This document shows positions 1 to 64,000 of a DNA stretch of 64,000 nt, in pieces. The notes beneath the pieces were generated by a model. The model ran no database searches. It had not been told where the DNA came from and worked only from the letters and a program-made list of their open reading frames with translations. The stretch lies in contig JBHLRQ010000003.1 in assembly GCA_048882385.1 (NCBI GenBank), forward strand, positions 1 to 64,000. Direction: 5' to 3'. The DNA comes from Candidatus Thorarchaeota archaeon (GTDB taxonomy: Archaea > Asgardarchaeota > Thorarchaeia > Thorarchaeales > Thorarchaeaceae). The stretch's first letter is position 1; each line of letters begins with the position of its first letter. The translations under genes were made by a program, and so were the position numbers.

Positions 1-1485
1 GGTCTAAGCTCCACAAAAGCTGCCAATATTGTTGCTGCTGCCAAGGAGCTTATTCATTCCCAGGAACTAGCTCGTATCACGGGTGAACCAGATGTGATTG
101 AGCAAATTATTTCTGCCAAGACATCCACAAAGATGGAAACACCTGAGAAGAAGAAAGTAGAGAAGAAGCCCGCAGCTAAGAAACCCAAGAAGAAGCCTGT
201 TCCAAAGAAAGCTGCAACGAAGAAGAAACCTGCAAAGAAACCAAAAGTTCCTCCAAAGAGGACGAAACCCAAAGCCGTAAAGAAAGAATCTGGCTTACCA
301 GTTCCAAAAGCAGTAGCAGAGTTTGCTGTCGAGATGAAAGAGAAATGGGCTACTGCTGAGAAGCAGGCAAAGTCTCCGGAATCTGAAGATGCAATACCAC
401 TGGTTGAAACAGTAGAGGTCGTGAGTCTGACTGCTGATGACACTACTGAGAGGATTGTTGATACTGCCTTAGATATTCTCAATGAAACAATGATGACAGG
501 AAGACCGGCTTTTGATATTCCCAGTAGAGGAGGAGACAACATCGTTTGGGATGAAGTACGAGACCTTTTGCTACTTGGGATGAAGACAATTTCAAGACCC
601 TATCACTCACTAGCATCAGTGGTTGATGCAACAAGAACAGCAAGGGTCATGGAAATTGTATTTAACCTCCTGAAGTCCAACCTACATGCTACCAAACGAG
701 AGGTCTACTATAGTGATGTCAACCTCTTTAGAGAGCAGAAATATAGTGACAAGATCATTGAAGATGTTGCTTCAATGATTCAAACTACACGAGATAGTAT
801 TCATGTCGTTGCTTCAGCGCGAGGATCTGCAATGGGTCGAGTGACAATTCGAGATGGTGGTGATCTCATTGATCTCACCAAAATGGGAACAGGTGGATGG
901 GCTGTAACTCCCTTCTTGGATCAGCTCGAGATTATTGAAAGTGATGCAGAATTCATTATCCTTTCAGAGAAGGATGCAGCAGTCATGCGACTAGCAGAAG
1001 CCAAGTACTGGAATCGCCAACCCTGTATAGTGCTTACGGGAAAAGGATCAGGTGACATAGCCACAAGAGCTTTCTTGAAGATGTTAGTCAAAGAGTTAGA
1101 GATTCCTGCATTTGCACTTGTTGACTCTGACCCATATGGACACTATATCTACTCAGTATTCCTAAGAGGAAGTAAACGCCTGAGTTACGAATCACCCTTC
1201 ATTGCAACTCCTGAACTGAAACTCCTAGGTGTTTTGAGCAGAGACCTTGATGAGTACAAGATTCCAAAATCTGTGAGAATTCCGATGCAGCCTACTGACA
1301 TTAAACGCGTCAAGGATATGTTGAAAGAACCCTTTGTAAAGCGAAACAAACCCTGGGTTGAAGATCTAGAACTCATGCTTAGATTAAAGGAGAAAGCTGA
1401 GATTCAAGCATTTGCTAGTCACAGCTTTGAATACTTGACTGACGAATATCTACCACAGAAGCTTGAATCCGGCGATTGGATATAG
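1..1485 (+). CDS. top6A: DNA topoisomerase VI subunit A with N-terminal extension (5' partial; frame open from base 1)
   Basis: KREVYY catalytic Tyr, Toprim motifs EKDA and DSDPYG, C-terminal KAEIQA; frame 1 has no stop from base 1 (GLSSTKAANIVAAAKEL...) so the gene starts before the window. Confidence 0.95.
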   Translation, partial: GLSSTKAANIVAAAKELIHSQELARITGEPDVIEQIISAKTSTKMETPEKKKVEKKPAAKKPKKKPVPKKAATKKKPAKKPKVPPKRTKPKAVKKESGLPVPKAVAEFAVEMKEKWATAEKQAKSPESEDAIPLVETVEVVSLTADDTTERIVDTALDILNETMMTGRPAFDIPSRGGDNIVWDEVRDLLLLGMKTISRPYHSLASVVDATRTARVMEIVFNLLKSNLHATKREVYYSDVNLFREQKYSDKIIEDVASMIQTTRDSIHVVASARGSAMGRVTIRDGGDLIDLTKMGTGGWAVTPFLDQLEIIESDAEFIILSEKDAAVMRLAEAKYWNRQPCIVLTGKGSGDIATRAFLKMLVKELEIPAFALVDSDPYGHYIYSVFLRGSKRLSYESPFIATPELKLLGVLSRDLDEYKIPKSVRIPMQPTDIKRVKDMLKEPFVKRNKPWVEDLELMLRLKEKAEIQAFASHSFEYLTDEYLPQKLESGDWI

Positions 1486-1572
1486 AAACAAAGAGTTTTC
1501 GTGCCACAAGTGAGCTCTTATTACTAGATGAGTATGAATTAGGCTAACTATAGAAAATTTCGAGGCATTCAT

Positions 1573-2502
1573 ATGATAGTTTCTAAAGTAGGCACAGAGG
1601 TCATTGATAGCCACGCACATTTCTTCACTTATAATACAATCAAGCGGTGGTTGGATAGTGGAGCATCTCTTGAACGAATGCAGAATAGAGTTTCTTTTCA
1701 GACAGACATGCCTGAACTTACTATACCCGATGAAAATTGGGACGCTGGTCAAATGTGGGCTGATGAACTTGATAAATATGGCATAACAGCAATTGGAATG
1801 ATGATTGGTGAAGAAGTTTGGGATGAATTCAATGAAACTAGGAAACGCTTTCCTGGACGATTTTTAGGCTATGCAAATATCAATCCAGCAGAAGAGAAAG
1901 CAGTTGACATGGTGAAAAGAGCTGGAAAGGACGGATTTCAGGGAATTAAACTCTATCCGAGCTCATGGGATTTTCACGCTTATGATGAACGCGTCTATCC
2001 AATATTCGAAGAAGCAAAGAAACAGAATCTATTAGTTATTCTGCACTTTGGAATTACTATCGGTAGCCAAGCTAATTTGCGATTTGGGAATCCTCTTGAT
2101 ATTCAGAAACCTGCTCAAGACTATCCTGAGCTGAATTTTATGATTGCCCACTTTGGAGCTGGATTCTTTCGGGAGGTTCTCATGCTAATGTATCAGACTC
2201 ACAATGTCGTGATGGACACAAGTGGCAGCAATAGTTGGATGACATATCTACCATATGATCTTACAATCACCAAGATTTTCGAACGGGCGCTCAAGGCAGG
2301 TGCCTCCTGCAGGGTTGTTTTTGGTACTGATTCCTCCTTCTTCCCTCGTGGATTCCGATACAACATACTCGAAGAGCAATACAAAGCTGTAAGATCACTC
2401 CTACCCCAATTCAACTATACCCAAGATGATGTGGATTTGATATTCCGGAACAACATTCTCAGACTGACCGGATTTAAACCGAGAACAATTCTCAAAGGTT
2501 AA
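1573..2502 (+). CDS. Amidohydrolase family protein (Amidohydro_2-like)
   Basis: IDSHAH metal motif, GIKLYP, LHFG, AHFG, FGTDS motifs. Confidence 0.85.
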   Translation: MIVSKVGTEVIDSHAHFFTYNTIKRWLDSGASLERMQNRVSFQTDMPELTIPDENWDAGQMWADELDKYGITAIGMMIGEEVWDEFNETRKRFPGRFLGYANINPAEEKAVDMVKRAGKDGFQGIKLYPSSWDFHAYDERVYPIFEEAKKQNLLVILHFGITIGSQANLRFGNPLDIQKPAQDYPELNFMIAHFGAGFFREVLMLMYQTHNVVMDTSGSNSWMTYLPYDLTITKIFERALKAGASCRVVFGTDSSFFPRGFRYNILEEQYKAVRSLLPQFNYTQDDVDLIFRNNILRLTGFKPRTILKG

Positions 2503-3737
2503 GCTTTCCTGATTTTCTTATCAAGCCCTTTGAGTCTCTTTCTATCTTCGCCTTCACGGAATTTTGCAGCTGCTTCTTGGTATTTTGCTAATGCGTCTCG
2601 GGAGCGCCCCTCCTTTGAGAGCCGGTCTCCTTCTGACTCGAGATATTTACCCCACTCAACGTAGGCCTCGCGAACTTTTGCAGTGCAATTTGCTCTCTTT
2701 TTCGCATCTGTGCTAAACATATAGAGTTCTCTTGCCTTTCTGAATTGGACAATTGCCCACTCGTACTCACTTGCCTTTAGATGGTTCTCCCCTTGCTCAA
2801 AATGAAACATCGCCATTGCATCATAGCCCGTGTCTACACGCTTGGTACTCTCCTGCACACCTTTCTCATTCCCAGCTTTTTCGAACAACATCTTTGCCAT
2901 CTCAAACGATTCAATGGCTTTCTCGTGTTCGTTTTCTTTGAGGTGATGCATACCGTGTTCAAGTCTGGCTCTACCCATTGCGTCGAATACGTAATCTGGG
3001 TATTCAAAATCGTCGGATGTCAAATCAATGCCGCAGTTTGGACACGCAGGAATCTCGAGTTCTCTCAGAGGGGCTGGTCCAATTTTAGATGGTTTTCCAA
3101 CTACAACATCAATGAATGTTCTTGTCGTACTTCCTCTGCCTTCGGGAAATAAGTGCTCTACTGCCTCCTTTGTTTCCTCGCGGACTTCACTAGGAACGCC
3201 ATCCGGGAAAAGATGATCGAGCGCCTCTTCTGTTGTCACAGGTACTTCTTCTGCATAGACTCTTGGAGGTTCAATTTCTGTGAATGGCATTCCAACCTTG
3301 ATCTCATCTTTGTCCCATTCAAGATCAGTACTTCGACCTCCAGAATCCTCAACCTCGACAGGATTCTCTTCTAGTAGTGATAGATCCTCTGCTTCTGCAG
3401 TGTCAGCGACGGGTAATGTACTATCATCCCAACTCAGGTCCGCCTCTTTTGGATCTATATCGACAGCTGACGGTGGTTCTTCCCAACTTAATTTGTCATC
3501 TGTTAATTTATCAGGTGCCGCTGGAGTTGGTTCATCTGACACCATTTCTTCAAGAGCTGATTCCTCAAGACTTGGAAGCGCGTCGCTATTGTCTTCAGTT
3601 TCATCCATTATTGATTCTCCTAGTTCTGATGGCGCAAGTGGGACATCATCAGGTATCTGATTTCCACAACCAATGCAGAAGGTTGAACCTCTCCTTAGCC
3701 TTTTTCCGCATTTTGGGCAAAGTATCTGGTCCTGCAT
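2499..3737 (-). CDS. Zinc-ribbon, acidic linker, TPR/SNAP-like helical repeat protein
   Basis: CPKCG..FCIGCG N-terminal ribbon, second CPNCG, C-terminal TPR-like helices (KAIESFEMAKMLF, WAIVQFRKARELY, DALAKYQEAAAKF); start moved to ATG 3737 (MQDQILC) to avoid overlap. Confidence 0.7.
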   Translation of the reverse strand: MQDQILCPKCGKRLRRGSTFCIGCGNQIPDDVPLAPSELGESIMDETEDNSDALPSLEESALEEMVSDEPTPAAPDKLTDDKLSWEEPPSAVDIDPKEADLSWDDSTLPVADTAEAEDLSLLEENPVEVEDSGGRSTDLEWDKDEIKVGMPFTEIEPPRVYAEEVPVTTEEALDHLFPDGVPSEVREETKEAVEHLFPEGRGSTTRTFIDVVVGKPSKIGPAPLRELEIPACPNCGIDLTSDDFEYPDYVFDAMGRARLEHGMHHLKENEHEKAIESFEMAKMLFEKAGNEKGVQESTKRVDTGYDAMAMFHFEQGENHLKASEYEWAIVQFRKARELYMFSTDAKKRANCTAKVREAYVEWGKYLESEGDRLSKEGRSRDALAKYQEAAAKFREGEDRKRLKGLDKKIRKA

Positions 3738-3841
3738 TTTAAACCCGCAATCCCGTAGTTTACAGTTCAGACTGCATATTAGACTCTGATGTTTTACATA
3801 TGAACAATCTTCGTACAAAACAACTAATTGCGTATTTCGAC

Positions 3842-4477
3842 TCATAAAGGTATAAAGAGTAGAAAGTAGGTTGTCCATGAAATAGCAAAAGCTATGATAA
3901 CACCACCCACTGACTGCTCAATTGTATGTTGTTTCAGAATCATTCTAGCCCATATGACTAATGCCCAAACTATTACAACAAGAAATGCAGGAAAACCAAA
4001 AACATAGATTAGTGCAGCACCCGGACCTCCTACACCAGCTCCATGTACAGATATTTTCCATTTGAAACTAACAAGAGTAACTCCCAGGGTGACAGCAAAA
4101 TATGCTGCTGCTAGTGTACTCATTATGTGACAGCTTAGATAGCTGTATACAGAAAACGCAAGGATGTCACACATCATTGAGAATATGAAGAATTTTGTTC
4201 TACTCTCTCTTACCGACACATCTAGGTCCACATTCCCTCTCCACGCTTCAAAAACGATTGGGACAATAGGAAGGATGACCATTATTATGATACAGAGGAG
4301 AATTGATGAGAGTGGATCAAGAATTGGTCCTAGACCAATTGGAGACATCAAAGAAAAGATGATTCCTACGTATAAATTGACTAGTGGAGCTGGAGTAACC
4401 CTCGAAATTACGCGTGAAATTGTGACACGTCGTCCACTCAATTCTAGCAGTTCATCATGGTATTTCACTAGAGTCAC
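3842..4477 (-). CDS. PAP2-like integral membrane protein
   Basis: Several hydrophobic helices; WKISVH and WARMILKQHT..Q motifs of PAP2-related membrane proteins. Confidence 0.65.
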   Translation of the reverse strand: MTLVKYHDELLELSGRRVTISRVISRVTPAPLVNLYVGIIFSLMSPIGLGPILDPLSSILLCIIIMVILPIVPIVFEAWRGNVDLDVSVRESRTKFFIFSMMCDILAFSVYSYLSCHIMSTLAAAYFAVTLGVTLVSFKWKISVHGAGVGGPGAALIYVFGFPAFLVVIVWALVIWARMILKQHTIEQSVGGVIIAFAISWTTYFLLFIPL

Positions 4478-4673
4478 CGGATTAATTTTGAGAATTCAAT
4501 CCATATCTTCAATCTTTTCTTTGAAATCTTAGTCACGGCTTATATTCTTCTCAATATCCTGTCTTCTTCAGACATAGGCAATCGCTACATCAAGCTACTG
4601 GTTATATGACAACAAGCTTTTTCTTTGTCCATTTATCACCTTTGAGATACCAGAACACCATGAAACTGCTAGG

Positions 4674-4997
4674 ATGTGTACTAAATACATGACAGCGATG
4701 CCCAAACGTGAGATTTTCGAGCGGATTATCCAGAATATTACAAGCAAGTTTCCTGATGTTTATGCAGCTCTATTCATTAGTCCTGAGGGATTCCCAATCA
4801 ACACATGGGGAGTTACCCTCGAAAGAGCTGAAGAGATTTCTGCTCTTCTCAGTGCTTTGATTGGTAAGACTTGGGAGATTGTTAGGGGTGTAAAAGAGGG
4901 TGGTGAACTCGCTTTCATTCAAATTCAGACTAATTTGGGTGGAATTAGAATTGCACCGCAAGAGGAGTTCATTCTTGTTACACTAACAAGAAGCTAA
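4674..4997 (+). CDS. Roadblock/LC7 domain protein
   Basis: ALFISPEGFPI..., EEISALLSAL pattern, ~100 aa. Confidence 0.75.
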   Translation: MCTKYMTAMPKREIFERIIQNITSKFPDVYAALFISPEGFPINTWGVTLERAEEISALLSALIGKTWEIVRGVKEGGELAFIQIQTNLGGIRIAPQEEFILVTLTRS

Positions 4998-5143
4998 TCG
5001 AACAATTGTTGTCAAATGATATAGCCACATCACTCGGTTTATTCACTAGTGCTATTTTTATACTGAGTCAGACGATTCTATGATGTCAACATACCTACTC
5101 AATCTAAACAAATAATGAGATTGAATGATATTGGGAGGTCTTC

Positions 5144-6196
5144 TTGATGTCACCAAAGAAGAAAGCAGATGACGAAGACGAGGAATTAGACTACGAAGAT
5201 TTCGAAGGAAGCGAAGAAATATCGAATGATGAAATTGGAAGCGATGAAGGTCTATCCGGACTAGAAGTCACGGATCTTCCAGGTGTTGGACCTGCAATCG
5301 GGAAGAGATTAGCAGAGAATGGCTACAAAAGTGTCGAAGCAATTGCTGTTGCGACACCCGGTGAGCTAGCGGCAGCAGGCTCTATTGGTGAAACTACCGC
5401 GACAAAAATAATCAAGGCTGCTCGTGAGATGTTAGAGATTGGCTTTGAAACTGCAGATTTGCTCCTTGAAAGACGAAAAACTGCAGGTCGTATAAGTACT
5501 GGGTCAAAAGCACTCGATGAAATGTTTGGCGGCGGACTGGAAACACAGAGTATAACTGAGATGTACGGTTCATTTAGATCCGGAAAGACTCAGATGGCTC
5601 ATCAACTCGCAGTCAATGTTCAACGTTCTCCAGAGGAAGGAGGTCTAAATGCAACTGCAATCTATGTTGACACAGAAGGCACCTTCAGACCAGAACGACT
5701 GGTGGATATGGCTGAGGCACATGGCATGGATTCAGCCAAGGTTCTCAAGAATGTTGTTTGGGCCAGGGCATACAATTCTGATCATCAGATTCTCCTCTGT
5801 GATCAAGCAATGGAAATGGCAACTGATTACAACGCAAAACTCCTTGTTGTCGACTCAGTAACAAGTCATTTTCGAGCAGAATATACCGGTCGAGGTACAC
5901 TCGCTGCTAGACAACAGAAACTCAACAAGCACTTGCATCATCTACAACGAGGTGCGGAGATTAATAACCTGGCTGTATACATTACAAATCAAGTGATGGC
6001 TAGACCTGATGCATTCTTTGGGGATCCAACAGCTCCTGTCGGTGGACATGTTTTAGCTCATGTACCTCAAACTCGCTGCTATCTAAGGAAGTCAAAAGGC
6101 GAACGCCGAATCTGTCGTCTTGTTGATTCACCAAACCTTCCGGAAGGTGAAGCAGTGTTCACTGTCATGAAGGAAGGAATACGTGACGTTGCTTAA
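5144..6196 (+). CDS. radA: DNA repair and recombination protein RadA
   Basis: HhH DLPGVGP, Walker [34 protein letters not shown]; acidic N-terminal tail. Confidence 0.97.
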
Positions 6197-6205
6197 TCAA
6201 TGATT

Positions 6206-6235
6206 AAGAAGATGGTTTAGAATGACCATCTTCTT
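6206..6235. terminator. Perfect 11-bp hairpin between convergent radA and GGR genes
   Basis: AAGAAGATGGT-N8-ACCATCTTCTT. Confidence 0.6.
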
Positions 6236-6239
6236 TCCA

Positions 6240-7589
6240 TCATTCAAAGTTTGCAGATTCAATTATACTAAGAACTGATTTTTCCCAGCCTTCGAGCCTA
6301 TCAGGACTTGACGGATAATCACTGTAAAGTTTGATAATCTTCTTCATGAGTCCAGCTGCTTTCTGAAGTTTCAGGAGTAATGAGATCCGACCAGCTCCTC
6401 GTTTAACACGTTTCATTTTATCCGTAATACTAAGTGAGAGACCATCACCCCGATTTGCCGCCATCAAATCATTTGCTTCAAGAAGTCGCTTCTCAAATCC
6501 ATAGTCCATATCCTCATCGGAAACAGATTGAAGTAGACGTCGGAAAATCTCTAGAGATGCAAGTCTTCTACCAAAGTTACTCAGATAGCTAATATTGTAT
6601 TGCCAAAGTCCCTGGGCTTCAAGGTTCCTTCGTGCTATTGCTCCTTTGATTACTTCTCCGAGGATAATTCCTGCTCGCATCCCGGCTCCTATTCCGCCTC
6701 CATGAATTGGATTTACTTGACAAGCTGCATCACCAACAAAGGCAACTCCATTTGCTACTAGACTCTTGATTGGCCTTCTTACTGGAACAGCACCTCCTTT
6801 ACCATCAATTAGTTTGCTGTCAAATAGAAGTGGATATGATTCTTTGAATTTTTCAAAGTGCACTTTTGGAGAGCCTTTACCTTTCCCACCTGTTATGCCA
6901 ACTCCTGCATTAACCTCTTGCAAGCCCTTTGGAAAAATCCAAGCATAACCTTGTGGTGCGACATCTCCACCCAAAAGGACTCGTGCTACCTCTGGCTCAG
7001 CAAGGGGCATCTTGAGAGTAAGTATTTCTCTATAACAAAGAGCAATATCTTCCTTGGCTATATCCTTCTCTACTAATTCACTATCTATCTTGTTCCTAAT
7101 TGTAGCTGCAAATCCACTTGCATCAACAACTACTTTGCATCGAATTATTTTCTCCTCGCCCGAGTCGTCTTTGTATTCGATTCCAGTGATTTGGCTTCCA
7201 CGAATTGTTGGTCCTCCAACATGAGTTTCGGGTTGAAAAATTACTCCTGCATCGATGGCTTCTTTCAGCAGTCTTTGTCCAAAATTAAGTCGATTTACTG
7301 TCCATCCATCGAATTCAGTCCATCCCCGAACCTTTAGCTCATTAACCATACTGGGAGGATAAACATCAGCACCATGTATGACTGTGGAGATCTCGTCTCC
7401 CTCTGGATAATCTATTCCTGTTGCTTCAAAGTGTGATTTACTAACTTCATCTCCACACACTTTCTTACCAATGAGGTTTTTTGGTTTTCTATCCAAAAGT
7501 ACTGTTTTTAGACCAAGTTCTGCACATCTTCTTGCAGTTACACAACCTGCCGAACCGGCTCCAACTATGATAACGTCAACTCTCTTCAA
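6240..7589 (-). CDS. Digeranylgeranylglycerophospholipid reductase / geranylgeranyl reductase family
   Basis: GAGSAG FAD motif, KVCGD, PQGYAWIFPKG, VGDAACQVNPIHGGGI. Confidence 0.9.
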   Translation of the reverse strand: MKRVDVIIVGAGSAGCVTARRCAELGLKTVLLDRKPKNLIGKKVCGDEVSKSHFEATGIDYPEGDEISTVIHGADVYPPSMVNELKVRGWTEFDGWTVNRLNFGQRLLKEAIDAGVIFQPETHVGGPTIRGSQITGIEYKDDSGEEKIIRCKVVVDASGFAATIRNKIDSELVEKDIAKEDIALCYREILTLKMPLAEPEVARVLLGGDVAPQGYAWIFPKGLQEVNAGVGITGGKGKGSPKVHFEKFKESYPLLFDSKLIDGKGGAVPVRRPIKSLVANGVAFVGDAACQVNPIHGGGIGAGMRAGIILGEVIKGAIARRNLEAQGLWQYNISYLSNFGRRLASLEIFRRLLQSVSDEDMDYGFEKRLLEANDLMAANRGDGLSLSITDKMKRVKRGAGRISLLLKLQKAAGLMKKIIKLYSDYPSSPDRLEGWEKSVLSIIESANFE

Positions 7590-7695
7590 TATCTATCGAT
7601 GTTCTAGTGACGATTTGAGATTTAAATGCCTGCATGATTACCATGCATGTTGAACGGGCAAAACGGTTATCTATTCAAGGTACGGGCTTCGAAAC

Positions 7696-8970
7696 ATGAA
7701 CTCCTTGGTTGTTGTTGGTCTTCAATGGGGTGATGAGGGAAAGGGTAAGATTGTTGACTTCTTATCTGAAGAATTTGACATTGTTGCACGTTTCCAAGGT
7801 GGTAGTAATGCAGGTCACACTGTGGTTGTAGGTGAAGAGGTTCACAAGTTTCGGATTATTCCAACAGGAGCTGTTAGAGGTAAATCGGTGGTCATTGGAA
7901 ACGGTGTAGTTGTAGATCCTATTGTTCTCTGGACTGAGATTGAACAGCTAAGAGCTGTTGGCATTGATGTGAAGTTACTAATCAGTGATAGAGCCCACGT
8001 GATTACTCCCTTTCACGTTCAGATTGATGGTCTTCAAGAAACCTCGAAAGGTGAGTTGATGATTGGCACAACAAAACGAGGAATAGGTCCTACGTATGCT
8101 GACAAAGTATCAAGAATAGGTGTAAGATTCTGTGATTTCGTACAATATAATAAAACTGAACAATGGGAACTATTAGAGAAATCATCGAAGAATCGTATTG
8201 AAACTGTTTACAGAGCTGAGATTGACTCGTCTTCAGAAGCTGAGTTCTTCGAGAAAATTCAGAAACTGCTTCAATATGTTGGAGATTGTGGAAACTATCT
8301 AGAAACTGAAATGAAATCTGGAAAACGTGTGCTGTTCGAAGGAGCACAAGGAACACTTCTCGATATCGACCATGGAACCTACCCCTTTGTCACGAGTTCG
8401 AACTGTGTTTCCGCAAATGCTGCTACAGGCACAGGAATTCCATTTTCAAGATTGGATGCAGTTATTGGAATATGTAAGGCATATGTTACTAGAGTGGGAA
8501 CTGGCCCATTTCCAACTGAACTAGAGGACAAAATTGGACAGCATTTACGAGACCTTGGAAAGGAATATGGTACAGTCACTGCTCGTCCTCGAAGATGTGG
8601 ATGGCTAGACATGGTTGCTCTCAAATATGCAACTCGAATCAATGGTTGCAAATATCTTGCTTTGACTAAAGCAGATGTTCTTACAGGAGTGGATCCCTTG
8701 AAGATCTGTGTAGCCTATGACTATGATGGTTCAGAATTGCAAACACCGCCAGCAAATTCTCAGGAATATTCTGAAGTAAGACCTGTCTATGAGGAGATCG
8801 AAGGATGGTCTCGTCTTTCTGATGATATCTCCTTTGAAGAACTTCCGATTCAATTGAAGGACTATATTTCTTTCATTGAACAAGAAACTAGAACTCAAGT
8901 TGGAATTGTATCAGTCGGTCCCAAACGTTCTCAAACTATTATCATTCCGGAAGTGTTACCAATAGGTTAG
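7696..8970 (+). CDS. purA: Adenylosuccinate synthetase
   Basis: GLQWGDEGKGK, GGSNAGHT, GTTKRGIGPTY, EGAQG, RPRRCGWLD. Confidence 0.97.
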   Translation: MNSLVVVGLQWGDEGKGKIVDFLSEEFDIVARFQGGSNAGHTVVVGEEVHKFRIIPTGAVRGKSVVIGNGVVVDPIVLWTEIEQLRAVGIDVKLLISDRAHVITPFHVQIDGLQETSKGELMIGTTKRGIGPTYADKVSRIGVRFCDFVQYNKTEQWELLEKSSKNRIETVYRAEIDSSSEAEFFEKIQKLLQYVGDCGNYLETEMKSGKRVLFEGAQGTLLDIDHGTYPFVTSSNCVSANAATGTGIPFSRLDAVIGICKAYVTRVGTGPFPTELEDKIGQHLRDLGKEYGTVTARPRRCGWLDMVALKYATRINGCKYLALTKADVLTGVDPLKICVAYDYDGSELQTPPANSQEYSEVRPVYEEIEGWSRLSDDISFEELPIQLKDYISFIEQETRTQVGIVSVGPKRSQTIIIPEVLPIG

Positions 8971-9506
8971 ACATGTTTTCTCTCAATCATTAGAATTGAT
9001 AGAATAATCAATCCCGCAATCACAATCAACAAGGGTGGCACATAGTTTAGCAGGATTTCAAAGTATCCTAGAATCGTGGAGGGATCCAATGCAATTATCG
9101 TCAAATGACCCCACACAAGTAGAGAACCATATACGGCAAAAATGGGATATAAGATTGGAGCTCCAGTTATTACTAATAGCAAAATAATGACTGCAAGTCG
9201 ATTTTTTGTTGGGTCAAATAAAGGAACAGGAATGGTTTCTTGGTCACTGATTTGAAAATAATAAAGTGCTAAGATTGTTGGAAACCGCATTTTGATTAAT
9301 TCCAAAACTTGAACTCCAAGCTGAATTGAAAGGAATAGGAATGTGTGAACCAGCATATAGCTTAGAAGTAATAGATTGAGAATAGGATAATTCGGGTCAG
9401 AGAAAAGCTGAAGACTCTCTATGATTCCTACAAGAACTGAGAAATTGATTAAGAACAGGATGATATGTCCAAGTATTCCTTTCACATATCCCTGTGTTGA
9501 TACCAT
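8967..9506 (-). CDS. Hypothetical integral membrane protein
   Basis: 179-aa ORF with about four hydrophobic segments, co-oriented downstream of a small GTPase. Confidence 0.6.
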   Translation of the reverse strand: MVSTQGYVKGILGHIILFLINFSVLVGIIESLQLFSDPNYPILNLLLLSYMLVHTFLFLSIQLGVQVLELIKMRFPTILALYYFQISDQETIPVPLFDPTKNRLAVIILLLVITGAPILYPIFAVYGSLLVWGHLTIIALDPSTILGYFEILLNYVPPLLIVIAGLIILSILMIERKHV

Positions 9507-9529
9507 CCGTATCCTTCCTAGTGGTCTTA

Positions 9530-10129
9530 TCAGACTCCCAGCTTGAATGGTTTTGGAGGTTGCGTTCCTGACATTTCATCGAGAGGACCGAGTTGCTGTT
9601 GTTTCTCTATCGCTCTGGTCACCAAATCAGTAAAGAGTGGATTGATGTTTTCACCAGTCTTTGCTGATGTTTCATAATGCAGTACATCCAACCAATTTAT
9701 TACCATTTGTGCTGCTTCCGGAGGTACTAATCTGTCCTCACGATCAATCTTGTTAGCGACCACTGCAACTACAGCGTTAGGACATACTGTGATGAACTTT
9801 GTGTACCATTCTCCAATGTCCAAGAATGTCTGTGGCCGAGTAACATCATAGACAATAATTGCCATTGATGCTCCAGCCATGTATCTACGTCTGAGCTCAT
9901 TGTAAGTTGGTTGGCCAGCAAGATCCCACAAAACAACACGAGCGGTCACTGTGCTTCCACTGGGTAATACGACGTCTAGAGTCTTCAAAGCAAAAGTAGT
10001 TCCAATTGTGGCTATGTATCGTTCACTGAAACTATCCTCTGTATACCGCTTGATACAACTTGTCTTACCCACAGCGCCATCTCCCAGCGCTACGAGTTTG
10101 AACATGTGTGATATATCCGCAGTAGACAT
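9530..10129 (-). CDS. Rab-like small GTPase
   Basis: G1 GDGAVGKT, G2 ATIG, G3 WDLAGQ, G4 NKID, G5 ETSAK. Confidence 0.93.
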   Translation of the reverse strand: MSTADISHMFKLVALGDGAVGKTSCIKRYTEDSFSERYIATIGTTFALKTLDVVLPSGSTVTARVVLWDLAGQPTYNELRRRYMAGASMAIIVYDVTRPQTFLDIGEWYTKFITVCPNAVVAVVANKIDREDRLVPPEAAQMVINWLDVLHYETSAKTGENINPLFTDLVTRAIEKQQQLGPLDEMSGTQPPKPFKLGV

Positions 10130-10214
10130 TATTTGACGTCCTATATTTCACTAGTACGTACTTCTGCCCGTGCCGAGAATATAAACTATCTGAGTATATC
10201 ATGCAAAATATCGC

Positions 10215-10265
10215 ATGTCCAGAATCGCATTATGGGTCTGGACAAATAACCCTTATACTGGACAT
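10215..10265. promoter_or_regulatory. Inverted-repeat operator-like sites in divergent promoter
   Basis: TGTCCAGA-N13-TCTGGACA plus a third CTGGACAT copy at 10258. Confidence 0.35.
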
Positions 10266-10305
10266 TTTCTATATTCGGATGAATTTCCAGATGTGGTGAT
10301 GGACT

Positions 10306-11082
10306 ATGGCAGAACAATTTCTAAGCCGGTTGACCAAAATCGAAGAGAGCATTAACCAACTTGGAGAAACCTTGAAACGAATGATTACGATATTGGGTAC
10401 GGTCACAGAGATCAAGTCGGAAGTGCGAGTTAGTAAGGAGGAGATAATTGCTGCTCTTGGAAGTCAAGCTGAAGCTACAGGTGGTGACAATCAAGAAGCC
10501 TTAGCATCGATGGTTGTACAGGAAGTAGGAGCAATTCGAGTCTTTGTACAGGAGTCTATGGAAACTCTTCGTAATGAAGTAACGAAGATTATTGAAAATC
10601 ATCGTACTGAAATGACCAAAGTAATTGAAAGTATGCCTTCTCCTGCTGCTGTCCCCGCTGCTGCTCCAAAACCTACACCTCCACCTGCTCCAAAAGCTAC
10701 ACCTCCACCAACCCCTGTTTCAATTCCAACACCAGAGCCAGCACCGCCTCCTGAACCTGAACCCACTGCTCCTGCAACTCCCGCAGTGACTGAACCCGTT
10801 GGATCTTTACCAGCAGACAGAGCGATGCAAATTGCAGGTCATCTAGATTCTGTTGTCAAATCTCTGAAAATGGGCTGCAAGGCAGGTTCAGTCTTAGAAA
10901 CTTTAGCTGAAGTAAAAGAAGCAATTACGAAGATAGTACCAAGTGATCCAATCATGGTTCATATCGATAGATGGTCTGGTGTCGTAGGCGGATATCCAAA
11001 ACGCAAAGAACTTCAGGCCCGAGACATTCTGATGATAAAGAAGGAAATCAAAGCAGAAATTCCCAAATACAGACCTGCCTAA
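10306..11082 (+). CDS. Coiled-coil / proline-rich linker / helical-bundle protein
   Basis: Helical N-half, Pro/Ala-rich linker containing PTAP, compact helical C-terminal domain; GGTGAT SD-like site upstream. Confidence 0.7.
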   Translation: MAEQFLSRLTKIEESINQLGETLKRMITILGTVTEIKSEVRVSKEEIIAALGSQAEATGGDNQEALASMVVQEVGAIRVFVQESMETLRNEVTKIIENHRTEMTKVIESMPSPAAVPAAAPKPTPPPAPKATPPPTPVSIPTPEPAPPPEPEPTAPATPAVTEPVGSLPADRAMQIAGHLDSVVKSLKMGCKAGSVLETLAEVKEAITKIVPSDPIMVHIDRWSGVVGGYPKRKELQARDILMIKKEIKAEIPKYRPA

Positions 11083-11501
11083 TCATCACCTATTGGCCCA
11101 CCATTAGCGATGAGCTTCATTGTCGCCAAAACTCTAATGACGTCAGTGGCAGTAATTACTCCAATGATGTCGTTCCCCTCAATAACAGGAATGCGTTGTC
11201 GTCCAGTTTGATTCATTAAGGTAACCGCCTGACCAATATCCGCTTCTGGACCTATTGTGACGACTGGTGTTATCATGATGTCCTCTAGAGTGAGAGATTG
11301 ATATGATTCTTCAGAAAGAAGGTGTGCACTGACCATCTCTCGACGAGTAACCATCCCTACAAGAACATCTGCTTTTGTTACAAGAAGACTCCCTACATCT
11401 TCTGCAGCCATTAATTTAGCTGCCTCTTTCACCAAAGTGTCAGCCTCAGCGGTGATGATGAATGTAGTCATGAAGTCCCGTACTTGCAAATTCCTATTCA
11501 C
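11079..11501 (-). CDS. CBS domain pair protein
   Basis: VRDFMT..AAKLM..VGSLLV..GMVT and second repeat IMITPVVTI..RIPVI..GVITATD. Confidence 0.9.
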   Translation of the reverse strand: MNRNLQVRDFMTTFIITAEADTLVKEAAKLMAAEDVGSLLVTKADVLVGMVTRREMVSAHLLSEESYQSLTLEDIMITPVVTIGPEADIGQAVTLMNQTGRQRIPVIEGNDIIGVITATDVIRVLATMKLIANGGPIGDD

Positions 11502-11516
11502 CTTTGTTTGAGTTTT

Positions 11517-12125
11517 TCACATTATAGGGCTCTTGCTTTCTGCAAGTGCTTTGGCCAGTACAACTTCCGCTGTACGTGAAAATACATTGTTAACTTCATC
11601 ACCAGTCTTGGCTGATGTTTCAAAATACTCTGACTGGAACCAATCACGTAACATTCTTCCTGGTTCTGTGGGAACCATTCTTTGTTCTACAAGATCGATT
11701 TTGTTGGCACTTATTAGAACTGGCGAATCGGGACATACTTCCTTGAACGATTCAAACCAATTATTCATCGCCATGAATGTTTCGGGTCGCGTGACATCAT
11801 ATACGATAATCGCGGCAGATGCTCCCTTCATAAACTGCCTTCTTAACTCTCGATAGGTGGACTGTCCTCCCATATCCCACACATTGAGGCGAACTTTTCG
11901 AACCTCGCCTCCTGAGTCTGTCACATCAACATCTTTGGTGGCAAATGTTGTGCCTATAGTTTGCTTATATTCTTCATCAAAGGCGTTCTCAGTATATCTA
12001 CGCAGGAGTGAGGACTTGCCCACAGCAGCCTCTCCAAGTAGGACTATCCGAAACTTATACCCCTCAAATCCATCAGACGCACTATTGTCTGGTGAAGCAT
12101 CTGAAGCATCGTTTCTTTCAGTCAA
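11517..12125 (-). CDS. Rab-like small GTPase
   Basis: GEAAVGKS, QTIG, WDMGGQ, NKID, ETSAK. Confidence 0.93.
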   Translation of the reverse strand: MTERNDASDASPDNSASDGFEGYKFRIVLLGEAAVGKSSLLRRYTENAFDEEYKQTIGTTFATKDVDVTDSGGEVRKVRLNVWDMGGQSTYRELRRQFMKGASAAIIVYDVTRPETFMAMNNWFESFKEVCPDSPVLISANKIDLVEQRMVPTEPGRMLRDWFQSEYFETSAKTGDEVNNVFSRTAEVVLAKALAESKSPIM

Positions 12126-12207
12126 TCGAGAGCACTCCAGGTAGTCTCTGTTAGGTCCTACCCAGAATTCTCACGGATTTCATCTTATATCTTTTCTGCG
12201 TTTTGTA

Positions 12208-13869
12208 CTACCACTCAGTATTTCTAGGTATGAGTATCTCAAATGTCACTATTGGATAGGCAATTCCGAAGTTGCTGAGAACCTCAGGCAAAACCTCACC
12301 AAGTATCCCAACATTCTTGTCGTTAATGATGATTTGAGCTGATCTTCCTTCAATGAAACTAGGATACTTCTTTGGTTTAAACCTGAATTGACTATCAAGA
12401 CCTAAGTTTCTCAATAGGAATCCTATCTCAGTCATAAGAGTCGTTATGTTCACTCTTACATCAGTAATTAATCCACTCACAGTTGGGATTTGGTCTACAC
12501 GTGTTTCCATTTCCTCATTGGGAACAACGATATCGCCAACCTCGAATATCTTCTGTGGATAATCTGCATGTTGATTCTGAGAGGCGAAGTCTAATAAAAC
12601 GGGAATGAGTGAGTTTCTTAGAACTGAATAATTGCGACTCTTCGGATTTTCTGTAGTAACTATTGGTTCATTACGAAGCATCTTCTCATTCAGTATTTCT
12701 GGTGAGGTCATGATGTAGCTCATTATCTCCTGATAACCCATACCTACCATCAGGTCTCTTACCTTGTTTTTGAGTCTGGTAGTATGTGACAACACTCCAG
12801 TAGTCATTGTCTGTGGCATTGCTGGTACAAACCTATCAAATCCATATCCTATGGCGATGTCTTCAATGATGTCCACTGCATGGAGAATATCCATTCTGAA
12901 TTTTGGAACCTTAACTTGTACAGATTTTGATGTTGCATTTCCTCCATATCCCATTCGTTCGAGAGCTTTCACTATCTCTACACCGCCTAGATCAAGTCCT
13001 ATCATTGACGTAATCTTTTGAATTGGAATCGTCATCGTACTAGGACTGAAATCTGGGGTTTCATCTGTTGATCCATCTGGATATACCACAGTAACAGACT
13101 CTATCTTTCCACCCCTCTCAGCCAGTGAAGATGTGATTATATTCAATGCTTGGTGAACGGTCAACAAATGGGTTCCAGTAACTTCGATGAACAGATTCTT
13201 TGTATCAGTGGTCATGCGACCAAGATCATTACTGTTAATGATAGGCGGAAGGCTCAACACCTGATTGTCAGAATCGTAAAGCAGTGGCCATTTCTTGTGA
13301 GCTTGAATAATGGGACCAAATTCAACACCTTTCTCATGATCACTCATGATTGTAGGGCCATCCATCTCTATTTCATGTCCAAGTGGAACGAACTTGATCT
13401 TGTCCGGCGGCTTAGGTCCATAGATCACTGGAAACTTGAGCTTGTCATATACGTAAAGACCTATGCTTGCCTTGCTCCTGTTCCTCCCATGTGTTGATGT
13501 GAGTGCATCTTGGAGGTGCATATACTCCTTGATTAGCTCGTCATCTGAAGGAGTGTCCTTGATGATTGAGCATGCAATGTAAGGTCTAATCTTACTTAAT
13601 CCCGGTTTGACGATGATTTGTTTTCCTGATTTCTTGATAGTATATTTCTTGAGTCCTAATTCAAGTCTAAGGAATGATTTGACTGCACGTGCAATACCCT
13701 CAGGTGAGAGCATATCCTGACGATCTGGATTCACCTCTATCTCAATGATGTTTCCCTCGACTTTCTCAACTTCTGCCTTAATGAGAAACAGAGTATCCTC
13801 TAGTTTTTCCAAAGTGAGTTTCTTGCCAATCAATGCGAGGAGGTCATCAATTCTACATTCGACAATCAT
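12208..13869 (-). CDS. pheT: Phenylalanine--tRNA ligase beta subunit
   Basis: NPDRQDMLS, SLPPIINS, RMDILHAVDIIEDIAIGYG; directly downstream of pheS. Confidence 0.96.
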   Translation of the reverse strand: MIVECRIDDLLALIGKKLTLEKLEDTLFLIKAEVEKVEGNIIEIEVNPDRQDMLSPEGIARAVKSFLRLELGLKKYTIKKSGKQIIVKPGLSKIRPYIACSIIKDTPSDDELIKEYMHLQDALTSTHGRNRSKASIGLYVYDKLKFPVIYGPKPPDKIKFVPLGHEIEMDGPTIMSDHEKGVEFGPIIQAHKKWPLLYDSDNQVLSLPPIINSNDLGRMTTDTKNLFIEVTGTHLLTVHQALNIITSSLAERGGKIESVTVVYPDGSTDETPDFSPSTMTIPIQKITSMIGLDLGGVEIVKALERMGYGGNATSKSVQVKVPKFRMDILHAVDIIEDIAIGYGFDRFVPAMPQTMTTGVLSHTTRLKNKVRDLMVGMGYQEIMSYIMTSPEILNEKMLRNEPIVTTENPKSRNYSVLRNSLIPVLLDFASQNQHADYPQKIFEVGDIVVPNEEMETRVDQIPTVSGLITDVRVNITTLMTEIGFLLRNLGLDSQFRFKPKKYPSFIEGRSAQIIINDKNVGILGEVLPEVLSNFGIAYPIVTFEILIPRNTEW

Positions 13870-13874
13870 CGTTT

Positions 13875-15383
13875 TCACCTCACAAAATGGCTCCTCCTGA
13901 GCCAATTAAGATCTCTTGAAAACAGATCTCTGATGTCGTTTATTCCCATGGAAGCCATATACAATCGTCCAGAGCCAATCCCCCATGCCAGCACAGAGTC
14001 TTTGATACCCAATGGTCGTGTAACCTCTGGTCTGAATATTCCAGAACCTCCTAGCTCAATCCATCCTAGTTTCTCATGTTTTCCAAATGTTTCAACACTC
14101 GGTTCTGTGAATGGGAATTGTCCTGGTTTGAACTTGAGTTTCTCAATGCCAACAGCTTTGCAAATAGAGGTCAAATATCCAAGTAAGTCTCTTAGAGTTA
14201 ATCCTTTGTCCATTATGATGCCCTCGCATTGATTGAACTCCTGAGCATGAGTAGCACTGAGAGTTTCACTTCTGAAATTACGATCAATGATGAACATCTT
14301 TTGTGGACTCTCTCTATGTTCGTACAAATACCTCATTGATACAGGTGTAGTATGAGGTCTTAGACAAAGTCTAGTGGCCACCTCCTCACTATAAGGCCAG
14401 TCCCATCCTGTTGAACCTGTATTTCCTCCGTTCTCATGAACTGCTTTTACAGCTCTGTAGTATTTCTTATCCACAATGTGCCCGTGACTATATGGTGACG
14501 CCACTCTGAACTGGTCCTGAACTTCTCGGGATACATGATCCTGAGGAACGAAGAGTGAATCATGACCCCAAAACTCAGTTTCGACATACGGTCCAATCCA
14601 TTCTGTGAAACCTAGTCCAACCATTATCTCTCTGAGCCAGTCATTGAACTCACCATAGGGATGTTTCTTTCCATAATTGGCATAGACTGGTTGAATATCA
14701 ACATTGTAGGGTCTGAAGGATTTGCCTTTCCAGTTTCCGCTAGCAAGTATCTCATGAGTTAGATTTCCTATACCCTCAACACCTGCATCGAGTAACTTTT
14801 CAATCTCCCCCTTCTTTGCTCCTATCAGCTCAGCTTCAAATGTTTTGGTTACGCTCTCAGAAACAAGTTTTCGCTCTTGAGCCTGTTTAAGAATTGCTGC
14901 AAGATTCTGAGGTAATGTTTGCTTTCCATCTGAGAGCTGTTTCAAGATATCAGTAATCTCTGATACCGGGTTGTCTACAACTGTTCGTAGAACTGTAGAT
15001 CCTTCTTCTTTGGATATTTGAATCCACCCAGTTTTACGAGCCCAATTCATAGCTATTCCTTTTGCTTTAGTATCTAGTCCTGCTCGAGCAACAGCATCAT
15101 CAAAAGTGGCTTTTCCTCCAAGGTCCTTAACTCCAAAAAAGAGTCTAACCTCTGGAAGCCCAGATTCAACGTATTCCACTCCTTCACTAGTCAAGGCATA
15201 TGCCACCTTCTCTTTGGGATGAATCTGCACAAGACTTCTACTTGCCAGTGAATTAAGGATCGAAGTGACTCTCTCTTCTGCTTGGTCGAGATTCTTTGCA
15301 AGTTGAGCTGTGGAAACACGATGATCTAGATTGAGTAGTTCTTGTAGTACTATTCTCTCACCTTCAGTCAACTGTTCGCTCAT
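13875..15383 (-). CDS. pheS: Phenylalanine--tRNA ligase alpha subunit (archaeal/eukaryotic type)
   Basis: LRPHTT, FPFTEPSVE, GSGIFRPEV, AWGIG; N-terminal winged-helix extension. Confidence 0.96.
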   Translation of the reverse strand: MSEQLTEGERIVLQELLNLDHRVSTAQLAKNLDQAEERVTSILNSLASRSLVQIHPKEKVAYALTSEGVEYVESGLPEVRLFFGVKDLGGKATFDDAVARAGLDTKAKGIAMNWARKTGWIQISKEEGSTVLRTVVDNPVSEITDILKQLSDGKQTLPQNLAAILKQAQERKLVSESVTKTFEAELIGAKKGEIEKLLDAGVEGIGNLTHEILASGNWKGKSFRPYNVDIQPVYANYGKKHPYGEFNDWLREIMVGLGFTEWIGPYVETEFWGHDSLFVPQDHVSREVQDQFRVASPYSHGHIVDKKYYRAVKAVHENGGNTGSTGWDWPYSEEVATRLCLRPHTTPVSMRYLYEHRESPQKMFIIDRNFRSETLSATHAQEFNQCEGIIMDKGLTLRDLLGYLTSICKAVGIEKLKFKPGQFPFTEPSVETFGKHEKLGWIELGGSGIFRPEVTRPLGIKDSVLAWGIGSGRLYMASMGINDIRDLFSRDLNWLRRSHFVR

Positions 15384-15697
15384 ATGTCAATCAAAACTCC
15401 TGAAACTGATAGAACCGATTGGGACAGACACGCCTCATACTCTCTAATTCTATACAATAAGTGACCCCTTATGGGGTAGTCGTAAATTGGCAGTAATCCA
15501 TCCGAATCCATCCTGCTTATACAGGAAAAAATAGCTCACCTTTTTAATGTGTCGCAAAAAGTCAAAATTAGAAGTTTCAAATAACCGCCGCTACGTAATG
15601 TTAAAATACACTCAATTGGGAGTTCCCGTTGGCAGGAAAATACTGCCTCTGATTTTTGATGAAATCAGTGAATCATAAGAGAGTGAAGGTGAAGAAC

Positions 15698-16777
15698 ATG
15701 TCAGCGGAGCGACACAGGCTTAGACGAAAGGTAGAACAGCTTAAAGCCTACCAAGGACGTCATAGTTCATTCACGACATTGTATGTTCCACCTTCCAAGA
15801 ACCTCACTGATGTTATCAACTTTGTAAAGACTGAACTCGCAGGTGCTGAGAACATCAAAAGCAAGGCAAATCGCAAGAATGTATCAGACAACCTTACAGC
15901 AATTCTCAGTGAGCTAACGAAAATTCCTGAAATACCTCAAAATGGTCTTGCTTTCTTCTTTGGAGTTGAAGAGGAAGGTGGCACTGGTAATGATATTAGA
16001 GAACTAGTGGTTCCACCCACTCCTATATCACAGTTCATTTATCTCTGTGGAAGAGAATTTGTTACGGAAGAACTTGAGAATATGACCAAACCAAAGAGCT
16101 TGGTCGTGATAGTCCTGATCGAGGGCGGGAAAGTTACTATTGGTTACCTTCGTGGAAAACATATGGAACTCGTTCGAGACGAAGATTTCTACATCATCGG
16201 CAAAACAAGAGCCGGAGGTCAGAGTGCAAAGAGGTACATGCGGCTTCGTGAAGAGAAGATGATGGAGTTCTTCAAGTATGTGGGTCGAATGCTCAACAAT
16301 CTTCTGCTTGAAGATTTAGATAATGTTGATGCAATTGTACTTGGTGGAAACACAATTCGTTGCCAAGAATTTCTGGAAAAAGGGGACCTCGATTATCGAC
16401 TTCGGGAAAAAGTAGCTGAAACGATCATCCCTGTAAGTATTATCGATGAAACTGGTCTCTATCAAGCAATGAAAGAAGCTTCTCGAGTTCTTCGTGAAAC
16501 TGAAATCTATGCAGAGCGCCAGACTTGGGATCAGTTTGTGGAAGACCTTATGAAAGGCCTCAATACTGTGACCTACGGAAAAGACGAAGTCATGAGTGCT
16601 CTTCGGCAAGGTCGCGTCGATACTATAATGGTACTTGAGGATTTAGCAGACCAAATGGATGAACTTTATGACGAGATCGGAACATATGGTAGCAAAATGT
16701 TAGTTTTCTCGAATCAGACAGAATCTGGAGCGCAATTGAAATCTTTCGGTGGAATGGCAGCGCGTCTACGGTGGTAA
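15698..16777 (+). CDS. prf1: Peptide chain release factor aRF1
   Basis: NIKS, YLCGREF (YxCxxxF), GGQSAKR, FGGMAARLR. Confidence 0.93.
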   Translation: MSAERHRLRRKVEQLKAYQGRHSSFTTLYVPPSKNLTDVINFVKTELAGAENIKSKANRKNVSDNLTAILSELTKIPEIPQNGLAFFFGVEEEGGTGNDIRELVVPPTPISQFIYLCGREFVTEELENMTKPKSLVVIVLIEGGKVTIGYLRGKHMELVRDEDFYIIGKTRAGGQSAKRYMRLREEKMMEFFKYVGRMLNNLLLEDLDNVDAIVLGGNTIRCQEFLEKGDLDYRLREKVAETIIPVSIIDETGLYQAMKEASRVLRETEIYAERQTWDQFVEDLMKGLNTVTYGKDEVMSALRQGRVDTIMVLEDLADQMDELYDEIGTYGSKMLVFSNQTESGAQLKSFGGMAARLRW

Positions 16778-16784
16778 TGAAAAT

Positions 16785-17246
16785 TTAGGCTCTCGGTGGA
16801 CGCGGAATCTCTCGCAAGGTTTCAATGTCTTCAACCCATTTTGCGAGTTCTTCACTAATTCCATTCATGAATGTTAGGAGAGTCTGTTGGTACTTTCGTA
16901 AATGCTGTTGTTCTAATTTACTAGATTTGGAAACAAAATCTTTGACGCGTTTTGGAAACCCAATAGACCACCTACGAAGCATCAGCTCTGCCTTTCGGTC
17001 TTCAAGTACTTTTTTAGCCATTCTGAGTTTCCTTCTCTTGGTAATCAAATCTTCAAGGAGCTTCTGCATTGTAATCGTGGCTGCAACGAGTTCCTTCGCG
17101 TCAAGTTTGCTGTCTTGGTTGCGGCTTGTGTAGTATACACGCTTTAGATCTCTCTTTGCACTCATTACATGAGTCAAAAGTCTAGTCAATGAATGTACCA
17201 TGGCACTCTTTCCTTCAGTTATTGACGTAAAAAGGTCTGTGTTCAT
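16785..17246 (-). CDS. Hypothetical alpha-helical protein
   Basis: 153-aa basic coiled-coil-like ORF, co-oriented just downstream of the Cas4-like genes. Confidence 0.6.
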   Translation of the reverse strand: MNTDLFTSITEGKSAMVHSLTRLLTHVMSAKRDLKRVYYTSRNQDSKLDAKELVAATITMQKLLEDLITKRRKLRMAKKVLEDRKAELMLRRWSIGFPKRVKDFVSKSSKLEQQHLRKYQQTLLTFMNGISEELAKWVEDIETLREIPRPPRA

Positions 17247-17260
17247 GTATGTCTTACTGA

Positions 17261-17920
17261 TTAAAAAGCCGAGTAATTACATCTGTCCCTGCTATATGGA
17301 CAAGCTCTACATTTCTCCTTCTCAGGAGAAGGCTTTGGTTTGCGTCCTCTATACCAAATCTCATCTATCTTTTCGAGAGATTTGATCACTTTATTTGGAT
17401 CAAATTGGCTAATGTGGATCTTACCTCCTCCGCAACCCCAACAATCCTTCATGGAGTTGCCTTCCATGCATCTTATTGCCTGATCTTGGAGGCAATAGAC
17501 ATTGATTAGAAGGGTTGTTGAACATGAAACGCCGCTCTCATATAGAGCAAGAGCATAAAGCCCCGTTTGAAACATATCTTCAGGTCTTTTATTTTCCGGC
17601 AGATATTTGGTTGGAAATTTGTGTTCAATGATTAGATCAAGTACGGGGGTGTCTTCCCAATGAAATATTGCTCTATCGAATCTTCCAATGAACCGGTATC
17701 CTAATGACCTTACAGTTTCTTCTGAGAATGAATAGTATTGTCCTAAACCCCATCTACTAGGCTTCAAATGAAGAAATTCGTATAAAGTCCAGGGAGCTGG
17801 TAATGCCCTACGAATCTTCATCTTAACTGTGTAAAACCTTTTTCGATGTTTGAACATGAAGAGGATAACTATGCAACCAAGAACGACTACCCATATCAAT
17901 AGATTAGCGTAAGCATCCAT
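17261..17920 (-). CDS. Cas4-like PD-(D/E)XK nuclease, C-terminal part, with N-terminal transmembrane helix
   Basis: IGRFD..IIEHK, QTGLYAL, C-terminal CRACPYSRDRC; TM LLIWVVVLGCIVILFMF followed by KHRKR; GGTGAGG SD before ATG 17920. Confidence 0.8.
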   Translation of the reverse strand: MDAYANLLIWVVVLGCIVILFMFKHRKRFYTVKMKIRRALPAPWTLYEFLHLKPSRWGLGQYYSFSEETVRSLGYRFIGRFDRAIFHWEDTPVLDLIIEHKFPTKYLPENKRPEDMFQTGLYALALYESGVSCSTTLLINVYCLQDQAIRCMEGNSMKDCWGCGGGKIHISQFDPNKVIKSLEKIDEIWYRGRKPKPSPEKEKCRACPYSRDRCNYSAF

Positions 17921-17924
17921 TTCC

Positions 17925-18191
17925 TCACCACAAGATCCACAGTACACCAAGAACTATCGCAACGACTATGATAAGAAGAGGAACTATCTTGGTTTCTTTA
18001 CTATCAGCTAAGGATGGAACTTGATCTGATACAAGTCTATGTAGAACTGTGCCGGTGACGCCTGCATCAGATGATGAATCACCAACTCTCTGTTTCAAGA
18101 GAAGTCTGTATTCACATTGAAACTGCGTTCTTAGATCTGACACCTCTCTAAGCCAATTTTCCGGTCGCCGATCAACCTCTTTCAGTTTCAT
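17925..18191 (-). CDS. Cas4-like nuclease N-terminal fragment with C-terminal transmembrane helix
   Basis: VSDL.TQFQCEYRLLL and GTVLH match the Cas4/AddB N-terminal S-x-L..C..G-xxx-H pattern; TM IVPLLIIVVAIVLGVLWILW. Confidence 0.65.
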   Translation of the reverse strand: MKLKEVDRRPENWLREVSDLRTQFQCEYRLLLKQRVGDSSSDAGVTGTVLHRLVSDQVPSLADSKETKIVPLLIIVVAIVLGVLWILW

Positions 18192-18330
18192 TATCTCTCA
18201 GAAATCTGTTTGTGATAGACCTTGAAAAGCAGCACACTTCTAATCCTATTGATGCAAACAGTAGAGATTCACTTATATTCGATTTTGAGGAGTTTTCTCA
18301 AACAGGATTTCGCTACGGAGACAAGGGCTG

Positions 18331-18753
18331 ATGTCAGACGAAACCTATGAAGGAGCAACTGCCGGACGAGTACTAGTATTTGATGATAGTGAAACCGTGA
18401 AATTTCCCGCGGCTTTCAAGAATGCAATGGGAACAGGTCAAGGCCTTATGGTTCTTGTACACAAGGACCGACTAATCAAGATTTTTCCCCTCGAAACCAA
18501 CGAGGTTCTATTTCTCAGCCTTGAGATTGGAAAGCTAACAAATGATTTCCTAACTAAGCTTTCACAAATCTTCAAGAAATCAGGGCTGGTAGACCTTCTA
18601 TTTTCGACAGGTGTTTGCCTAAGAGGAACTAGATGTTTCTATGAGTGTTATTTCAATCCAGCTCAACTCAGTGCGGAACTATCTGAGCTCGAAGACTCAT
18701 TGAGAGTACTTGATGGTGTACAGAGAGTAGTTATCAATCAAGTATCCGTGTGA
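18331..18753 (+). CDS. Hypothetical protein, possible AbrB-like plus ACT-like regulator
   Basis: N-terminal VKFPAAFKNAMG resembles AbrB; C-terminal LSELEDSLRVLDGVQRV resembles ACT end. Confidence 0.45.
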   Translation: MSDETYEGATAGRVLVFDDSETVKFPAAFKNAMGTGQGLMVLVHKDRLIKIFPLETNEVLFLSLEIGKLTNDFLTKLSQIFKKSGLVDLLFSTGVCLRGTRCFYECYFNPAQLSAELSELEDSLRVLDGVQRVVINQVSV

Positions 18754-19451
18754 GCACTCAAAACTATTCAATCATTGGTGCATTCCACATGCAAGACCTC
18801 TTTGTATTCATCACTGAGATGATTACTCAGGGATATCTTGGTTTGTTTCTCATATGTTTTGCAATCAATATGATTCCTTTCCTCAGTCCGAGCAACATGG
18901 TTCTTGCAGGAGCCGCGGCACTACTTGTCCCAGAACTTGGATGGATTCAAATTGGTCTGATTGTTGCAATAACTGCAACATTAGCCAAATTCATTCACTA
19001 TGCTGTTGTTCGTGGATCGCGTGTAATGCTCTCTGAAGAACGAGTTAAGATGCTAGAGAATGAGAAGGATAGAGTTCAAAAATGGGGTGCTTTGGCTCTC
19101 TTTATTGCGGCTGCATCGCCAGTGCCGGATGATCCTCTAATCGTCTATGTGGGTCTTACTAAATACAACTCGGTCAAATTTATTCTAAGTTACTTCATTG
19201 GTAAGGTTGCAGTTACACTTGCTGGTGCATTCATCGGATTCGAAACAGCTAATTATTTTGAATCGACACCTATTGTTCTTGCATCAATAGCACTCACAGC
19301 AATAATCACTGGCATCCTCTTCAAGCGTAGGTCCGAGGGCAAGGAATCAGACATGCTTCAAGATATTCTTGAAGAAGAGATCATTGGTGATAATGAATCA
19401 AAACAACTTCCTAAAGAAGACGAAGTATCTGATGAACCAATGAGGAGATAG
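18750..19451 (+). CDS. DedA/VTT (SNARE-associated Golgi-like) membrane protein
   Basis: INMIPF.SPS, ALFIAAASPVPDD, FIGK motifs with hydrophobic helices. Confidence 0.8.
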   Translation: MSTQNYSIIGAFHMQDLFVFITEMITQGYLGLFLICFAINMIPFLSPSNMVLAGAAALLVPELGWIQIGLIVAITATLAKFIHYAVVRGSRVMLSEERVKMLENEKDRVQKWGALALFIAAASPVPDDPLIVYVGLTKYNSVKFILSYFIGKVAVTLAGAFIGFETANYFESTPIVLASIALTAIITGILFKRRSEGKESDMLQDILEEEIIGDNESKQLPKEDEVSDEPMRR

Positions 19452-19487
19452 AAAATAATCTTCGCATAGTTCGGAATTCTTAAGTGC

Positions 19488-19922
19488 ATGCCTAAGTTTG
19501 TCAGAACTATTCTGGTGTCTAAAGTGACAAGTAAAAGTGTTGCAGAAGTAAAGTGCTCAAAGTGTAAGAATGTCTATGAAGCAGAAGTTATCGACCATAT
19601 TGATTTGTCTGAAGATCAAGATATGATTAAACCACTGAAGGCTGGAAAAGCAAATCGTGTTCAGTGTCCAAAATGTAAGAAGGTCATGTATTTAGATAGA
19701 AGTATTGTTGTCAATTTTGAACCAGAGAACAAGATAGTCGTCTATGATAAAAAAGCAAGATCAAAAGCAGCTAAGGAGAGTCTAATGGAAGATTATCGTA
19801 GCGTGATTTCATTCAACGATATATTGAGTGAGATTGCAGAGGAAACTGAATTTTCCATAATCACTAAGCTTGACCAATTGAAAGCCATGCTTAATGAGTA
19901 TGTCAAAGTCCATCAGAGATAG
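19488..19922 (+). CDS. CpXC-type zinc-binding protein
   Basis: Two CxxC motifs (CSKC, CPKC) with CpXC spacing. Confidence 0.65.
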   Translation: MPKFVRTILVSKVTSKSVAEVKCSKCKNVYEAEVIDHIDLSEDQDMIKPLKAGKANRVQCPKCKKVMYLDRSIVVNFEPENKIVVYDKKARSKAAKESLMEDYRSVISFNDILSEIAEETEFSIITKLDQLKAMLNEYVKVHQR

Positions 19923-19923
19923 A

Positions 19924-21000
19924 CTATAACTTTCGTTTTCCTAGAAGGAATTGTTCTACCCATCTCTCAGCTTTGTACATAGTTGTTGGAGTTGGGGGCA
20001 TTTTGAATCCATATGCAGAAATTGACTCAAGAGATCCAGCAAGGCCTCTCTTTAGAGCAAGTTTTGTACCACGTATAGCATCCATGAGAATTGGTCCTGC
20101 ATTAGGTCCATCAGTCACTTCCATTCTGATGTCAATCTTGATGGGTGCTCCACCAAACTGACGCCCATTGATGTAGAAATAGGAATCTCGAGCATTGTCC
20201 ATGAATTCAACCCAATCTGATGAACCTGCAACAATAGGTGCATCATATGGAAGGTCTTGTCCTACAGCCTCGCTTTTCACTCCTCTCTTTCTCAAACGAC
20301 CTCTATAATGAGAATCTATTGATTCTGCTCCTCCACCAATATCTAGCTGGTAGCTCTTGTCTACCTTCACACCTCTTGAAACTAATAATTGCAGTATATT
20401 CCTGTGAAGAACTGTGGAGCCAAGCTGATCTTGAATGTCATCTCCGACTAACGGGAGTCCTTTCTCTTCAAATTTCTTACTCCATTCGAGATCTGAGGCG
20501 ATAGGAATGGGTGTGCCATTGATGTATGCACAACCCGCTTCGAGAGCCGCATTAGCATAGTACTTTGTAGCTTCCTCTGCAGAACCAGGAATAAGGTTGA
20601 TGAGAATCTCAGCTCCGGAGTCTTTGAGAACTTTAGCAACATCGACGTCCTTTGCTTTAGATTCGGTAACAAGCGCCTTTAGCATATCATCAAGACCATC
20701 AAGTGCTGGACCCTTCATGACCTCGATACCTGTTTTGGGAACCTTTGCGAATGCCATTACATTGTTAGGTTTGGCGAATATCGCATCCGCCAGATCAGTA
20801 CCTACTTTTGTGTCAGCTACATCAAAAGCTGCAACAAACTTGATATCCTTGACATGATATCCTGCGAAGTCTGGATGTCCAAGACCTACCATCTGCTTGT
20901 CTGCTCGTGCATCTTTGTAGAATTCAACACCTTGTATAAGTGCACTAGCACAGTTTCCAACTCCAACTATTGCAACTTTTATTCCATTCAAATAAGCCAC
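19924..21000 (-). CDS. ino1: Myo-inositol-1-phosphate synthase
   Basis: GVGNCASALIQG, VAAFDV, VGDD...QLGSTVLHR, D.PN.G motif. Confidence 0.9.
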   Translation of the reverse strand: MAYLNGIKVAIVGVGNCASALIQGVEFYKDARADKQMVGLGHPDFAGYHVKDIKFVAAFDVADTKVGTDLADAIFAKPNNVMAFAKVPKTGIEVMKGPALDGLDDMLKALVTESKAKDVDVAKVLKDSGAEILINLIPGSAEEATKYYANAALEAGCAYINGTPIPIASDLEWSKKFEEKGLPLVGDDIQDQLGSTVLHRNILQLLVSRGVKVDKSYQLDIGGGAESIDSHYRGRLRKRGVKSEAVGQDLPYDAPIVAGSSDWVEFMDNARDSYFYINGRQFGGAPIKIDIRMEVTDGPNAGPILMDAIRGTKLALKRGLAGSLESISAYGFKMPPTPTTMYKAERWVEQFLLGKRKL

Positions 21001-21107
21001 CTCTGGTTCTAGCTTTGCGATTTCCTGTACATTTCTTATAAGTTATTCTATACACATAGAATAGTTAGGTCCCCGAAGAACTTATGTTGGTATGTTGCAC
21101 TTATTAT

Positions 21108-21352
21108 GGTTGGACGAAAGGCTTGCGCTCATATGCTCCCGCGTCATCGAAAGTCGTGGGAATGACGCAACCGCGTTGAAAAAGCAATACGAATGTCCAT
21201 CTGCAGGGAGATTCGGCTCCTACCCAATAGGGTTCAGGGAGATGCTGACACAGCGTGTGCATTGGAGCACCACTCATGTTTAAAAGTAAAAGAGGGTGGA
21301 CCTCGAGCCCGAAAAAGGGCACCAAGTCTTAGGCGTAAAGCCTTCGTCCACC
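21108..21352 (+). ncRNA. Unassigned highly structured non-coding RNA (~245 nt)
   Basis: Ends pair (TGGACGAAAGGCTTGCGC with GCGTAAAGCCTTCGTCCA), at least six internal helices, G-U pairs consistent with + strand, followed by T-tract; no credible ORF. Confidence 0.65.
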
Positions 21353-21524
21353 TTTTTCTAGCAAAACTATCCAGTGGATGAGTTTATAGGCAGTTCAAAC
21401 AATTCAAAGAACAGCAGTGCCCTCAAATTGAATCATAAGCTCCAGAGTTCCAGGCACAGCTTTGCGATCACTGAAGAAGATTCTACTTTTGGACGCCTGC
21501 AGAACACAGTGAACGTGAGTTATC

Positions 21525-22007
21525 ATGGGTTATCAAGAGAGAGAACCAATCGAGGCCGTAATTTCTGATCTCAAACCAAGGATGAAGAGTGTTAATATCT
21601 CATTCAAAGTTATCGAGAAAGGTGAAGTTCGAGAAGTAACATCCCGCGCAGATGGAGAGCAACATCGTGTATGCGACACTATTGTTGGAGACAGCTCTGG
21701 GAAAGTTACTGTGCCCCTATGGGATGCCTCAATTGATGAAGTTGAAGCTGATAAAACCTACAGACTAGAAAATGGATATACTACCCTCTTTCAGGGTCAT
21801 CTAAGATTGAACATCGGTCGATATGGTACACTGAAACCAGCTGAGGAAGAGATTGCTGAAATCAACGATGAAGTCGACATGTCTGAGCAAGAACATGAAC
21901 GCAGACCTCGATACGGTGGTTATCGCGGAGGCGGACGACGTGGCGGTGGATACAGAGACCGTGATCGTCGTGGTGGCGGCGGACGAGACTTCAGTCGAGG
22001 ATACTAA
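21525..22007 (+). CDS. Single-OB-fold single-stranded DNA-binding protein (SSB/RPA-like) with Arg/Gly-rich tail
   Basis: ISDLKP..VNI..KV, VGDSSG.V..LW, NGYT.LF.G.LRLNIGRYG; tail RYGGYRGGGRRGGG. Confidence 0.9.
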   Translation: MGYQEREPIEAVISDLKPRMKSVNISFKVIEKGEVREVTSRADGEQHRVCDTIVGDSSGKVTVPLWDASIDEVEADKTYRLENGYTTLFQGHLRLNIGRYGTLKPAEEEIAEINDEVDMSEQEHERRPRYGGYRGGGRRGGGYRDRDRRGGGGRDFSRGY

Positions 22008-22027
22008 TCAGAAATCAATAACCTACT

Positions 22028-22057
22028 GGGTGACGTCGCTACTAGTGATTGTCACCC
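22028..22057 (+). terminator. Hairpin between convergent SSB and Fe-S oxidoreductase genes
   Basis: GGGTGAC...GTCACCC stem extended by G-U pairs. Confidence 0.55.
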
Positions 22058-22063
22058 CATCTA

Positions 22064-23227
22064 CTATTTTGCTAAATTTTCCGCAACAATGTCTACAACA
22101 TCAACTACCCGTATATTACTCCCTTCAATCTCAACACCTGCTTTGAGGTTGCTCTCACAGAACGGACATGCTGTTGTAATGATTTCAGCTCCCGCCTCAA
22201 ATGCAGTTCTTACACGATCTACAGCCATCCTTTTCGAGAGTTCAGGATCGTATGATCGAAGACCTCCTCCAGCACCACAACACATTGCAGCCTCTCGATT
22301 GGTTTCCATTTCTACAAATTCAACATTAGGGATCGCCTTTATTATCTCCCTTGGATTGTCATAGACTCCAGCAGCTCTAGATAGATGACATGGATCGTGA
22401 TATGTTATCTTGATTTTCTTCTCTAAGGGATTTAATCCGAGCTTCTTTTCTTTGACTATTTCCTGAAGTGCTTCGGTCACATGGAGAATTTCAGGAAGGT
22501 GGATATCGAGCTTTGGGTAGTCATTACGAAGCGTCTTCAAACAACCTGCACAAGTCACAATAATCTTCTTAGCTCCAGAATTCTTAATGACTTCTGCAAG
22601 CTTCTCAGCAATCTTCCTAGCATCGTTAGTCCTTCCAGTTCGTAACATCACACTTCCACAACAGGGCTCATCCTCGAGGACTGCAAAATTGATGTCAGCC
22701 GCCTTGAGAATCTTCACCGTTGACTTGGCAATATTGGGAAGTCGAATTCCAGCTGTGCAACCAGTGTAGTAGATAACCTCTCCAGCAGAGGGAACTTCGA
22801 AACCAACTTCTTTGACCCAATCACGTTTGAGCTGTGTGTTTTCCTCGTATGGATTGTCGAACTGCATGATTCTCTGTGCAATTACATCACGAGTTTCATT
22901 AGGAATGTCACTCAGGACTGCTCTCACCTTTTCTAGACATTCTGAGGGATCAAACTCTGCAACACAGATTTCAGTACAATTTCCACACAGTGTACATGTG
23001 AACAGCGATTCTGCATTTTCCGAAGTCTTCTCAAGGGTTCCATCGAGAAGAGCTAGGGCAACCTGTATTCTCCCACGCATGAAGCTGGTTTCAAATCCTT
23101 CAGAGTTTCTCCATACAGGACAGACTCCATCAAATCCTCTGTCCTCGTAAACTGCATTCCGACAGATGCCACATCTACGACATTGCATCAAGTTCTCGAC
23201 TAGTTCTTCTAGATCAATCTCCGCCAT
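22064..23227 (-). CDS. Fe-S oxidoreductase subunit (GlpC/HdrD-like, CCG domains)
   Basis: CRRCGIC, CTLCGNC..C, CCG motifs, YHDPCHL. Confidence 0.9.
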   Translation of the reverse strand: MAEIDLEELVENLMQCRRCGICRNAVYEDRGFDGVCPVWRNSEGFETSFMRGRIQVALALLDGTLEKTSENAESLFTCTLCGNCTEICVAEFDPSECLEKVRAVLSDIPNETRDVIAQRIMQFDNPYEENTQLKRDWVKEVGFEVPSAGEVIYYTGCTAGIRLPNIAKSTVKILKAADINFAVLEDEPCCGSVMLRTGRTNDARKIAEKLAEVIKNSGAKKIIVTCAGCLKTLRNDYPKLDIHLPEILHVTEALQEIVKEKKLGLNPLEKKIKITYHDPCHLSRAAGVYDNPREIIKAIPNVEFVEMETNREAAMCCGAGGGLRSYDPELSKRMAVDRVRTAFEAGAEIITTACPFCESNLKAGVEIEGSNIRVVDVVDIVAENLAK

Positions 23228-23229
23228 TC

Positions 23230-24636
23230 TTAGATTCCTCCCAAGACTCCAGGGTTCATAATGTTGTTTGGGTCAATCATGCTTTTGATCTGTTTGAGAA
23301 ACGCCATGTAATTATCCATTCCTTCAATGGCATCTTTCCAGTAACCAGAAAGCTTGAAAGGTACAGCACCTGTCTTGAAAAGGCGCTGTGAAAGGTCTCT
23401 GTGTGCTTCTCTTATTTTCAGTTCCTCTTCTCTATCCTGGGGGTCAAAGTAGAGCTGCGGATACCAGTTGTAGGAGGCGTGTCCCGACTGAAATCCTGCA
23501 GTATGTCCTAGAATACCATACTCATCCATAACTGCCCAGAGAACCTCCATCGACTTGTGCCAATTAATCGGTGTCTGATGATGATACAAGATTCGCCAAT
23601 GCCAACCATGAACATACGACGATCGAGCAAGTTCCCGCATACGATCCTCCCACTCACTTTTTGGAAGTTCCTTGATTCCGATAACGTAGCCATCAAGTTG
23701 TCTACAGGCATCTTTTGCTGCTTCCATATCGCTCTGAAGCTGGTCTTCTCTGATACGACCAACAGCAACAGATACAGTGAATGTAGGCCATTCGTGTTGA
23801 GGGACACCATATTCCTCACCAACCATATCTAGAAAGAACTCCAGAATTCTCCCTTCATAGATAGCAACCCAAACTGCATTGATATCTTTCTGTTTCAACT
23901 CGAGCAAGAATCTTTCAGCTTTCTCAACTTCACTAAATCCGTAGGTGTTGTAGTCCATATACCTCATTCTTTTGTGTGTCTTCAAAGAAACTTTCGTGAT
24001 AATTCCGAAACTCCCAAGAGACCCTATGAATAATCCAGTGATGTCCGGACCGAAAGAATACCTTAGGAATGGTCCAGGAGCATGGGGATTAGCTTCTGAA
24101 CCGGTCTGGATAATTGTCCCGTCTGGTAAGACAACCTCAAGACCCATGACGAGTTCCGCGATGCATCCATAGACTCCGGATCCAAATCCAGCTCCGTTCA
24201 CCGCAACACATCCAGCTAATGTCGCGACCAATGAAGACCCAGGATAGAATGGAACCCACAAGTCATGCTTGTTCAGATATTTGTCCAGTTTTCCAAATGT
24301 AATTCCCGCACCAACTGTGACAGATCTCAGGTCTTTGTAGAGAGTAATCTCATCCAAACGCATTAATTCGACAACTAATCCTCCTGGCTGTGGTATGACC
24401 TCTCCTTGAAGACTCGATCCGCCTGACCTTGGTGTCACCGCTATCTTGTATTTATTCGCAATCCTGAGGACACCAGCAACTTCCTCAGTCGTGCCAGGTC
24501 TAACTACAGCGCCTGGGAGAACTGGTTCATAGCTCATTGAGGCAGAGGTTGAATAACCAAGGAGGACGTCCTTTCTCGTTGAGATGTTTTCTTTTCCAAC
24601 AATATTGGATAGTTCTTGTACTAACTCCTTATTCAC
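23230..24636 (-). CDS. FAD-binding oxidoreductase (GlcD/D-lactate dehydrogenase-like)
   Basis: PRSGGSSL, GLEVVLPDG, GSLGSFGIIT, DPNNIMNPG. Confidence 0.9.
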   Translation of the reverse strand: MNKELVQELSNIVGKENISTRKDVLLGYSTSASMSYEPVLPGAVVRPGTTEEVAGVLRIANKYKIAVTPRSGGSSLQGEVIPQPGGLVVELMRLDEITLYKDLRSVTVGAGITFGKLDKYLNKHDLWVPFYPGSSLVATLAGCVAVNGAGFGSGVYGCIAELVMGLEVVLPDGTIIQTGSEANPHAPGPFLRYSFGPDITGLFIGSLGSFGIITKVSLKTHKRMRYMDYNTYGFSEVEKAERFLLELKQKDINAVWVAIYEGRILEFFLDMVGEEYGVPQHEWPTFTVSVAVGRIREDQLQSDMEAAKDACRQLDGYVIGIKELPKSEWEDRMRELARSSYVHGWHWRILYHHQTPINWHKSMEVLWAVMDEYGILGHTAGFQSGHASYNWYPQLYFDPQDREEELKIREAHRDLSQRLFKTGAVPFKLSGYWKDAIEGMDNYMAFLKQIKSMIDPNNIMNPGVLGGI

Positions 24637-24663
24637 GATCTTTCCTCCGAGGGTTGGGTGTAT

Positions 24664-24993
24664 TCAGAAGATATGACGAATCTTCATGAGGTCGGAGGCT
24701 GATCCTTTGACCTTTAATTTTCGTTTCAAAAGTGCACTAGCGGCGCTCATTTCCTCTAGGAACAGTTTCCGTATTGTTTCCTCATCACTATTAATTCTCA
24801 TATCAGGCTCATCTATCGGCCCCTCGTGTACAGTGATATTGTTGTCCTTGACAACGAAATGGTATTCACTTCCCTCTTTGAGTTGCAAATATGCTGTGCG
24901 TTCCCATCCATCGATGGCTTCTTTGGTTTTCTCTCGTTCGAGTCCGATTACGATTCTCTCTCTCATAAGTTCCAGCAAGTCTTGAGTCATCAC
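24664..24993 (-). CDS. SCP2 sterol/lipid-binding domain protein
   Basis: VHEG....PD..I...., AASALLKRKLKVKGS..DLMK pattern. Confidence 0.8.
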   Translation of the reverse strand: MMTQDLLELMRERIVIGLEREKTKEAIDGWERTAYLQLKEGSEYHFVVKDNNITVHEGPIDEPDMRINSDEETIRKLFLEEMSAASALLKRKLKVKGSASDLMKIRHIF

Positions 24994-25059
24994 TTGGCAC
25001 TCCGGTATTCTCGAATTGAGGAAGTCCTAGATTTAGTTGTTTCCTTTGGAGTTGAAGGT

Positions 25060-25374
25060 CTACTCATCCCATTTCAAAACCTCAATGAATTCAATTCCTA
25101 CTCTATGTTCTCCATCAGGAAAATCAAATGTGTTGAGTTTTACCTTGATTTTTCTACCACAAACTCCTACCATATACATTGACAAATGCACAGGATCAAA
25201 TTGCTGAAGCACTTCTCTTAGTTTGAATATCTTCTTGTTCCCAACGTTGTCGAGAGCGAATCTTTCAAGCTCCCCAAACTTTGCTTTCTGAATTGCTTTG
25301 ACAAGGCTTTCTCTATCATATCCCTCAATCACTGTGTTTCTCTCCTCTCTCGTTTTTAGAATTCGTAAACGCAA
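25060..25374 (-). CDS. Hypothetical protein
   Basis: 104-aa ORF starting 2 nt after eda stop, in operon orientation. Confidence 0.55.
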   Translation of the reverse strand: MRLRILKTREERNTVIEGYDRESLVKAIQKAKFGELERFALDNVGNKKIFKLREVLQQFDPVHLSMYMVGVCGRKIKVKLNTFDFPDGEHRVGIEFIEVLKWDE

Positions 25375-25376
25375 TC

Positions 25377-26036
25377 CTACTTTCTAAACAGCTTGACAAT
25401 ATCAAGGAATTTTCTGACATTCTCTGTAATCACATCATACCTTCCTTCCTTGATTGCTTTTTTGTCTGTGATAGCACTGCCTACACCCAACGCAAAAGCG
25501 CCTGCTTCTAGCAAAGGTCCTGCAGTTTCAAGATCCACTCCTCCTGTTGGAACGAGCGGAATCTGAGGTAGTGGACCTTTTATTGCTCTCAGATATGCTG
25601 CACCTCCAACATTTCCACAGGGGAAGACCTTCACAGCATCCGCACCTAATGTGAACGCATCGAAAATCTCTGTAGGTGTTAGAGCTCCAGGAATTATCGG
25701 TTTTTTGTGCTTTATTGCTTTTTCAATCAGGTCGCGAGAGTAGTTTGGGCTCACGATGAACTCACTTCCTGCGTTGATGACCTCCTCTGCCATCTTTCCA
25801 TCCACAACAGTTCCAGTACCAATTAGAACTTTATCACCGAATTTCTCAATGAGCTCTTTTACCACCTCAACTGCACCTGGAACACTCATTGTTACTTCTA
25901 TAATATTCACTCCTCCATCAAGAAATGCATCTGCTACCTTGAATGCTATTTCTGCAGTTTCAACTCGAATAATAGGAATAAGTGCTGTATCATGAATCAG
26001 CTTCAGGGCTTTGTCTTTCTCCCACATTTCAATCAC
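25377..26036 (-). CDS. eda: KDPG/KHG aldolase (bacterial Eda type)
   Basis: PIIR, IEVT, IGTGTV, FIVSP, PGALTPTE, VKVFP, PTGGV. Confidence 0.93.
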   Translation of the reverse strand: MIEMWEKDKALKLIHDTALIPIIRVETAEIAFKVADAFLDGGVNIIEVTMSVPGAVEVVKELIEKFGDKVLIGTGTVVDGKMAEEVINAGSEFIVSPNYSRDLIEKAIKHKKPIIPGALTPTEIFDAFTLGADAVKVFPCGNVGGAAYLRAIKGPLPQIPLVPTGGVDLETAGPLLEAGAFALGVGSAITDKKAIKEGRYDVITENVRKFLDIVKLFRK

Positions 26037-27028
26037 CTATCTATTCGAAGTCCTCTTTCTCTACCTTGGATTAGTTTCTCAACTTCGGATTTGTATACAA
26101 ATGCAAGATCACCGGGAACAGAATGTTTCAAAGCCGAGAATGCAGACCCGAAGTCCACAGCCTTTTGAAGGTCTTTCAACTTCAGATATCCATAAATGAA
26201 ACCAGCAGAGCAGGAATCCCCTCCTCCTAAACGGTCAATTACCTCTACATCATAGACGGGACTTCTGTAGACTTTTCCATCGGCATAGGCAAAGACTGAC
26301 CACTTGTTCTGCAAGACACTCGGAGTTTCTCTCACTGTTATGACAACAACTTCAAAACCAAACTTGTCTGTCAGTTTGGCTGCGACATCCTCGTAGTCCT
26401 TACCCTCGATACCGTAAGCAACCTTCGTATCTTCCTCTGTGGTGATTAGAATATCGATGTTTTCTGAAGCGGGTTCAGTGAATTTCTGAGCTTCTTTTGG
26501 AGTCCAGAGCTTTCCTCTATAATTAACATCGTAGGACACCTTAGCTCCTTGTTCCTGGGCAATCTTCAACGCTTCACTTGTAGCCTCAGCACAGCTCTTG
26601 CTGAGAGCGGGAGTGATCCCACTCGTGTGAAAGAGCTTTGTTTGTTTCAGAATCTTTGCCCAGTCTACCTCTCCTGGTTTAAGTTTACTAATTGCCGACT
26701 CTTTCCTATCATAGATGACTCTATTTGTTCTGGGAGCTGCACCAAACTCGACAAAGTAGACTCCACAACGACTGTCTGGATCCCATAGTATGTGAGATGT
26801 GTCTACACCATGCTCTCGAGCTTTGTTTCGGATGAAGTGCCCGATAGAATTGTCTCCTAACTTGGTGACATATGCTGAGTTTAATTCTAACCTAGCACAT
26901 GCAACTGCAACATTCATCTCAGCGCCACCTGCGTGGGCGTTGAAGCTATGTGTTTGTTCAAAGCGCATAAAATCCGGTGGGGAGAGGCGAAGCATCACTT
27001 CTCCAAAGGTGACCACGTCGTAACTCAT
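26033..27028 (-). CDS. kdgK: 2-dehydro-3-deoxygluconokinase (PfkB family)
   Basis: TFGEVMLRLSPP, GGAEMNVA, YDRKESA, SYDVNYR.KLW, DRLGGGDS. Confidence 0.88.
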   Translation of the reverse strand: MSYDVVTFGEVMLRLSPPDFMRFEQTHSFNAHAGGAEMNVAVACARLELNSAYVTKLGDNSIGHFIRNKAREHGVDTSHILWDPDSRCGVYFVEFGAAPRTNRVIYDRKESAISKLKPGEVDWAKILKQTKLFHTSGITPALSKSCAEATSEALKIAQEQGAKVSYDVNYRGKLWTPKEAQKFTEPASENIDILITTEEDTKVAYGIEGKDYEDVAAKLTDKFGFEVVVITVRETPSVLQNKWSVFAYADGKVYRSPVYDVEVIDRLGGGDSCSAGFIYGYLKLKDLQKAVDFGSAFSALKHSVPGDLAFVYKSEVEKLIQGRERGLRIDR

Positions 27029-27109
27029 CTGTCACAACTCTCAGCCAGTTTAACAATGAATGAAGGTCCTTTAGAAATGTTAAATCTGCCGTTACTACAC
27101 TTTGAAAGC

Positions 27110-29434
27110 TTAAACATGCTTACTAGAAAACTCAGTTCTAGCAATGACTTCGTCTTGCACAAATGGGTCTAACTCTATGAAGTACGCACTGTACCCCGCA
27201 ACTCTAACGATCAAATCTCTATGTTGTAATGGATTTACTTTTGCGTCTTCTAGGATTTCCCGGGAAACAACATTGTACTGAACATGGAACCCGCCCATAC
27301 CAAAATACGCATCCACCATACTGATAAACTTCTGTCGACGTGCTTCAGTATCAAAGAAGTCTGGGGTGAATTTCATATTATACAATGTACCATTGTAGCA
27401 TTTTGAGTGGTCTAGTCTAGCCACAGACTTCATTGCAGCTGTGGGTCCATTAACATCTCTATTTTGCGTCGGTGACACTCCATCAGATAGCATATAGCTC
27501 GCCTTTCGCCCATCTGGAGTTGCACCAAGTACTTCTCCTTGAGGGATATACATTGATACTGAGAAAAGAGCTCCATGATATGGTCCATTACGAGTGGTCA
27601 TCCTGTTTTGAATCGATTCGCAGAATGCTCTCCCAGTATCTCTGGCTAGAAAATCGACATTTTCAATATCGTTTCCATATTTTGCTGGATCGTTCTCAAA
27701 CTTAATTCTGAGTTCTTCATTACCTTCCCAGTCATCTGAAAGAATCTGAAGTAATTTCTCCATCGAGATTTCTTTTTCTTGAAAGATGTATTTTCTAATG
27801 ATCTCCAAGGAATCTGCAACGATGGCTACTCCAACACCCATGATTCCTCCAGAGTTATACTTCACTCCTCCTTCCTGTAATGTCTTTCCTGATTCCAAAC
27901 AGCCCTCGAGAAGAGATGAGATGAACGGTGTTGGTGTGTTTTCAGCATGAACTCCTGCAGCAATTCGATCAGCTTGTGTTAGGAGCTCTATTGTGTAGTC
28001 AATCTGTTCAGTATATGCGATCCAGAGTTCATCGAAGGACGTGAATTCTTTTAGATTCCCGGTTTCTTTGCCAACAAGTTCCCCTGTTTTTGGGTCTCTC
28101 CCATTATTCAAAGTGATTTCGAGTATCTTCGGTAAATTGACATAACCAATATTCTGTCTGGGATCTGATTTCCCGCCAATTATCGGTTCTACACATCCGA
28201 GTATTGAGTAATTGTAAGCTTCAGCTGGATCAGTACCTTTCTCAAGCATCATCGGAATAATGGCCTGATCATTGAAAAGGCCAGGCATCCCAAGACCCTT
28301 GGAAATGACTTTTACAACCTGCATTTTGATGTCATCAGGAGTCTTTTTGTGCCATCTAAATGACACACTAGGTTGAGTGACTCTGATATTTGCTGTCGCT
28401 TCCAACACAAGTCTTGTTAGATCGTTGGTGACATCATTTCCATTTTCATCCTGCCCTCCAATTGTCATATTCTGAAACATCGGATGACCAGCAAAAGCGA
28501 TACTGTAGTATTCATCTCTCAACTTGATCAAAGACGTGAATTTTATCCACAGAGTTTCTATCATCTCGAGTGCTTCATCGCGATTCAAACTACCTGATTC
28601 AATATCTCTTTCATAGAACGGAAACAGGTATTGATCAAATCTTCCAGTTGACATGGAGTGTCCATTAGATTCGGTCTGTATAAGAAGGTGAATGAACCAG
28701 AATGATTGTAATGCTTCCTGAAATGACTCTGCTGGTTCAGCAGGAACTTTGGCGCAAATTCGTGATATCTCTCGAAGCTCAGCCATTCTCTTTTCATCAG
28801 TTTCTTGTTCTGCCATATCTGACGCAAGCATAGAGAATCTTTCAGCAAACCGAATTACAGCTTCAATTTCAGTCCTCACAGCATTATAGAAAAATGAGTC
28901 TTTTTTGTCAATGTCCTGGAGAATATCTCTAAGTCCTTTCCTAATTACAGTTTCATAATCTACAATTACATGCCCTATTCCTGTCCCTGGCGATCCAATT
29001 GTGAATAGACCTGATTTCGAGGCTTTGATAGAATCTTGCGGCATAGTTAGGTGGGAAATCTCAGAAGTGCTCTTTCCATTCCAGAAACTAAACACTTCTC
29101 GAAGCTTTTTCTTGTCATCTTCACTGATGACAAACTTCTCTGTTCTCCTTTTATCAAATCGGTCCAACTCTTCCTCAATCCATTTCCAACTATATTCGGG
29201 AAACACCTGACATGACCTTGGTGTTGGACCCATATTCCCTACAATTAACTCCTCAAGTTCAATTCGAATAGTCATATTGTCCAGAACATATGCAAACCCA
29301 CTTGCAAGACGTGTCATTGTAGGTTCTGACCAATGCTCCTTCACAAATTCTGTGAAAAGTACTGCACGCTCTGAGGAAATCGTTGGATCAGATTCAAGCA
29401 TTCTCTGCTTTATCCGGTGGCTCCGAGATGTCAT
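27110..29434 (-). CDS. Glycyl radical enzyme, eliminase/dehydratase-like
   Basis: Gly loop RVAGYSAYF, Cys loop GCVEP (single Cys, so not PFL), ESNGHS..GRFDQY, FQNMTIGG. Confidence 0.92.
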   Translation of the reverse strand: MTSRSHRIKQRMLESDPTISSERAVLFTEFVKEHWSEPTMTRLASGFAYVLDNMTIRIELEELIVGNMGPTPRSCQVFPEYSWKWIEEELDRFDKRRTEKFVISEDDKKKLREVFSFWNGKSTSEISHLTMPQDSIKASKSGLFTIGSPGTGIGHVIVDYETVIRKGLRDILQDIDKKDSFFYNAVRTEIEAVIRFAERFSMLASDMAEQETDEKRMAELREISRICAKVPAEPAESFQEALQSFWFIHLLIQTESNGHSMSTGRFDQYLFPFYERDIESGSLNRDEALEMIETLWIKFTSLIKLRDEYYSIAFAGHPMFQNMTIGGQDENGNDVTNDLTRLVLEATANIRVTQPSVSFRWHKKTPDDIKMQVVKVISKGLGMPGLFNDQAIIPMMLEKGTDPAEAYNYSILGCVEPIIGGKSDPRQNIGYVNLPKILEITLNNGRDPKTGELVGKETGNLKEFTSFDELWIAYTEQIDYTIELLTQADRIAAGVHAENTPTPFISSLLEGCLESGKTLQEGGVKYNSGGIMGVGVAIVADSLEIIRKYIFQEKEISMEKLLQILSDDWEGNEELRIKFENDPAKYGNDIENVDFLARDTGRAFCESIQNRMTTRNGPYHGALFSVSMYIPQGEVLGATPDGRKASYMLSDGVSPTQNRDVNGPTAAMKSVARLDHSKCYNGTLYNMKFTPDFFDTEARRQKFISMVDAYFGMGGFHVQYNVVSREILEDAKVNPLQHRDLIVRVAGYSAYFIELDPFVQDEVIARTEFSSKHV

Positions 29435-29474
29435 CCCTAAATTATCTCACATTTGTATACATTACTTTATCCAT

Positions 29475-30650
29475 CTAGCGGATTTTCAGGAGTTTTGGTA
29501 GATATGAATCTAAACGACTCAGAGCTTCTTCGATTCTCTTTGTAGAAACTGCATAACAGAGTCTTAAAAATCCCTCTCCAAAACTTCCAAAGGCAGAACC
29601 ATGAACTGTTACAACATTAGTTTCTTTCAGAATTCTATGAACCAAATCATAGGATTTTATTCCAAAAGCTGAAACATCAGGAAACACATAGAATGCTCCT
29701 CCAGGCGGATCCAACTCAACTCCATCAATGTCATCAAGTCCTTTTGTTATCAGGTCCCTTCGTTTTTTGAATGTGGCGAGCATATCTCTAATGCAATCTT
29801 GCGAACCACTCACTGCAGCTTCCGCCGCTTTCTGAGCGATTGAAGTTGGCATAGCAATGACATGTTCCTGAAGTTTGGTCATTGCCCCAATGATTTCATG
29901 TGGTCCTGTTGCTGCGGCAATTCTCCATCCAGTCATGGCATATGTCTTAGAAAGTGAAAACACCGAAATGGTTCTTTCTTTCATATCCGGCAATGAACCA
30001 ATGAATAGTGGTTTCTCATTATCATATCTAAATTTCTCATATGCTTCATCTGCAATCACATAGAGATCGTTCTCCTTGCACACTTCTGCTATGCGTTTCA
30101 ATTCATTATTGTCGATGACGCCTCCAGTTGGATTATTTGGAGAATTTAGTACAACCATCTTTGTTTTTGGAGTCAATTTATTCTCGATATCCTCAGCAGT
30201 AACTCCGAATCCATGTTCCTTCTTCAGTTGAACAGATATCGGAATTCCCTCTGCGAGTTTGATATGCGCATAATGACTTACGAAACCAGGATCTGGATAT
30301 ATCACCTCATCTCCTGGATTGATAATAACTAAATTAGCAAGAACTAGCGCACCCATACCACCAGCCGTCAGAATCAGTTCGGTTTCAGGATTAGCTTCTA
30401 TGTCGTTATCACGCTTTAGTTTCTTCGCAATGGCTTCACGAGATTCAATATACCCAGCATTGTGTGTATACCTAGTATATCCCTCATCTATCGCTAGTTT
30501 GGCTGCATCTTTGATGTGCTGAGGAGTATCAAAATCCGGGATACCCACTGTCATATCAAAAACATCAGTTCGACCAATAATCTTGTTGAAAATCTTGCGA
30601 ATCTCACTTGCAGGAACATCTACATTTCTTTCTGCGAGCAAATGAACCAC
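29475..30650 (-). CDS. Class I/II PLP aminotransferase
   Basis: G.PDF.TP, NSPNNPTG, DEAY, SLSKTYAMTGWRI. Confidence 0.92.
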   Translation of the reverse strand: MVHLLAERNVDVPASEIRKIFNKIIGRTDVFDMTVGIPDFDTPQHIKDAAKLAIDEGYTRYTHNAGYIESREAIAKKLKRDNDIEANPETELILTAGGMGALVLANLVIINPGDEVIYPDPGFVSHYAHIKLAEGIPISVQLKKEHGFGVTAEDIENKLTPKTKMVVLNSPNNPTGGVIDNNELKRIAEVCKENDLYVIADEAYEKFRYDNEKPLFIGSLPDMKERTISVFSLSKTYAMTGWRIAAATGPHEIIGAMTKLQEHVIAMPTSIAQKAAEAAVSGSQDCIRDMLATFKKRRDLITKGLDDIDGVELDPPGGAFYVFPDVSAFGIKSYDLVHRILKETNVVTVHGSAFGSFGEGFLRLCYAVSTKRIEEALSRLDSYLPKLLKIR

Positions 30651-30767
30651 CGACGCAAATTTCTGAGTTCTAACCAGTTTATATAATCTCTCGAATGGTC
30701 ATTAAAATTTAGGAAAGAATGAAGACTCTCAGAGGAGTTTTAAGAAACGAAGACAAACATAGCAGCC

Positions 30768-31241
30768 ATGCCCAATCCAAGCGCAGATGATGTACGGAGA
30801 GCCAACATGACAACGCTAGCTGAAACACATACAATCTATGTTGAAGCAATTCGTAGTCTAATGGGAGAGGATGGTCTCAAGGCAATCGGTGAAGCCAATC
30901 GGCTTCATGGTCTTGAACTTGGGAAGAACGCTGTTGAGCAGGGAGATCTTCGAGTTGGTGATTTTCGGTCAATTTACGAATTCTTTGAGGGAGCACATTC
31001 ATACTTTGGATTCAAGCTCTCGATAGAAGAATTAACCGACAAACGCTTTGATATCAAAGTGACATATTGCCCCTGGCTTGAAGGCTTCAAAAACAAGAAT
31101 GCGAGTTCAGACATCTGTTGGTGGGTGACCAAAATAGATGAAGGTATTGGACAAGCAGTGGATCCTGATTTAAGAATGACACTTCCAAAGTGCATGATGC
31201 GCGGTGATGAATACTGTATCTATAGATGGGAGAAAGAATAG
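30768..31241 (+). CDS. ATC-hydrolase/V4R-like protein
   Basis: VTYCPW, C...D, KCMMRGDEYC.Y motifs. Confidence 0.75.
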   Translation: MPNPSADDVRRANMTTLAETHTIYVEAIRSLMGEDGLKAIGEANRLHGLELGKNAVEQGDLRVGDFRSIYEFFEGAHSYFGFKLSIEELTDKRFDIKVTYCPWLEGFKNKNASSDICWWVTKIDEGIGQAVDPDLRMTLPKCMMRGDEYCIYRWEKE

Positions 31242-31243
31242 CA

Positions 31244-31909
31244 ATGGTGGACAGAAATTCAATTATTGAGAGAACCATGAAACTCTATGTGGCTGCACTA
31301 TCTGACGCTGCAGATGAGATTGGTCTCGGACTTGTCTGTATGGATAGGGGAATAATCCCACTAACAAAGAATGTACGAATGGCTGGGTTTGCAAGAACTG
31401 GAAAACTAGTACGTTCTCCTGCAACTCGACCCTATGATGAAAAACAACTAGATATCTTCATGAGCTTAGCAACAGATGCTATTGATGGTGACATCATTGT
31501 CATTGATATGGCAGGAGCAACTGATTGTTCAGCCTGGGGTCAGATTCTAACCAAGATTGGGATGCCAAGAGGTGTGAGAGGTGCAGTCGTTGATGGAACA
31601 TCTCGTGACATCCATGATATTGACAAGATGAATTTTGCAGTCTTTGCGCGAGGTAGACACCCTGGTACTATGAGAGGTCGTTTGGATATGGAATCTGTCC
31701 AGAAGTCTATCGTGTGTGGAGGAGTAACAGTCAATTCTGGTGATCTGATATTTGGAGATGGTGATGGAGTTGTGGTAATTCCTGCTGACAAGATAGATGA
31801 AGTACTTGCTCATGCTGAAGAGGTTGTAGCAACAGATGGGTGGTGGTCGGACAAACTTGACGAGGGTGAAGATCCCCACGATCTTCACAAAGAGAAACCT
31901 ATACCATAA
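31244..31909 (+). CDS. RraA family protein (HMG/CHA aldolase-like)
   Basis: AALSDA, AWGQIL, GAVVDGTSRD, GDLIFGDGDGVVVIP. Confidence 0.88.
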   Translation: MVDRNSIIERTMKLYVAALSDAADEIGLGLVCMDRGIIPLTKNVRMAGFARTGKLVRSPATRPYDEKQLDIFMSLATDAIDGDIIVIDMAGATDCSAWGQILTKIGMPRGVRGAVVDGTSRDIHDIDKMNFAVFARGRHPGTMRGRLDMESVQKSIVCGGVTVNSGDLIFGDGDGVVVIPADKIDEVLAHAEEVVATDGWWSDKLDEGEDPHDLHKEKPIP

Positions 31910-33037
31910 TCAGGATATGGGATACACACCTTTCTTCTTTGCATAATCGTAAAGCTCGAGTATCTTTTCTGGTGTTGATTCTGGTTGAATGTTGTGCGCA
32001 GGTGCAAGAATGTATCCACCACCTGGAGCCAATGCCTTCAGCCTTGTTTCAACCTCCTGCCTGACATCCTCAATGGTTCCCTGAGCTGACATGGCGTGCT
32101 GAAGGTCGATACCACCATGAAATGTGAGTTTCTCTCCGTATTTCTCCTTAAGACTAGCAGAATTCATTCCTTTTGCTAATGGTTGGATCGGATTGAGAAT
32201 GTCAACATCTACTTCGATTAGGTCTCCAATCATGGGCTCTATTGCACCGCATGAATGATAGAGTATTTTTATGTGAGGAGCTCTTCGATGAATATCAGAG
32301 TAGATTTTCTTGTGTCTGTGTTTGACCATTTTTCTATACATTCTTGGACTCATTATCAAACCATCTTGATGTCCTAAATCATCGCCGACTTGAACAATAT
32401 CCAGATAGTCCCCAACCTCATCCAAGAATACTCTGTTCAATTCAAGTGCAAGATTCATGCTCTTTTCCATCATTGCTTCAGCAAGGTCTGGTCTTTTGAT
32501 TAGGTCTACTAGAAATTTGTCAAATCCTCTCATGTAATGAGCCACGACTTCAAAAACACCCCAAGGCCCTCCCACCATGCCCACAACACCATAGACAGTT
32601 TCTTCGTGGAGATGCTTTGCCCATTTTGCAACTCCATTCATTTTTGTAGGATCATCGGGATTAATCCAATCAAACTCTTCAACCTCTTCGACTTCCGTAA
32701 ACTCAGCCCATGGATAATATGTCACTTCATAGTATCCGCCAATCAGTTTCATACCACATTTGAATTCGGTTTCAATAGATCCATCAGGTAGTGGACTTGG
32801 TTCGAAATCTTCTGATGTCTTCATGTATACTCTTCGGAAATCAACACTCAACCGTTTTAGTAATTCTTCAGAAGTTTTCCATTCAGACATAATTCCCCAT
32901 TCTTGAGTTTCAGGTGCAGTGATTCCCAGATGGTCCCGGAGATTCTCGTATGCCTGAGGCGTGGTCCAGTAATCTAATGGAACCCTGTCCGGTTCTTCGT
33001 GGTTGACGGTAGCATGGAATCTCTCTCTTGGCTTCAT
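31910..33037 (-). CDS. Uroporphyrinogen decarboxylase / MtaA-like family protein
   Basis: HEEPDRVP, GDDLG.Q, HSCG, LNPIQP, FHGGID, GGGYILAPAHNIQ. Confidence 0.88.
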   Translation of the reverse strand: MKPRERFHATVNHEEPDRVPLDYWTTPQAYENLRDHLGITAPETQEWGIMSEWKTSEELLKRLSVDFRRVYMKTSEDFEPSPLPDGSIETEFKCGMKLIGGYYEVTYYPWAEFTEVEEVEEFDWINPDDPTKMNGVAKWAKHLHEETVYGVVGMVGGPWGVFEVVAHYMRGFDKFLVDLIKRPDLAEAMMEKSMNLALELNRVFLDEVGDYLDIVQVGDDLGHQDGLIMSPRMYRKMVKHRHKKIYSDIHRRAPHIKILYHSCGAIEPMIGDLIEVDVDILNPIQPLAKGMNSASLKEKYGEKLTFHGGIDLQHAMSAQGTIEDVRQEVETRLKALAPGGGYILAPAHNIQPESTPEKILELYDYAKKKGVYPIS

Positions 33038-33141
33038 CAGATTTCCTCATTTTTATAATCCATATTAAATTGAGATTAGACCGCAGTCTTTAATTAATCG
33101 GTACACTATCTGACATTTCCAGTATCAATGGAGAGAATGAT

Positions 33142-34524
33142 ATGGTCAACATCAAGAAGGTTACAACTCTTCTCCAAAAGGTTGTAGCCCCAAGTCGAGT
33201 CACTGACAGAAAATTCGACATGCTTCCTTATAGTCGCGACTTGAGTCCCGCAGACCAAAAGATGCCAACTCATGTTGTGATGCCCGAATCCCGAGAGGAG
33301 ATTCAAGCTATTCTAAAGATAGCAAATGATGAGAATGTACCTGTCTATATCCGTGGTGGTGGTACATCTCATTGGGATGCATACCTCCCACAAGAACCTG
33401 GAATCATGCTTGACTTAGGTCGGATGAATAAGATCGTTGATATCAACGATAGAGACCTCGTGGCAACAGTTCAACCTAACTGTACTTGGGCCAAACTAGA
33501 CCAAGAACTACGAAAACAGGGACTTACTTACCTCTGCAGTGAGGCTGGTGGACCAGCTATGACGATTGGAGGTTCTGTTATGAAAGCTGGGGGAGGTCCA
33601 CACTCAACTGCAAAGTTTGGTTTCCATGGCAAAGATGACATTGTAACACTTGAAATGGTTCTGCCAAATGGTGACATTGTTGAAACTGGTTCTGCTGCAT
33701 GGCCAAGTGCAGGAAAATTCAAACGCCAGTGCCTTGGACCTGACCTTGCTGGGATGTTCATAGGAGCTGAAGGAATTCTTGGAATCTGTACTGAACTCTC
33801 AATTCGAATTCGCCCAGTGACTGATGTTTCAGAGAGACTAACTGCTACCATGAAAACACTTGATGATGTCATAGAATTTGGTCATTTTATCAATCAACAT
33901 GTGGGAGATGAATATATGCAGGGCATCTATCTGTGGGTAGACCCGTCAGCACCTGATGTATTCTTCTTGATGATGGATATTTTTGGATATGAAAAGGAAA
34001 TAGTTGTTCACAGAAAGAAGAGGATAATAGAGAAACTCAAAGAGTTAGGTGGTGAGATCGGAGACCGTGCGCCAGCAGATGATTATTTCGGGAGGATTCT
34101 GACTGGTCTCACAGACTTATTCAATACAGGCGTCTGGCATTTCTTCGGAGCTGGGTCTCTAAGGATTGATGATATAACGTTCCTTTACAAGGTCTGGAAA
34201 GAGGAACTGATTGAGAAACGAGGATACACAAAGGCTGGTTTTGGTGGCCAAATACTCCCTAGAGACTGGCTTGCATTCATGGTGACTAATTATAGAGAAC
34301 CTGAAGAATGGCAAGAACTAGTGAAGATGGCTGATGAGATAGATGAAATTACTCTAAGAGGCCCAGTCGTCCCGTATGGAATCGGTGGTCGTGATGGGCT
34401 TCGAAAATTTGTTGCTGAGAGGGATACAGGTTACTACAGATTGCTAAAGACACTCAAGAAGACACTTGACCCCAATAACATCTTGCAACGAGGAATCTTC
34501 ATACCTGTGGAGGAATTACGTTGA
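33142..34524 (+). CDS. FAD-binding oxidoreductase (GlcD-like), second copy
   Basis: RGGGTS, LEMVLPNG, GAEGILGI, LDPNNIL. Confidence 0.9.
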   Translation: MVNIKKVTTLLQKVVAPSRVTDRKFDMLPYSRDLSPADQKMPTHVVMPESREEIQAILKIANDENVPVYIRGGGTSHWDAYLPQEPGIMLDLGRMNKIVDINDRDLVATVQPNCTWAKLDQELRKQGLTYLCSEAGGPAMTIGGSVMKAGGGPHSTAKFGFHGKDDIVTLEMVLPNGDIVETGSAAWPSAGKFKRQCLGPDLAGMFIGAEGILGICTELSIRIRPVTDVSERLTATMKTLDDVIEFGHFINQHVGDEYMQGIYLWVDPSAPDVFFLMMDIFGYEKEIVVHRKKRIIEKLKELGGEIGDRAPADDYFGRILTGLTDLFNTGVWHFFGAGSLRIDDITFLYKVWKEELIEKRGYTKAGFGGQILPRDWLAFMVTNYREPEEWQELVKMADEIDEITLRGPVVPYGIGGRDGLRKFVAERDTGYYRLLKTLKKTLDPNNILQRGIFIPVEELR

Positions 34525-35717
34525 AAATCGATGAATACAAGGATATGATCTACGCGTGTGGTAGATGCGAATTCTGCCGAGGAAATGACTACAATGACCG
34601 TTGTCCAGAGATCTTCACCCAATATTGGGAGTCCTCCACTGCACGAGGTCGAATGGCAATTGCTCGTTCAATACTAGAAGGCAAATTGGACTATTCTGAA
34701 GAGCTTGCTGAGAGAATCTTTGGCTGTTTTATGTGCGGAAGATGCAGAGAAGAATGCAAAAAGGCTGCGCAGATCGATGTGATAGCGATTACAAAAGCGA
34801 TGCGTCAAGACTTCGTTGACAAAGGCATCAAGATTCCTGAAGCTGGGGCTAACATGGCTGATACAGTAACCTCCTCTGGTAACATCTTCGCAGATCCTCA
34901 CAAAGTACACAACAAATGGGCTGAGGGACTTGAGTTCAAAGAGGGCTCAGGAACACTATTCTACCCTGGTTGTCTGGCCAGTCATCGATTTAAGGAAAAA
35001 ACTCACATCTTAGTCCAACTTCTTCAGGCTGCTGGATATAATCTTGACTTCCTGGGTGATGAACAAGACTGTTGTGGGACTCCATATTGGATAACAGGGA
35101 AAATGGAAAACGCAACAGAATATGCCCGGAATTATCTGAAGAAACTACAAGAACGGGGAGTAAAGGAATTAATAACTCCTTGTCCAAGTTGCTTCAGAGC
35201 TTTTGATGAAGAGTATCCACATCTTCTTGGAATAGAGGAGTTTCCAATCAAGATTCGTCACACAAGTGAAGTCCTCCAGGAGATTGTTGATAAGAAGAAG
35301 CTGAAACTCAACGTTTCTATAACCAAAAAAGTAACCTATCATGATCCTTGTGAAATTGGACGATATCGTGACATCTACGAGCCTCCGCGTAGGGTTCTTG
35401 AAGCTATTCCGGGAATAGAATTTGTAGAGATGCGGAAGAACCGTGGACAGGCATTCTGTTGTGGTGGAGGTGGAGGATGTAAAATCATGTTTCCCGAACA
35501 TTCACAGACTGTATCAAACGAGCGTATTCGAAACTTTACAGAAACTAATGCTGAGCTCATGGTAACAATCTGTCCAGCATGTGAAATGAACCTCACACAT
35601 GGAATGTATGAAGCTGATTTAGATGTCCGTGTATTGGATGTCGCAGAAATAATGGCAGTTTCAGCAGGAATAGTTGATGCTGAAATCCTAGAGCCCGATT
35701 ATTTTCCTGAGGATTGA
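34521..35717 (+). CDS. Fe-S oxidoreductase subunit (GlpC/HdrD-like), second copy
   Basis: CGRCEFC, CFMCGRC..C, CCG, YHDPC, CCGGGGG. Confidence 0.9.
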   Translation: MKIDEYKDMIYACGRCEFCRGNDYNDRCPEIFTQYWESSTARGRMAIARSILEGKLDYSEELAERIFGCFMCGRCREECKKAAQIDVIAITKAMRQDFVDKGIKIPEAGANMADTVTSSGNIFADPHKVHNKWAEGLEFKEGSGTLFYPGCLASHRFKEKTHILVQLLQAAGYNLDFLGDEQDCCGTPYWITGKMENATEYARNYLKKLQERGVKELITPCPSCFRAFDEEYPHLLGIEEFPIKIRHTSEVLQEIVDKKKLKLNVSITKKVTYHDPCEIGRYRDIYEPPRRVLEAIPGIEFVEMRKNRGQAFCCGGGGGCKIMFPEHSQTVSNERIRNFTETNAELMVTICPACEMNLTHGMYEADLDVRVLDVAEIMAVSAGIVDAEILEPDYFPED

Positions 35718-35748
35718 TTGTGGGCATTCTACGCCCCATATCCTCTCT

Positions 35749-36039
35749 TTATCCCCCAACAGCTGCAATCATAAAGACAACCAGGTCGCCTTTCGAGAGT
35801 TTTGTTTTATCGCCTTTCTTTGCTACCATATTCATTCCATTAACTACAACAATGGCGTCGCGTCTAAGAACTCTCTTTTCAGTATCTTCAAGATACACTT
35901 CAAACTGCTCCCCAAATTCTTCGTGAAGATCATCAATTAGGTCTCTGACCGTAGCATCATCTTTAGTTTCGAATGTGAATTTGTTGTGTTCATCGTACTT
36001 GAGACCCTTATTCATTAACTTCACAAACACTTCTGTCAA
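35749..36039 (-). CDS. MoaD/ThiS/SAMP ubiquitin-like protein
   Basis: TVRDLI, VVVNG, L..GD.V, C-terminal AVGG. Confidence 0.88.
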   Translation of the reverse strand: MTEVFVKLMNKGLKYDEHNKFTFETKDDATVRDLIDDLHEEFGEQFEVYLEDTEKRVLRRDAIVVVNGMNMVAKKGDKTKLSKGDLVVFMIAAVGG

Positions 36040-36232
36040 CTGTAACCTTCACCACTTGCTCTGTTTAATACATGGTTAAGACTTAAATTAAGTATGTCGC
36101 AGTAGTCCTTAGACGCATCGCCCACCATTAACCATAATGGATGAGGGTCGGGGCAAGAATCTTAAGCGATTTAGATTGCTAAACGTTGTCGCCCAAAGAC
36201 GTAGATAAACACTGATACCGGTTGAGATTGAA

Positions 36233-37015
36233 TTGGCAGGAAAAGCAGCAAAACCGACATTAAGAGAATGGCTCGCTCAGCACGGAAGGAATGAACCTAT
36301 TCATTACAAAGAGATTGCAGAAGCTCTTGAGCGGGATCCGGCATCAGTTTCAGCCTCTTTATCAATAGAATGGAAACAAGCTCAGGAAGATAATAGACCT
36401 GCGTACTTCGTTCGGACAGGGCCTGGTTTGTACCAGTATAATGATTTGTGTGAAGGAGCAGTTGATGAAGAGCTGATTTCAGAGGTTAGTGCAAGAGCTG
36501 ATGACTTTAACCGGGCTACAAGACGTGAAATGCGTCTTGAGATATCAAAGCTTGATATTGAAGGATTCAATGATTTAGCGAAAATAGTGCTATTGAATGT
36601 TCGAGCTCGTGTTGAAGAAGCTGAAGAAGTTCAGAGATACAATGGAAATGTTGTCTTAGTGACTTCTTGGCGAGATGATGGCGGCAGATCACCTGTTGTA
36701 GTCTATGCTAAAAAATGCAGGATGGATGAGAAAATCGGTGTTGATCTTATACGTGAGATTCGTGGAACACTTCCTAATTATCAAGCTAACCAGGGTGTTT
36801 TGATTACAAACGGTATCGTTTCTGATGAAGGCAAACAGGAAGCCCTTGGTTACAGGGAGAAGAATCTGAAGGTATCAGTGCCACCTGTTCACATAATGGA
36901 TATCGAAATTATTCTCAACGTTCTTCTAGAGAGCAGAACTGGTGTACGCGCCAAGAGGGTTGAAGTTTTATTGCTGGATATTGACTTTTTCAAACGATTG
37001 CGCCATTCAACCTAG
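36233..37015 (+). CDS. Winged-helix (HARE-HTH-like) plus Mrr-like endonuclease-fold protein
   Basis: PIHYKEI..F.R.GPG.Y; IG...IREIRG.L...QGVLITN..S..G..EA Mrr pattern. Confidence 0.72.
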   Translation: MAGKAAKPTLREWLAQHGRNEPIHYKEIAEALERDPASVSASLSIEWKQAQEDNRPAYFVRTGPGLYQYNDLCEGAVDEELISEVSARADDFNRATRREMRLEISKLDIEGFNDLAKIVLLNVRARVEEAEEVQRYNGNVVLVTSWRDDGGRSPVVVYAKKCRMDEKIGVDLIREIRGTLPNYQANQGVLITNGIVSDEGKQEALGYREKNLKVSVPPVHIMDIEIILNVLLESRTGVRAKRVEVLLLDIDFFKRLRHST

Positions 37016-37091
37016 TTGAATTAACCTCTTTAACTAGTCGTACTAAGTTAAAGTGGAAGTTAAAGAGAAATTCCGTCAAATGAGATTTTTT

Positions 37092-37107
37092 TACGTCAAT
37101 TGACGTA
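37092..37107. promoter_or_regulatory. Perfect 16-bp palindrome upstream of APC permease (candidate operator)
   Basis: TACGTCAATTGACGTA flanked by T-runs. Confidence 0.55.
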
Positions 37108-37262
37108 TTTTTTAGAAAAGCTTCTCTTATCGTGGTTTTCATTCAAATGTTCAACTGATTATAATGACCTGATTCTTTAAATATCAGGAAATGTCTTGTA
37201 GTGAACCATCACGATACGATCGTATTCTGTCGTGAGAGAGAAAATATAGGAGAACACGCAAT

Positions 37263-38798
37263 TTGAGTGAGGAAGAAAAGCTCCTCTTCGTGCGAGAGAG
37301 CTCCGGTCTTGTAAAAGAAGTCGGAACTGGTTTTGCCCTTCTTCTCCCCATTGCCCTAACACTCGGACCATGGTTCCACTATTTTGGACCACAGGTCTCC
37401 ACTTGGTATCCAGGTGCGCATCTATTACCAATGTATGCATTGGGTGCAGGAATTGTATTCTTTGAAGCACTTGCACTCATGTGTCTGATGCTTGCCATGC
37501 CAAGATCGGGTGCGTCATACCACTTCACTGGAAGAGGTCTGAGCCCCATATTCGGTGTGATGGAAGGTTGGCGAAGTGTAATTACCAACCCAGTCTTTAG
37601 AGGAACTGGAAGCTTTTTCGCTGTACAAATATTCGCAGGTGGTTTGACAGTTATTGGAACTGCTACAGGCAATACAACGTTGCTAGCCTTTGCAACATCC
37701 CTAGGTGGCGACCTAATAGTATTGTTCACAGCTGCGGTCTTGATGATTCTTGTCGGATTCATCTTTAGCTATCTCAGTGTAAAATGGCTGGGATGGTTTA
37801 CGATTATCCTAGGTATCATCAATATAGCGGCGTTGCTGGTAGCAGATCTTGTTATGATAGCAACTCCAATAACACAATCAGTCTGGGAAGCTTCGATGGG
37901 TTCCGGTAGTTGGGCTCCAATCGCTGCATTTGACAACTCTGCATATGTGAACTTTGACGTCGGGGCGGTAGGTGGCGCACTCCTCCTAACTGTGGGAGGT
38001 ATGTGGCCATACCTGATCATGCCCGTGGCTGGTGAAGTTTCACAACCAAGTAGGAATATTCCACTGAGCAACATCGGTGGCTGGGCTGGCATTGCTGGCT
38101 TCTTCCTACTATCAGCATTCGCAGTTGAGAGCAGCATGGGACCAAACCTATACGGCATCAATCTCGCTGGTGGTGTGTTCCCAGGTTTCGGTAACTACGC
38201 AGCAGTCATTCTTGGTGCTAATCCACTCGCATGGTTCGTGATCTTATGTCCGGTCTTTGCGAGCGTGTTAGACTCACCGAGTAATGCTCTGTGGGTGACG
38301 CGACCAATGCACTCGATGGCTATGGACAGATTCTGTCCTGAGGCATTTGCAAGAGTCCATCCGAAGTATCACGTACCACACATTACATTGTGGTTCTGGC
38401 TGATTCTTTCAATTGGAACTGTTGCATACGCTACAGCTCTGGAACTATTCTTTGGCACTGCACTTGCATCACTGATAGGTGTAGCATATACCTATGTCTT
38501 CATACGGTGGCAAATGGCGTTAGCTGCGGTATCCTTACCGTACTATCGACCGACGCTGTGGGAGCGAAGTGGTGCTTGGAAGATCTTGGGAATACCGTTG
38601 ATTTCAATCGGTGGACTCGTATCAGGTGCTATGTTCTTCTGGGCTATCATTGCGTACGTGCCCGGATTGCCTTACGAGGTTGCCTTCACAGTTCTAGTGT
38701 ACTTCATAGGTCAACTGGCCTACATGTACTATGGAGCCAAGAACAAGGCGAAAGGCATCGAGATGTCAGCCATCTTTGGACAACTACCGCCAGAATAA
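37263..38798 (+). CDS. APC family amino acid/amine permease
   Basis: FVRESSGLVKE, AMPRSGA.Y, AGEV..P.R, R...MAMDR..P..FA.VH; ~12 TM helices. Confidence 0.88.
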   Translation: MSEEEKLLFVRESSGLVKEVGTGFALLLPIALTLGPWFHYFGPQVSTWYPGAHLLPMYALGAGIVFFEALALMCLMLAMPRSGASYHFTGRGLSPIFGVMEGWRSVITNPVFRGTGSFFAVQIFAGGLTVIGTATGNTTLLAFATSLGGDLIVLFTAAVLMILVGFIFSYLSVKWLGWFTIILGIINIAALLVADLVMIATPITQSVWEASMGSGSWAPIAAFDNSAYVNFDVGAVGGALLLTVGGMWPYLIMPVAGEVSQPSRNIPLSNIGGWAGIAGFFLLSAFAVESSMGPNLYGINLAGGVFPGFGNYAAVILGANPLAWFVILCPVFASVLDSPSNALWVTRPMHSMAMDRFCPEAFARVHPKYHVPHITLWFWLILSIGTVAYATALELFFGTALASLIGVAYTYVFIRWQMALAAVSLPYYRPTLWERSGAWKILGIPLISIGGLVSGAMFFWAIIAYVPGLPYEVAFTVLVYFIGQLAYMYYGAKNKAKGIEMSAIFGQLPPE

Positions 38799-38811
38799 AC
38801 CAATATAAGTT

Positions 38812-38848
38812 GAAGAGAGCAGCAAGCTCTCTTCTTCCCTTTTCTTTT
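38812..38848 (+). terminator. Hairpin plus pyrimidine tract after APC permease
   Basis: GAAGAGAGC-N5-GCTCTCTTC then TTCCCTTTTCTTTT. Confidence 0.6.
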
Positions 38849-38884
38849 ATCAACCATCACAGAAATCCTTGAAACTTCAAAGAT

Positions 38885-39817
38885 TCAGAATTCCTCTTTG
38901 AAATCATGGATGGGTGGGAATCTGTTTCTGCTAGCTTTACTTGAGAATGGCTCGAGCTTATCCCATGACCTATGGAATCTTGCTGGAAATGACCATGGTC
39001 TTATCAACAGATATTCTTCGACATCATCTGCTGCGTTGTAGGCTTCTAATGCTGACTCAGCTGCTTGTGCAAACTGATGTCGCGCATCATTATCTAAGAC
39101 CTGTTGACTGAAGACATAGGAGTCCTCGTACCATTGATATCGAACAACGTATTCATGGTCATCTGGGAAGACACGCTTTATTCTTCTCCAGGGCCAAAAG
39201 GTAGACATTTGCTCTAACTGCTCTCCCGCACCGTAGAAATCAATGGCCATTCCTTCTTTGCAGTATACGTATTCCGGTGGTTTCTCATTGAACTTCGGGT
39301 TTGGTTTGTCTGTGCGCCCTTTTCTGGTCCAATCGTTCCATTCAGCTCGAATCCTACTATACACTTCACAATGGTCGAGAATGTACTTGACCGCTGCAGA
39401 TGTGCCATGATGAGCCAATCCAGGTAACGAGGGTCGCTCAAGACGTTCCTCTATCCATGATCTTACTATTGGTACATCTTCAACAGGAATCGTGGACCAG
39501 ATTGGGAAGACCGCTTTTCCAAAGGGCATCATGAACAGAAATACGATTCCTGCGGCTGCGACTGGCACGAACTTCTCAGGAATCTCTTCATCAATAGGCC
39601 AGGTTTCACCACCTTCTGCAAAATGAACCTCGGAAACTTCGAATGATATGACCTCATCCCATTCGGCGTCATAGAGTGCAGAGTATACTTTCCTCTTTTT
39701 CTCTCGGGGTAGAATGAATCTAGCTATGTCCTTATTGATCTGCAACTCATGCATCTTCTCACTGTGTGGACAAATTCCAGTATACTCGACATCTGTCAAC
39801 CTATCGTCTTTCGTCAT
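38885..39817 (-). CDS. Hypothetical protein
   Basis: 310-aa ORF, Trp-rich, no family recognised; GGGTGAT SD-like site upstream. Confidence 0.6.
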   Translation of the reverse strand: MTKDDRLTDVEYTGICPHSEKMHELQINKDIARFILPREKKRKVYSALYDAEWDEVISFEVSEVHFAEGGETWPIDEEIPEKFVPVAAAGIVFLFMMPFGKAVFPIWSTIPVEDVPIVRSWIEERLERPSLPGLAHHGTSAAVKYILDHCEVYSRIRAEWNDWTRKGRTDKPNPKFNEKPPEYVYCKEGMAIDFYGAGEQLEQMSTFWPWRRIKRVFPDDHEYVVRYQWYEDSYVFSQQVLDNDARHQFAQAAESALEAYNAADDVEEYLLIRPWSFPARFHRSWDKLEPFSSKASRNRFPPIHDFKEEF

Positions 39818-39958
39818 CTTGGATGTATCACCCTTGATAGAGCAAGGTCGAGCTGTCAGCTTCTTAAAGATTCTTAAAAGAATACTCCAATGCCATTTTA
39901 GAAATCGATACTATTAATTAGCCGTTCCTACGTGTGAGCAGAGAGAGGACAAACCACG

Positions 39959-40663
39959 ATGAGTCATCGGTCAAAACGTGAAAAACGAAAATTGAGCTTG
40001 GAAGAATTCAATTTCGATCCCTCTGAATTGGATCTGAAGTTTAGTAAGAACCTGCTTACTGTACTAGACGGCTATCGAATAAACCGATGCTATGATCTTG
40101 GCTTCATTGACAAGGCAATCAATGAAGGTAAGGCTCCTCAGAAATTCATCAGGCAGTGGGGGACAATTCGATCTGTGCTACACAAACTCGCTGCCATTGG
40201 TCCCAAGGTCGAGGGTGTTGAGTCAATGCTAAACAGAAAGCAATACTTCTCATTTGCTTCAATGGCACTGATTACAATTATCGTTCCAATACTTCTTCTC
40301 ACTTGGGTGTTTCAGTTGGCTTTCCTTCAAGATTTCTTGGTTCCTCTAGCAATAATCGCAGTCGCGATGGTGATGATTAATTTCTTAGCTGGAGGTGTCT
40401 ACAATCGTAGAATTGCTTGGGCCATTCATGACTATATTGAGGCTAACTCTAATCTTGTTGCTAGGGAACGGAAATATCTTCAGAGGTGGGTACAAATTCT
40501 CATCGATCATACAGCTCGAGTGATGCGAAAGACTGGAGAAGACCCAGAGAAACATCTGATTAAGTTCTTCACTACTGATTATACTGGAATAGATGTCCAA
40601 CAAGAACCTGGTGGATTCAGAAAGCACTATACAGTCATATTAAGATACCCTGCAAAGGATTAG
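39959..40663 (+). CDS. Hypothetical membrane protein (two TM helices)
   Basis: Central hydrophobic hairpin flanked by soluble regions. Confidence 0.65.
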   Translation: MSHRSKREKRKLSLEEFNFDPSELDLKFSKNLLTVLDGYRINRCYDLGFIDKAINEGKAPQKFIRQWGTIRSVLHKLAAIGPKVEGVESMLNRKQYFSFASMALITIIVPILLLTWVFQLAFLQDFLVPLAIIAVAMVMINFLAGGVYNRRIAWAIHDYIEANSNLVARERKYLQRWVQILIDHTARVMRKTGEDPEKHLIKFFTTDYTGIDVQQEPGGFRKHYTVILRYPAKD

Positions 40664-40706
40664 GCGGCATGAAGGTTAACCTAACTTTATTTAATCCCTA
40701 AGAACC

Positions 40707-41822
40707 TTACACGAGTTTCTCAATGGGCTTGTAGTCTAGATCAAATCCAAAGTGTCGGGGTCCCAAGACCTTGAGTCCTTCTGGATTTCTAAAGATAGAT
40801 CCTCCCTGCATTCCAATTACGCTGACCTTATCCCCTTTTTTGATGTCAGTATTTGTTATAGGTTCTCCACTTTTTTCATCTATTATTTCGATTATATCAG
40901 GACTCGTAATCCAGGGTTTTTCATCCAACCATGTGATATGGTTCTCATTCTTGAACCAGACTTTCATTTTATTTCCAGGTTTTATTCCCGACCCCTTGAT
41001 CACAGTTTCGCCCCACATATAGCCCTCTCTGTTCTCCCACCATTTGTCGACTATCTCTCCCCGAAAGAGGATCCATCCTCCGACTTCATCAATTATCTTC
41101 TCAGCAGGGTCGTCACCTGATTCTCTACTCTCTCGAATCAGTCTGCCTACATTGAAGCTCTTTGTCAAGGTTCCTGGTATAATCGCTTTGTGAAAGTCTT
41201 TTCCTTGGACTGGAAACGCCACATTACCAAGACGCCCCCACGCAACCTCACTAAGCGCCTTTGATAACCTCTCACCCATTTCGTAGTTTATGACATGTTC
41301 AACTATACTCTTGTTTCCATACCAATCGATAAGTGCCATTGGTGCCATTGAGAATCCAAGCACACAGACAGTGTTCTGACATATCTCTGGAACTGCTCTT
41401 CCTGAGTAGTCTCCGTCCACACAGGGTATTCCATGCTTCACAGCTGCATCTATGGGAGCTGGTGTATTAACACCTCCCAGTTCGAAAGGAGCGACAACTG
41501 CAAACTTAACGCCCATATGGTCTTCAAGAGTCTTCAGACCGACTGCTAGTTCTTTCTCGAAATAGTTCCAGGGAAAACGAGTTCTCAAAGATTCTATCTC
41601 TGGTGTTGGAGGAGCAATTGTACCCGAGTAGTATGCACATGCGACCCAATCGTTGTCTTTTACAGTACTAACATCAACAATATCAATCGTCCTTCCAGCA
41701 TCAATATGCGGATAGAGCATGTCTAAACCTAACTGCTTGTCACCACCACCACCAGTTCCAAAGAATGTGCAACCAGTCGTGAGATCATCCACATCATCCC
41801 TAGTCTTTAATACAAGAGTCAT
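40707..41822 (-). CDS. DUF917 family protein
   Basis: G.TFFGTGGGG, PFELGG.N, VDGDYSGRAVPE, FKNENH, PDII; start moved to ATG 41822. Confidence 0.88.
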   Translation of the reverse strand: MTLVLKTRDDVDDLTTGCTFFGTGGGGDKQLGLDMLYPHIDAGRTIDIVDVSTVKDNDWVACAYYSGTIAPPTPEIESLRTRFPWNYFEKELAVGLKTLEDHMGVKFAVVAPFELGGVNTPAPIDAAVKHGIPCVDGDYSGRAVPEICQNTVCVLGFSMAPMALIDWYGNKSIVEHVINYEMGERLSKALSEVAWGRLGNVAFPVQGKDFHKAIIPGTLTKSFNVGRLIRESRESGDDPAEKIIDEVGGWILFRGEIVDKWWENREGYMWGETVIKGSGIKPGNKMKVWFKNENHITWLDEKPWITSPDIIEIIDEKSGEPITNTDIKKGDKVSVIGMQGGSIFRNPEGLKVLGPRHFGFDLDYKPIEKLV

Positions 41823-41894
41823 CTTCGCCAGATTCCAAATTAATTTCTTAAACTGGCTTAAGCTTGCGACTATATATTTCCAATGGAATTTAAA

Positions 41895-41929
41895 GAAAAA
41901 GAGAGTGGAAAGTGCCTTTACACTTTCCA
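41895..41929 (-). terminator. Hairpin plus T-tract after metallophosphoesterase gene
   Basis: TGGAAAGTG-N6-CACTTTCCA, followed on minus strand by CTCTTTTTCTTT. Confidence 0.55.
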
Positions 41930-41945
41930 TTTCTAATAGGTACGC

Positions 41946-42887
41946 CTATAGTTCTACTCTGCCAGCTTGGACCTTTCCATCTTCAATTGTAATTAGAAAA
42001 CCTTTCAGGATTCCCTCTCTGTATTCTGAACCAGGATTGACACAGAGTGTGCGACCAATCTGACGATATCCTACCGATTCGTGGATATGACCGTGCATTC
42101 CTAAAAGAGGTTCATACTTTTCAATTACAGCTCTTACCGACTTGCTGCCAACTGGACCAAGAAGCTCATGTGCTCCCGCTTTCATCACTTTATGCTCCTC
42201 ATCAAGTTGAGGTGCAGTGTCCAATCCTGAATTGTGGGGTGGATCATGGAAATTGCAGAGTACATTGGAATAATCATCGGTTTCGAGTCTAGCAAACTCA
42301 GCTTCGAGTTTATCCATAAGCTCTTCATCAGAACATTCTCTGTGGGTGTTCCATGGTGTGGAATTGACCCATTCCAGACTTATCATCGGATAGCCTCTTA
42401 CATCAACAACTTTCTGAAGAGGATAGATGACTCTGGGGTCGTTCTTGATAATCTCATCAATTGAATAGTCATCATCGTTTCCTGGATTGACAACAACCAT
42501 TACTTCTTCAGGAATTTTCTCATTGGCCATATTCATCCAATTCTGAATTCTCTCGACCATCAACTCTTGAAACAACTTGGTAATTGAACCAGGGGTTTCT
42601 CTGAGTTTAGCTAGCTCATTAGGTGTCAGTATCTTTGGATAATATCCTTCATCTCTTGTAAACTTGAGGAATCTATCAAGATCCTTCTGTTTCTTGAAAT
42701 CTTTCCTCTTTCCATGGGGCTGTGCATACCATCTGTCTTCTTTCTCTTGGATGATTGGCATTATTGCTTTACCAGTGAGGTCTCCACACATCATGGCGAC
42801 ATCAGCTTTGAAAACCTTGGGCGCTCTGCACATCTTCTCCCAAGTCTGCTCACTTCCGTGTGGATCGGCTGCTAGAAAAATTCTCAT
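41946..42887 (-). CDS. Calcineurin-like metallophosphoesterase (Icc-related)
   Basis: ADPHGS, GDLTGK, PGNDD, H.PP, HGHIHES, NPGS. Confidence 0.9.
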   Translation of the reverse strand: MRIFLAADPHGSEQTWEKMCRAPKVFKADVAMMCGDLTGKAIMPIIQEKEDRWYAQPHGKRKDFKKQKDLDRFLKFTRDEGYYPKILTPNELAKLRETPGSITKLFQELMVERIQNWMNMANEKIPEEVMVVVNPGNDDDYSIDEIIKNDPRVIYPLQKVVDVRGYPMISLEWVNSTPWNTHRECSDEELMDKLEAEFARLETDDYSNVLCNFHDPPHNSGLDTAPQLDEEHKVMKAGAHELLGPVGSKSVRAVIEKYEPLLGMHGHIHESVGYRQIGRTLCVNPGSEYREGILKGFLITIEDGKVQAGRVEL

Positions 42888-43002
42888 TTCATTACCTCGG
42901 GTTATTGTACGTGGGACATCCTTTTGCTAGTTTAAATCATTAATGGTATAGAGCTATCTCAGCACTTTAATAAGACTTTGAAAAATTGAATATTAACATA
43001 GA

Positions 43003-43027
43003 CATGACACAAGATATTAATGTCATG
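43003..43027. promoter_or_regulatory. Inverted repeat in divergent promoter (candidate operator)
   Basis: CATGACA-N11-TGTCATG. Confidence 0.45.
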
Positions 43028-43071
43028 CATCACAATCATTGTAGTTATACCGACGACGAGGCACAAAAGAA

Positions 43072-43872
43072 ATGACAGACAAATATGGTCGAATTCTTGA
43101 CGACTTCATGGATGAAGCATTAAGGATTGAGAAGGCTGCAGCTGAATTAGGAATACCACTTAGAGTGATTGGCTGCTTAGCTTTCAGATTGAAGAGCCCT
43201 GAGTTCACGGACTTGCATATCAAAATGGGCCGTGAAGTAACTGACATCGATTATGTATCCTATTACAAACATCGACAAAAGCTCATCAACCTCTTTCGAG
43301 ATGACCTTGGATATTACTGGGTGCCACCCAGCTTTGCGAGAGCATCTACATTGAGAGATCTTTTCATAGATAAAGAACGCGACAGAAAGATCGATGTATT
43401 CTATGATCATTTGGAGTTCTGTCACAAGATTGATTTCAAGAAGAACAAACGTCTAGAAGTCGATTCGCCCACAATTCCTTTGGCTGAGTTGTTCTTGGAA
43501 AAGACTCAGATTGTTGAGATAAACGCGAAGGACTTGAAAGATCTGGTAATCACATTTCTAGCACATGATGTCAGTAATCATCATAATGACGAGGATGTAA
43601 ATGGTGAGTACATCGCAAAGACTCTTTCTGATGACTGGGGCTTTTATTACACAGTGACTGAGAATATCAAGAAATTCATTAATTTTGTACCCAGTATTAC
43701 TGAGATTGACCAGAGTCAAAAAGACTTGGTGATTTCCAGAGCTAAGAAACTGCATCAGATGATAGAGCATGCTCCCAAGTCTCGAAGTTGGAAGCGTAGA
43801 GCTAAGGTCGGTACAAAGCAGCGCTGGTATAAGTTTGTCCATTCAATGGAAGGAACTCGCGAAGCTAGATAG
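43072..43872 (+). CDS. Nucleotidyltransferase-fold protein of unknown function
   Basis: LRVIGCLAF...TDIDY (GxxA..DxD), IDVF third Asp, KDLKD. Confidence 0.65.
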   Translation: MTDKYGRILDDFMDEALRIEKAAAELGIPLRVIGCLAFRLKSPEFTDLHIKMGREVTDIDYVSYYKHRQKLINLFRDDLGYYWVPPSFARASTLRDLFIDKERDRKIDVFYDHLEFCHKIDFKKNKRLEVDSPTIPLAELFLEKTQIVEINAKDLKDLVITFLAHDVSNHHNDEDVNGEYIAKTLSDDWGFYYTVTENIKKFINFVPSITEIDQSQKDLVISRAKKLHQMIEHAPKSRSWKRRAKVGTKQRWYKFVHSMEGTREAR

Positions 43873-43901
43873 ATGAGATACATATGTGAGGTCTTTGAGC
43901 A

Positions 43902-45020
43902 ATGAAGCTTTCAAAAGAAAACGCGTATGATATGCTTACTGGAGTCGGAATTCTCGGAACGGGTGGAGGCGGAGACCCTGTTTCTTTTGGCAAACCGTTG
44001 GTAGATTGGGACTATAATAAAGGAAGAGTCTATGAGATTACGCCGCCAGATGATATCAAAGATGATGCATTCATTGTTTGTGGTGGCTACATGGGCTCAG
44101 TCAAAGCATTCACATCAATTGGAGACATGCTTGAAGCTTGGGAAACTCGGTATGAGCTCCATGAAGCAATGAAGATTTCAGAACGAATAACTGGAAAGAA
44201 AGTAGATCATCTGGTCCCATTTGAACTGGGAGGTACCAACACTACCGTAATGCTGTCATTAGCTGCGAGAGCTGGAATCACAACTGTGGATGGAGATGGT
44301 CTTGGTAGGTCTGCTCCAGAAACTCAGATGATTACCTTTGTAGGATATGGAATAGAACTATGTCCGATGCCCGTTGTTTCTAAGAATGGAAGTATCATTA
44401 TTGTTGACAAGACAACTTCTCCAGCTCTAGCTGATGAGATCGGACGATTTGCTGTTGTTCAAGATGGAGGTGCAGGTGCGAATAATCACTATTACCAGAC
44501 TGGTTCACAACTAAAGAAAGCAGTCATTCCGGATAGTATCTCTATGTCAGTTGAATTAGGAGCCGCTATACGAGATGCCAATGAGAATAGCAATAACCCG
44601 ATTGATGCATTTCTTGACAATATGGGTGGTCAATTTCTAGCTCGAGGAAAGATCGAAGAGGTTAGGGGAGAAGATCGTGCAGGACATTGGCATGTATTGG
44701 TTCGAATAAAGTCTGAAAATCTCAAAGGTCGTTTTGAAATTGTTGTGAAAAATGAATACATGATGGCAATGTCCGAAGGTCAGCCTGTTGTTATGTTTCC
44801 CGACCTAATTTGCATGCATGATCCTGAAACAGGACATGGTATTATGAGCTCTGATCTCAAGAAAGGTTTGGAAGTGGTTGTCACAGCTGTTCCCGCGCAT
44901 GAGCGACTGCGTTATGCTGGAAGTACAGAGATTGGTAAGAAAGCTTTCTCTCCTGAGAGATATGGTCATCCTGAGCTTGAGTACAAGCCAATGGAAGAGA
45001 TAATAGGGCATCTTCACTAA
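43902..45020 (+). CDS. DUF917 family protein, second copy
   Basis: ILGTGGGG, PFELGGTN, VDGDGLGRSAPE, KNEY, FPDLI. Confidence 0.88.
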   Translation: MKLSKENAYDMLTGVGILGTGGGGDPVSFGKPLVDWDYNKGRVYEITPPDDIKDDAFIVCGGYMGSVKAFTSIGDMLEAWETRYELHEAMKISERITGKKVDHLVPFELGGTNTTVMLSLAARAGITTVDGDGLGRSAPETQMITFVGYGIELCPMPVVSKNGSIIIVDKTTSPALADEIGRFAVVQDGGAGANNHYYQTGSQLKKAVIPDSISMSVELGAAIRDANENSNNPIDAFLDNMGGQFLARGKIEEVRGEDRAGHWHVLVRIKSENLKGRFEIVVKNEYMMAMSEGQPVVMFPDLICMHDPETGHGIMSSDLKKGLEVVVTAVPAHERLRYAGSTEIGKKAFSPERYGHPELEYKPMEEIIGHLH

Positions 45021-45067
45021 CTACCAGAGTCAGCTATACAAATCATCTGTAAAGGAGACTGATTCAT

Positions 45068-45832
45068 TTGACAAGATTAGCCCTTATTGGTGCAACAGGT
45101 ATTGATTGGTGGACTGATCCCAAGAAGAAATCATTTGTTGAACAGCATACTCCGCCAGAATGTGAGATTGGTAACTTCACCCCAAGAAGTGGTACACACA
45201 GTGTCGAATCAATGGCTGATGAAGCATATAATGCTCCATTCATTTTAGAGCAGATAGTTCGGGCGAACAAAGAGGGCTATGATGCAATTGTAATTGATTG
45301 TGCTTGTGATCCGGTTCTTGAGGCTGGTAGAGAAGTATCTGATGTTCCAGTTATTGGTCCCCGGAACACTGCATTTCATTTGTCTCTTATGCTTGGAACA
45401 CGTTTTGGTGTGGTGACAGTTCAAGGTGAATCATTAAAGAAGTGTATAGAACATGGCGTTCGAAAAGAGGGTTTAGACGCCTTCTGTGCTGGAGTTCGTT
45501 ATCTGAAGATGCCTGTTCTAGAAATATCAAAGAATCCTGCTAATGCTCGGAAACAGATACTTCAGGAGGGTAGAGACCTCATTCAGAATCACGGTGCTGA
45601 TGTCATTATCCTTGGTTGTACAGCACTATCCCATGAAGTAGATCTCAAACCAATTATGGAGGAGCTGAAAGTTCCCATCATTGATCCGTTGGTAGTGGCA
45701 ATCAAGACTGCATTCATGCTCGTAGAGTCAGGTCTCTCCCATAGTAAGGTAGCATATCCACACCCTCCGAAGAAGAAAATCAACGAGGCTCCCTGTATAA
45801 AGGGTGCTTTTGATGATGTCTTAAAGGAATGA
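45068..45832 (+). CDS. Asp/Glu/hydantoin racemase family protein
   Basis: AIVIDCACDP, PVIGP, GADVIILGCT two-Cys racemase motifs. Confidence 0.88.
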   Translation: MTRLALIGATGIDWWTDPKKKSFVEQHTPPECEIGNFTPRSGTHSVESMADEAYNAPFILEQIVRANKEGYDAIVIDCACDPVLEAGREVSDVPVIGPRNTAFHLSLMLGTRFGVVTVQGESLKKCIEHGVRKEGLDAFCAGVRYLKMPVLEISKNPANARKQILQEGRDLIQNHGADVIILGCTALSHEVDLKPIMEELKVPIIDPLVVAIKTAFMLVESGLSHSKVAYPHPPKKKINEAPCIKGAFDDVLKE

Positions 45833-45834
45833 AT

Positions 45835-47073
45835 TCATACTCTATTGTTTCTCTTTTCTTTCAATAGAAGTGGAATAATGCCCGCTAAGACTATGATTGA
45901 TAGCGCAAGGCACATGAGATAGGGAAGTGCTCCACCAAAATCATCAAGCCATCCTCCAACTATCGGTCCGAGGAATAGCCCAACACCGCCCATACTCTCA
46001 ACCAACCCTGCATATGCACCTTTCTCAATCTTGGTTGCTGAAACAATCAGATACAGGGCACCCAAATAACTGAATCCAACTGCGATGCCCGAAATCATCA
46101 TTGCTATTGTCAACATCCAGAAATCAATGAAAAAGAAGAGTACACCAGATGAAATGGCAGATAGAACAGCTCCCAGGAGAATGACGGAGCTCATTGATTG
46201 TTCAGGAATTCTTGCTGTGATGATAAAAGCCACCGTTCTAATCCCATTCCAGACAAGAAGCATGTTACCCCAATCTGGTGTAGACAGACCTGGTAATGTT
46301 TCTACATATGCTGGGAAGAGAGCAAGGATGACCGTGGAAATCACACCCCATAGCATAATTGAAAGATATGATGCTATGAATCTTGGACTAGTTTTAGATG
46401 GAGTTCCATCACTGATTGAGACCTGAGATTCAGGAGTATCTTCTATTACTGTTCTTCTTCTTCGATATCCTTGCAGAAATCCACCAATGATTCCGAGCAT
46501 TATGAATTCTATTGCAATGACAACATAGATGCTTGATATAGGACCATAATTACTGTCCATGAATGCAATAACAAATGGACTTAGAATCATTCCAGCACTC
46601 CATGCAGTCGAAAAATTCCCTAGGACCTCACATTCAGCTTCAGGAGTCAATTCTGCAAGCATCGCCTGGTTTGATGGTGCTATGAAACCATAGACAAATC
46701 CTTCGAGTGCCCGAATTGTGATGAGATACACTGGAGAGGAGAATGGATTTAGAAAAAGAACTAACACCACGATATACGCGGCGGTGGCAATCATTAGGGC
46801 TTTTCGTCGACCAATTCTGTCAGAGAATCTCCCTCCAAGTGCAGGTGAAATCATATAGACAATCCCAAATGAACCCATTGCCCACCCCATCTCAAAACCG
46901 GATCCTCCAAGTTCTCCCACATACCAGGGAGCAAAGATTTCAGTGGTTCCAAGTGTGAATGTGACGAGGAATGTAGCAATATAAGCAACAAAACGATTCT
47001 GTCTTTTCACAGACTCTGGCATATCTGGTTTCTCATCATCATCTAGGCAGAATGGTTCTGGTGGCTCGAACAT
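45835..47073 (-). CDS. MFS transporter
   Basis: GRFSDRIGRR motif A, ~12 TM helices. Confidence 0.92.
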   Translation of the reverse strand: MFEPPEPFCLDDDEKPDMPESVKRQNRFVAYIATFLVTFTLGTTEIFAPWYVGELGGSGFEMGWAMGSFGIVYMISPALGGRFSDRIGRRKALMIATAAYIVVLVLFLNPFSSPVYLITIRALEGFVYGFIAPSNQAMLAELTPEAECEVLGNFSTAWSAGMILSPFVIAFMDSNYGPISSIYVVIAIEFIMLGIIGGFLQGYRRRRTVIEDTPESQVSISDGTPSKTSPRFIASYLSIMLWGVISTVILALFPAYVETLPGLSTPDWGNMLLVWNGIRTVAFIITARIPEQSMSSVILLGAVLSAISSGVLFFFIDFWMLTIAMMISGIAVGFSYLGALYLIVSATKIEKGAYAGLVESMGGVGLFLGPIVGGWLDDFGGALPYLMCLALSIIVLAGIIPLLLKEKRNNRV

Positions 47074-47086
47074 CTTCTCAATCCTA

Positions 47087-48100
47087 CTATTTCAGCTGAT
47101 GTGTAAACTCTTCTCCTAGAATCTTAGCATTATCCACAGGTTCTGTTCCCGGGACGGGGAATGCAACTATTGTGTTTGCGCCTGCATCGATCATTTGTTG
47201 AAGCCTTTTAAGACAGGCTTCCTTGTCGCCAACCAGACAGAGTTCTTTAACGAACTCATCAGTGATGAGCTCTGATAGAAGAGCATTGTCACCCTTCTCT
47301 GCTGCCTCGAACATTGCTCTGGTATCCTCAGGTTTGACGCCTGCATGTGACATAAGTGGTCCACCTGCTTGAGAATGCGGGAGATATAGCTTGGAGAAAT
47401 TACGAGCGATATCGATTGCCTTGTCAAGATCATCATTAATGACCATGGGCATGTATGCTACCATCTCGTAGTCATCTAGGGATTTTCCAACCTTCTTTGC
47501 CCCCTTTGCAACTTGGTCCCATGCAAACTTGACATAGGACGGCGTGCAAAAGATGGATAGAATAACTCCATCGCCAATTTCGCCTGATAGTGCGAGACCT
47601 TTGGGACCTTCAAATGCTAAGTAGATTGGAACAGTCTTACGAACAGGTTCGAAGACTAGTTTGATGTCTTTCGCAGTGAAGAACTTGTCATCGTGGTTGA
47701 TGTTCTCTCCTGTCATTATCTTCCGGACAAGATCAACACATGCACGAGTTCTGGAAAGTGGTTTCTTGTCATAGATACCCATCTGCTCCATCCAGAAAGG
47801 CACTCCAGAACCTAGTCCGAAGACAGTTCTCTTGTTAGACATCTCGTCAATGGTTGCAAACTCCATAGCGATTAATGCTGGATGCCGAGAGTATGGATTC
47901 ACAACTCCTAATCCAATTCTAATCTTATTAGTAACCATGGATACTGCTGCCAAATATGGAATGCCACCCCTGAAGAAATAATCCTCAGCAAACCAAGCTG
48001 AACCTAGACCTGATTTCTCTGCTACCTTTGCTAGCTCAACAGCCTTGCTGACGGGGAAAACACCTGTCATTGCAACACCCAGTTCTTTGAATCCTTTCAT
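47087..48100 (-). CDS. LLM-class (Mer-like, probably F420-dependent) oxidoreductase
   Basis: AE..G..SAWFAE, GVVNPYSRHP..IA..FATIDE.S, PIYLA..GPK.L.L.GEIGDG. Confidence 0.88.
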   Translation of the reverse strand: MKGFKELGVAMTGVFPVSKAVELAKVAEKSGLGSAWFAEDYFFRGGIPYLAAVSMVTNKIRIGLGVVNPYSRHPALIAMEFATIDEMSNKRTVFGLGSGVPFWMEQMGIYDKKPLSRTRACVDLVRKIMTGENINHDDKFFTAKDIKLVFEPVRKTVPIYLAFEGPKGLALSGEIGDGVILSIFCTPSYVKFAWDQVAKGAKKVGKSLDDYEMVAYMPMVINDDLDKAIDIARNFSKLYLPHSQAGGPLMSHAGVKPEDTRAMFEAAEKGDNALLSELITDEFVKELCLVGDKEACLKRLQQMIDAGANTIVAFPVPGTEPVDNAKILGEEFTHQLK

Positions 48101-48120
48101 TTTTTATCACACTCGTCAAT

Positions 48121-48148
48121 AAGAAAAGAAGAGGGGACGGACTCCCCT
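48121..48148 (-). terminator. Hairpin plus pyrimidine tract at AOR stop
   Basis: AGGGGA-N5-TCCCCT followed on minus strand by CTTCTTTTCTT; lies inside an apparent operon. Confidence 0.4.
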
Positions 48149-50072
48149 ACTCCTTTGGCAACAGACCATGCTTTTCCAGATGGTCTGCAACATCCTTGAG
48201 ACCGAGCTTTTCCAGAGTCTTCCTATATGGCCAACTAGTCTTAGGATCCCATTCATGCAAAGCATAGTATTGGTCTAGTGCATTATCTAGTTCCTGTTTG
48301 GAATTGGTTTCTCCTTTCAGTGGACCACTTGCGGCTCCTTCATTCATGAGTCGCCATGGAAGATTGTCGTGTTCTCGAGTTGCGCCTCTTGTTACATTGA
48401 ACGCTTTCTCAAGAGTACAGACACGACGCCCTGTGAGCATCATCTCTTCTTCTGTCATCTCTATCCCTGTGGCTGCTCCATAGAGTCGAGCCATGTTGTC
48501 TGGATTAACTCCGAAAGCCGCAGTTGATGTGAACACGCAGAATCCGAGTGCCTCAGTAATTTCATAGCAGTCTTCATGCCAACGGACAATTTCCGCTCTA
48601 AACTCTGTGAAGTGTGAGGATGCCCATTTCTTATCGCCTGTCAGTTTCTCGATTAATTCAACTGCTTCTGGGCTAGAGCCAAACTCAGCAAATGTTTCTG
48701 TCATGAGGTGGTCATTTCCTCTCGGATTGACAGCAAAGGCTAATGCATATGCTTTGGCAGATCTGGTTTCAACGTTTGACTGTTCAAGCCCTTTCTTATT
48801 CATTATTGCCCATTTGTAAGAATCCTGACCAATTTTCTGGGTGGCAATCTTTAATCCATCTGCAAGAAGATTACCAAGGTTCCCATCACGGAATGCCATT
48901 TTCTCAACGGTCTTCTTGACCTCCTCTAGTTTGCCCCAATCGAGCTCAAGTCCATCAGTATCTTCCAAACTAAGTGCGCCTCTCAGATAACTCTCTATAG
49001 CCCATTGTGACACTGTACCTGCTGTGATTGTATCTAGTCCCAGTCGATTACAGATTTCGTTTAGAATTAGAACCCCTTCTGTGTTAATGATTCCTGGACC
49101 ATTTCCTAGTGCTCCGAAAGTTTCGTATTCTGGTCCTCCGCTTGCTAATCCCTCGTTTGGTCCTTTTGGAATCACAGAGTATCGGTGGCACCCAATAGTG
49201 CACCCAAAACACGCTACACGTCGCTTTAGATATCCCAGCTCATTCAACGCCTGTCCAGTTATTGGATACACATTCTCAGTGTATCCTGTCTGCCAGTTTT
49301 TGCCTGGAAATGCATGCATCTCGTTCACAGCACTGATTGAACCCGATGTTCCAAATTCATGTAATCCTTGGGCACCACTGTCAGCTCGAAGATTCTCACG
49401 CATCTCCTCTGCAATCTCTGCAAACTTCTTGGGGTCTTTTACCCGAACTGGTTTCGTGCCTTTCACACTAATAGCCTTCAGATTTTTCTTCCCCATTACT
49501 GCTGCGCCTCCACCACGCCCAGCGGCATGATAGAGTGAACAATGGATTGAAGCTGCCCTAACAAGATTCTCTCCTGCTGGACCAATGTATAGCCCTCGGG
49601 TATCTTCTCCATGCCATTTTTTCAGGAGAGCATCAGTTTCGATAATATCCTTGCCCCACAGGTCTTTCGCGCTAAGAATCTCAACCTTGTCATCTTCAAT
49701 ATTAATGTAAGATGGTTCTTTAGCTACTCCATGTACAACAAGATGGTCATAGCCAGCATACTTGAGTTCTGCACCCCAATGACCTCCAGTGTTACTCTTC
49801 AAATAAAGCCCAGTTGTACAACCCACTGTGGTAACTGAAGTACGACCCGAAGCGGGTGCGGTGGTTCCAGTAACAGCTCCCGGTGCAAAGACGATAATGT
49901 TTCTTGGATCATCCCACGTTATGTCTGGATTCTTACAATAGTCCCATAGGAGTTTAGCGTTGATCCCCCTTGAGCCAACATACAACCTTCTCCATTCCTC
50001 TGGAATGTCCTCAGTCCAAATCTTTCCGTTGCTCAAGTCAACATGCAGTATCTTCCCTTGATGTCCGTACAT
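48147..50072 (-). CDS. aor: Tungsten aldehyde:ferredoxin oxidoreductase family protein
   Basis: SNTGG..GAELKYAGYD, IGPAGE, AAGRGG..AVMG.KNLKAI, CFGCTIGC, GPEYET, GLDTI. Confidence 0.92.
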   Translation of the reverse strand: MYGHQGKILHVDLSNGKIWTEDIPEEWRRLYVGSRGINAKLLWDYCKNPDITWDDPRNIIVFAPGAVTGTTAPASGRTSVTTVGCTTGLYLKSNTGGHWGAELKYAGYDHLVVHGVAKEPSYINIEDDKVEILSAKDLWGKDIIETDALLKKWHGEDTRGLYIGPAGENLVRAASIHCSLYHAAGRGGGAAVMGKKNLKAISVKGTKPVRVKDPKKFAEIAEEMRENLRADSGAQGLHEFGTSGSISAVNEMHAFPGKNWQTGYTENVYPITGQALNELGYLKRRVACFGCTIGCHRYSVIPKGPNEGLASGGPEYETFGALGNGPGIINTEGVLILNEICNRLGLDTITAGTVSQWAIESYLRGALSLEDTDGLELDWGKLEEVKKTVEKMAFRDGNLGNLLADGLKIATQKIGQDSYKWAIMNKKGLEQSNVETRSAKAYALAFAVNPRGNDHLMTETFAEFGSSPEAVELIEKLTGDKKWASSHFTEFRAEIVRWHEDCYEITEALGFCVFTSTAAFGVNPDNMARLYGAATGIEMTEEEMMLTGRRVCTLEKAFNVTRGATREHDNLPWRLMNEGAASGPLKGETNSKQELDNALDQYYALHEWDPKTSWPYRKTLEKLGLKDVADHLEKHGLLPKE

Positions 50073-50075
50073 TTT

Positions 50076-50582
50076 TCACACCGCCTCCTTCTTCAAATCA
50101 CGATATGCTGCCATTCTCACAGAACGAAGTTTCTTCTTTGCCTTGAGTGCATCCTCTGTATCTTTCACCCAAGTAAGTGCCTCTGGTACACAATGCTTAG
50201 CACAATAAGGATCGCCTCCACATAAATCACAAAACATTGGCTGTTTTGATTCAGGATGCAATCTTATTGCGTGATAGATACAGGCTTCAACACATGCACC
50301 TTGAGAAGTACAGAGTTTGTCATCTAATGTGATTATCCCTGTTTTTTCATCTCTTGATAGCGCACCATTTGGACAAGATGCAACACAAGGGTGAGACTCA
50401 CATTGTTCACACACAAGCTGCACTCCAAGTGCAATGTCCTCCTTCTTCAGAATCTTTATTCTTCCTCTTGCAGGGTCGAATAGAGCATCCTTTGTAAGAG
50501 AACAAGCAAGAGAGCACTGCTTACATCCTGTGCACTTGTCCATGTCTATAAGTAGCAGTTTCTCCATTTTCATTCCATCCAA
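50076..50582 (-). CDS. 4Fe-4S dicluster (polyferredoxin) subunit of AOR
   Basis: CTGCKQCSLAC, CEQC...C...CP, CDLC.GDP.C...C. Confidence 0.9.
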   Translation of the reverse strand: MDGMKMEKLLLIDMDKCTGCKQCSLACSLTKDALFDPARGRIKILKKEDIALGVQLVCEQCESHPCVASCPNGALSRDEKTGIITLDDKLCTSQGACVEACIYHAIRLHPESKQPMFCDLCGGDPYCAKHCVPEALTWVKDTEDALKAKKKLRSVRMAAYRDLKKEAV

Positions 50583-50852
50583 ACGTGAGATTGTTAAAGT
50601 AAAATCACCATGATTTAACTCACATTAAAATCCTCCCGTTCTCGTTATGTTCCTCTATACACTTCGTTTGATGTTTCAAATGCCCTTAGATGCCTGTAAA
50701 ATGTTATTTCCACTTCTAGATGGATTGCACATCGGATACCTCACTCGATATTGCTTTAATACGATTTAACTTGATTTCTGAAAATAGTTTAACAAAGTAG
50801 TTTCTTTACCAGATACGATAGGTTTTAAGACACCCACAAGAGAGAGCCTATT

Positions 50853-51410
50853 GTGTTCAAAGTGAATGGAGACGAAGGACGACCAAAGTACTATGACGAA
50901 CTTTCTGTTGAAGAAATGGCAAGTTCAAGTGATATCCGTGAAGGGGTATCCATGCTCCTCTCTCATCACCCCCCCTCAATGTATGGACATTGTCTTCGTC
51001 TTACAATACTGGGAAGATCCATCTATTTCTGTGGACGTTGTACTGGAATTTATAGCGGTCTAGGTCTAGGTCTCTTGACTCTCTTCATTTTCCGAATTCA
51101 ACTAGAACCTGATTACCTTTGGTTCTTCATCTCAGTCGTTCTGGGATATACAACAATAGTTGACTGGATGAGTCAAAGGTTGACTCCTCGCAAGACAACG
51201 AATTTTGTTAGGGCTTCAACAGGTTTTATGAGTGGACTAGCCCTTGCGATCATTTTCTATCTGGCAAACCTGTTCTTTATGCTTGTAGCTCTCGCTTCGA
51301 TGAGTGCATCGGTTGGAATTGTAGGTATTATCGAGAATCGACGACGATCTTCCTATTACAAGGAGATTCAAGAAGAACTGGATGCATCTTCTGAAGATAC
51401 TGATTCCTAA
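50853..51410 (+). CDS. DUF2085-like membrane protein
   Basis: SHH, FCGRCTGIY, DW..Q, TN..R..TGF motifs. Confidence 0.78.
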   Translation: MFKVNGDEGRPKYYDELSVEEMASSSDIREGVSMLLSHHPPSMYGHCLRLTILGRSIYFCGRCTGIYSGLGLGLLTLFIFRIQLEPDYLWFFISVVLGYTTIVDWMSQRLTPRKTTNFVRASTGFMSGLALAIIFYLANLFFMLVALASMSASVGIVGIIENRRRSSYYKEIQEELDASSEDTDS

Positions 51411-51479
51411 TGCGTACAAATCTTCACCATGCCAAAGCGTTTTATCTTGGATTTTTTTCTCTCAGTCTTGTGACTTGGA

Positions 51480-52616
51480 ATGATTCCATTTACAAAACCT
51501 ATCATTGGCGATGAAGAAAAAGAAGCTGTTTCTCGAGTCTTAGAATCTGGAATGCTGGCAGAAGGAAAGGTTTCTAGGAATTTTGAAAAACTGTTCTCAG
51601 ATTACATAGGAACTAAGTTTGCTACTGTCACCTCTAATGGTACTACAGCTCTAAGTACGGCTTTGGAAGCGATGGATATTCAGCCGGGTAATGAAGTGAT
51701 AACCTCACCATTCACATTTATTGCTTCAGCTAATTCAATCGCCATGTTGGGGGCGATCCCTGTCTTTGTGGACATAAATCCTGATACATACAATATTGAT
51801 CCCGAGTTGATTGAAGAAGCAATAACCGAGAAAACTCGAGCAATAATGCCTGTCCATATCTTTGGTCTTCCTGCAGACATGAAACACATTCTTGAGATTG
51901 CAGAGGCACACGACCTCCTTGTGCTAGAAGATGCATGCCAAGCTCACGGAGGTGAGATAGAGGGTCAGAAAGCTGGTTCTTTTGGAGATGCTGCAACCTT
52001 CTCGTTCTATGCGACGAAGAATCTCATGACAGGTGAGGGTGGTATGGTCACCACAAACAATGAAGAACTCTATGACAAAATGCTAATGATCAAAAATCAT
52101 GGACGTGGTAAAAAGGGCGGTTATAGCCATTATAGGATTGGATATAACAATCGAATGATGGACATTGTATCTGCCATCGGTGTGGTTCAATTAAAGCGAC
52201 TACCTGATCTAGTAATACAGAGACAGAAGAACGGTCAAGAGTTCAATGACTTCTTTGCTGAATTTGATTCAATCAAACCTCAGGTCGAAGAACCTGGCTT
52301 CAAGTCTGGTTACCATCTTTATGCTCCTCGTTTGTTCTCAGAGAAAATAGATAGAGATGGACTTGTCAATGCACTGCGAGATGAGGGAGTTGGATCTCGA
52401 GCAGTCTATGCACTTCCCTGTCATAAACAAGACACGTACTTAAATATCAATGACTGGCGCTGGGCAAAATTTGTTGACTATCCTGACTATTCTGCAATGA
52501 CTCTACCAGTTTCAGAGGACATTGGACTCAGGCACTTCGATATACCTGTTCATCCTAGTTTGACTGCAGAGGAAAAAGAACACATCAAGACTGCGTTCCG
52601 CAAAATCCTAGGCTAA
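51480..52616 (+). CDS. DegT/DnrJ/EryC1/StrS sugar aminotransferase
   Basis: SNGTTAL, FTFIAS, EDACQAHG, FSFYATKN..TGEGG. Confidence 0.93.
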   Translation: MIPFTKPIIGDEEKEAVSRVLESGMLAEGKVSRNFEKLFSDYIGTKFATVTSNGTTALSTALEAMDIQPGNEVITSPFTFIASANSIAMLGAIPVFVDINPDTYNIDPELIEEAITEKTRAIMPVHIFGLPADMKHILEIAEAHDLLVLEDACQAHGGEIEGQKAGSFGDAATFSFYATKNLMTGEGGMVTTNNEELYDKMLMIKNHGRGKKGGYSHYRIGYNNRMMDIVSAIGVVQLKRLPDLVIQRQKNGQEFNDFFAEFDSIKPQVEEPGFKSGYHLYAPRLFSEKIDRDGLVNALRDEGVGSRAVYALPCHKQDTYLNINDWRWAKFVDYPDYSAMTLPVSEDIGLRHFDIPVHPSLTAEEKEHIKTAFRKILG

Positions 52617-53263
52617 TTATTTTCAAAATAAGAGAGAATTGAACGCAGGTCATTCGATTCTATAGTGATTGATGCTGCATCACTCACAATCTGGTCTACT
52701 GGATTAAAAGCTATACTGAATGCTGATACTTTAAAAAGTTCGATGTCATTCAAACCATTTCCAACGCTCGCGACACTTTGCTTTGAATAACCCTTATCCT
52801 CAATATGCCGCAAAATCGTTTCAGCCTTCTGAGGACCATCCATGAAGTACTCCACAGAACTATCATGGACACCATCCCTGGAACCAAGTATGTTCGAATA
52901 TGCAAAATCAAGATTCAATCTCTTCATCAACGGTGTCATAAAGAATTGACTGACCCCGCTTGATATGCTTCCAACTTCGTATCCCCTTTTCCTTAGTGTG
53001 GAAACAGTATCCTCCGCTCCAGTCATCAGTGGAAGTGTTTCAACTAGATAATCATAACTTCCATCCACTGCAACACCCTTCCAAATCTTTGCTCCTTCGA
53101 TAACCAACTCTTCGAATGTCATCCTTTCTTTTTCCATTCTCTGAAATAATGACAGATATTTCTCAGCAAGACCCAATTGCTGACCAATTAAAAAGGATGC
53201 ATTTTCTCCGTCAAATAACACACCATCTAAATCAAGCGTAATGATTCTGATTTCTGAGGTCAT
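52613..53263 (-). CDS. HAD-superfamily phosphatase (SerB-like)
   Basis: DLDGVL, ISSG, K, GNGLND motifs. Confidence 0.85.
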   Translation of the reverse strand: MTSEIRIITLDLDGVLFDGENASFLIGQQLGLAEKYLSLFQRMEKERMTFEELVIEGAKIWKGVAVDGSYDYLVETLPLMTGAEDTVSTLRKRGYEVGSISSGVSQFFMTPLMKRLNLDFAYSNILGSRDGVHDSSVEYFMDGPQKAETILRHIEDKGYSKQSVASVGNGLNDIELFKVSAFSIAFNPVDQIVSDAASITIESNDLRSILSYFENN

Positions 53264-53346
53264 GTTGATACTAAATCCTTCATTGTTAACTGATGGCGGC
53301 TACACTAGTAACAGTAATTATCACTTTTGATTCACTTCAGCATGCG

Positions 53347-54498
53347 ATGAACATAATCAGGAAAGGTGGACTTGGCTCTATAAACGAGATAAAGAAACGT
53401 TTCAGAAAAGAACGATCTGAAGAAGACCTCCAATTTGAAATAGGTCGCATGAACCGTGACATTCTGAAACGTATGTTCGTGGTTGCAGGTAAAGTGGGAA
53501 GCGACAACATTACTCGGTATGAAGCGAAAGCAAAGAAGCTAGGCTGCGATTTTATTGCAGAGGAGGGTCGTTCGTGGATTCTAACACAAAAAACCATTCG
53601 TGAAAACTATGATCCTTCATATCACAGAGGTGTTCTCCTAATTGGAAACAACAAGGAGCTGCCTGCTACACAGATATCATATCAAAATACCTATGCTTTC
53701 ACAGACTTCTTTCTACAAGACCTTGACGGAGATTCCATTCCAGAATTTCCAATTGGAAGAATCTTTGGTCCTCCTGAAACTGTATTATATCATATGGACC
53801 CATTCATTGTTGATAGTAACATTGCTATAGTGTTTGACAGTCAACCTGAGAGATCTGATAAACACGTAAAGGGTCTAGCAGCTCTTGGATTTGATGTTGA
53901 AGTTCTAAATCGTTATACTAATGATGAGTCTAAACTACTTGCTATGAGTGAGTTCATTCTCCAATTCTCTGATGGTGTATTCACTGCACGTATACACGGG
54001 ACACCAGATCGTTGGGCTACTCACAACTCTGTTATTCTTAGTCATGACCAAGCTGCCTCCATAAAATTTGAGGGCTATCCAGTGATATACTCTGAAGCTT
54101 GTAGTACTGCTCAAGAAGGTCCTCTTCTGAAAGCATTTCTGAATCAGGGAGCTTCGTACATTGGTGCGACATTAGACACCATGAACAATGTCGAGCCATT
54201 CAACGATTGGAAAATGTGCCCCTATTGTGATGGTTGGAAATTTGGTTTTCTAGACGAGCTGGATTCGCATGAATTGATTGGAGAAGTAAAGGTGTCTGTT
54301 GATAAGGCTCTGACTGAGCATCTTGATTCCAAATACCTCGTGGAGATAGAAAAAATCCGCAAGGGAGAAACCACAGAATTAACCCAAGACCCAGCGGTTT
54401 CAGTAATAGAATGGGTCTTATTTGGAAATCCCATACGTAGCACAACTGTTGGCCCAAATGCAAATTATACCCCTGGTCTAATTGCTGTAGATACATAA
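53347..54498 (+). CDS. Peptidase C25 (gingipain)-like cysteine protease
   Basis: VLLIG....LP, TD.F..DLDGD..PE..IGRI, IHG and EACST putative His-Cys dyad, LFGNP. Confidence 0.68.
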   Translation: MNIIRKGGLGSINEIKKRFRKERSEEDLQFEIGRMNRDILKRMFVVAGKVGSDNITRYEAKAKKLGCDFIAEEGRSWILTQKTIRENYDPSYHRGVLLIGNNKELPATQISYQNTYAFTDFFLQDLDGDSIPEFPIGRIFGPPETVLYHMDPFIVDSNIAIVFDSQPERSDKHVKGLAALGFDVEVLNRYTNDESKLLAMSEFILQFSDGVFTARIHGTPDRWATHNSVILSHDQAASIKFEGYPVIYSEACSTAQEGPLLKAFLNQGASYIGATLDTMNNVEPFNDWKMCPYCDGWKFGFLDELDSHELIGEVKVSVDKALTEHLDSKYLVEIEKIRKGETTELTQDPAVSVIEWVLFGNPIRSTTVGPNANYTPGLIAVDT

Positions 54499-54499
54499 T

Positions 54500-54844
54500 C
54501 TATTTTGACCTTGAACGCATCATAGCACCAAGAAATCCACCAAGAGCACCCATTAGAGCCATGAGAATGACCGCAGTCACTATTGTCAGATAGTCTGTAG
54601 TAAAACCAGTCAAGTACTCAGTAACTAGTAGGATTCCTGTATATGATATTAGGGCTCCCATGAAGCCAATAAAAGATGAAACTATCTTTGCTTCCTGAAA
54701 AAGGTAACCAACGACCAGACCCACTACCAAGGGAGTAAAGAGTGCCAAGATAATGAAAAAACCTAGATTCAAACCGATTGCTGCAAGAATCATTAAAAAG
54801 AATCTACCAGCTTGCGAATCCAATAGTGAAGTTGACGTGGTCAC
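54500..54844 (-). CDS. Small Gly-rich membrane protein (DUF5518-like)
   Basis: Four short hydrophobic helices, GALGGFLG; start moved to GTG 54844. Confidence 0.55.
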   Translation of the reverse strand: MTTSTSLLDSQAGRFFLMILAAIGLNLGFFIILALFTPLVVGLVVGYLFQEAKIVSSFIGFMGALISYTGILLVTEYLTGFTTDYLTIVTAVILMALMGALGGFLGAMMRSRSK

Positions 54845-54906
54845 TTCTAGACCTCTTCTCTCACAGATTTCGCTGTGGTTATAACAGTGATGTTCTGTTG
54901 GTTCAA

Positions 54907-55806
54907 ATGAGTAAATTGTCATTTAACATCAAAGTTCCAGAAGGATATGACCTTCTCTCATCTATACATTCCTGGATCTATCCAGATATTCAGCCTGTTC
55001 CTGAACAAACAGGATCAGATTTCTTTGGTCGTATATACACTCTAAATGATGAGGATGTAGCATTACTTATCAAACAGCAATCTCCTGGGGAGAACCTTCA
55101 AGTTAGATTCTCTGAATGCAATGTTACTCGAAAGCATCTGAAAGCACTGGTTGAAAGAGTTCTTGGCTTCAAAATCTCATTCGAAGATGCTATTGAACAA
55201 ATGAGTCATGACTCAACTATATCCTTCCTTGTTGAGAAAGTGGTAGGAATAAGACCTTACATGTCGCCAACGCTTTTCGAAGCTTTGATTAAAACAATCA
55301 TTCAGCAACAGGTTTCGTACAGAGCAGCTAACATATTTACAAAGAGAATGGTTGTTGGTCTTGCCAGCCCAATATCTCATGAGAATCAATTGTTTTATCA
55401 TTTTCCAGATGCAATAACAATATCTAATGCTGGTGTCGCTGGAATCAGAGAATTTGGATTTGGATATAAATCTGAATACATCCATAATGTAGCAAAGCTT
55501 GTTGCAAATGGAAGTTTAGATATAGATTCAATGATGGATGAAACATATGAATCAGTACTTGCAGCACTGAAACCCATTAGAGGAATTGGTCAATGGACTG
55601 TGGATGTGTTATCACTTGCTGGTCTAGGAAATTTCGAAGTATTCCCATATGGTGACCTTGTGATTCAGAAGATTATGGGACGGTTATACAATAAAGGAGA
55701 AAGAATGACGAAGAAACAGGTTCAAGAACACGCAACAATATGGGGTGAATCTGGAACAAAAATACTATACTTGCTGATGAGTGCAGAGGTTCTGGGTTTA
55801 TTCTGA
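54907..55806 (+). CDS. AlkA/HhH-GPD DNA glycosylase
   Basis: FEALI.TIIQQQVS, FP, K..YI, IRGIGQWT, FPYGD. Confidence 0.88.
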   Translation: MSKLSFNIKVPEGYDLLSSIHSWIYPDIQPVPEQTGSDFFGRIYTLNDEDVALLIKQQSPGENLQVRFSECNVTRKHLKALVERVLGFKISFEDAIEQMSHDSTISFLVEKVVGIRPYMSPTLFEALIKTIIQQQVSYRAANIFTKRMVVGLASPISHENQLFYHFPDAITISNAGVAGIREFGFGYKSEYIHNVAKLVANGSLDIDSMMDETYESVLAALKPIRGIGQWTVDVLSLAGLGNFEVFPYGDLVIQKIMGRLYNKGERMTKKQVQEHATIWGESGTKILYLLMSAEVLGLF

Positions 55807-55876
55807 AAAGGCCCGCGGAAAACCCATAAAAGGCACTCAGTTGAAAATTCAGATTGATAACGCTGGTGAAATATAA

Positions 55877-57034
55877 TTGTCTAAGGTTGGGACGAAGAAG
55901 AACACAAAACTGTGGCGAATTAGATCCATGTTCCTAAAGGAACTGAAACTAATTCAGAATGACAGGTTTGCATTACTATTGATCTTTATTCTTCCAACTA
56001 TGATAATGGCAACCATGTATATCGCAACAAATCCAAGTGGTATAACTGTAATTCCAGAAACTGGAAAGAATCCAGATGCTGCACGAATTGGAGTTATTGA
56101 CCTAGATACGACAAACACATTTCCAACACAGGACCTCTCTGAAAATTTCACTTGGTATCTGACTAATGATCCTGACTTCATTGTACAAGTATTTGAGAGT
56201 GAAGTTGAGGCGTTAGACGCTTTATACTTTGACAGAGTGAATGCTTTTGTTGTCATACCGTACGGATTTGAAGGAAACATTACCAATGATATTCCTGCAT
56301 TTGTGGACATTCATGTAAGTAGCACAGATCTGGAAGCTCAGATGTCCATTACTTCTAAATTCAGTAGTGTGGTACATGATTTTCGTCAAGACCATGGGTG
56401 GTCACAGCGAGAGATTTCTACAGATATGTTCTCTGAGTTTCAACCACCAGGCGGTGGGGGTTTTGAGGCTACATTCGGTGTCTTCATGATTGTTTTTGCT
56501 GTATTCATCGCAGTGGCTGCCACAGCAGCTCAAGCCATCGTTGGAGATATACCACTCAATCGTATGTTGCTGACACCGGCAACAAAGATGGAAGCTATAA
56601 TTGCAAAAGTCTTAGCATATTTTGTCGTTGGAATGTTCCAAACTCAATTCTTACTAATTCTATGGCAGCTCCTCTTCAACATAGATGCATGGGCAGTATA
56701 TCATATATTGAATTTTGTACTTGCACTAATGTCATTTTCAGGTGCTGCTCTTGGTGTCTTAATATCTACAGTAGTAACAACTCGTCTCCAAGCCAATCAA
56801 TCATTTCTCTTCTTGCTGTTTGGTTCTGTTATAGTAGGTACTGGTTTCATTGATGTGGGTCTGGTTGATGACTACTATCCTCTCAACCTCGGAAGAGTAA
56901 TGATGACCGATACTGCTTTCAAGGGTGTTGACATAATTGAGTTCATTGATGAGATCAACATTATTCTCTTTATGTCGCTGATTTTCATTCTAGTAGCTTG
57001 GCTCATCTTTGTCAGAAAAGATACACTTGCTTGA
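55877..57034 (+). CDS. ABC-2 type transporter permease
   Basis: KE...I..D, external domain VVIP.GF, RMLLTP....I.AK; no ATPase adjacent. Confidence 0.85.
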   Translation: MSKVGTKKNTKLWRIRSMFLKELKLIQNDRFALLLIFILPTMIMATMYIATNPSGITVIPETGKNPDAARIGVIDLDTTNTFPTQDLSENFTWYLTNDPDFIVQVFESEVEALDALYFDRVNAFVVIPYGFEGNITNDIPAFVDIHVSSTDLEAQMSITSKFSSVVHDFRQDHGWSQREISTDMFSEFQPPGGGGFEATFGVFMIVFAVFIAVAATAAQAIVGDIPLNRMLLTPATKMEAIIAKVLAYFVVGMFQTQFLLILWQLLFNIDAWAVYHILNFVLALMSFSGAALGVLISTVVTTRLQANQSFLFLLFGSVIVGTGFIDVGLVDDYYPLNLGRVMMTDTAFKGVDIIEFIDEINIILFMSLIFILVAWLIFVRKDTLA

Positions 57035-57111
57035 TTTGCTCTCTTCCAAATTTCGAGGCAAGACCCTTAAGTCTGAATGTAGATATCTGAAATTTGGAGG
57101 TCTGATAATCT

Positions 57112-57315
57112 ATGAGTGTTGTGAAAGTAATCGAACTTATTGGAGAGTCCCCTAATAGCTGGGAGGAAGCTTGCAAGAACGCATTGACAGTTGCAGCGAA
57201 GAGTGTCCGTGGAATTGTAGGAATCGATGTTGATCACTTTACGTGTAAAGTCGAGGACAACAAAGTTGTCGCCTTCCGAGCTAATATCAAGGTGGCTTTC
57301 AAGTACGAAGCATGA
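57112..57315 (+). CDS. Dodecin flavin-binding protein
   Basis: SVVKVIELIGES..SWEEA..NA...A.KSVRGI. Confidence 0.92.
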   Translation: MSVVKVIELIGESPNSWEEACKNALTVAAKSVRGIVGIDVDHFTCKVEDNKVVAFRANIKVAFKYEA

Positions 57316-57390
57316 AATTCGCTAGTCTACGCTTTCATTCTCGTACCATCTTAAGGGGGACTTGAGCAGAATCAGGTCCCTCAATACTTC

Positions 57391-58200
57391 TCAAAAACCT
57401 AGACTTGCTAGGATGATGACCACTGCATTGTTTACACCGTGCGCAACTGATGGTCCAATGATATTGTAATTTCTTCTTTGTGCCAAGTCACCAAGGAAAA
57501 GTCCTAGTATGAATCTTGCTGGAAGTCCAATCATGTCCAGATGGATTATTCCAAATATGAAACTCGTGATGACGAGGGACAGCAGTCGATAGCTCGAATT
57601 TCCTTGACTCCTGAAGTATATCTCCATCCTTCTTTGAAGGAAACCCCGAAACATTACTTCCTCGGTGAATCCTACAAAGACAAACATGACGATTACCCAG
57701 AGAACTAGTTCAAATGAATTTCTAGCTATAAGAAGCTCCTCACCAGAAGAGATTGGTCCTGTAATGGTGCTGATAAACCAAGTTACTACAATGTTTGCAC
57801 CAAGCATTAATGCACCTATAACTATGCCAAGACCGATATCTACTCCAGAGATCATGTTTTTGATTCCTATCGATGAAATGGGAAGTCCATTTTTCCGGAC
57901 ATAGTAAATAGGTGGAATTACAAAAGCAATCTCTGCAACAGTCAGAATCAATAGTGCATTTGGATCAATGTAAATGGTCCCCGAATTGAAATCAATATAG
58001 ATTAGGTCTGGGTATGCCATCATTGGTACCATTATGATAATTGTAAACAATACCAATAAGACCATTCCAAGAGCGGTTAGGCCAAGAACGCCAACCATAC
58101 GTCCTCTTTCAAAATCTCTTTCAAAACGAGTTCCGGGTTCAAAAATCCCGATTCCTTCTGCTTCTTCAAGTTCAAATGCATCAGGGTCGTCCATGACCAA
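57391..58200 (-). CDS. CPBP (CAAX/Abi) intramembrane metalloprotease
   Basis: EEVMFRG, F...H, HGVNN motifs. Confidence 0.92.
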   Translation of the reverse strand: MVMDDPDAFELEEAEGIGIFEPGTRFERDFERGRMVGVLGLTALGMVLLVLFTIIIMVPMMAYPDLIYIDFNSGTIYIDPNALLILTVAEIAFVIPPIYYVRKNGLPISSIGIKNMISGVDIGLGIVIGALMLGANIVVTWFISTITGPISSGEELLIARNSFELVLWVIVMFVFVGFTEEVMFRGFLQRRMEIYFRSQGNSSYRLLSLVITSFIFGIIHLDMIGLPARFILGLFLGDLAQRRNYNIIGPSVAHGVNNAVVIILASLGF

Positions 58201-58351
58201 TTATTGCAACCTCAGGTTGTGAGGTTTAGTAGTGGAATTAAGGATTTGGATTCCTTCATCAACCTGATTGCTCTTTCCAACAGACTTTATGAGGTAAGAT
58301 TTTTGTAGATATACCTAAGAGATACCACCTCTGAGTTGAGGTCGAATAGTC

Positions 58352-60361
58352 GTGGATGAAGGTAGAGCGCCTAAGAAGCGTAGAGGCACATTTCTACTTT
58401 TCACCACAATTCTTGTTGTAGCGACCATCACAGGGTTGTATGCCATTCCTCCATCTTTTACTGTTCCAGATCTTTCTGTGCGAGTAGCAGTGATTGACTC
58501 TGGCATCAATACTGATCAAGAATTAGAAACTAGAGTAGTTGCAAGTAAGAGTTTCATTAATACAACATTCGGCTATACTGGAGATGATAACTCAACTACT
58601 GACAGCAGTCCCAGTAACATTGCTCATGGAACCTATATTGCCAAGATTATTGCCTTGGAAGCACCAAATGTAGCTATAGTGAATGCAAAGGTTGTTTCCG
58701 AGAATAATGTGGCAACACCATTAGGTATTGTTGAAGCCATTCGATGGGCAGTTCAGGAGGAGAATTGCAGCGTAATCAACCTCAGTCTTGGTTTTTCGCC
58801 AATACTTGATGATTTTGTGAGGTCTACAATTCAATGGGCTTTTCAACATGGTGTTTCAATTGTTGCTGCTGCTGGGAATGATGGAGAAAATGGTATATCT
58901 GGAAGCTCGGTTGAGTCCCCTGCTATATATCCTGAAGTGATTGCGGTAGGGGCACTTGACGAATCAAATTCCCTCTATTCTTTTTCATCGATAGGTCCAT
59001 TGAGAAACCGCATTGTTAAACCTGATATTTCAGCCAGTGGATTCTACAAGGACAGCAGACTGACAGTTGTTGGAACAAGTTTTGCGGCTCCTATTGTAGC
59101 AGCAGGGATAGCGCGAATTATTGCACATTGCATTAGCAATGAATGGAGTTGGACTCCGGGAATGATAAAAGCAGCAATAATGATCAGTGCAGCTAAACTT
59201 CCATATGAAGAATGGGAGGTTGGAGCAGGTCTTTTTGATCTCGAAACCGCTTTTATCTATATCAACAATGCGCAGAAACCAGAAGGTCTTCCTCTAATCG
59301 CTGCTATAACTCCTACAGAGAGTCCTTTCTCTTTCGAGAGATATTTTATCAATCATACTACAAAGATACCTGTATCAATTTTCACTAGCAACCTTGTGAC
59401 TTTCAATCTAGCTTATAGAGGCGATGACAGTGAATGGCTTCGTGGACCATCAACAGTCACTGTGAATCAGTCAGGTATATTCACTCTTGACTTGAAAGTA
59501 GTTGCTAACAATACATTAGTGGGTCTTGAGGCTTTTATTTCTCTATATGCCTCTGGATATTTGAATATGCGATTTGAAATGGAATTTGATGCTCGAGCTG
59601 CCTACAAGGAGATTGCTTTAGATATCAGTCATACTTCTTGGTCAATTGACTCATCGTATGGTCAGTTCCGGGAACTCTATCGAATGTTAACAAAATTTGG
59701 CATTTCTGTAGATGAACTAAGATATCCTGAGAACCTCACAACTAGCGTTCTCTCCTCCTATGATGCAGTTTTCGTTCTTGATCCCTGCGCTTGGGATTAT
59801 GTGGTTGATAATGATGGCTACTCATTTTCGAGGACTGGAGTTTTCTCCTACAGCTCGGAAGAAATTGCGGCGTATGTTACCTACTACAATCAAGGTGGGA
59901 ATCTCTTCTTCGCAGCACTATCTAATTCGAGTATAGATCAGCAAAGTGCAAATGACTTGTTCACTCAGTTCAATCTAACCCTCAACAATGATTATGTTCC
60001 GGTAATTACGATTGCTATCAATGGCATGGTTTCAACCGAACTGGTTACCAAAATGGTGGATCATGTCATAACTAGGAGGATTGATTCATTTGATTATAAT
60101 GGATGTTCACTGAACTATACAGGCGATGCCTATGAAATTGCATGGGTTGAGGTGATGCAACGATATGAAAATGGAACACAATATACTCAAAAAAAGACAG
60201 TTCTGGTGGCATCCGAGAATAGTCACGGAGGCAGATTCATAGCTGCAGGTAGTAATTTCTTCTTAGATAATTGGGCTCTTAGCAACAGGTACAGATCTGA
60301 CCAAAATCTCAAACTAGTATTGCAATCCGTTTATTGGCTGTTGGACATCTTGAATGATTAG
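58352..60361 (+). CDS. Membrane-anchored S8 subtilase with C-terminal GATase-like domain (site-1-protease-like)
   Basis: Triad IDSG, HGT, GTSFAAP; AAAGNDG; N-terminal TM; C-terminal domain ending GGRFIAAGS..LDN. Confidence 0.88.
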   Translation: MDEGRAPKKRRGTFLLFTTILVVATITGLYAIPPSFTVPDLSVRVAVIDSGINTDQELETRVVASKSFINTTFGYTGDDNSTTDSSPSNIAHGTYIAKIIALEAPNVAIVNAKVVSENNVATPLGIVEAIRWAVQEENCSVINLSLGFSPILDDFVRSTIQWAFQHGVSIVAAAGNDGENGISGSSVESPAIYPEVIAVGALDESNSLYSFSSIGPLRNRIVKPDISASGFYKDSRLTVVGTSFAAPIVAAGIARIIAHCISNEWSWTPGMIKAAIMISAAKLPYEEWEVGAGLFDLETAFIYINNAQKPEGLPLIAAITPTESPFSFERYFINHTTKIPVSIFTSNLVTFNLAYRGDDSEWLRGPSTVTVNQSGIFTLDLKVVANNTLVGLEAFISLYASGYLNMRFEMEFDARAAYKEIALDISHTSWSIDSSYGQFRELYRMLTKFGISVDELRYPENLTTSVLSSYDAVFVLDPCAWDYVVDNDGYSFSRTGVFSYSSEEIAAYVTYYNQGGNLFFAALSNSSIDQQSANDLFTQFNLTLNNDYVPVITIAINGMVSTELVTKMVDHVITRRIDSFDYNGCSLNYTGDAYEIAWVEVMQRYENGTQYTQKKTVLVASENSHGGRFIAAGSNFFLDNWALSNRYRSDQNLKLVLQSVYWLLDILND

Positions 60362-60741
60362 AGCAATGGTGCAATTTTCTCGACAGCAGTGTTTGCCGCG
60401 TATACGAGAAGACCTGTCTTTATTCCCTTGCTTGCTGCAAGTACCAAGATTGCTTTTTCACCAGCGCTTTTCATTATCATAAGACCTTTCTCGTTCGTCA
60501 TAAGTATCTCTTCTAGAGTACCCTGATCCATTCTTTCTGCAGCCAAGTCCGCAACTCCAAGAATTGACGCGGCCATAGCAGCAATCTCTGCTTCTTCAAG
60601 ACCTTGGGGTACAGCTGAAGCGATTGGAAGACCTTCTTTTGATAGAAGCATCCAGGCTCGAATACCTGCAGTAAGCGCTGTGGCTTCTTCCATAATTTGT
60701 CTTAGCTTCCCTTGTAATTCTTCGAAGCTAGGATCAAACAT
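60358..60741 (-). CDS. Roadblock/LC7 domain protein
   Basis: LLSKEGLPIAS..P, IAAMAASIL, G.LEEI. Confidence 0.92.
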   Translation of the reverse strand: MFDPSFEELQGKLRQIMEEATALTAGIRAWMLLSKEGLPIASAVPQGLEEAEIAAMAASILGVADLAAERMDQGTLEEILMTNEKGLMIMKSAGEKAILVLAASKGIKTGLLVYAANTAVEKIAPLL

Positions 60742-60905
60742 TATGGGTGGTCACTCCTTTCTCTCACTAGGATGGTTGTGATTTGTAGATGCGCATTAAT
60801 AAAGTTTAGTTGCTGGGGCCAGTTCCATCATTCTAGAGGGCAAATGCTACATATTGATAGGGAAGGAACTTCATTATGTAGACAAAGAATACGGATGGTC
60901 ATCAA

Positions 60906-61514
60906 TTGGTTCACAAACTTGGATCACTTAGTGAGAACAATTCTACTCTTGGTTGGAAAAAAGGCGTCAGAGTACTTGGTGTGTCTGAGAGTTTTGAAAA
61001 GTCTGCATCAAAAAGCGTCCTAGCTGGCGTCATCATGCGAGCAGATATTCGAATTGATGGCTTTGGTGTATGCTTTCCAACGATTGGTGGAACTGATTCT
61101 ACTACTGAGCTATTGTCGCTTTATTCAGATTTGAAGAGAGAGGATATTCGTGCCTGGATGCTTGGAGGAAGTGTTATCTCCTGGTTCAATATTATTGATA
61201 TCAAAACACTACACAAGAAGACTAAGATCCCGGTTATCTGTATATCCTATCATCCTTCTGAAGGAATTGAGAAGTATTTGCATGAGTACTTTCCAGAGGA
61301 TTCTAATGAACGACTCGAGCTCCTCAAATCAAGCGGTGATAGAGTTGAGGTCCAACTATCTACAGGACATTCAGTCTTTCTTATCGCAGTGGGCATAAGT
61401 GTAACGCGCGCAAGGAAACTTGTTGACAAATTCACAATTGATGGAAGAGTTCCTGAACCCATTCGTGTTGCCCGTACAATTGCAGCTGGCCTTCAACGAA
61501 CCTTGTCATTATGA
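60906..61514 (+). CDS. DUF99 / endonuclease V-like protein
   Basis: RVLGVSESF, GG.DST, SWFNIID, PEPIRVA. Confidence 0.85.
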   Translation: MVHKLGSLSENNSTLGWKKGVRVLGVSESFEKSASKSVLAGVIMRADIRIDGFGVCFPTIGGTDSTTELLSLYSDLKREDIRAWMLGGSVISWFNIIDIKTLHKKTKIPVICISYHPSEGIEKYLHEYFPEDSNERLELLKSSGDRVEVQLSTGHSVFLIAVGISVTRARKLVDKFTIDGRVPEPIRVARTIAAGLQRTLSL

Positions 61515-61526
61515 GGAAACTCAATA

Positions 61527-62189
61527 CTACTTTCTACTGATTTCATCAAGTTGAATCCCCCTCTTCTTGGCATTATTCAAATGCTCCATGTATAGTTCCC
61601 AAAATATAGATGATATAATAGGGATGTCTAAGAGATCAAGTCTTTCATGACTGGAAAGGAAGAATTGATTGAGAACTTCTGGAGAAACTCCTGATGTTTC
61701 AAGTGCAAGAGCATGGATGAGCATGTCCAGTACATCTGCACCCATTACTATTCTACTCTCAACTGTTTTTGCTTTCTCCATTTCATCCCATAGTTCCAGT
61801 ATCCAGGATTCAAAACTGGATTTTGTCTTAGCAATTTGTGAAATCGCATCTCTTTCCAGTTTTTTCTTAATCCTTGCCAAATCATCTCCCCCACTTTTTG
61901 ATACTGAATGTGGTATATCAGAAGTAAGTGCTTCAGGAAGGTCATGAATCAGAGCCATAGATATGACCTTACTTTGATCAACAATCCCGTCACAATCAAT
62001 CATTTCTCTCGAGATTAGCAAAGACAGAATTGCCGTTCCATAGGAATGCTCACTCACTGATTCAGATTGTGAGTGATTTACTCCTACTAAAGCCCAACCT
62101 GTTCTATTCACTCTTTTCAAAGTTTCACTATATTTCACCAGATGAATAATTTCTTTCACAGCTTTCATTTTTTGAAGCTCCTGGCTCAC
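61527..62189 (-). CDS. HD-domain phosphohydrolase (YfbR/HDDC2-like)
   Basis: LK.V.RTGW, ESVSEHS, HDLPEA..SDIP, AD.LD. Confidence 0.9.
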   Translation of the reverse strand: MSQELQKMKAVKEIIHLVKYSETLKRVNRTGWALVGVNHSQSESVSEHSYGTAILSLLISREMIDCDGIVDQSKVISMALIHDLPEALTSDIPHSVSKSGGDDLARIKKKLERDAISQIAKTKSSFESWILELWDEMEKAKTVESRIVMGADVLDMLIHALALETSGVSPEVLNQFFLSSHERLDLLDIPIISSIFWELYMEHLNNAKKRGIQLDEISRK

Positions 62190-62245
62190 TTGTTTTCAAA
62201 AAGAGAAAAAGTGGAGGACTTGAGCCTCCATAAAACGACCAGTAT

Positions 62246-63361
62246 CTAAGGTAGAGTGCTTTCTACGATTATCGAACCATTTACAATGGCGGATCGGTAA
62301 TCAATAGTTACATTCAACATGAAGTCTGTTACCCACAAATCACTTCTGAACTCTAAAAGGTCCGAGAGTTCAACACCATCATTTTCTAGATTGTATTGAT
62401 CTGTGATGCCACCCTCAAATGCGAACCATAATGTTGCATTTATCACCCTAGCAATTGCTAGATCTGAACGAGGAACAACACTAGCAACAATCCATGATGG
62501 ACCTGCAGCAATGTTAATATCTGGATTCCCAAGATAGTTCTGATCGCCCTCTGCAGCGATCACAAAGGGTTCTCTTCCAGCGATGTCAGAAAAGTATGTT
62601 GAATTCGCCCTATCCATAGCAGTTCTTACTCCCATAATGCTTCCTCGTACAGGAGCATAAATCACTGTTGCATTTCCTTGTAAAGGACTGAATATAGAAT
62701 ACGCTAAGGTCTCAGCGGTGGCAGTATCATTGAAAGAACCAACATATTCTGCTGGTAATAATGTTACATTTAGGTTGTATGTCGTGTTTGCATGCTCAAG
62801 TCCCTGTATGAATCCTGCAATCAATCCTTCTACAGTTGAATCACCCTCAACTGAACCAAGGATTCCGACAATATTACTTCTATTGACATTACCAGTAGCC
62901 AAGAAAGCAGCAATAGATCCTGCAAGAAATGCGGCTTCATGTTGAGCAAATGTTGCTGCCGCAACATTGTCTAAAGCCAATGATGGAACTCCTCCAATCA
63001 AAGCAAACTTTTGATTCGGATAATTACCTGCAGCATCAGTTATTGCGCCACTGAGTCCATCGCCGATAGCGATGATGAGGTCGTGTGTCCCAGCTGCAGC
63101 TATACTTTCCATCGTGTCTCTCGCTTCTGCAGCAGTATTTTCAACAATGAAATCATAGTTTACAACAACGTCAACATCCTCCAAGCCCTCGTAAGCTTGG
63201 TCTGCCATGCTCAAATCTCCAAATCCTGGATCCAGAACCACGATAGCAATGTTTGAAGGAGCATACTGATTAGTTATAAAGACAAATCCGCCGACTGCGG
63301 CAAATACTAGTATCACAATGATAAAGGATGATATCACGCCTGACCTTGAGCTCAAAATCAT
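62246..63361 (-). CDS. BMP family ABC transporter substrate-binding protein
   Basis: GFGD.S, DLIIAIG, YP.QKFALI, F..HEAAFLAG; N-terminal TM anchor. Confidence 0.85.
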   Translation of the reverse strand: MILSSRSGVISSFIIVILVFAAVGGFVFITNQYAPSNIAIVVLDPGFGDLSMADQAYEGLEDVDVVVNYDFIVENTAAEARDTMESIAAAGTHDLIIAIGDGLSGAITDAAGNYPNQKFALIGGVPSLALDNVAAATFAQHEAAFLAGSIAAFLATGNVNRSNIVGILGSVEGDSTVEGLIAGFIQGLEHANTTYNLNVTLLPAEYVGSFNDTATAETLAYSIFSPLQGNATVIYAPVRGSIMGVRTAMDRANSTYFSDIAGREPFVIAAEGDQNYLGNPDINIAAGPSWIVASVVPRSDLAIARVINATLWFAFEGGITDQYNLENDGVELSDLLEFRSDLWVTDFMLNVTIDYRSAIVNGSIIVESTLP

Positions 63362-63501
63362 GCCTCCGGGGTCGTTAGCCTCGATGCTTTTGACCATAGA
63401 TAAAAACTTGTTGCTCTAAGAAGGTTATACTCCATAGAAGGGTTTTCATTGGTCTTTTTGGACATGTTTCCAAATAGAGCATCAGTTATAAATACGGACG
63501 C

Positions 63502-64000
63502 ATGACTGAACACGAGCTAACAACGCAGGTGTATACAATGCCAGGAGAAACACTTGGAGAGGTAGCTGCTCTATTAGAAGAAACTCTCAAAGTGCATAGG
63601 TCTGTGAAGAATGCGGTATTATGTACCAAAGAAGGCGTTGTCGTTGCAGCTGTAGCTCGCGATGGAGAAACAGACCCTAGGTTGGTAGCCACTGTTTCTT
63701 CAGCGCTAGTCTGGGGTGGTGCCTCTGCACTAACTCATCTCAAGGCTTCTGGTCCAACACATTTAATTCATACGACAACTATTGAACGGATTTTGACTAT
63801 TGTTCAACCCCATTACCATCTTGTTGTAATAATTTCACGAGCTGATGATGCTGGATTAAACTTGGAGTCCCTAATACCTGCTTTCCAGTCACTTTCCACA
63901 AGGATGGAGCTTGTTATGGGGTCGACAATAGCATTTGGGAAACAAACAATCTTAGGCACGATTGTTGAAGAAATTCCTGAAGTAACACAAGGCATTCTAC
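63502..64000 (+). CDS. Roadblock/LC7 domain protein, probably tandem domains (3' partial)
   Basis: Not in ORF track (runs off end); translated by hand: MTEHEL...AVLCTKEGVVVAA...LVATVSSAL...EEIPEVTQGIL. Confidence 0.7.
   Translation, partial: MTEHELTTQVYTMPGETLGEVAALLEETLKVHRSVKNAVLCTKEGVVVAAVARDGETDPRLVATVSSALVWGGASALTHLKASGPTHLIHTTTIERILTIVQPHYHLVVIISRADDAGLNLESLIPAFQSLSTRMELVMGSTIAFGKQTILGTIVEEIPEVTQGIL

Follow-up and report, generated by a model that had tools for sequence, protein, structure and literature searches.

What lies between a divergent myo-inositol-1-phosphate synthase gene (ino1) and a gene for an Ssb-like OB-fold protein in a Thorarchaeota genome? The window analysed here is the whole 64,000-nt stretch at positions 1-64,000 of contig JBHLRQ010000003.1 of Candidatus Thorarchaeota archaeon GCA_048882385.1, a genome of 3.70 Mb in 256 contigs that is 95.3% complete. 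In this window ino1 (19924-21000, - strand; Pfam Inos-1-P_synth, E 7.5e-16) and the OB-fold gene (21525-22007, + strand; E 4.7e-11) are separated by 524 bp, and an RNA element on the same strand as the OB-fold gene lies inside this gap. A sequence-only reading of the DNA had proposed here either a standalone, possibly undescribed Asgard non-coding RNA or a very divergent RNase P-like RNA. The stretch of about 500 bp that holds the element is blank in the current genome annotation. Our analysis predicts that positions 21112-21357 (+) are a genuine single-copy, independently transcribed non-coding RNA gene of about 246 nt, which runs between its putative transcript ends from GGACG... to ...CGTCC-ACC-TTTTT; homologs are 223-264 nt long (median 239 nt).

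Predicted fold and covariation

The + strand of the element folds at -99.8 kcal/mol, compared with -73.6 ± 4.8 kcal/mol for 200 dinucleotide shuffles, none of which equalled it (z = -5.45). The z-score of the - strand fold was only -3.55. At the modelled pairs G·U combinations (377) far outnumber A·C combinations (82), which identifies the + strand as the RNA strand.

Compensatory changes among relatives uphold a closed, multi-branched predicted fold of nine helices (P1-P9). In alignment A2 (26 sequences, plain MAFFT) 93.4% of cells pair, against 39-47% when the 3' partners were slid by one to three columns, and two-sided changes occur at 30 of the 65 pairs against 7-16 after sliding. Equally, alignment A5, which covers only the core in 66 sequences (65 distinct; plain MAFFT), has 88.4% of cells pairing (38-53% when slid) and two-sided changes at 21 of 26 pairs (9-14 when slid). 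Alignment A3 (66 sequences) was fitted to the covariance model and is hence biased toward it; here 90.7% of cells pair (36-48% when slid), with two-sided changes at 56 of 65 pairs (21-31 when slid). The observed values were equalled by 0/500 shuffles in each of A2, A5 and A3, a figure that is not a probability, because sequences within a genus are related and the shuffle controls overstate significance. An all-against-all covariation scan of the 66 sequences added a single extra pair, in P5, and brought up no pseudoknot or long-range helix beyond P1-P9.

Helix P1 joins both ends of the RNA: its 5' strand GGACGAAAGGCTTGCGCT (21112-21129, +) pairs with GGCGTAAAGCCTTCGTCC (21332-21349, +), which is followed by ACC and TTTTT. 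It consists of P1a (GGACGAA, 7 bp), P1b (4-5 bp) and P1c (4-6 bp) with single-base bulges. GGACG/CGUCC, the five outermost pairs, hardly vary (62-66 of 66 copies), whereas P1b and P1c covary, with two-sided changes at all 10 pairs and quite different sequences in other genera. P2 (GCTCC/GGAGC, 21135-21139 with 21264-21268, +) closes the P3-P7 domain; 99.4% of its cells pair, and two-sided changes, few in number, are found at four of its five pairs. The P3 hairpin (GCGTCAT/ATGACGC, 21140-21169, +) shows two-sided changes at all seven pairs of its main helix.

The branched core domain P4-P7 (21172-21257, +) is supported by alignment A5. Covariation was seen in each of its helices: P4 (CGCGTT/AGCGTG, 21172-21177 with 21252-21257, +), P5 (AGCA/TGCT, 21183-21186 with 21243-21246, +), P6 (CGAATGTCC/GGAGATTCG, 21190-21198 with 21207-21215, +) and P7 (TCCTACCC/GGGTTCAGGGA, 21218-21225 with 21230-21240, +). 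P6 contains a purine-purine mismatch in 59 of 66 copies (G·G 46, A·A 8, G·A 4, A·G 1) and P7 a UCA bulge in 65 of 66; P7 is unrecognisable in genus g2. Two further hairpins, P8 and P9, stand between P2 and the 3' strand of P1. P8 (CCACTC/GGGTGG with an A-rich loop, 21270-21299, +) is almost without covariation; its 5' strand is gapped in 17-22 of 66 rows, and roughly one homolog in four lacks it or has another sequence there. P9 (GCCC-GAAAAA-GGGC, 21307-21320, +) has two-sided changes at all four pairs and is dispensable, being deleted in three genomes of the genus. The sequence CAYGUUCA is nearly invariant.

The pairing of the two ends and the T-tract behind them (TTTTT, 21353-21357) had already been noticed in the sequence-only reading and are borne out here, with an extra T21111-A21350 pair possible. 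The seven internal helices it listed fared unevenly: TGCTCC/GGAGCA (P2), GCGTCAT/ATGACGC (P3), ACCC/GGGT (the top of P7), CCAC/GTGG (P8) and GCCC/GGGC (P9) are kept in relatives, but in place of CATCT/AGATG and GGAG/CTCC covariation gives the pairs of P4-P7. That relatives were found, and that the nine-helix fold covaries among them, agrees with its view of the locus as a structured RNA.

Transcription signals and the ends of the RNA

A TATA-like box, CTTATGT (21081-21087, +), begins 31 nt 5' of the first G in GGACG and may serve as the promoter. Its position is stable across genera: CTTA[TA] stands at -29 to -31 relative to this G in 57 of 66 homologs. A pyrimidine directly precedes GGACG in 65 of 66 copies, giving a pyrimidine-G start. 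In archaeal promoters the centre of the TATA box lies some 26-27 nt upstream, and the initiator is a pyrimidine-purine step; the box and the pyrimidine-G seen here accord with a transcript that would begin at 21112 and end within 21353-21357. At the 3' side, the overhang ACC followed by TTTTT (21350-21357, +) is a putative archaeal oligo-T terminator, and 57 of 66 homologs have a T-rich stretch behind P1, with at least 5 T among 8 bases. Transcription is probably driven by the TATA-like box of the RNA gene itself and would begin with the G of GGACG; with termination in the oligo-T tract, the 5' end would be paired and the 3' end would protrude as ACC(U)n. The hallmarks of an independent non-coding RNA gene (promoter signal, defined start, oligo-T terminator) are present here as sequence signals only. 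A scan with bacterial promoter and terminator models, which says little about an archaeal genome, returned no promoter; its single terminator-like site was on the wrong strand. The 20 sequencing runs listed as containing the locus include none recorded as RNA.

The overhang after P1 reads N-C-C-U, with C at +2 in all 66 copies, ACCU in 44 and U as the fourth base in 60. Together with a P1a of 7 bp followed by a bulge, this could suit a mimic of the tRNA acceptor end, in which a terminal helix beginning at G1 and the N-C-C would be read by proteins that act on tRNA 3' ends, for example the CCA-adding enzyme, an elongation factor or a synthetase. Of the 20 tRNA genes that ARAGORN called in this genome, 19 end in an encoded NCCA with a T-rich trailer, and the genes for RNase P RNA and SRP RNA have no such end. 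However, ARAGORN found no tRNA or tmRNA gene at the locus (20900-21600), the terminal helix has no adjoining T-arm, and the common signal comes to just two or three bases, the fourth being U and not A. We regard acceptor-end mimicry as quite improbable.

Comparison with known RNA families

None of the 4227 models of Rfam 15, which include RNase MRP, tmRNA, 6S, Y RNA, riboswitches and ribozymes, matched the whole window at gathering scores; nor was there a match at E ≤ 10 in 20950-21550, and 93,672 bases from 20 diverse loci of homologs were likewise without one at gathering scores. This is consistent with an undescribed RNA and with the observation, made in the sequence-only reading, that SRP and RNase P signatures are absent. 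Taken singly, the covariance model of archaeal RNase P RNA (RNaseP_arch, RF00373) gave no match at E ≤ 10 in 20950-21550, and that of archaeal SRP RNA (Archaea_SRP, RF01857) gave none at the locus. As that reading had thought worth checking, both RNAs are found elsewhere in the same genome: RF00373 at C4:50377-50718 with 164.2 bits (cut-off 84), and RF01857, full-length, at C9:50812-51122 with 95.1 bits (E 5e-22), just below the cut-off of 96.5.

A like size, the helix closing the 5' and 3' ends and the partial GAAAGUC of the window copy would fit a very divergent paralog of RNase P, RNase MRP or SRP RNA. The GAAAGUC reported in the sequence-only reading is indeed present, but it lies in the loop of the P3 hairpin, which is variable and unconserved outside the genus. 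In RNase P RNA, P4 is a long-range helix formed by the conserved CR-I and CR-V sequences, and the scan for covariation in the 66 sequences brought up no helix of this type. With no Rfam model matching at E ≤ 10 and canonical RNase P and SRP RNAs encoded elsewhere in the genome, a paralog of this kind is extremely improbable, and the RNase P-like option of the earlier reading falls away. Its other option, a standalone undescribed Asgard RNA, agrees with the lack of an Rfam match, the promoter-like box and T-tract, the single copy and the covarying structure.

Two other candidates were dropped by eye: a U6-like ACAGAGA, since CAGAGA is part of the covarying P7 stem, and a K-turn in P7, since the pairs flanking the P7 bulge are Watson-Crick.

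Distribution of the RNA in Thorarchaeia

The genome under study holds one copy; four other matches span just 15-26 bases (E 1.6-5.6). Elsewhere in the genus, a DNA search found clear homologs (E < 1e-10, 71-85% identity) in 22 of 27 genomes, and weaker homologs turned up in three further genera. A covariance model of 250 positions and 65 pairs (R1), which recovers 21110-21358 of the window at 250.6 bits, has a full-length match in 68 of the 86 genomes of the GTDB family, spread over 15 of its 16 genera, and in 22 of the 23 genomes with at least 90% completeness and at most 5% contamination. Genomes of the family carry one full-length copy each, and one of them has fragments on a second contig. 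The class consists of this family and one further genome, in which no match was seen.

Searching 151 genomes of the phylum with R1 gave two 17-bit matches among the 124 outside the family. A second model restricted to the core (R2) gave matches of 20-24 bits in 11 genomes of a second sample, of 118 outside the family, and second-best matches inside Thorarchaeia score equally. None of the eight outside R2 matches examined, of the 11, had a full-length R1 match (best 13.2 bits, partial), and inspection by eye showed the same eight to be without the GGACG/CGUCC closing helix and to lie in coding-looking or AT-rich DNA. We judged the R2 matches outside the class to be noise, so that the RNA was not found beyond the class in the 118-124 genomes searched. 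A scan with a consensus pattern through one genome each of 185,579 GTDB species returned 36 loci. The 28 archaeal ones are all full-length or near full-length R1 matches, and their titles name Candidatus Thorarchaeota, Promethearchaeota, one Hermodarchaeota or an uncultured archaeon, in keeping with the Asgard origin suggested earlier; the eight bacterial loci gave no R1 match. In viral contigs the pattern scan returned one locus, which is no homolog. On this evidence the predicted RNA is specific to the Asgard class Thorarchaeia.

Within the family, no full-length R1 match was obtained in any of the four genomes of genus g10, which yielded one 19.4-bit R2 match. The gap between ino1 and the CCG-domain gene is just 131-142 nt in two g10 loci; the short gap and the lack of a full-length match suggest that the RNA was lost or moved in this genus, where it would thus be dispensable. 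The sites adjoining ino1 in g10 and in the sister family gave no match.

Gene context across 39 loci

Gene order was compared in 39 loci from 15 genera. Divergent ino1 lies upstream of the RNA in 37 of them, and in the remaining two the RNA is present without ino1. A same-strand OB-fold gene follows downstream in only nine, while in 27 a convergent gene with a CCG domain stands directly downstream, 7-286 nt away. The RNA persists whatever gene stands downstream, and since this gene differs among loci, the RNA is not a 5' leader.

The recurrence of ino1 (37/39) and of the OB-fold gene (9/39) could be read as the mark of a cis-regulatory element, acting as a riboswitch-like leader for the OB-fold gene or, from the opposite strand, as a long ino1 leader. 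Across the 39 loci, however, the constant same-strand 5' UTR position of a leader or riboswitch was not found: the next gene is convergent in 27 and close by, and where the OB-fold gene does follow, a T-rich tract separates it from the RNA. The balance of G·U over A·C pairs (377 vs 82) speaks against an ino1-sense leader, ino1 has a conserved TATA-like box and palindrome of its own on the side facing the RNA, and the RNA is kept in two loci without ino1. A cis-regulatory role is very unlikely.

A MITE or other mobile repeat was rejected because the element is single-copy and syntenic: the many dispersed copies of such a repeat are not seen, with one full-length copy in this genome, one per genome in the family and a conserved locus. 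A small ORF was rejected too: no frame is shared, since the longest stretch free of stops falls in different registers (28/20/18). One- and two-base indels separate close relatives.

A conserved GUGGA motif with alternative pairings

The motif GAGGGTGGACCTC (as RNA GAGGGUGGACCUC; 21292-21304, +) is conserved, and 56 of 66 copies keep its GTGGA (GUGGA) without change. GAGGGUGGACCUC could pair in any one of three ways that exclude one another: with CCACUC in P8, with itself as a GAGG/CCUC hairpin, or with the 3' tail. Covariation was seen for none of the three. The local GAGG/CCUC hairpin is almost invariant. Pairing of GGGUGGAC with the 3' tail is compatible with the sequences within the genus, where it does not covary; other genera have changes without compensation, which speaks against pairing with the tail as an obligatory feature. 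The alternative TCCCGCG/CGTGGGA can form in 93.6% of cells, with one-sided changes only, and 87 of 500 shuffles equalled it. A putative P3 pseudoknot, CCACG/CGUGG, is compatible with the alignment.

These segments also bear on a role as a trans-acting regulator that would pair through an exposed conserved segment with mRNAs or the ribosome, the candidates being the Shine-Dalgarno-like GAGGGUGGA and the anti-Shine-Dalgarno-like 3' tail CCACCU, or in which the two segments would together act as a conformational switch. Both are conserved though unneeded for the covarying helices, within the genus 97.6% of cells allow the two to pair, and nearby genes have ribosome-binding sites of the GAGGTG type. 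Yet the pairing of internal motif and tail shows no covariation, and the changes seen in other genera, a tail altered to CCCC in g3 and loss of the internal motif in g5 and g6, are all uncompensated. Targets are equally hard to find: the genome has no perfect match for the 11-nt motif, 10-nt targets occur at chance level, and the longest complementarity to 16S rRNA, measured on that of a relative as this genome has no 16S match, is 14 nt against 12-18 nt in shuffles. Regulation by base pairing, in any of these forms, seems unlikely.

A possible RNA subunit of a lineage-specific ribonucleoprotein

We tentatively favour, at a probability of roughly 40-50%, a trans-acting role for the RNA within a lineage-specific ribonucleoprotein, of which it would be the RNA subunit or the scaffold. 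Protein would recognise the terminal GGACG/CGUCC helix of 5 bp together with the ACC overhang, the P6 purine-purine mismatch, the UCA bulge of P7 and the GUGGA motif; as structural spacers, P3, P9 and the outer portion of P1 would vary freely. We are led to this proposal by the finding that the invariant features are irregularities embedded in helices and a terminus of fixed sequence, while the surrounding helices drift, which is the usual look of protein-binding sites. Invariant irregular elements fit protein sites, but would be equally at home in a catalytic core or in tertiary contacts. The neighbouring OB-fold gene does little to name a partner: its paralog family, for which genomes show 1-9 matches, occurs in 84 of the 87 genomes of the class, including all four of g10, and its presence everywhere, even in the genus without the RNA, counts against taking the neighbour as support for a partner. 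A TROVE/Ro protein was not found in this genome, which is 95.3% complete.

The same invariant nucleotides (GUUCA twice, GUGGA, the P6 mismatch and the P7 bulge) could instead form the active site of a large ribozyme of a new kind. Size, branching and conserved unpaired positions are traits used to flag ribozyme candidates among orphan RNAs, and this RNA is large and multi-branched, has strongly conserved unpaired positions and matches no known class. The covariation scan, however, brought up no pseudoknot or long-range tertiary pairing, P7 is missing in g2 and the whole RNA in another genus, and the gene context hints at no substrate or reaction. On balance a ribozyme is rather improbable.

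In a bolder reading, the RNA would be a third large RNA machine of Thorarchaeia beside RNase P and SRP, either as a ribozyme or as a ribonucleoprotein core whose tRNA-like G1...NCC end joins it to the tRNA or translation machinery. We consider this speculative and unlikely; if true, it would be a class-specific invention within the archaeal group closest to eukaryotes.

Novelty and relation to known structured RNAs

The predicted RNA is a family unrelated to anything described, and is related to no Rfam family. No such RNA is described in the full-text listings and opening parts of abstracts that we searched, although supplementary files may list unnamed clusters, and the passages searched of a preprint on prokaryotic non-coding space do not mention Asgard or Thorarchaeota. 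To our knowledge, few large structured RNAs specific to archaea are known, and in the portions of the literature searched we found none described from Asgard archaea beyond the universal ones. The RNA is a good candidate ribozyme or RNA-protein machine of a new type, and either role, ribonucleoprotein core or ribozyme, would add a new class of RNA machine to those known from cells. The fold, the two covariance models, the 66 sequences from 15 genera and the natural loss case of g10 make its function directly testable. Both Rfam and the annotation of Asgard genomes could take up the RNA.

Archaeal RNase P RNA and SRP RNA, which act as ribonucleoproteins, are likewise encoded by single-copy housekeeping-style genes, of 250-340 nt, and they too have paired ends, several covarying helices and invariant unpaired nucleotides. 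The Thorarchaeia RNA differs from them in that it matches neither in sequence or structure, is confined to one class, lacks the P4 pseudoknot and has a different 3' end. It also resembles orphan large structured non-coding RNAs of bacteria such as OLE, GOLLD, HEARO, ROOL and raiA, which were found by conservation and covariation, have complex folds and a narrow to medium range, and whose function was initially unknown. Unlike these, it is archaeal, single-copy, free of association with phages or mobile elements and smaller than most, and it does not match their Rfam models. With tmRNA and the bacterial Y-RNA-like RNAs (YrlA), which have tRNA-like ends, it shares a terminal 5'/3' helix and a short, conserved, C-rich 3' overhang; the overhang of the Thorarchaeia RNA, however, is ACCU and not ACCA, its terminal helix carries neither an ARAGORN call nor a T-arm, and its own genome yielded no Ro/TROVE gene.

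The ino1 promoter region

Upstream of ino1, the myo-inositol-1-phosphate synthase gene that diverges from the RNA gene (window 19924-21000, minus strand), the promoter region (21035-21061) contains a palindrome, TTCTAT-ACAC-ATAGAA (21046-21061), adjoined by a TATA-like box, CTTATAAGT (21035-21043), which reads ACTTATAAG on the ino1 strand. Most of the class Thorarchaeia has kept both elements, so they probably represent a transcription-factor operator for ino1.

The RNA in genome G020

The copy of the RNA in the relative's genome G020 (loci L048 and L017) carries a 13-nt deletion that removes most of the loop of hairpin P3 (21140-21169 in the window). A second, fragmentary copy was found in G020 on the short contig G020:C292, and this probably reflects strain heterogeneity in the assembly.

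Other RNA genes

The SRP RNA of the genome under study (G000) was identified at G000:C9:50812-51122 (L003) as a full-length match to the Rfam model (E = 5e-22). Its score of 95.1 bits lies slightly below the gathering score of that model (96.5) and standard annotation would therefore overlook it. ARAGORN called only 20 tRNA genes across the whole of G000, one of them as tRNA-SeC, and the 3' CCA is encoded in 19 of the 20. The small number may be due to intron-containing or split tRNA genes, or to missing contigs.

Separately, towards its 3' end the 16S rRNA of a relative (G062:C2, locus L158, 7809-9346, minus strand) diverges from the usual sequence, and the expected terminus ...GGAUCACCUCCU was not seen. 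It may carry an insertion or intron close to the 3' end.

Downstream neighbours of the RNA

The Ssb-like OB-fold gene (21525-22007) belongs to a multi-copy paralog family, with 1-9 matches per genome in 84 of 87 class genomes. G000 itself has six matches, two of which are adjacent on one contig (G000:C17:26599-27854). Genes for a CCG/4Fe-4S protein and a FAD-binding oxidase (22064-24636, minus strand) are convergent to the RNA, and the pair keeps its position beside the RNA in most genera. We take these two proteins to resemble the GlcF/GlcD-type subunits of glycolate or lactate dehydrogenase.
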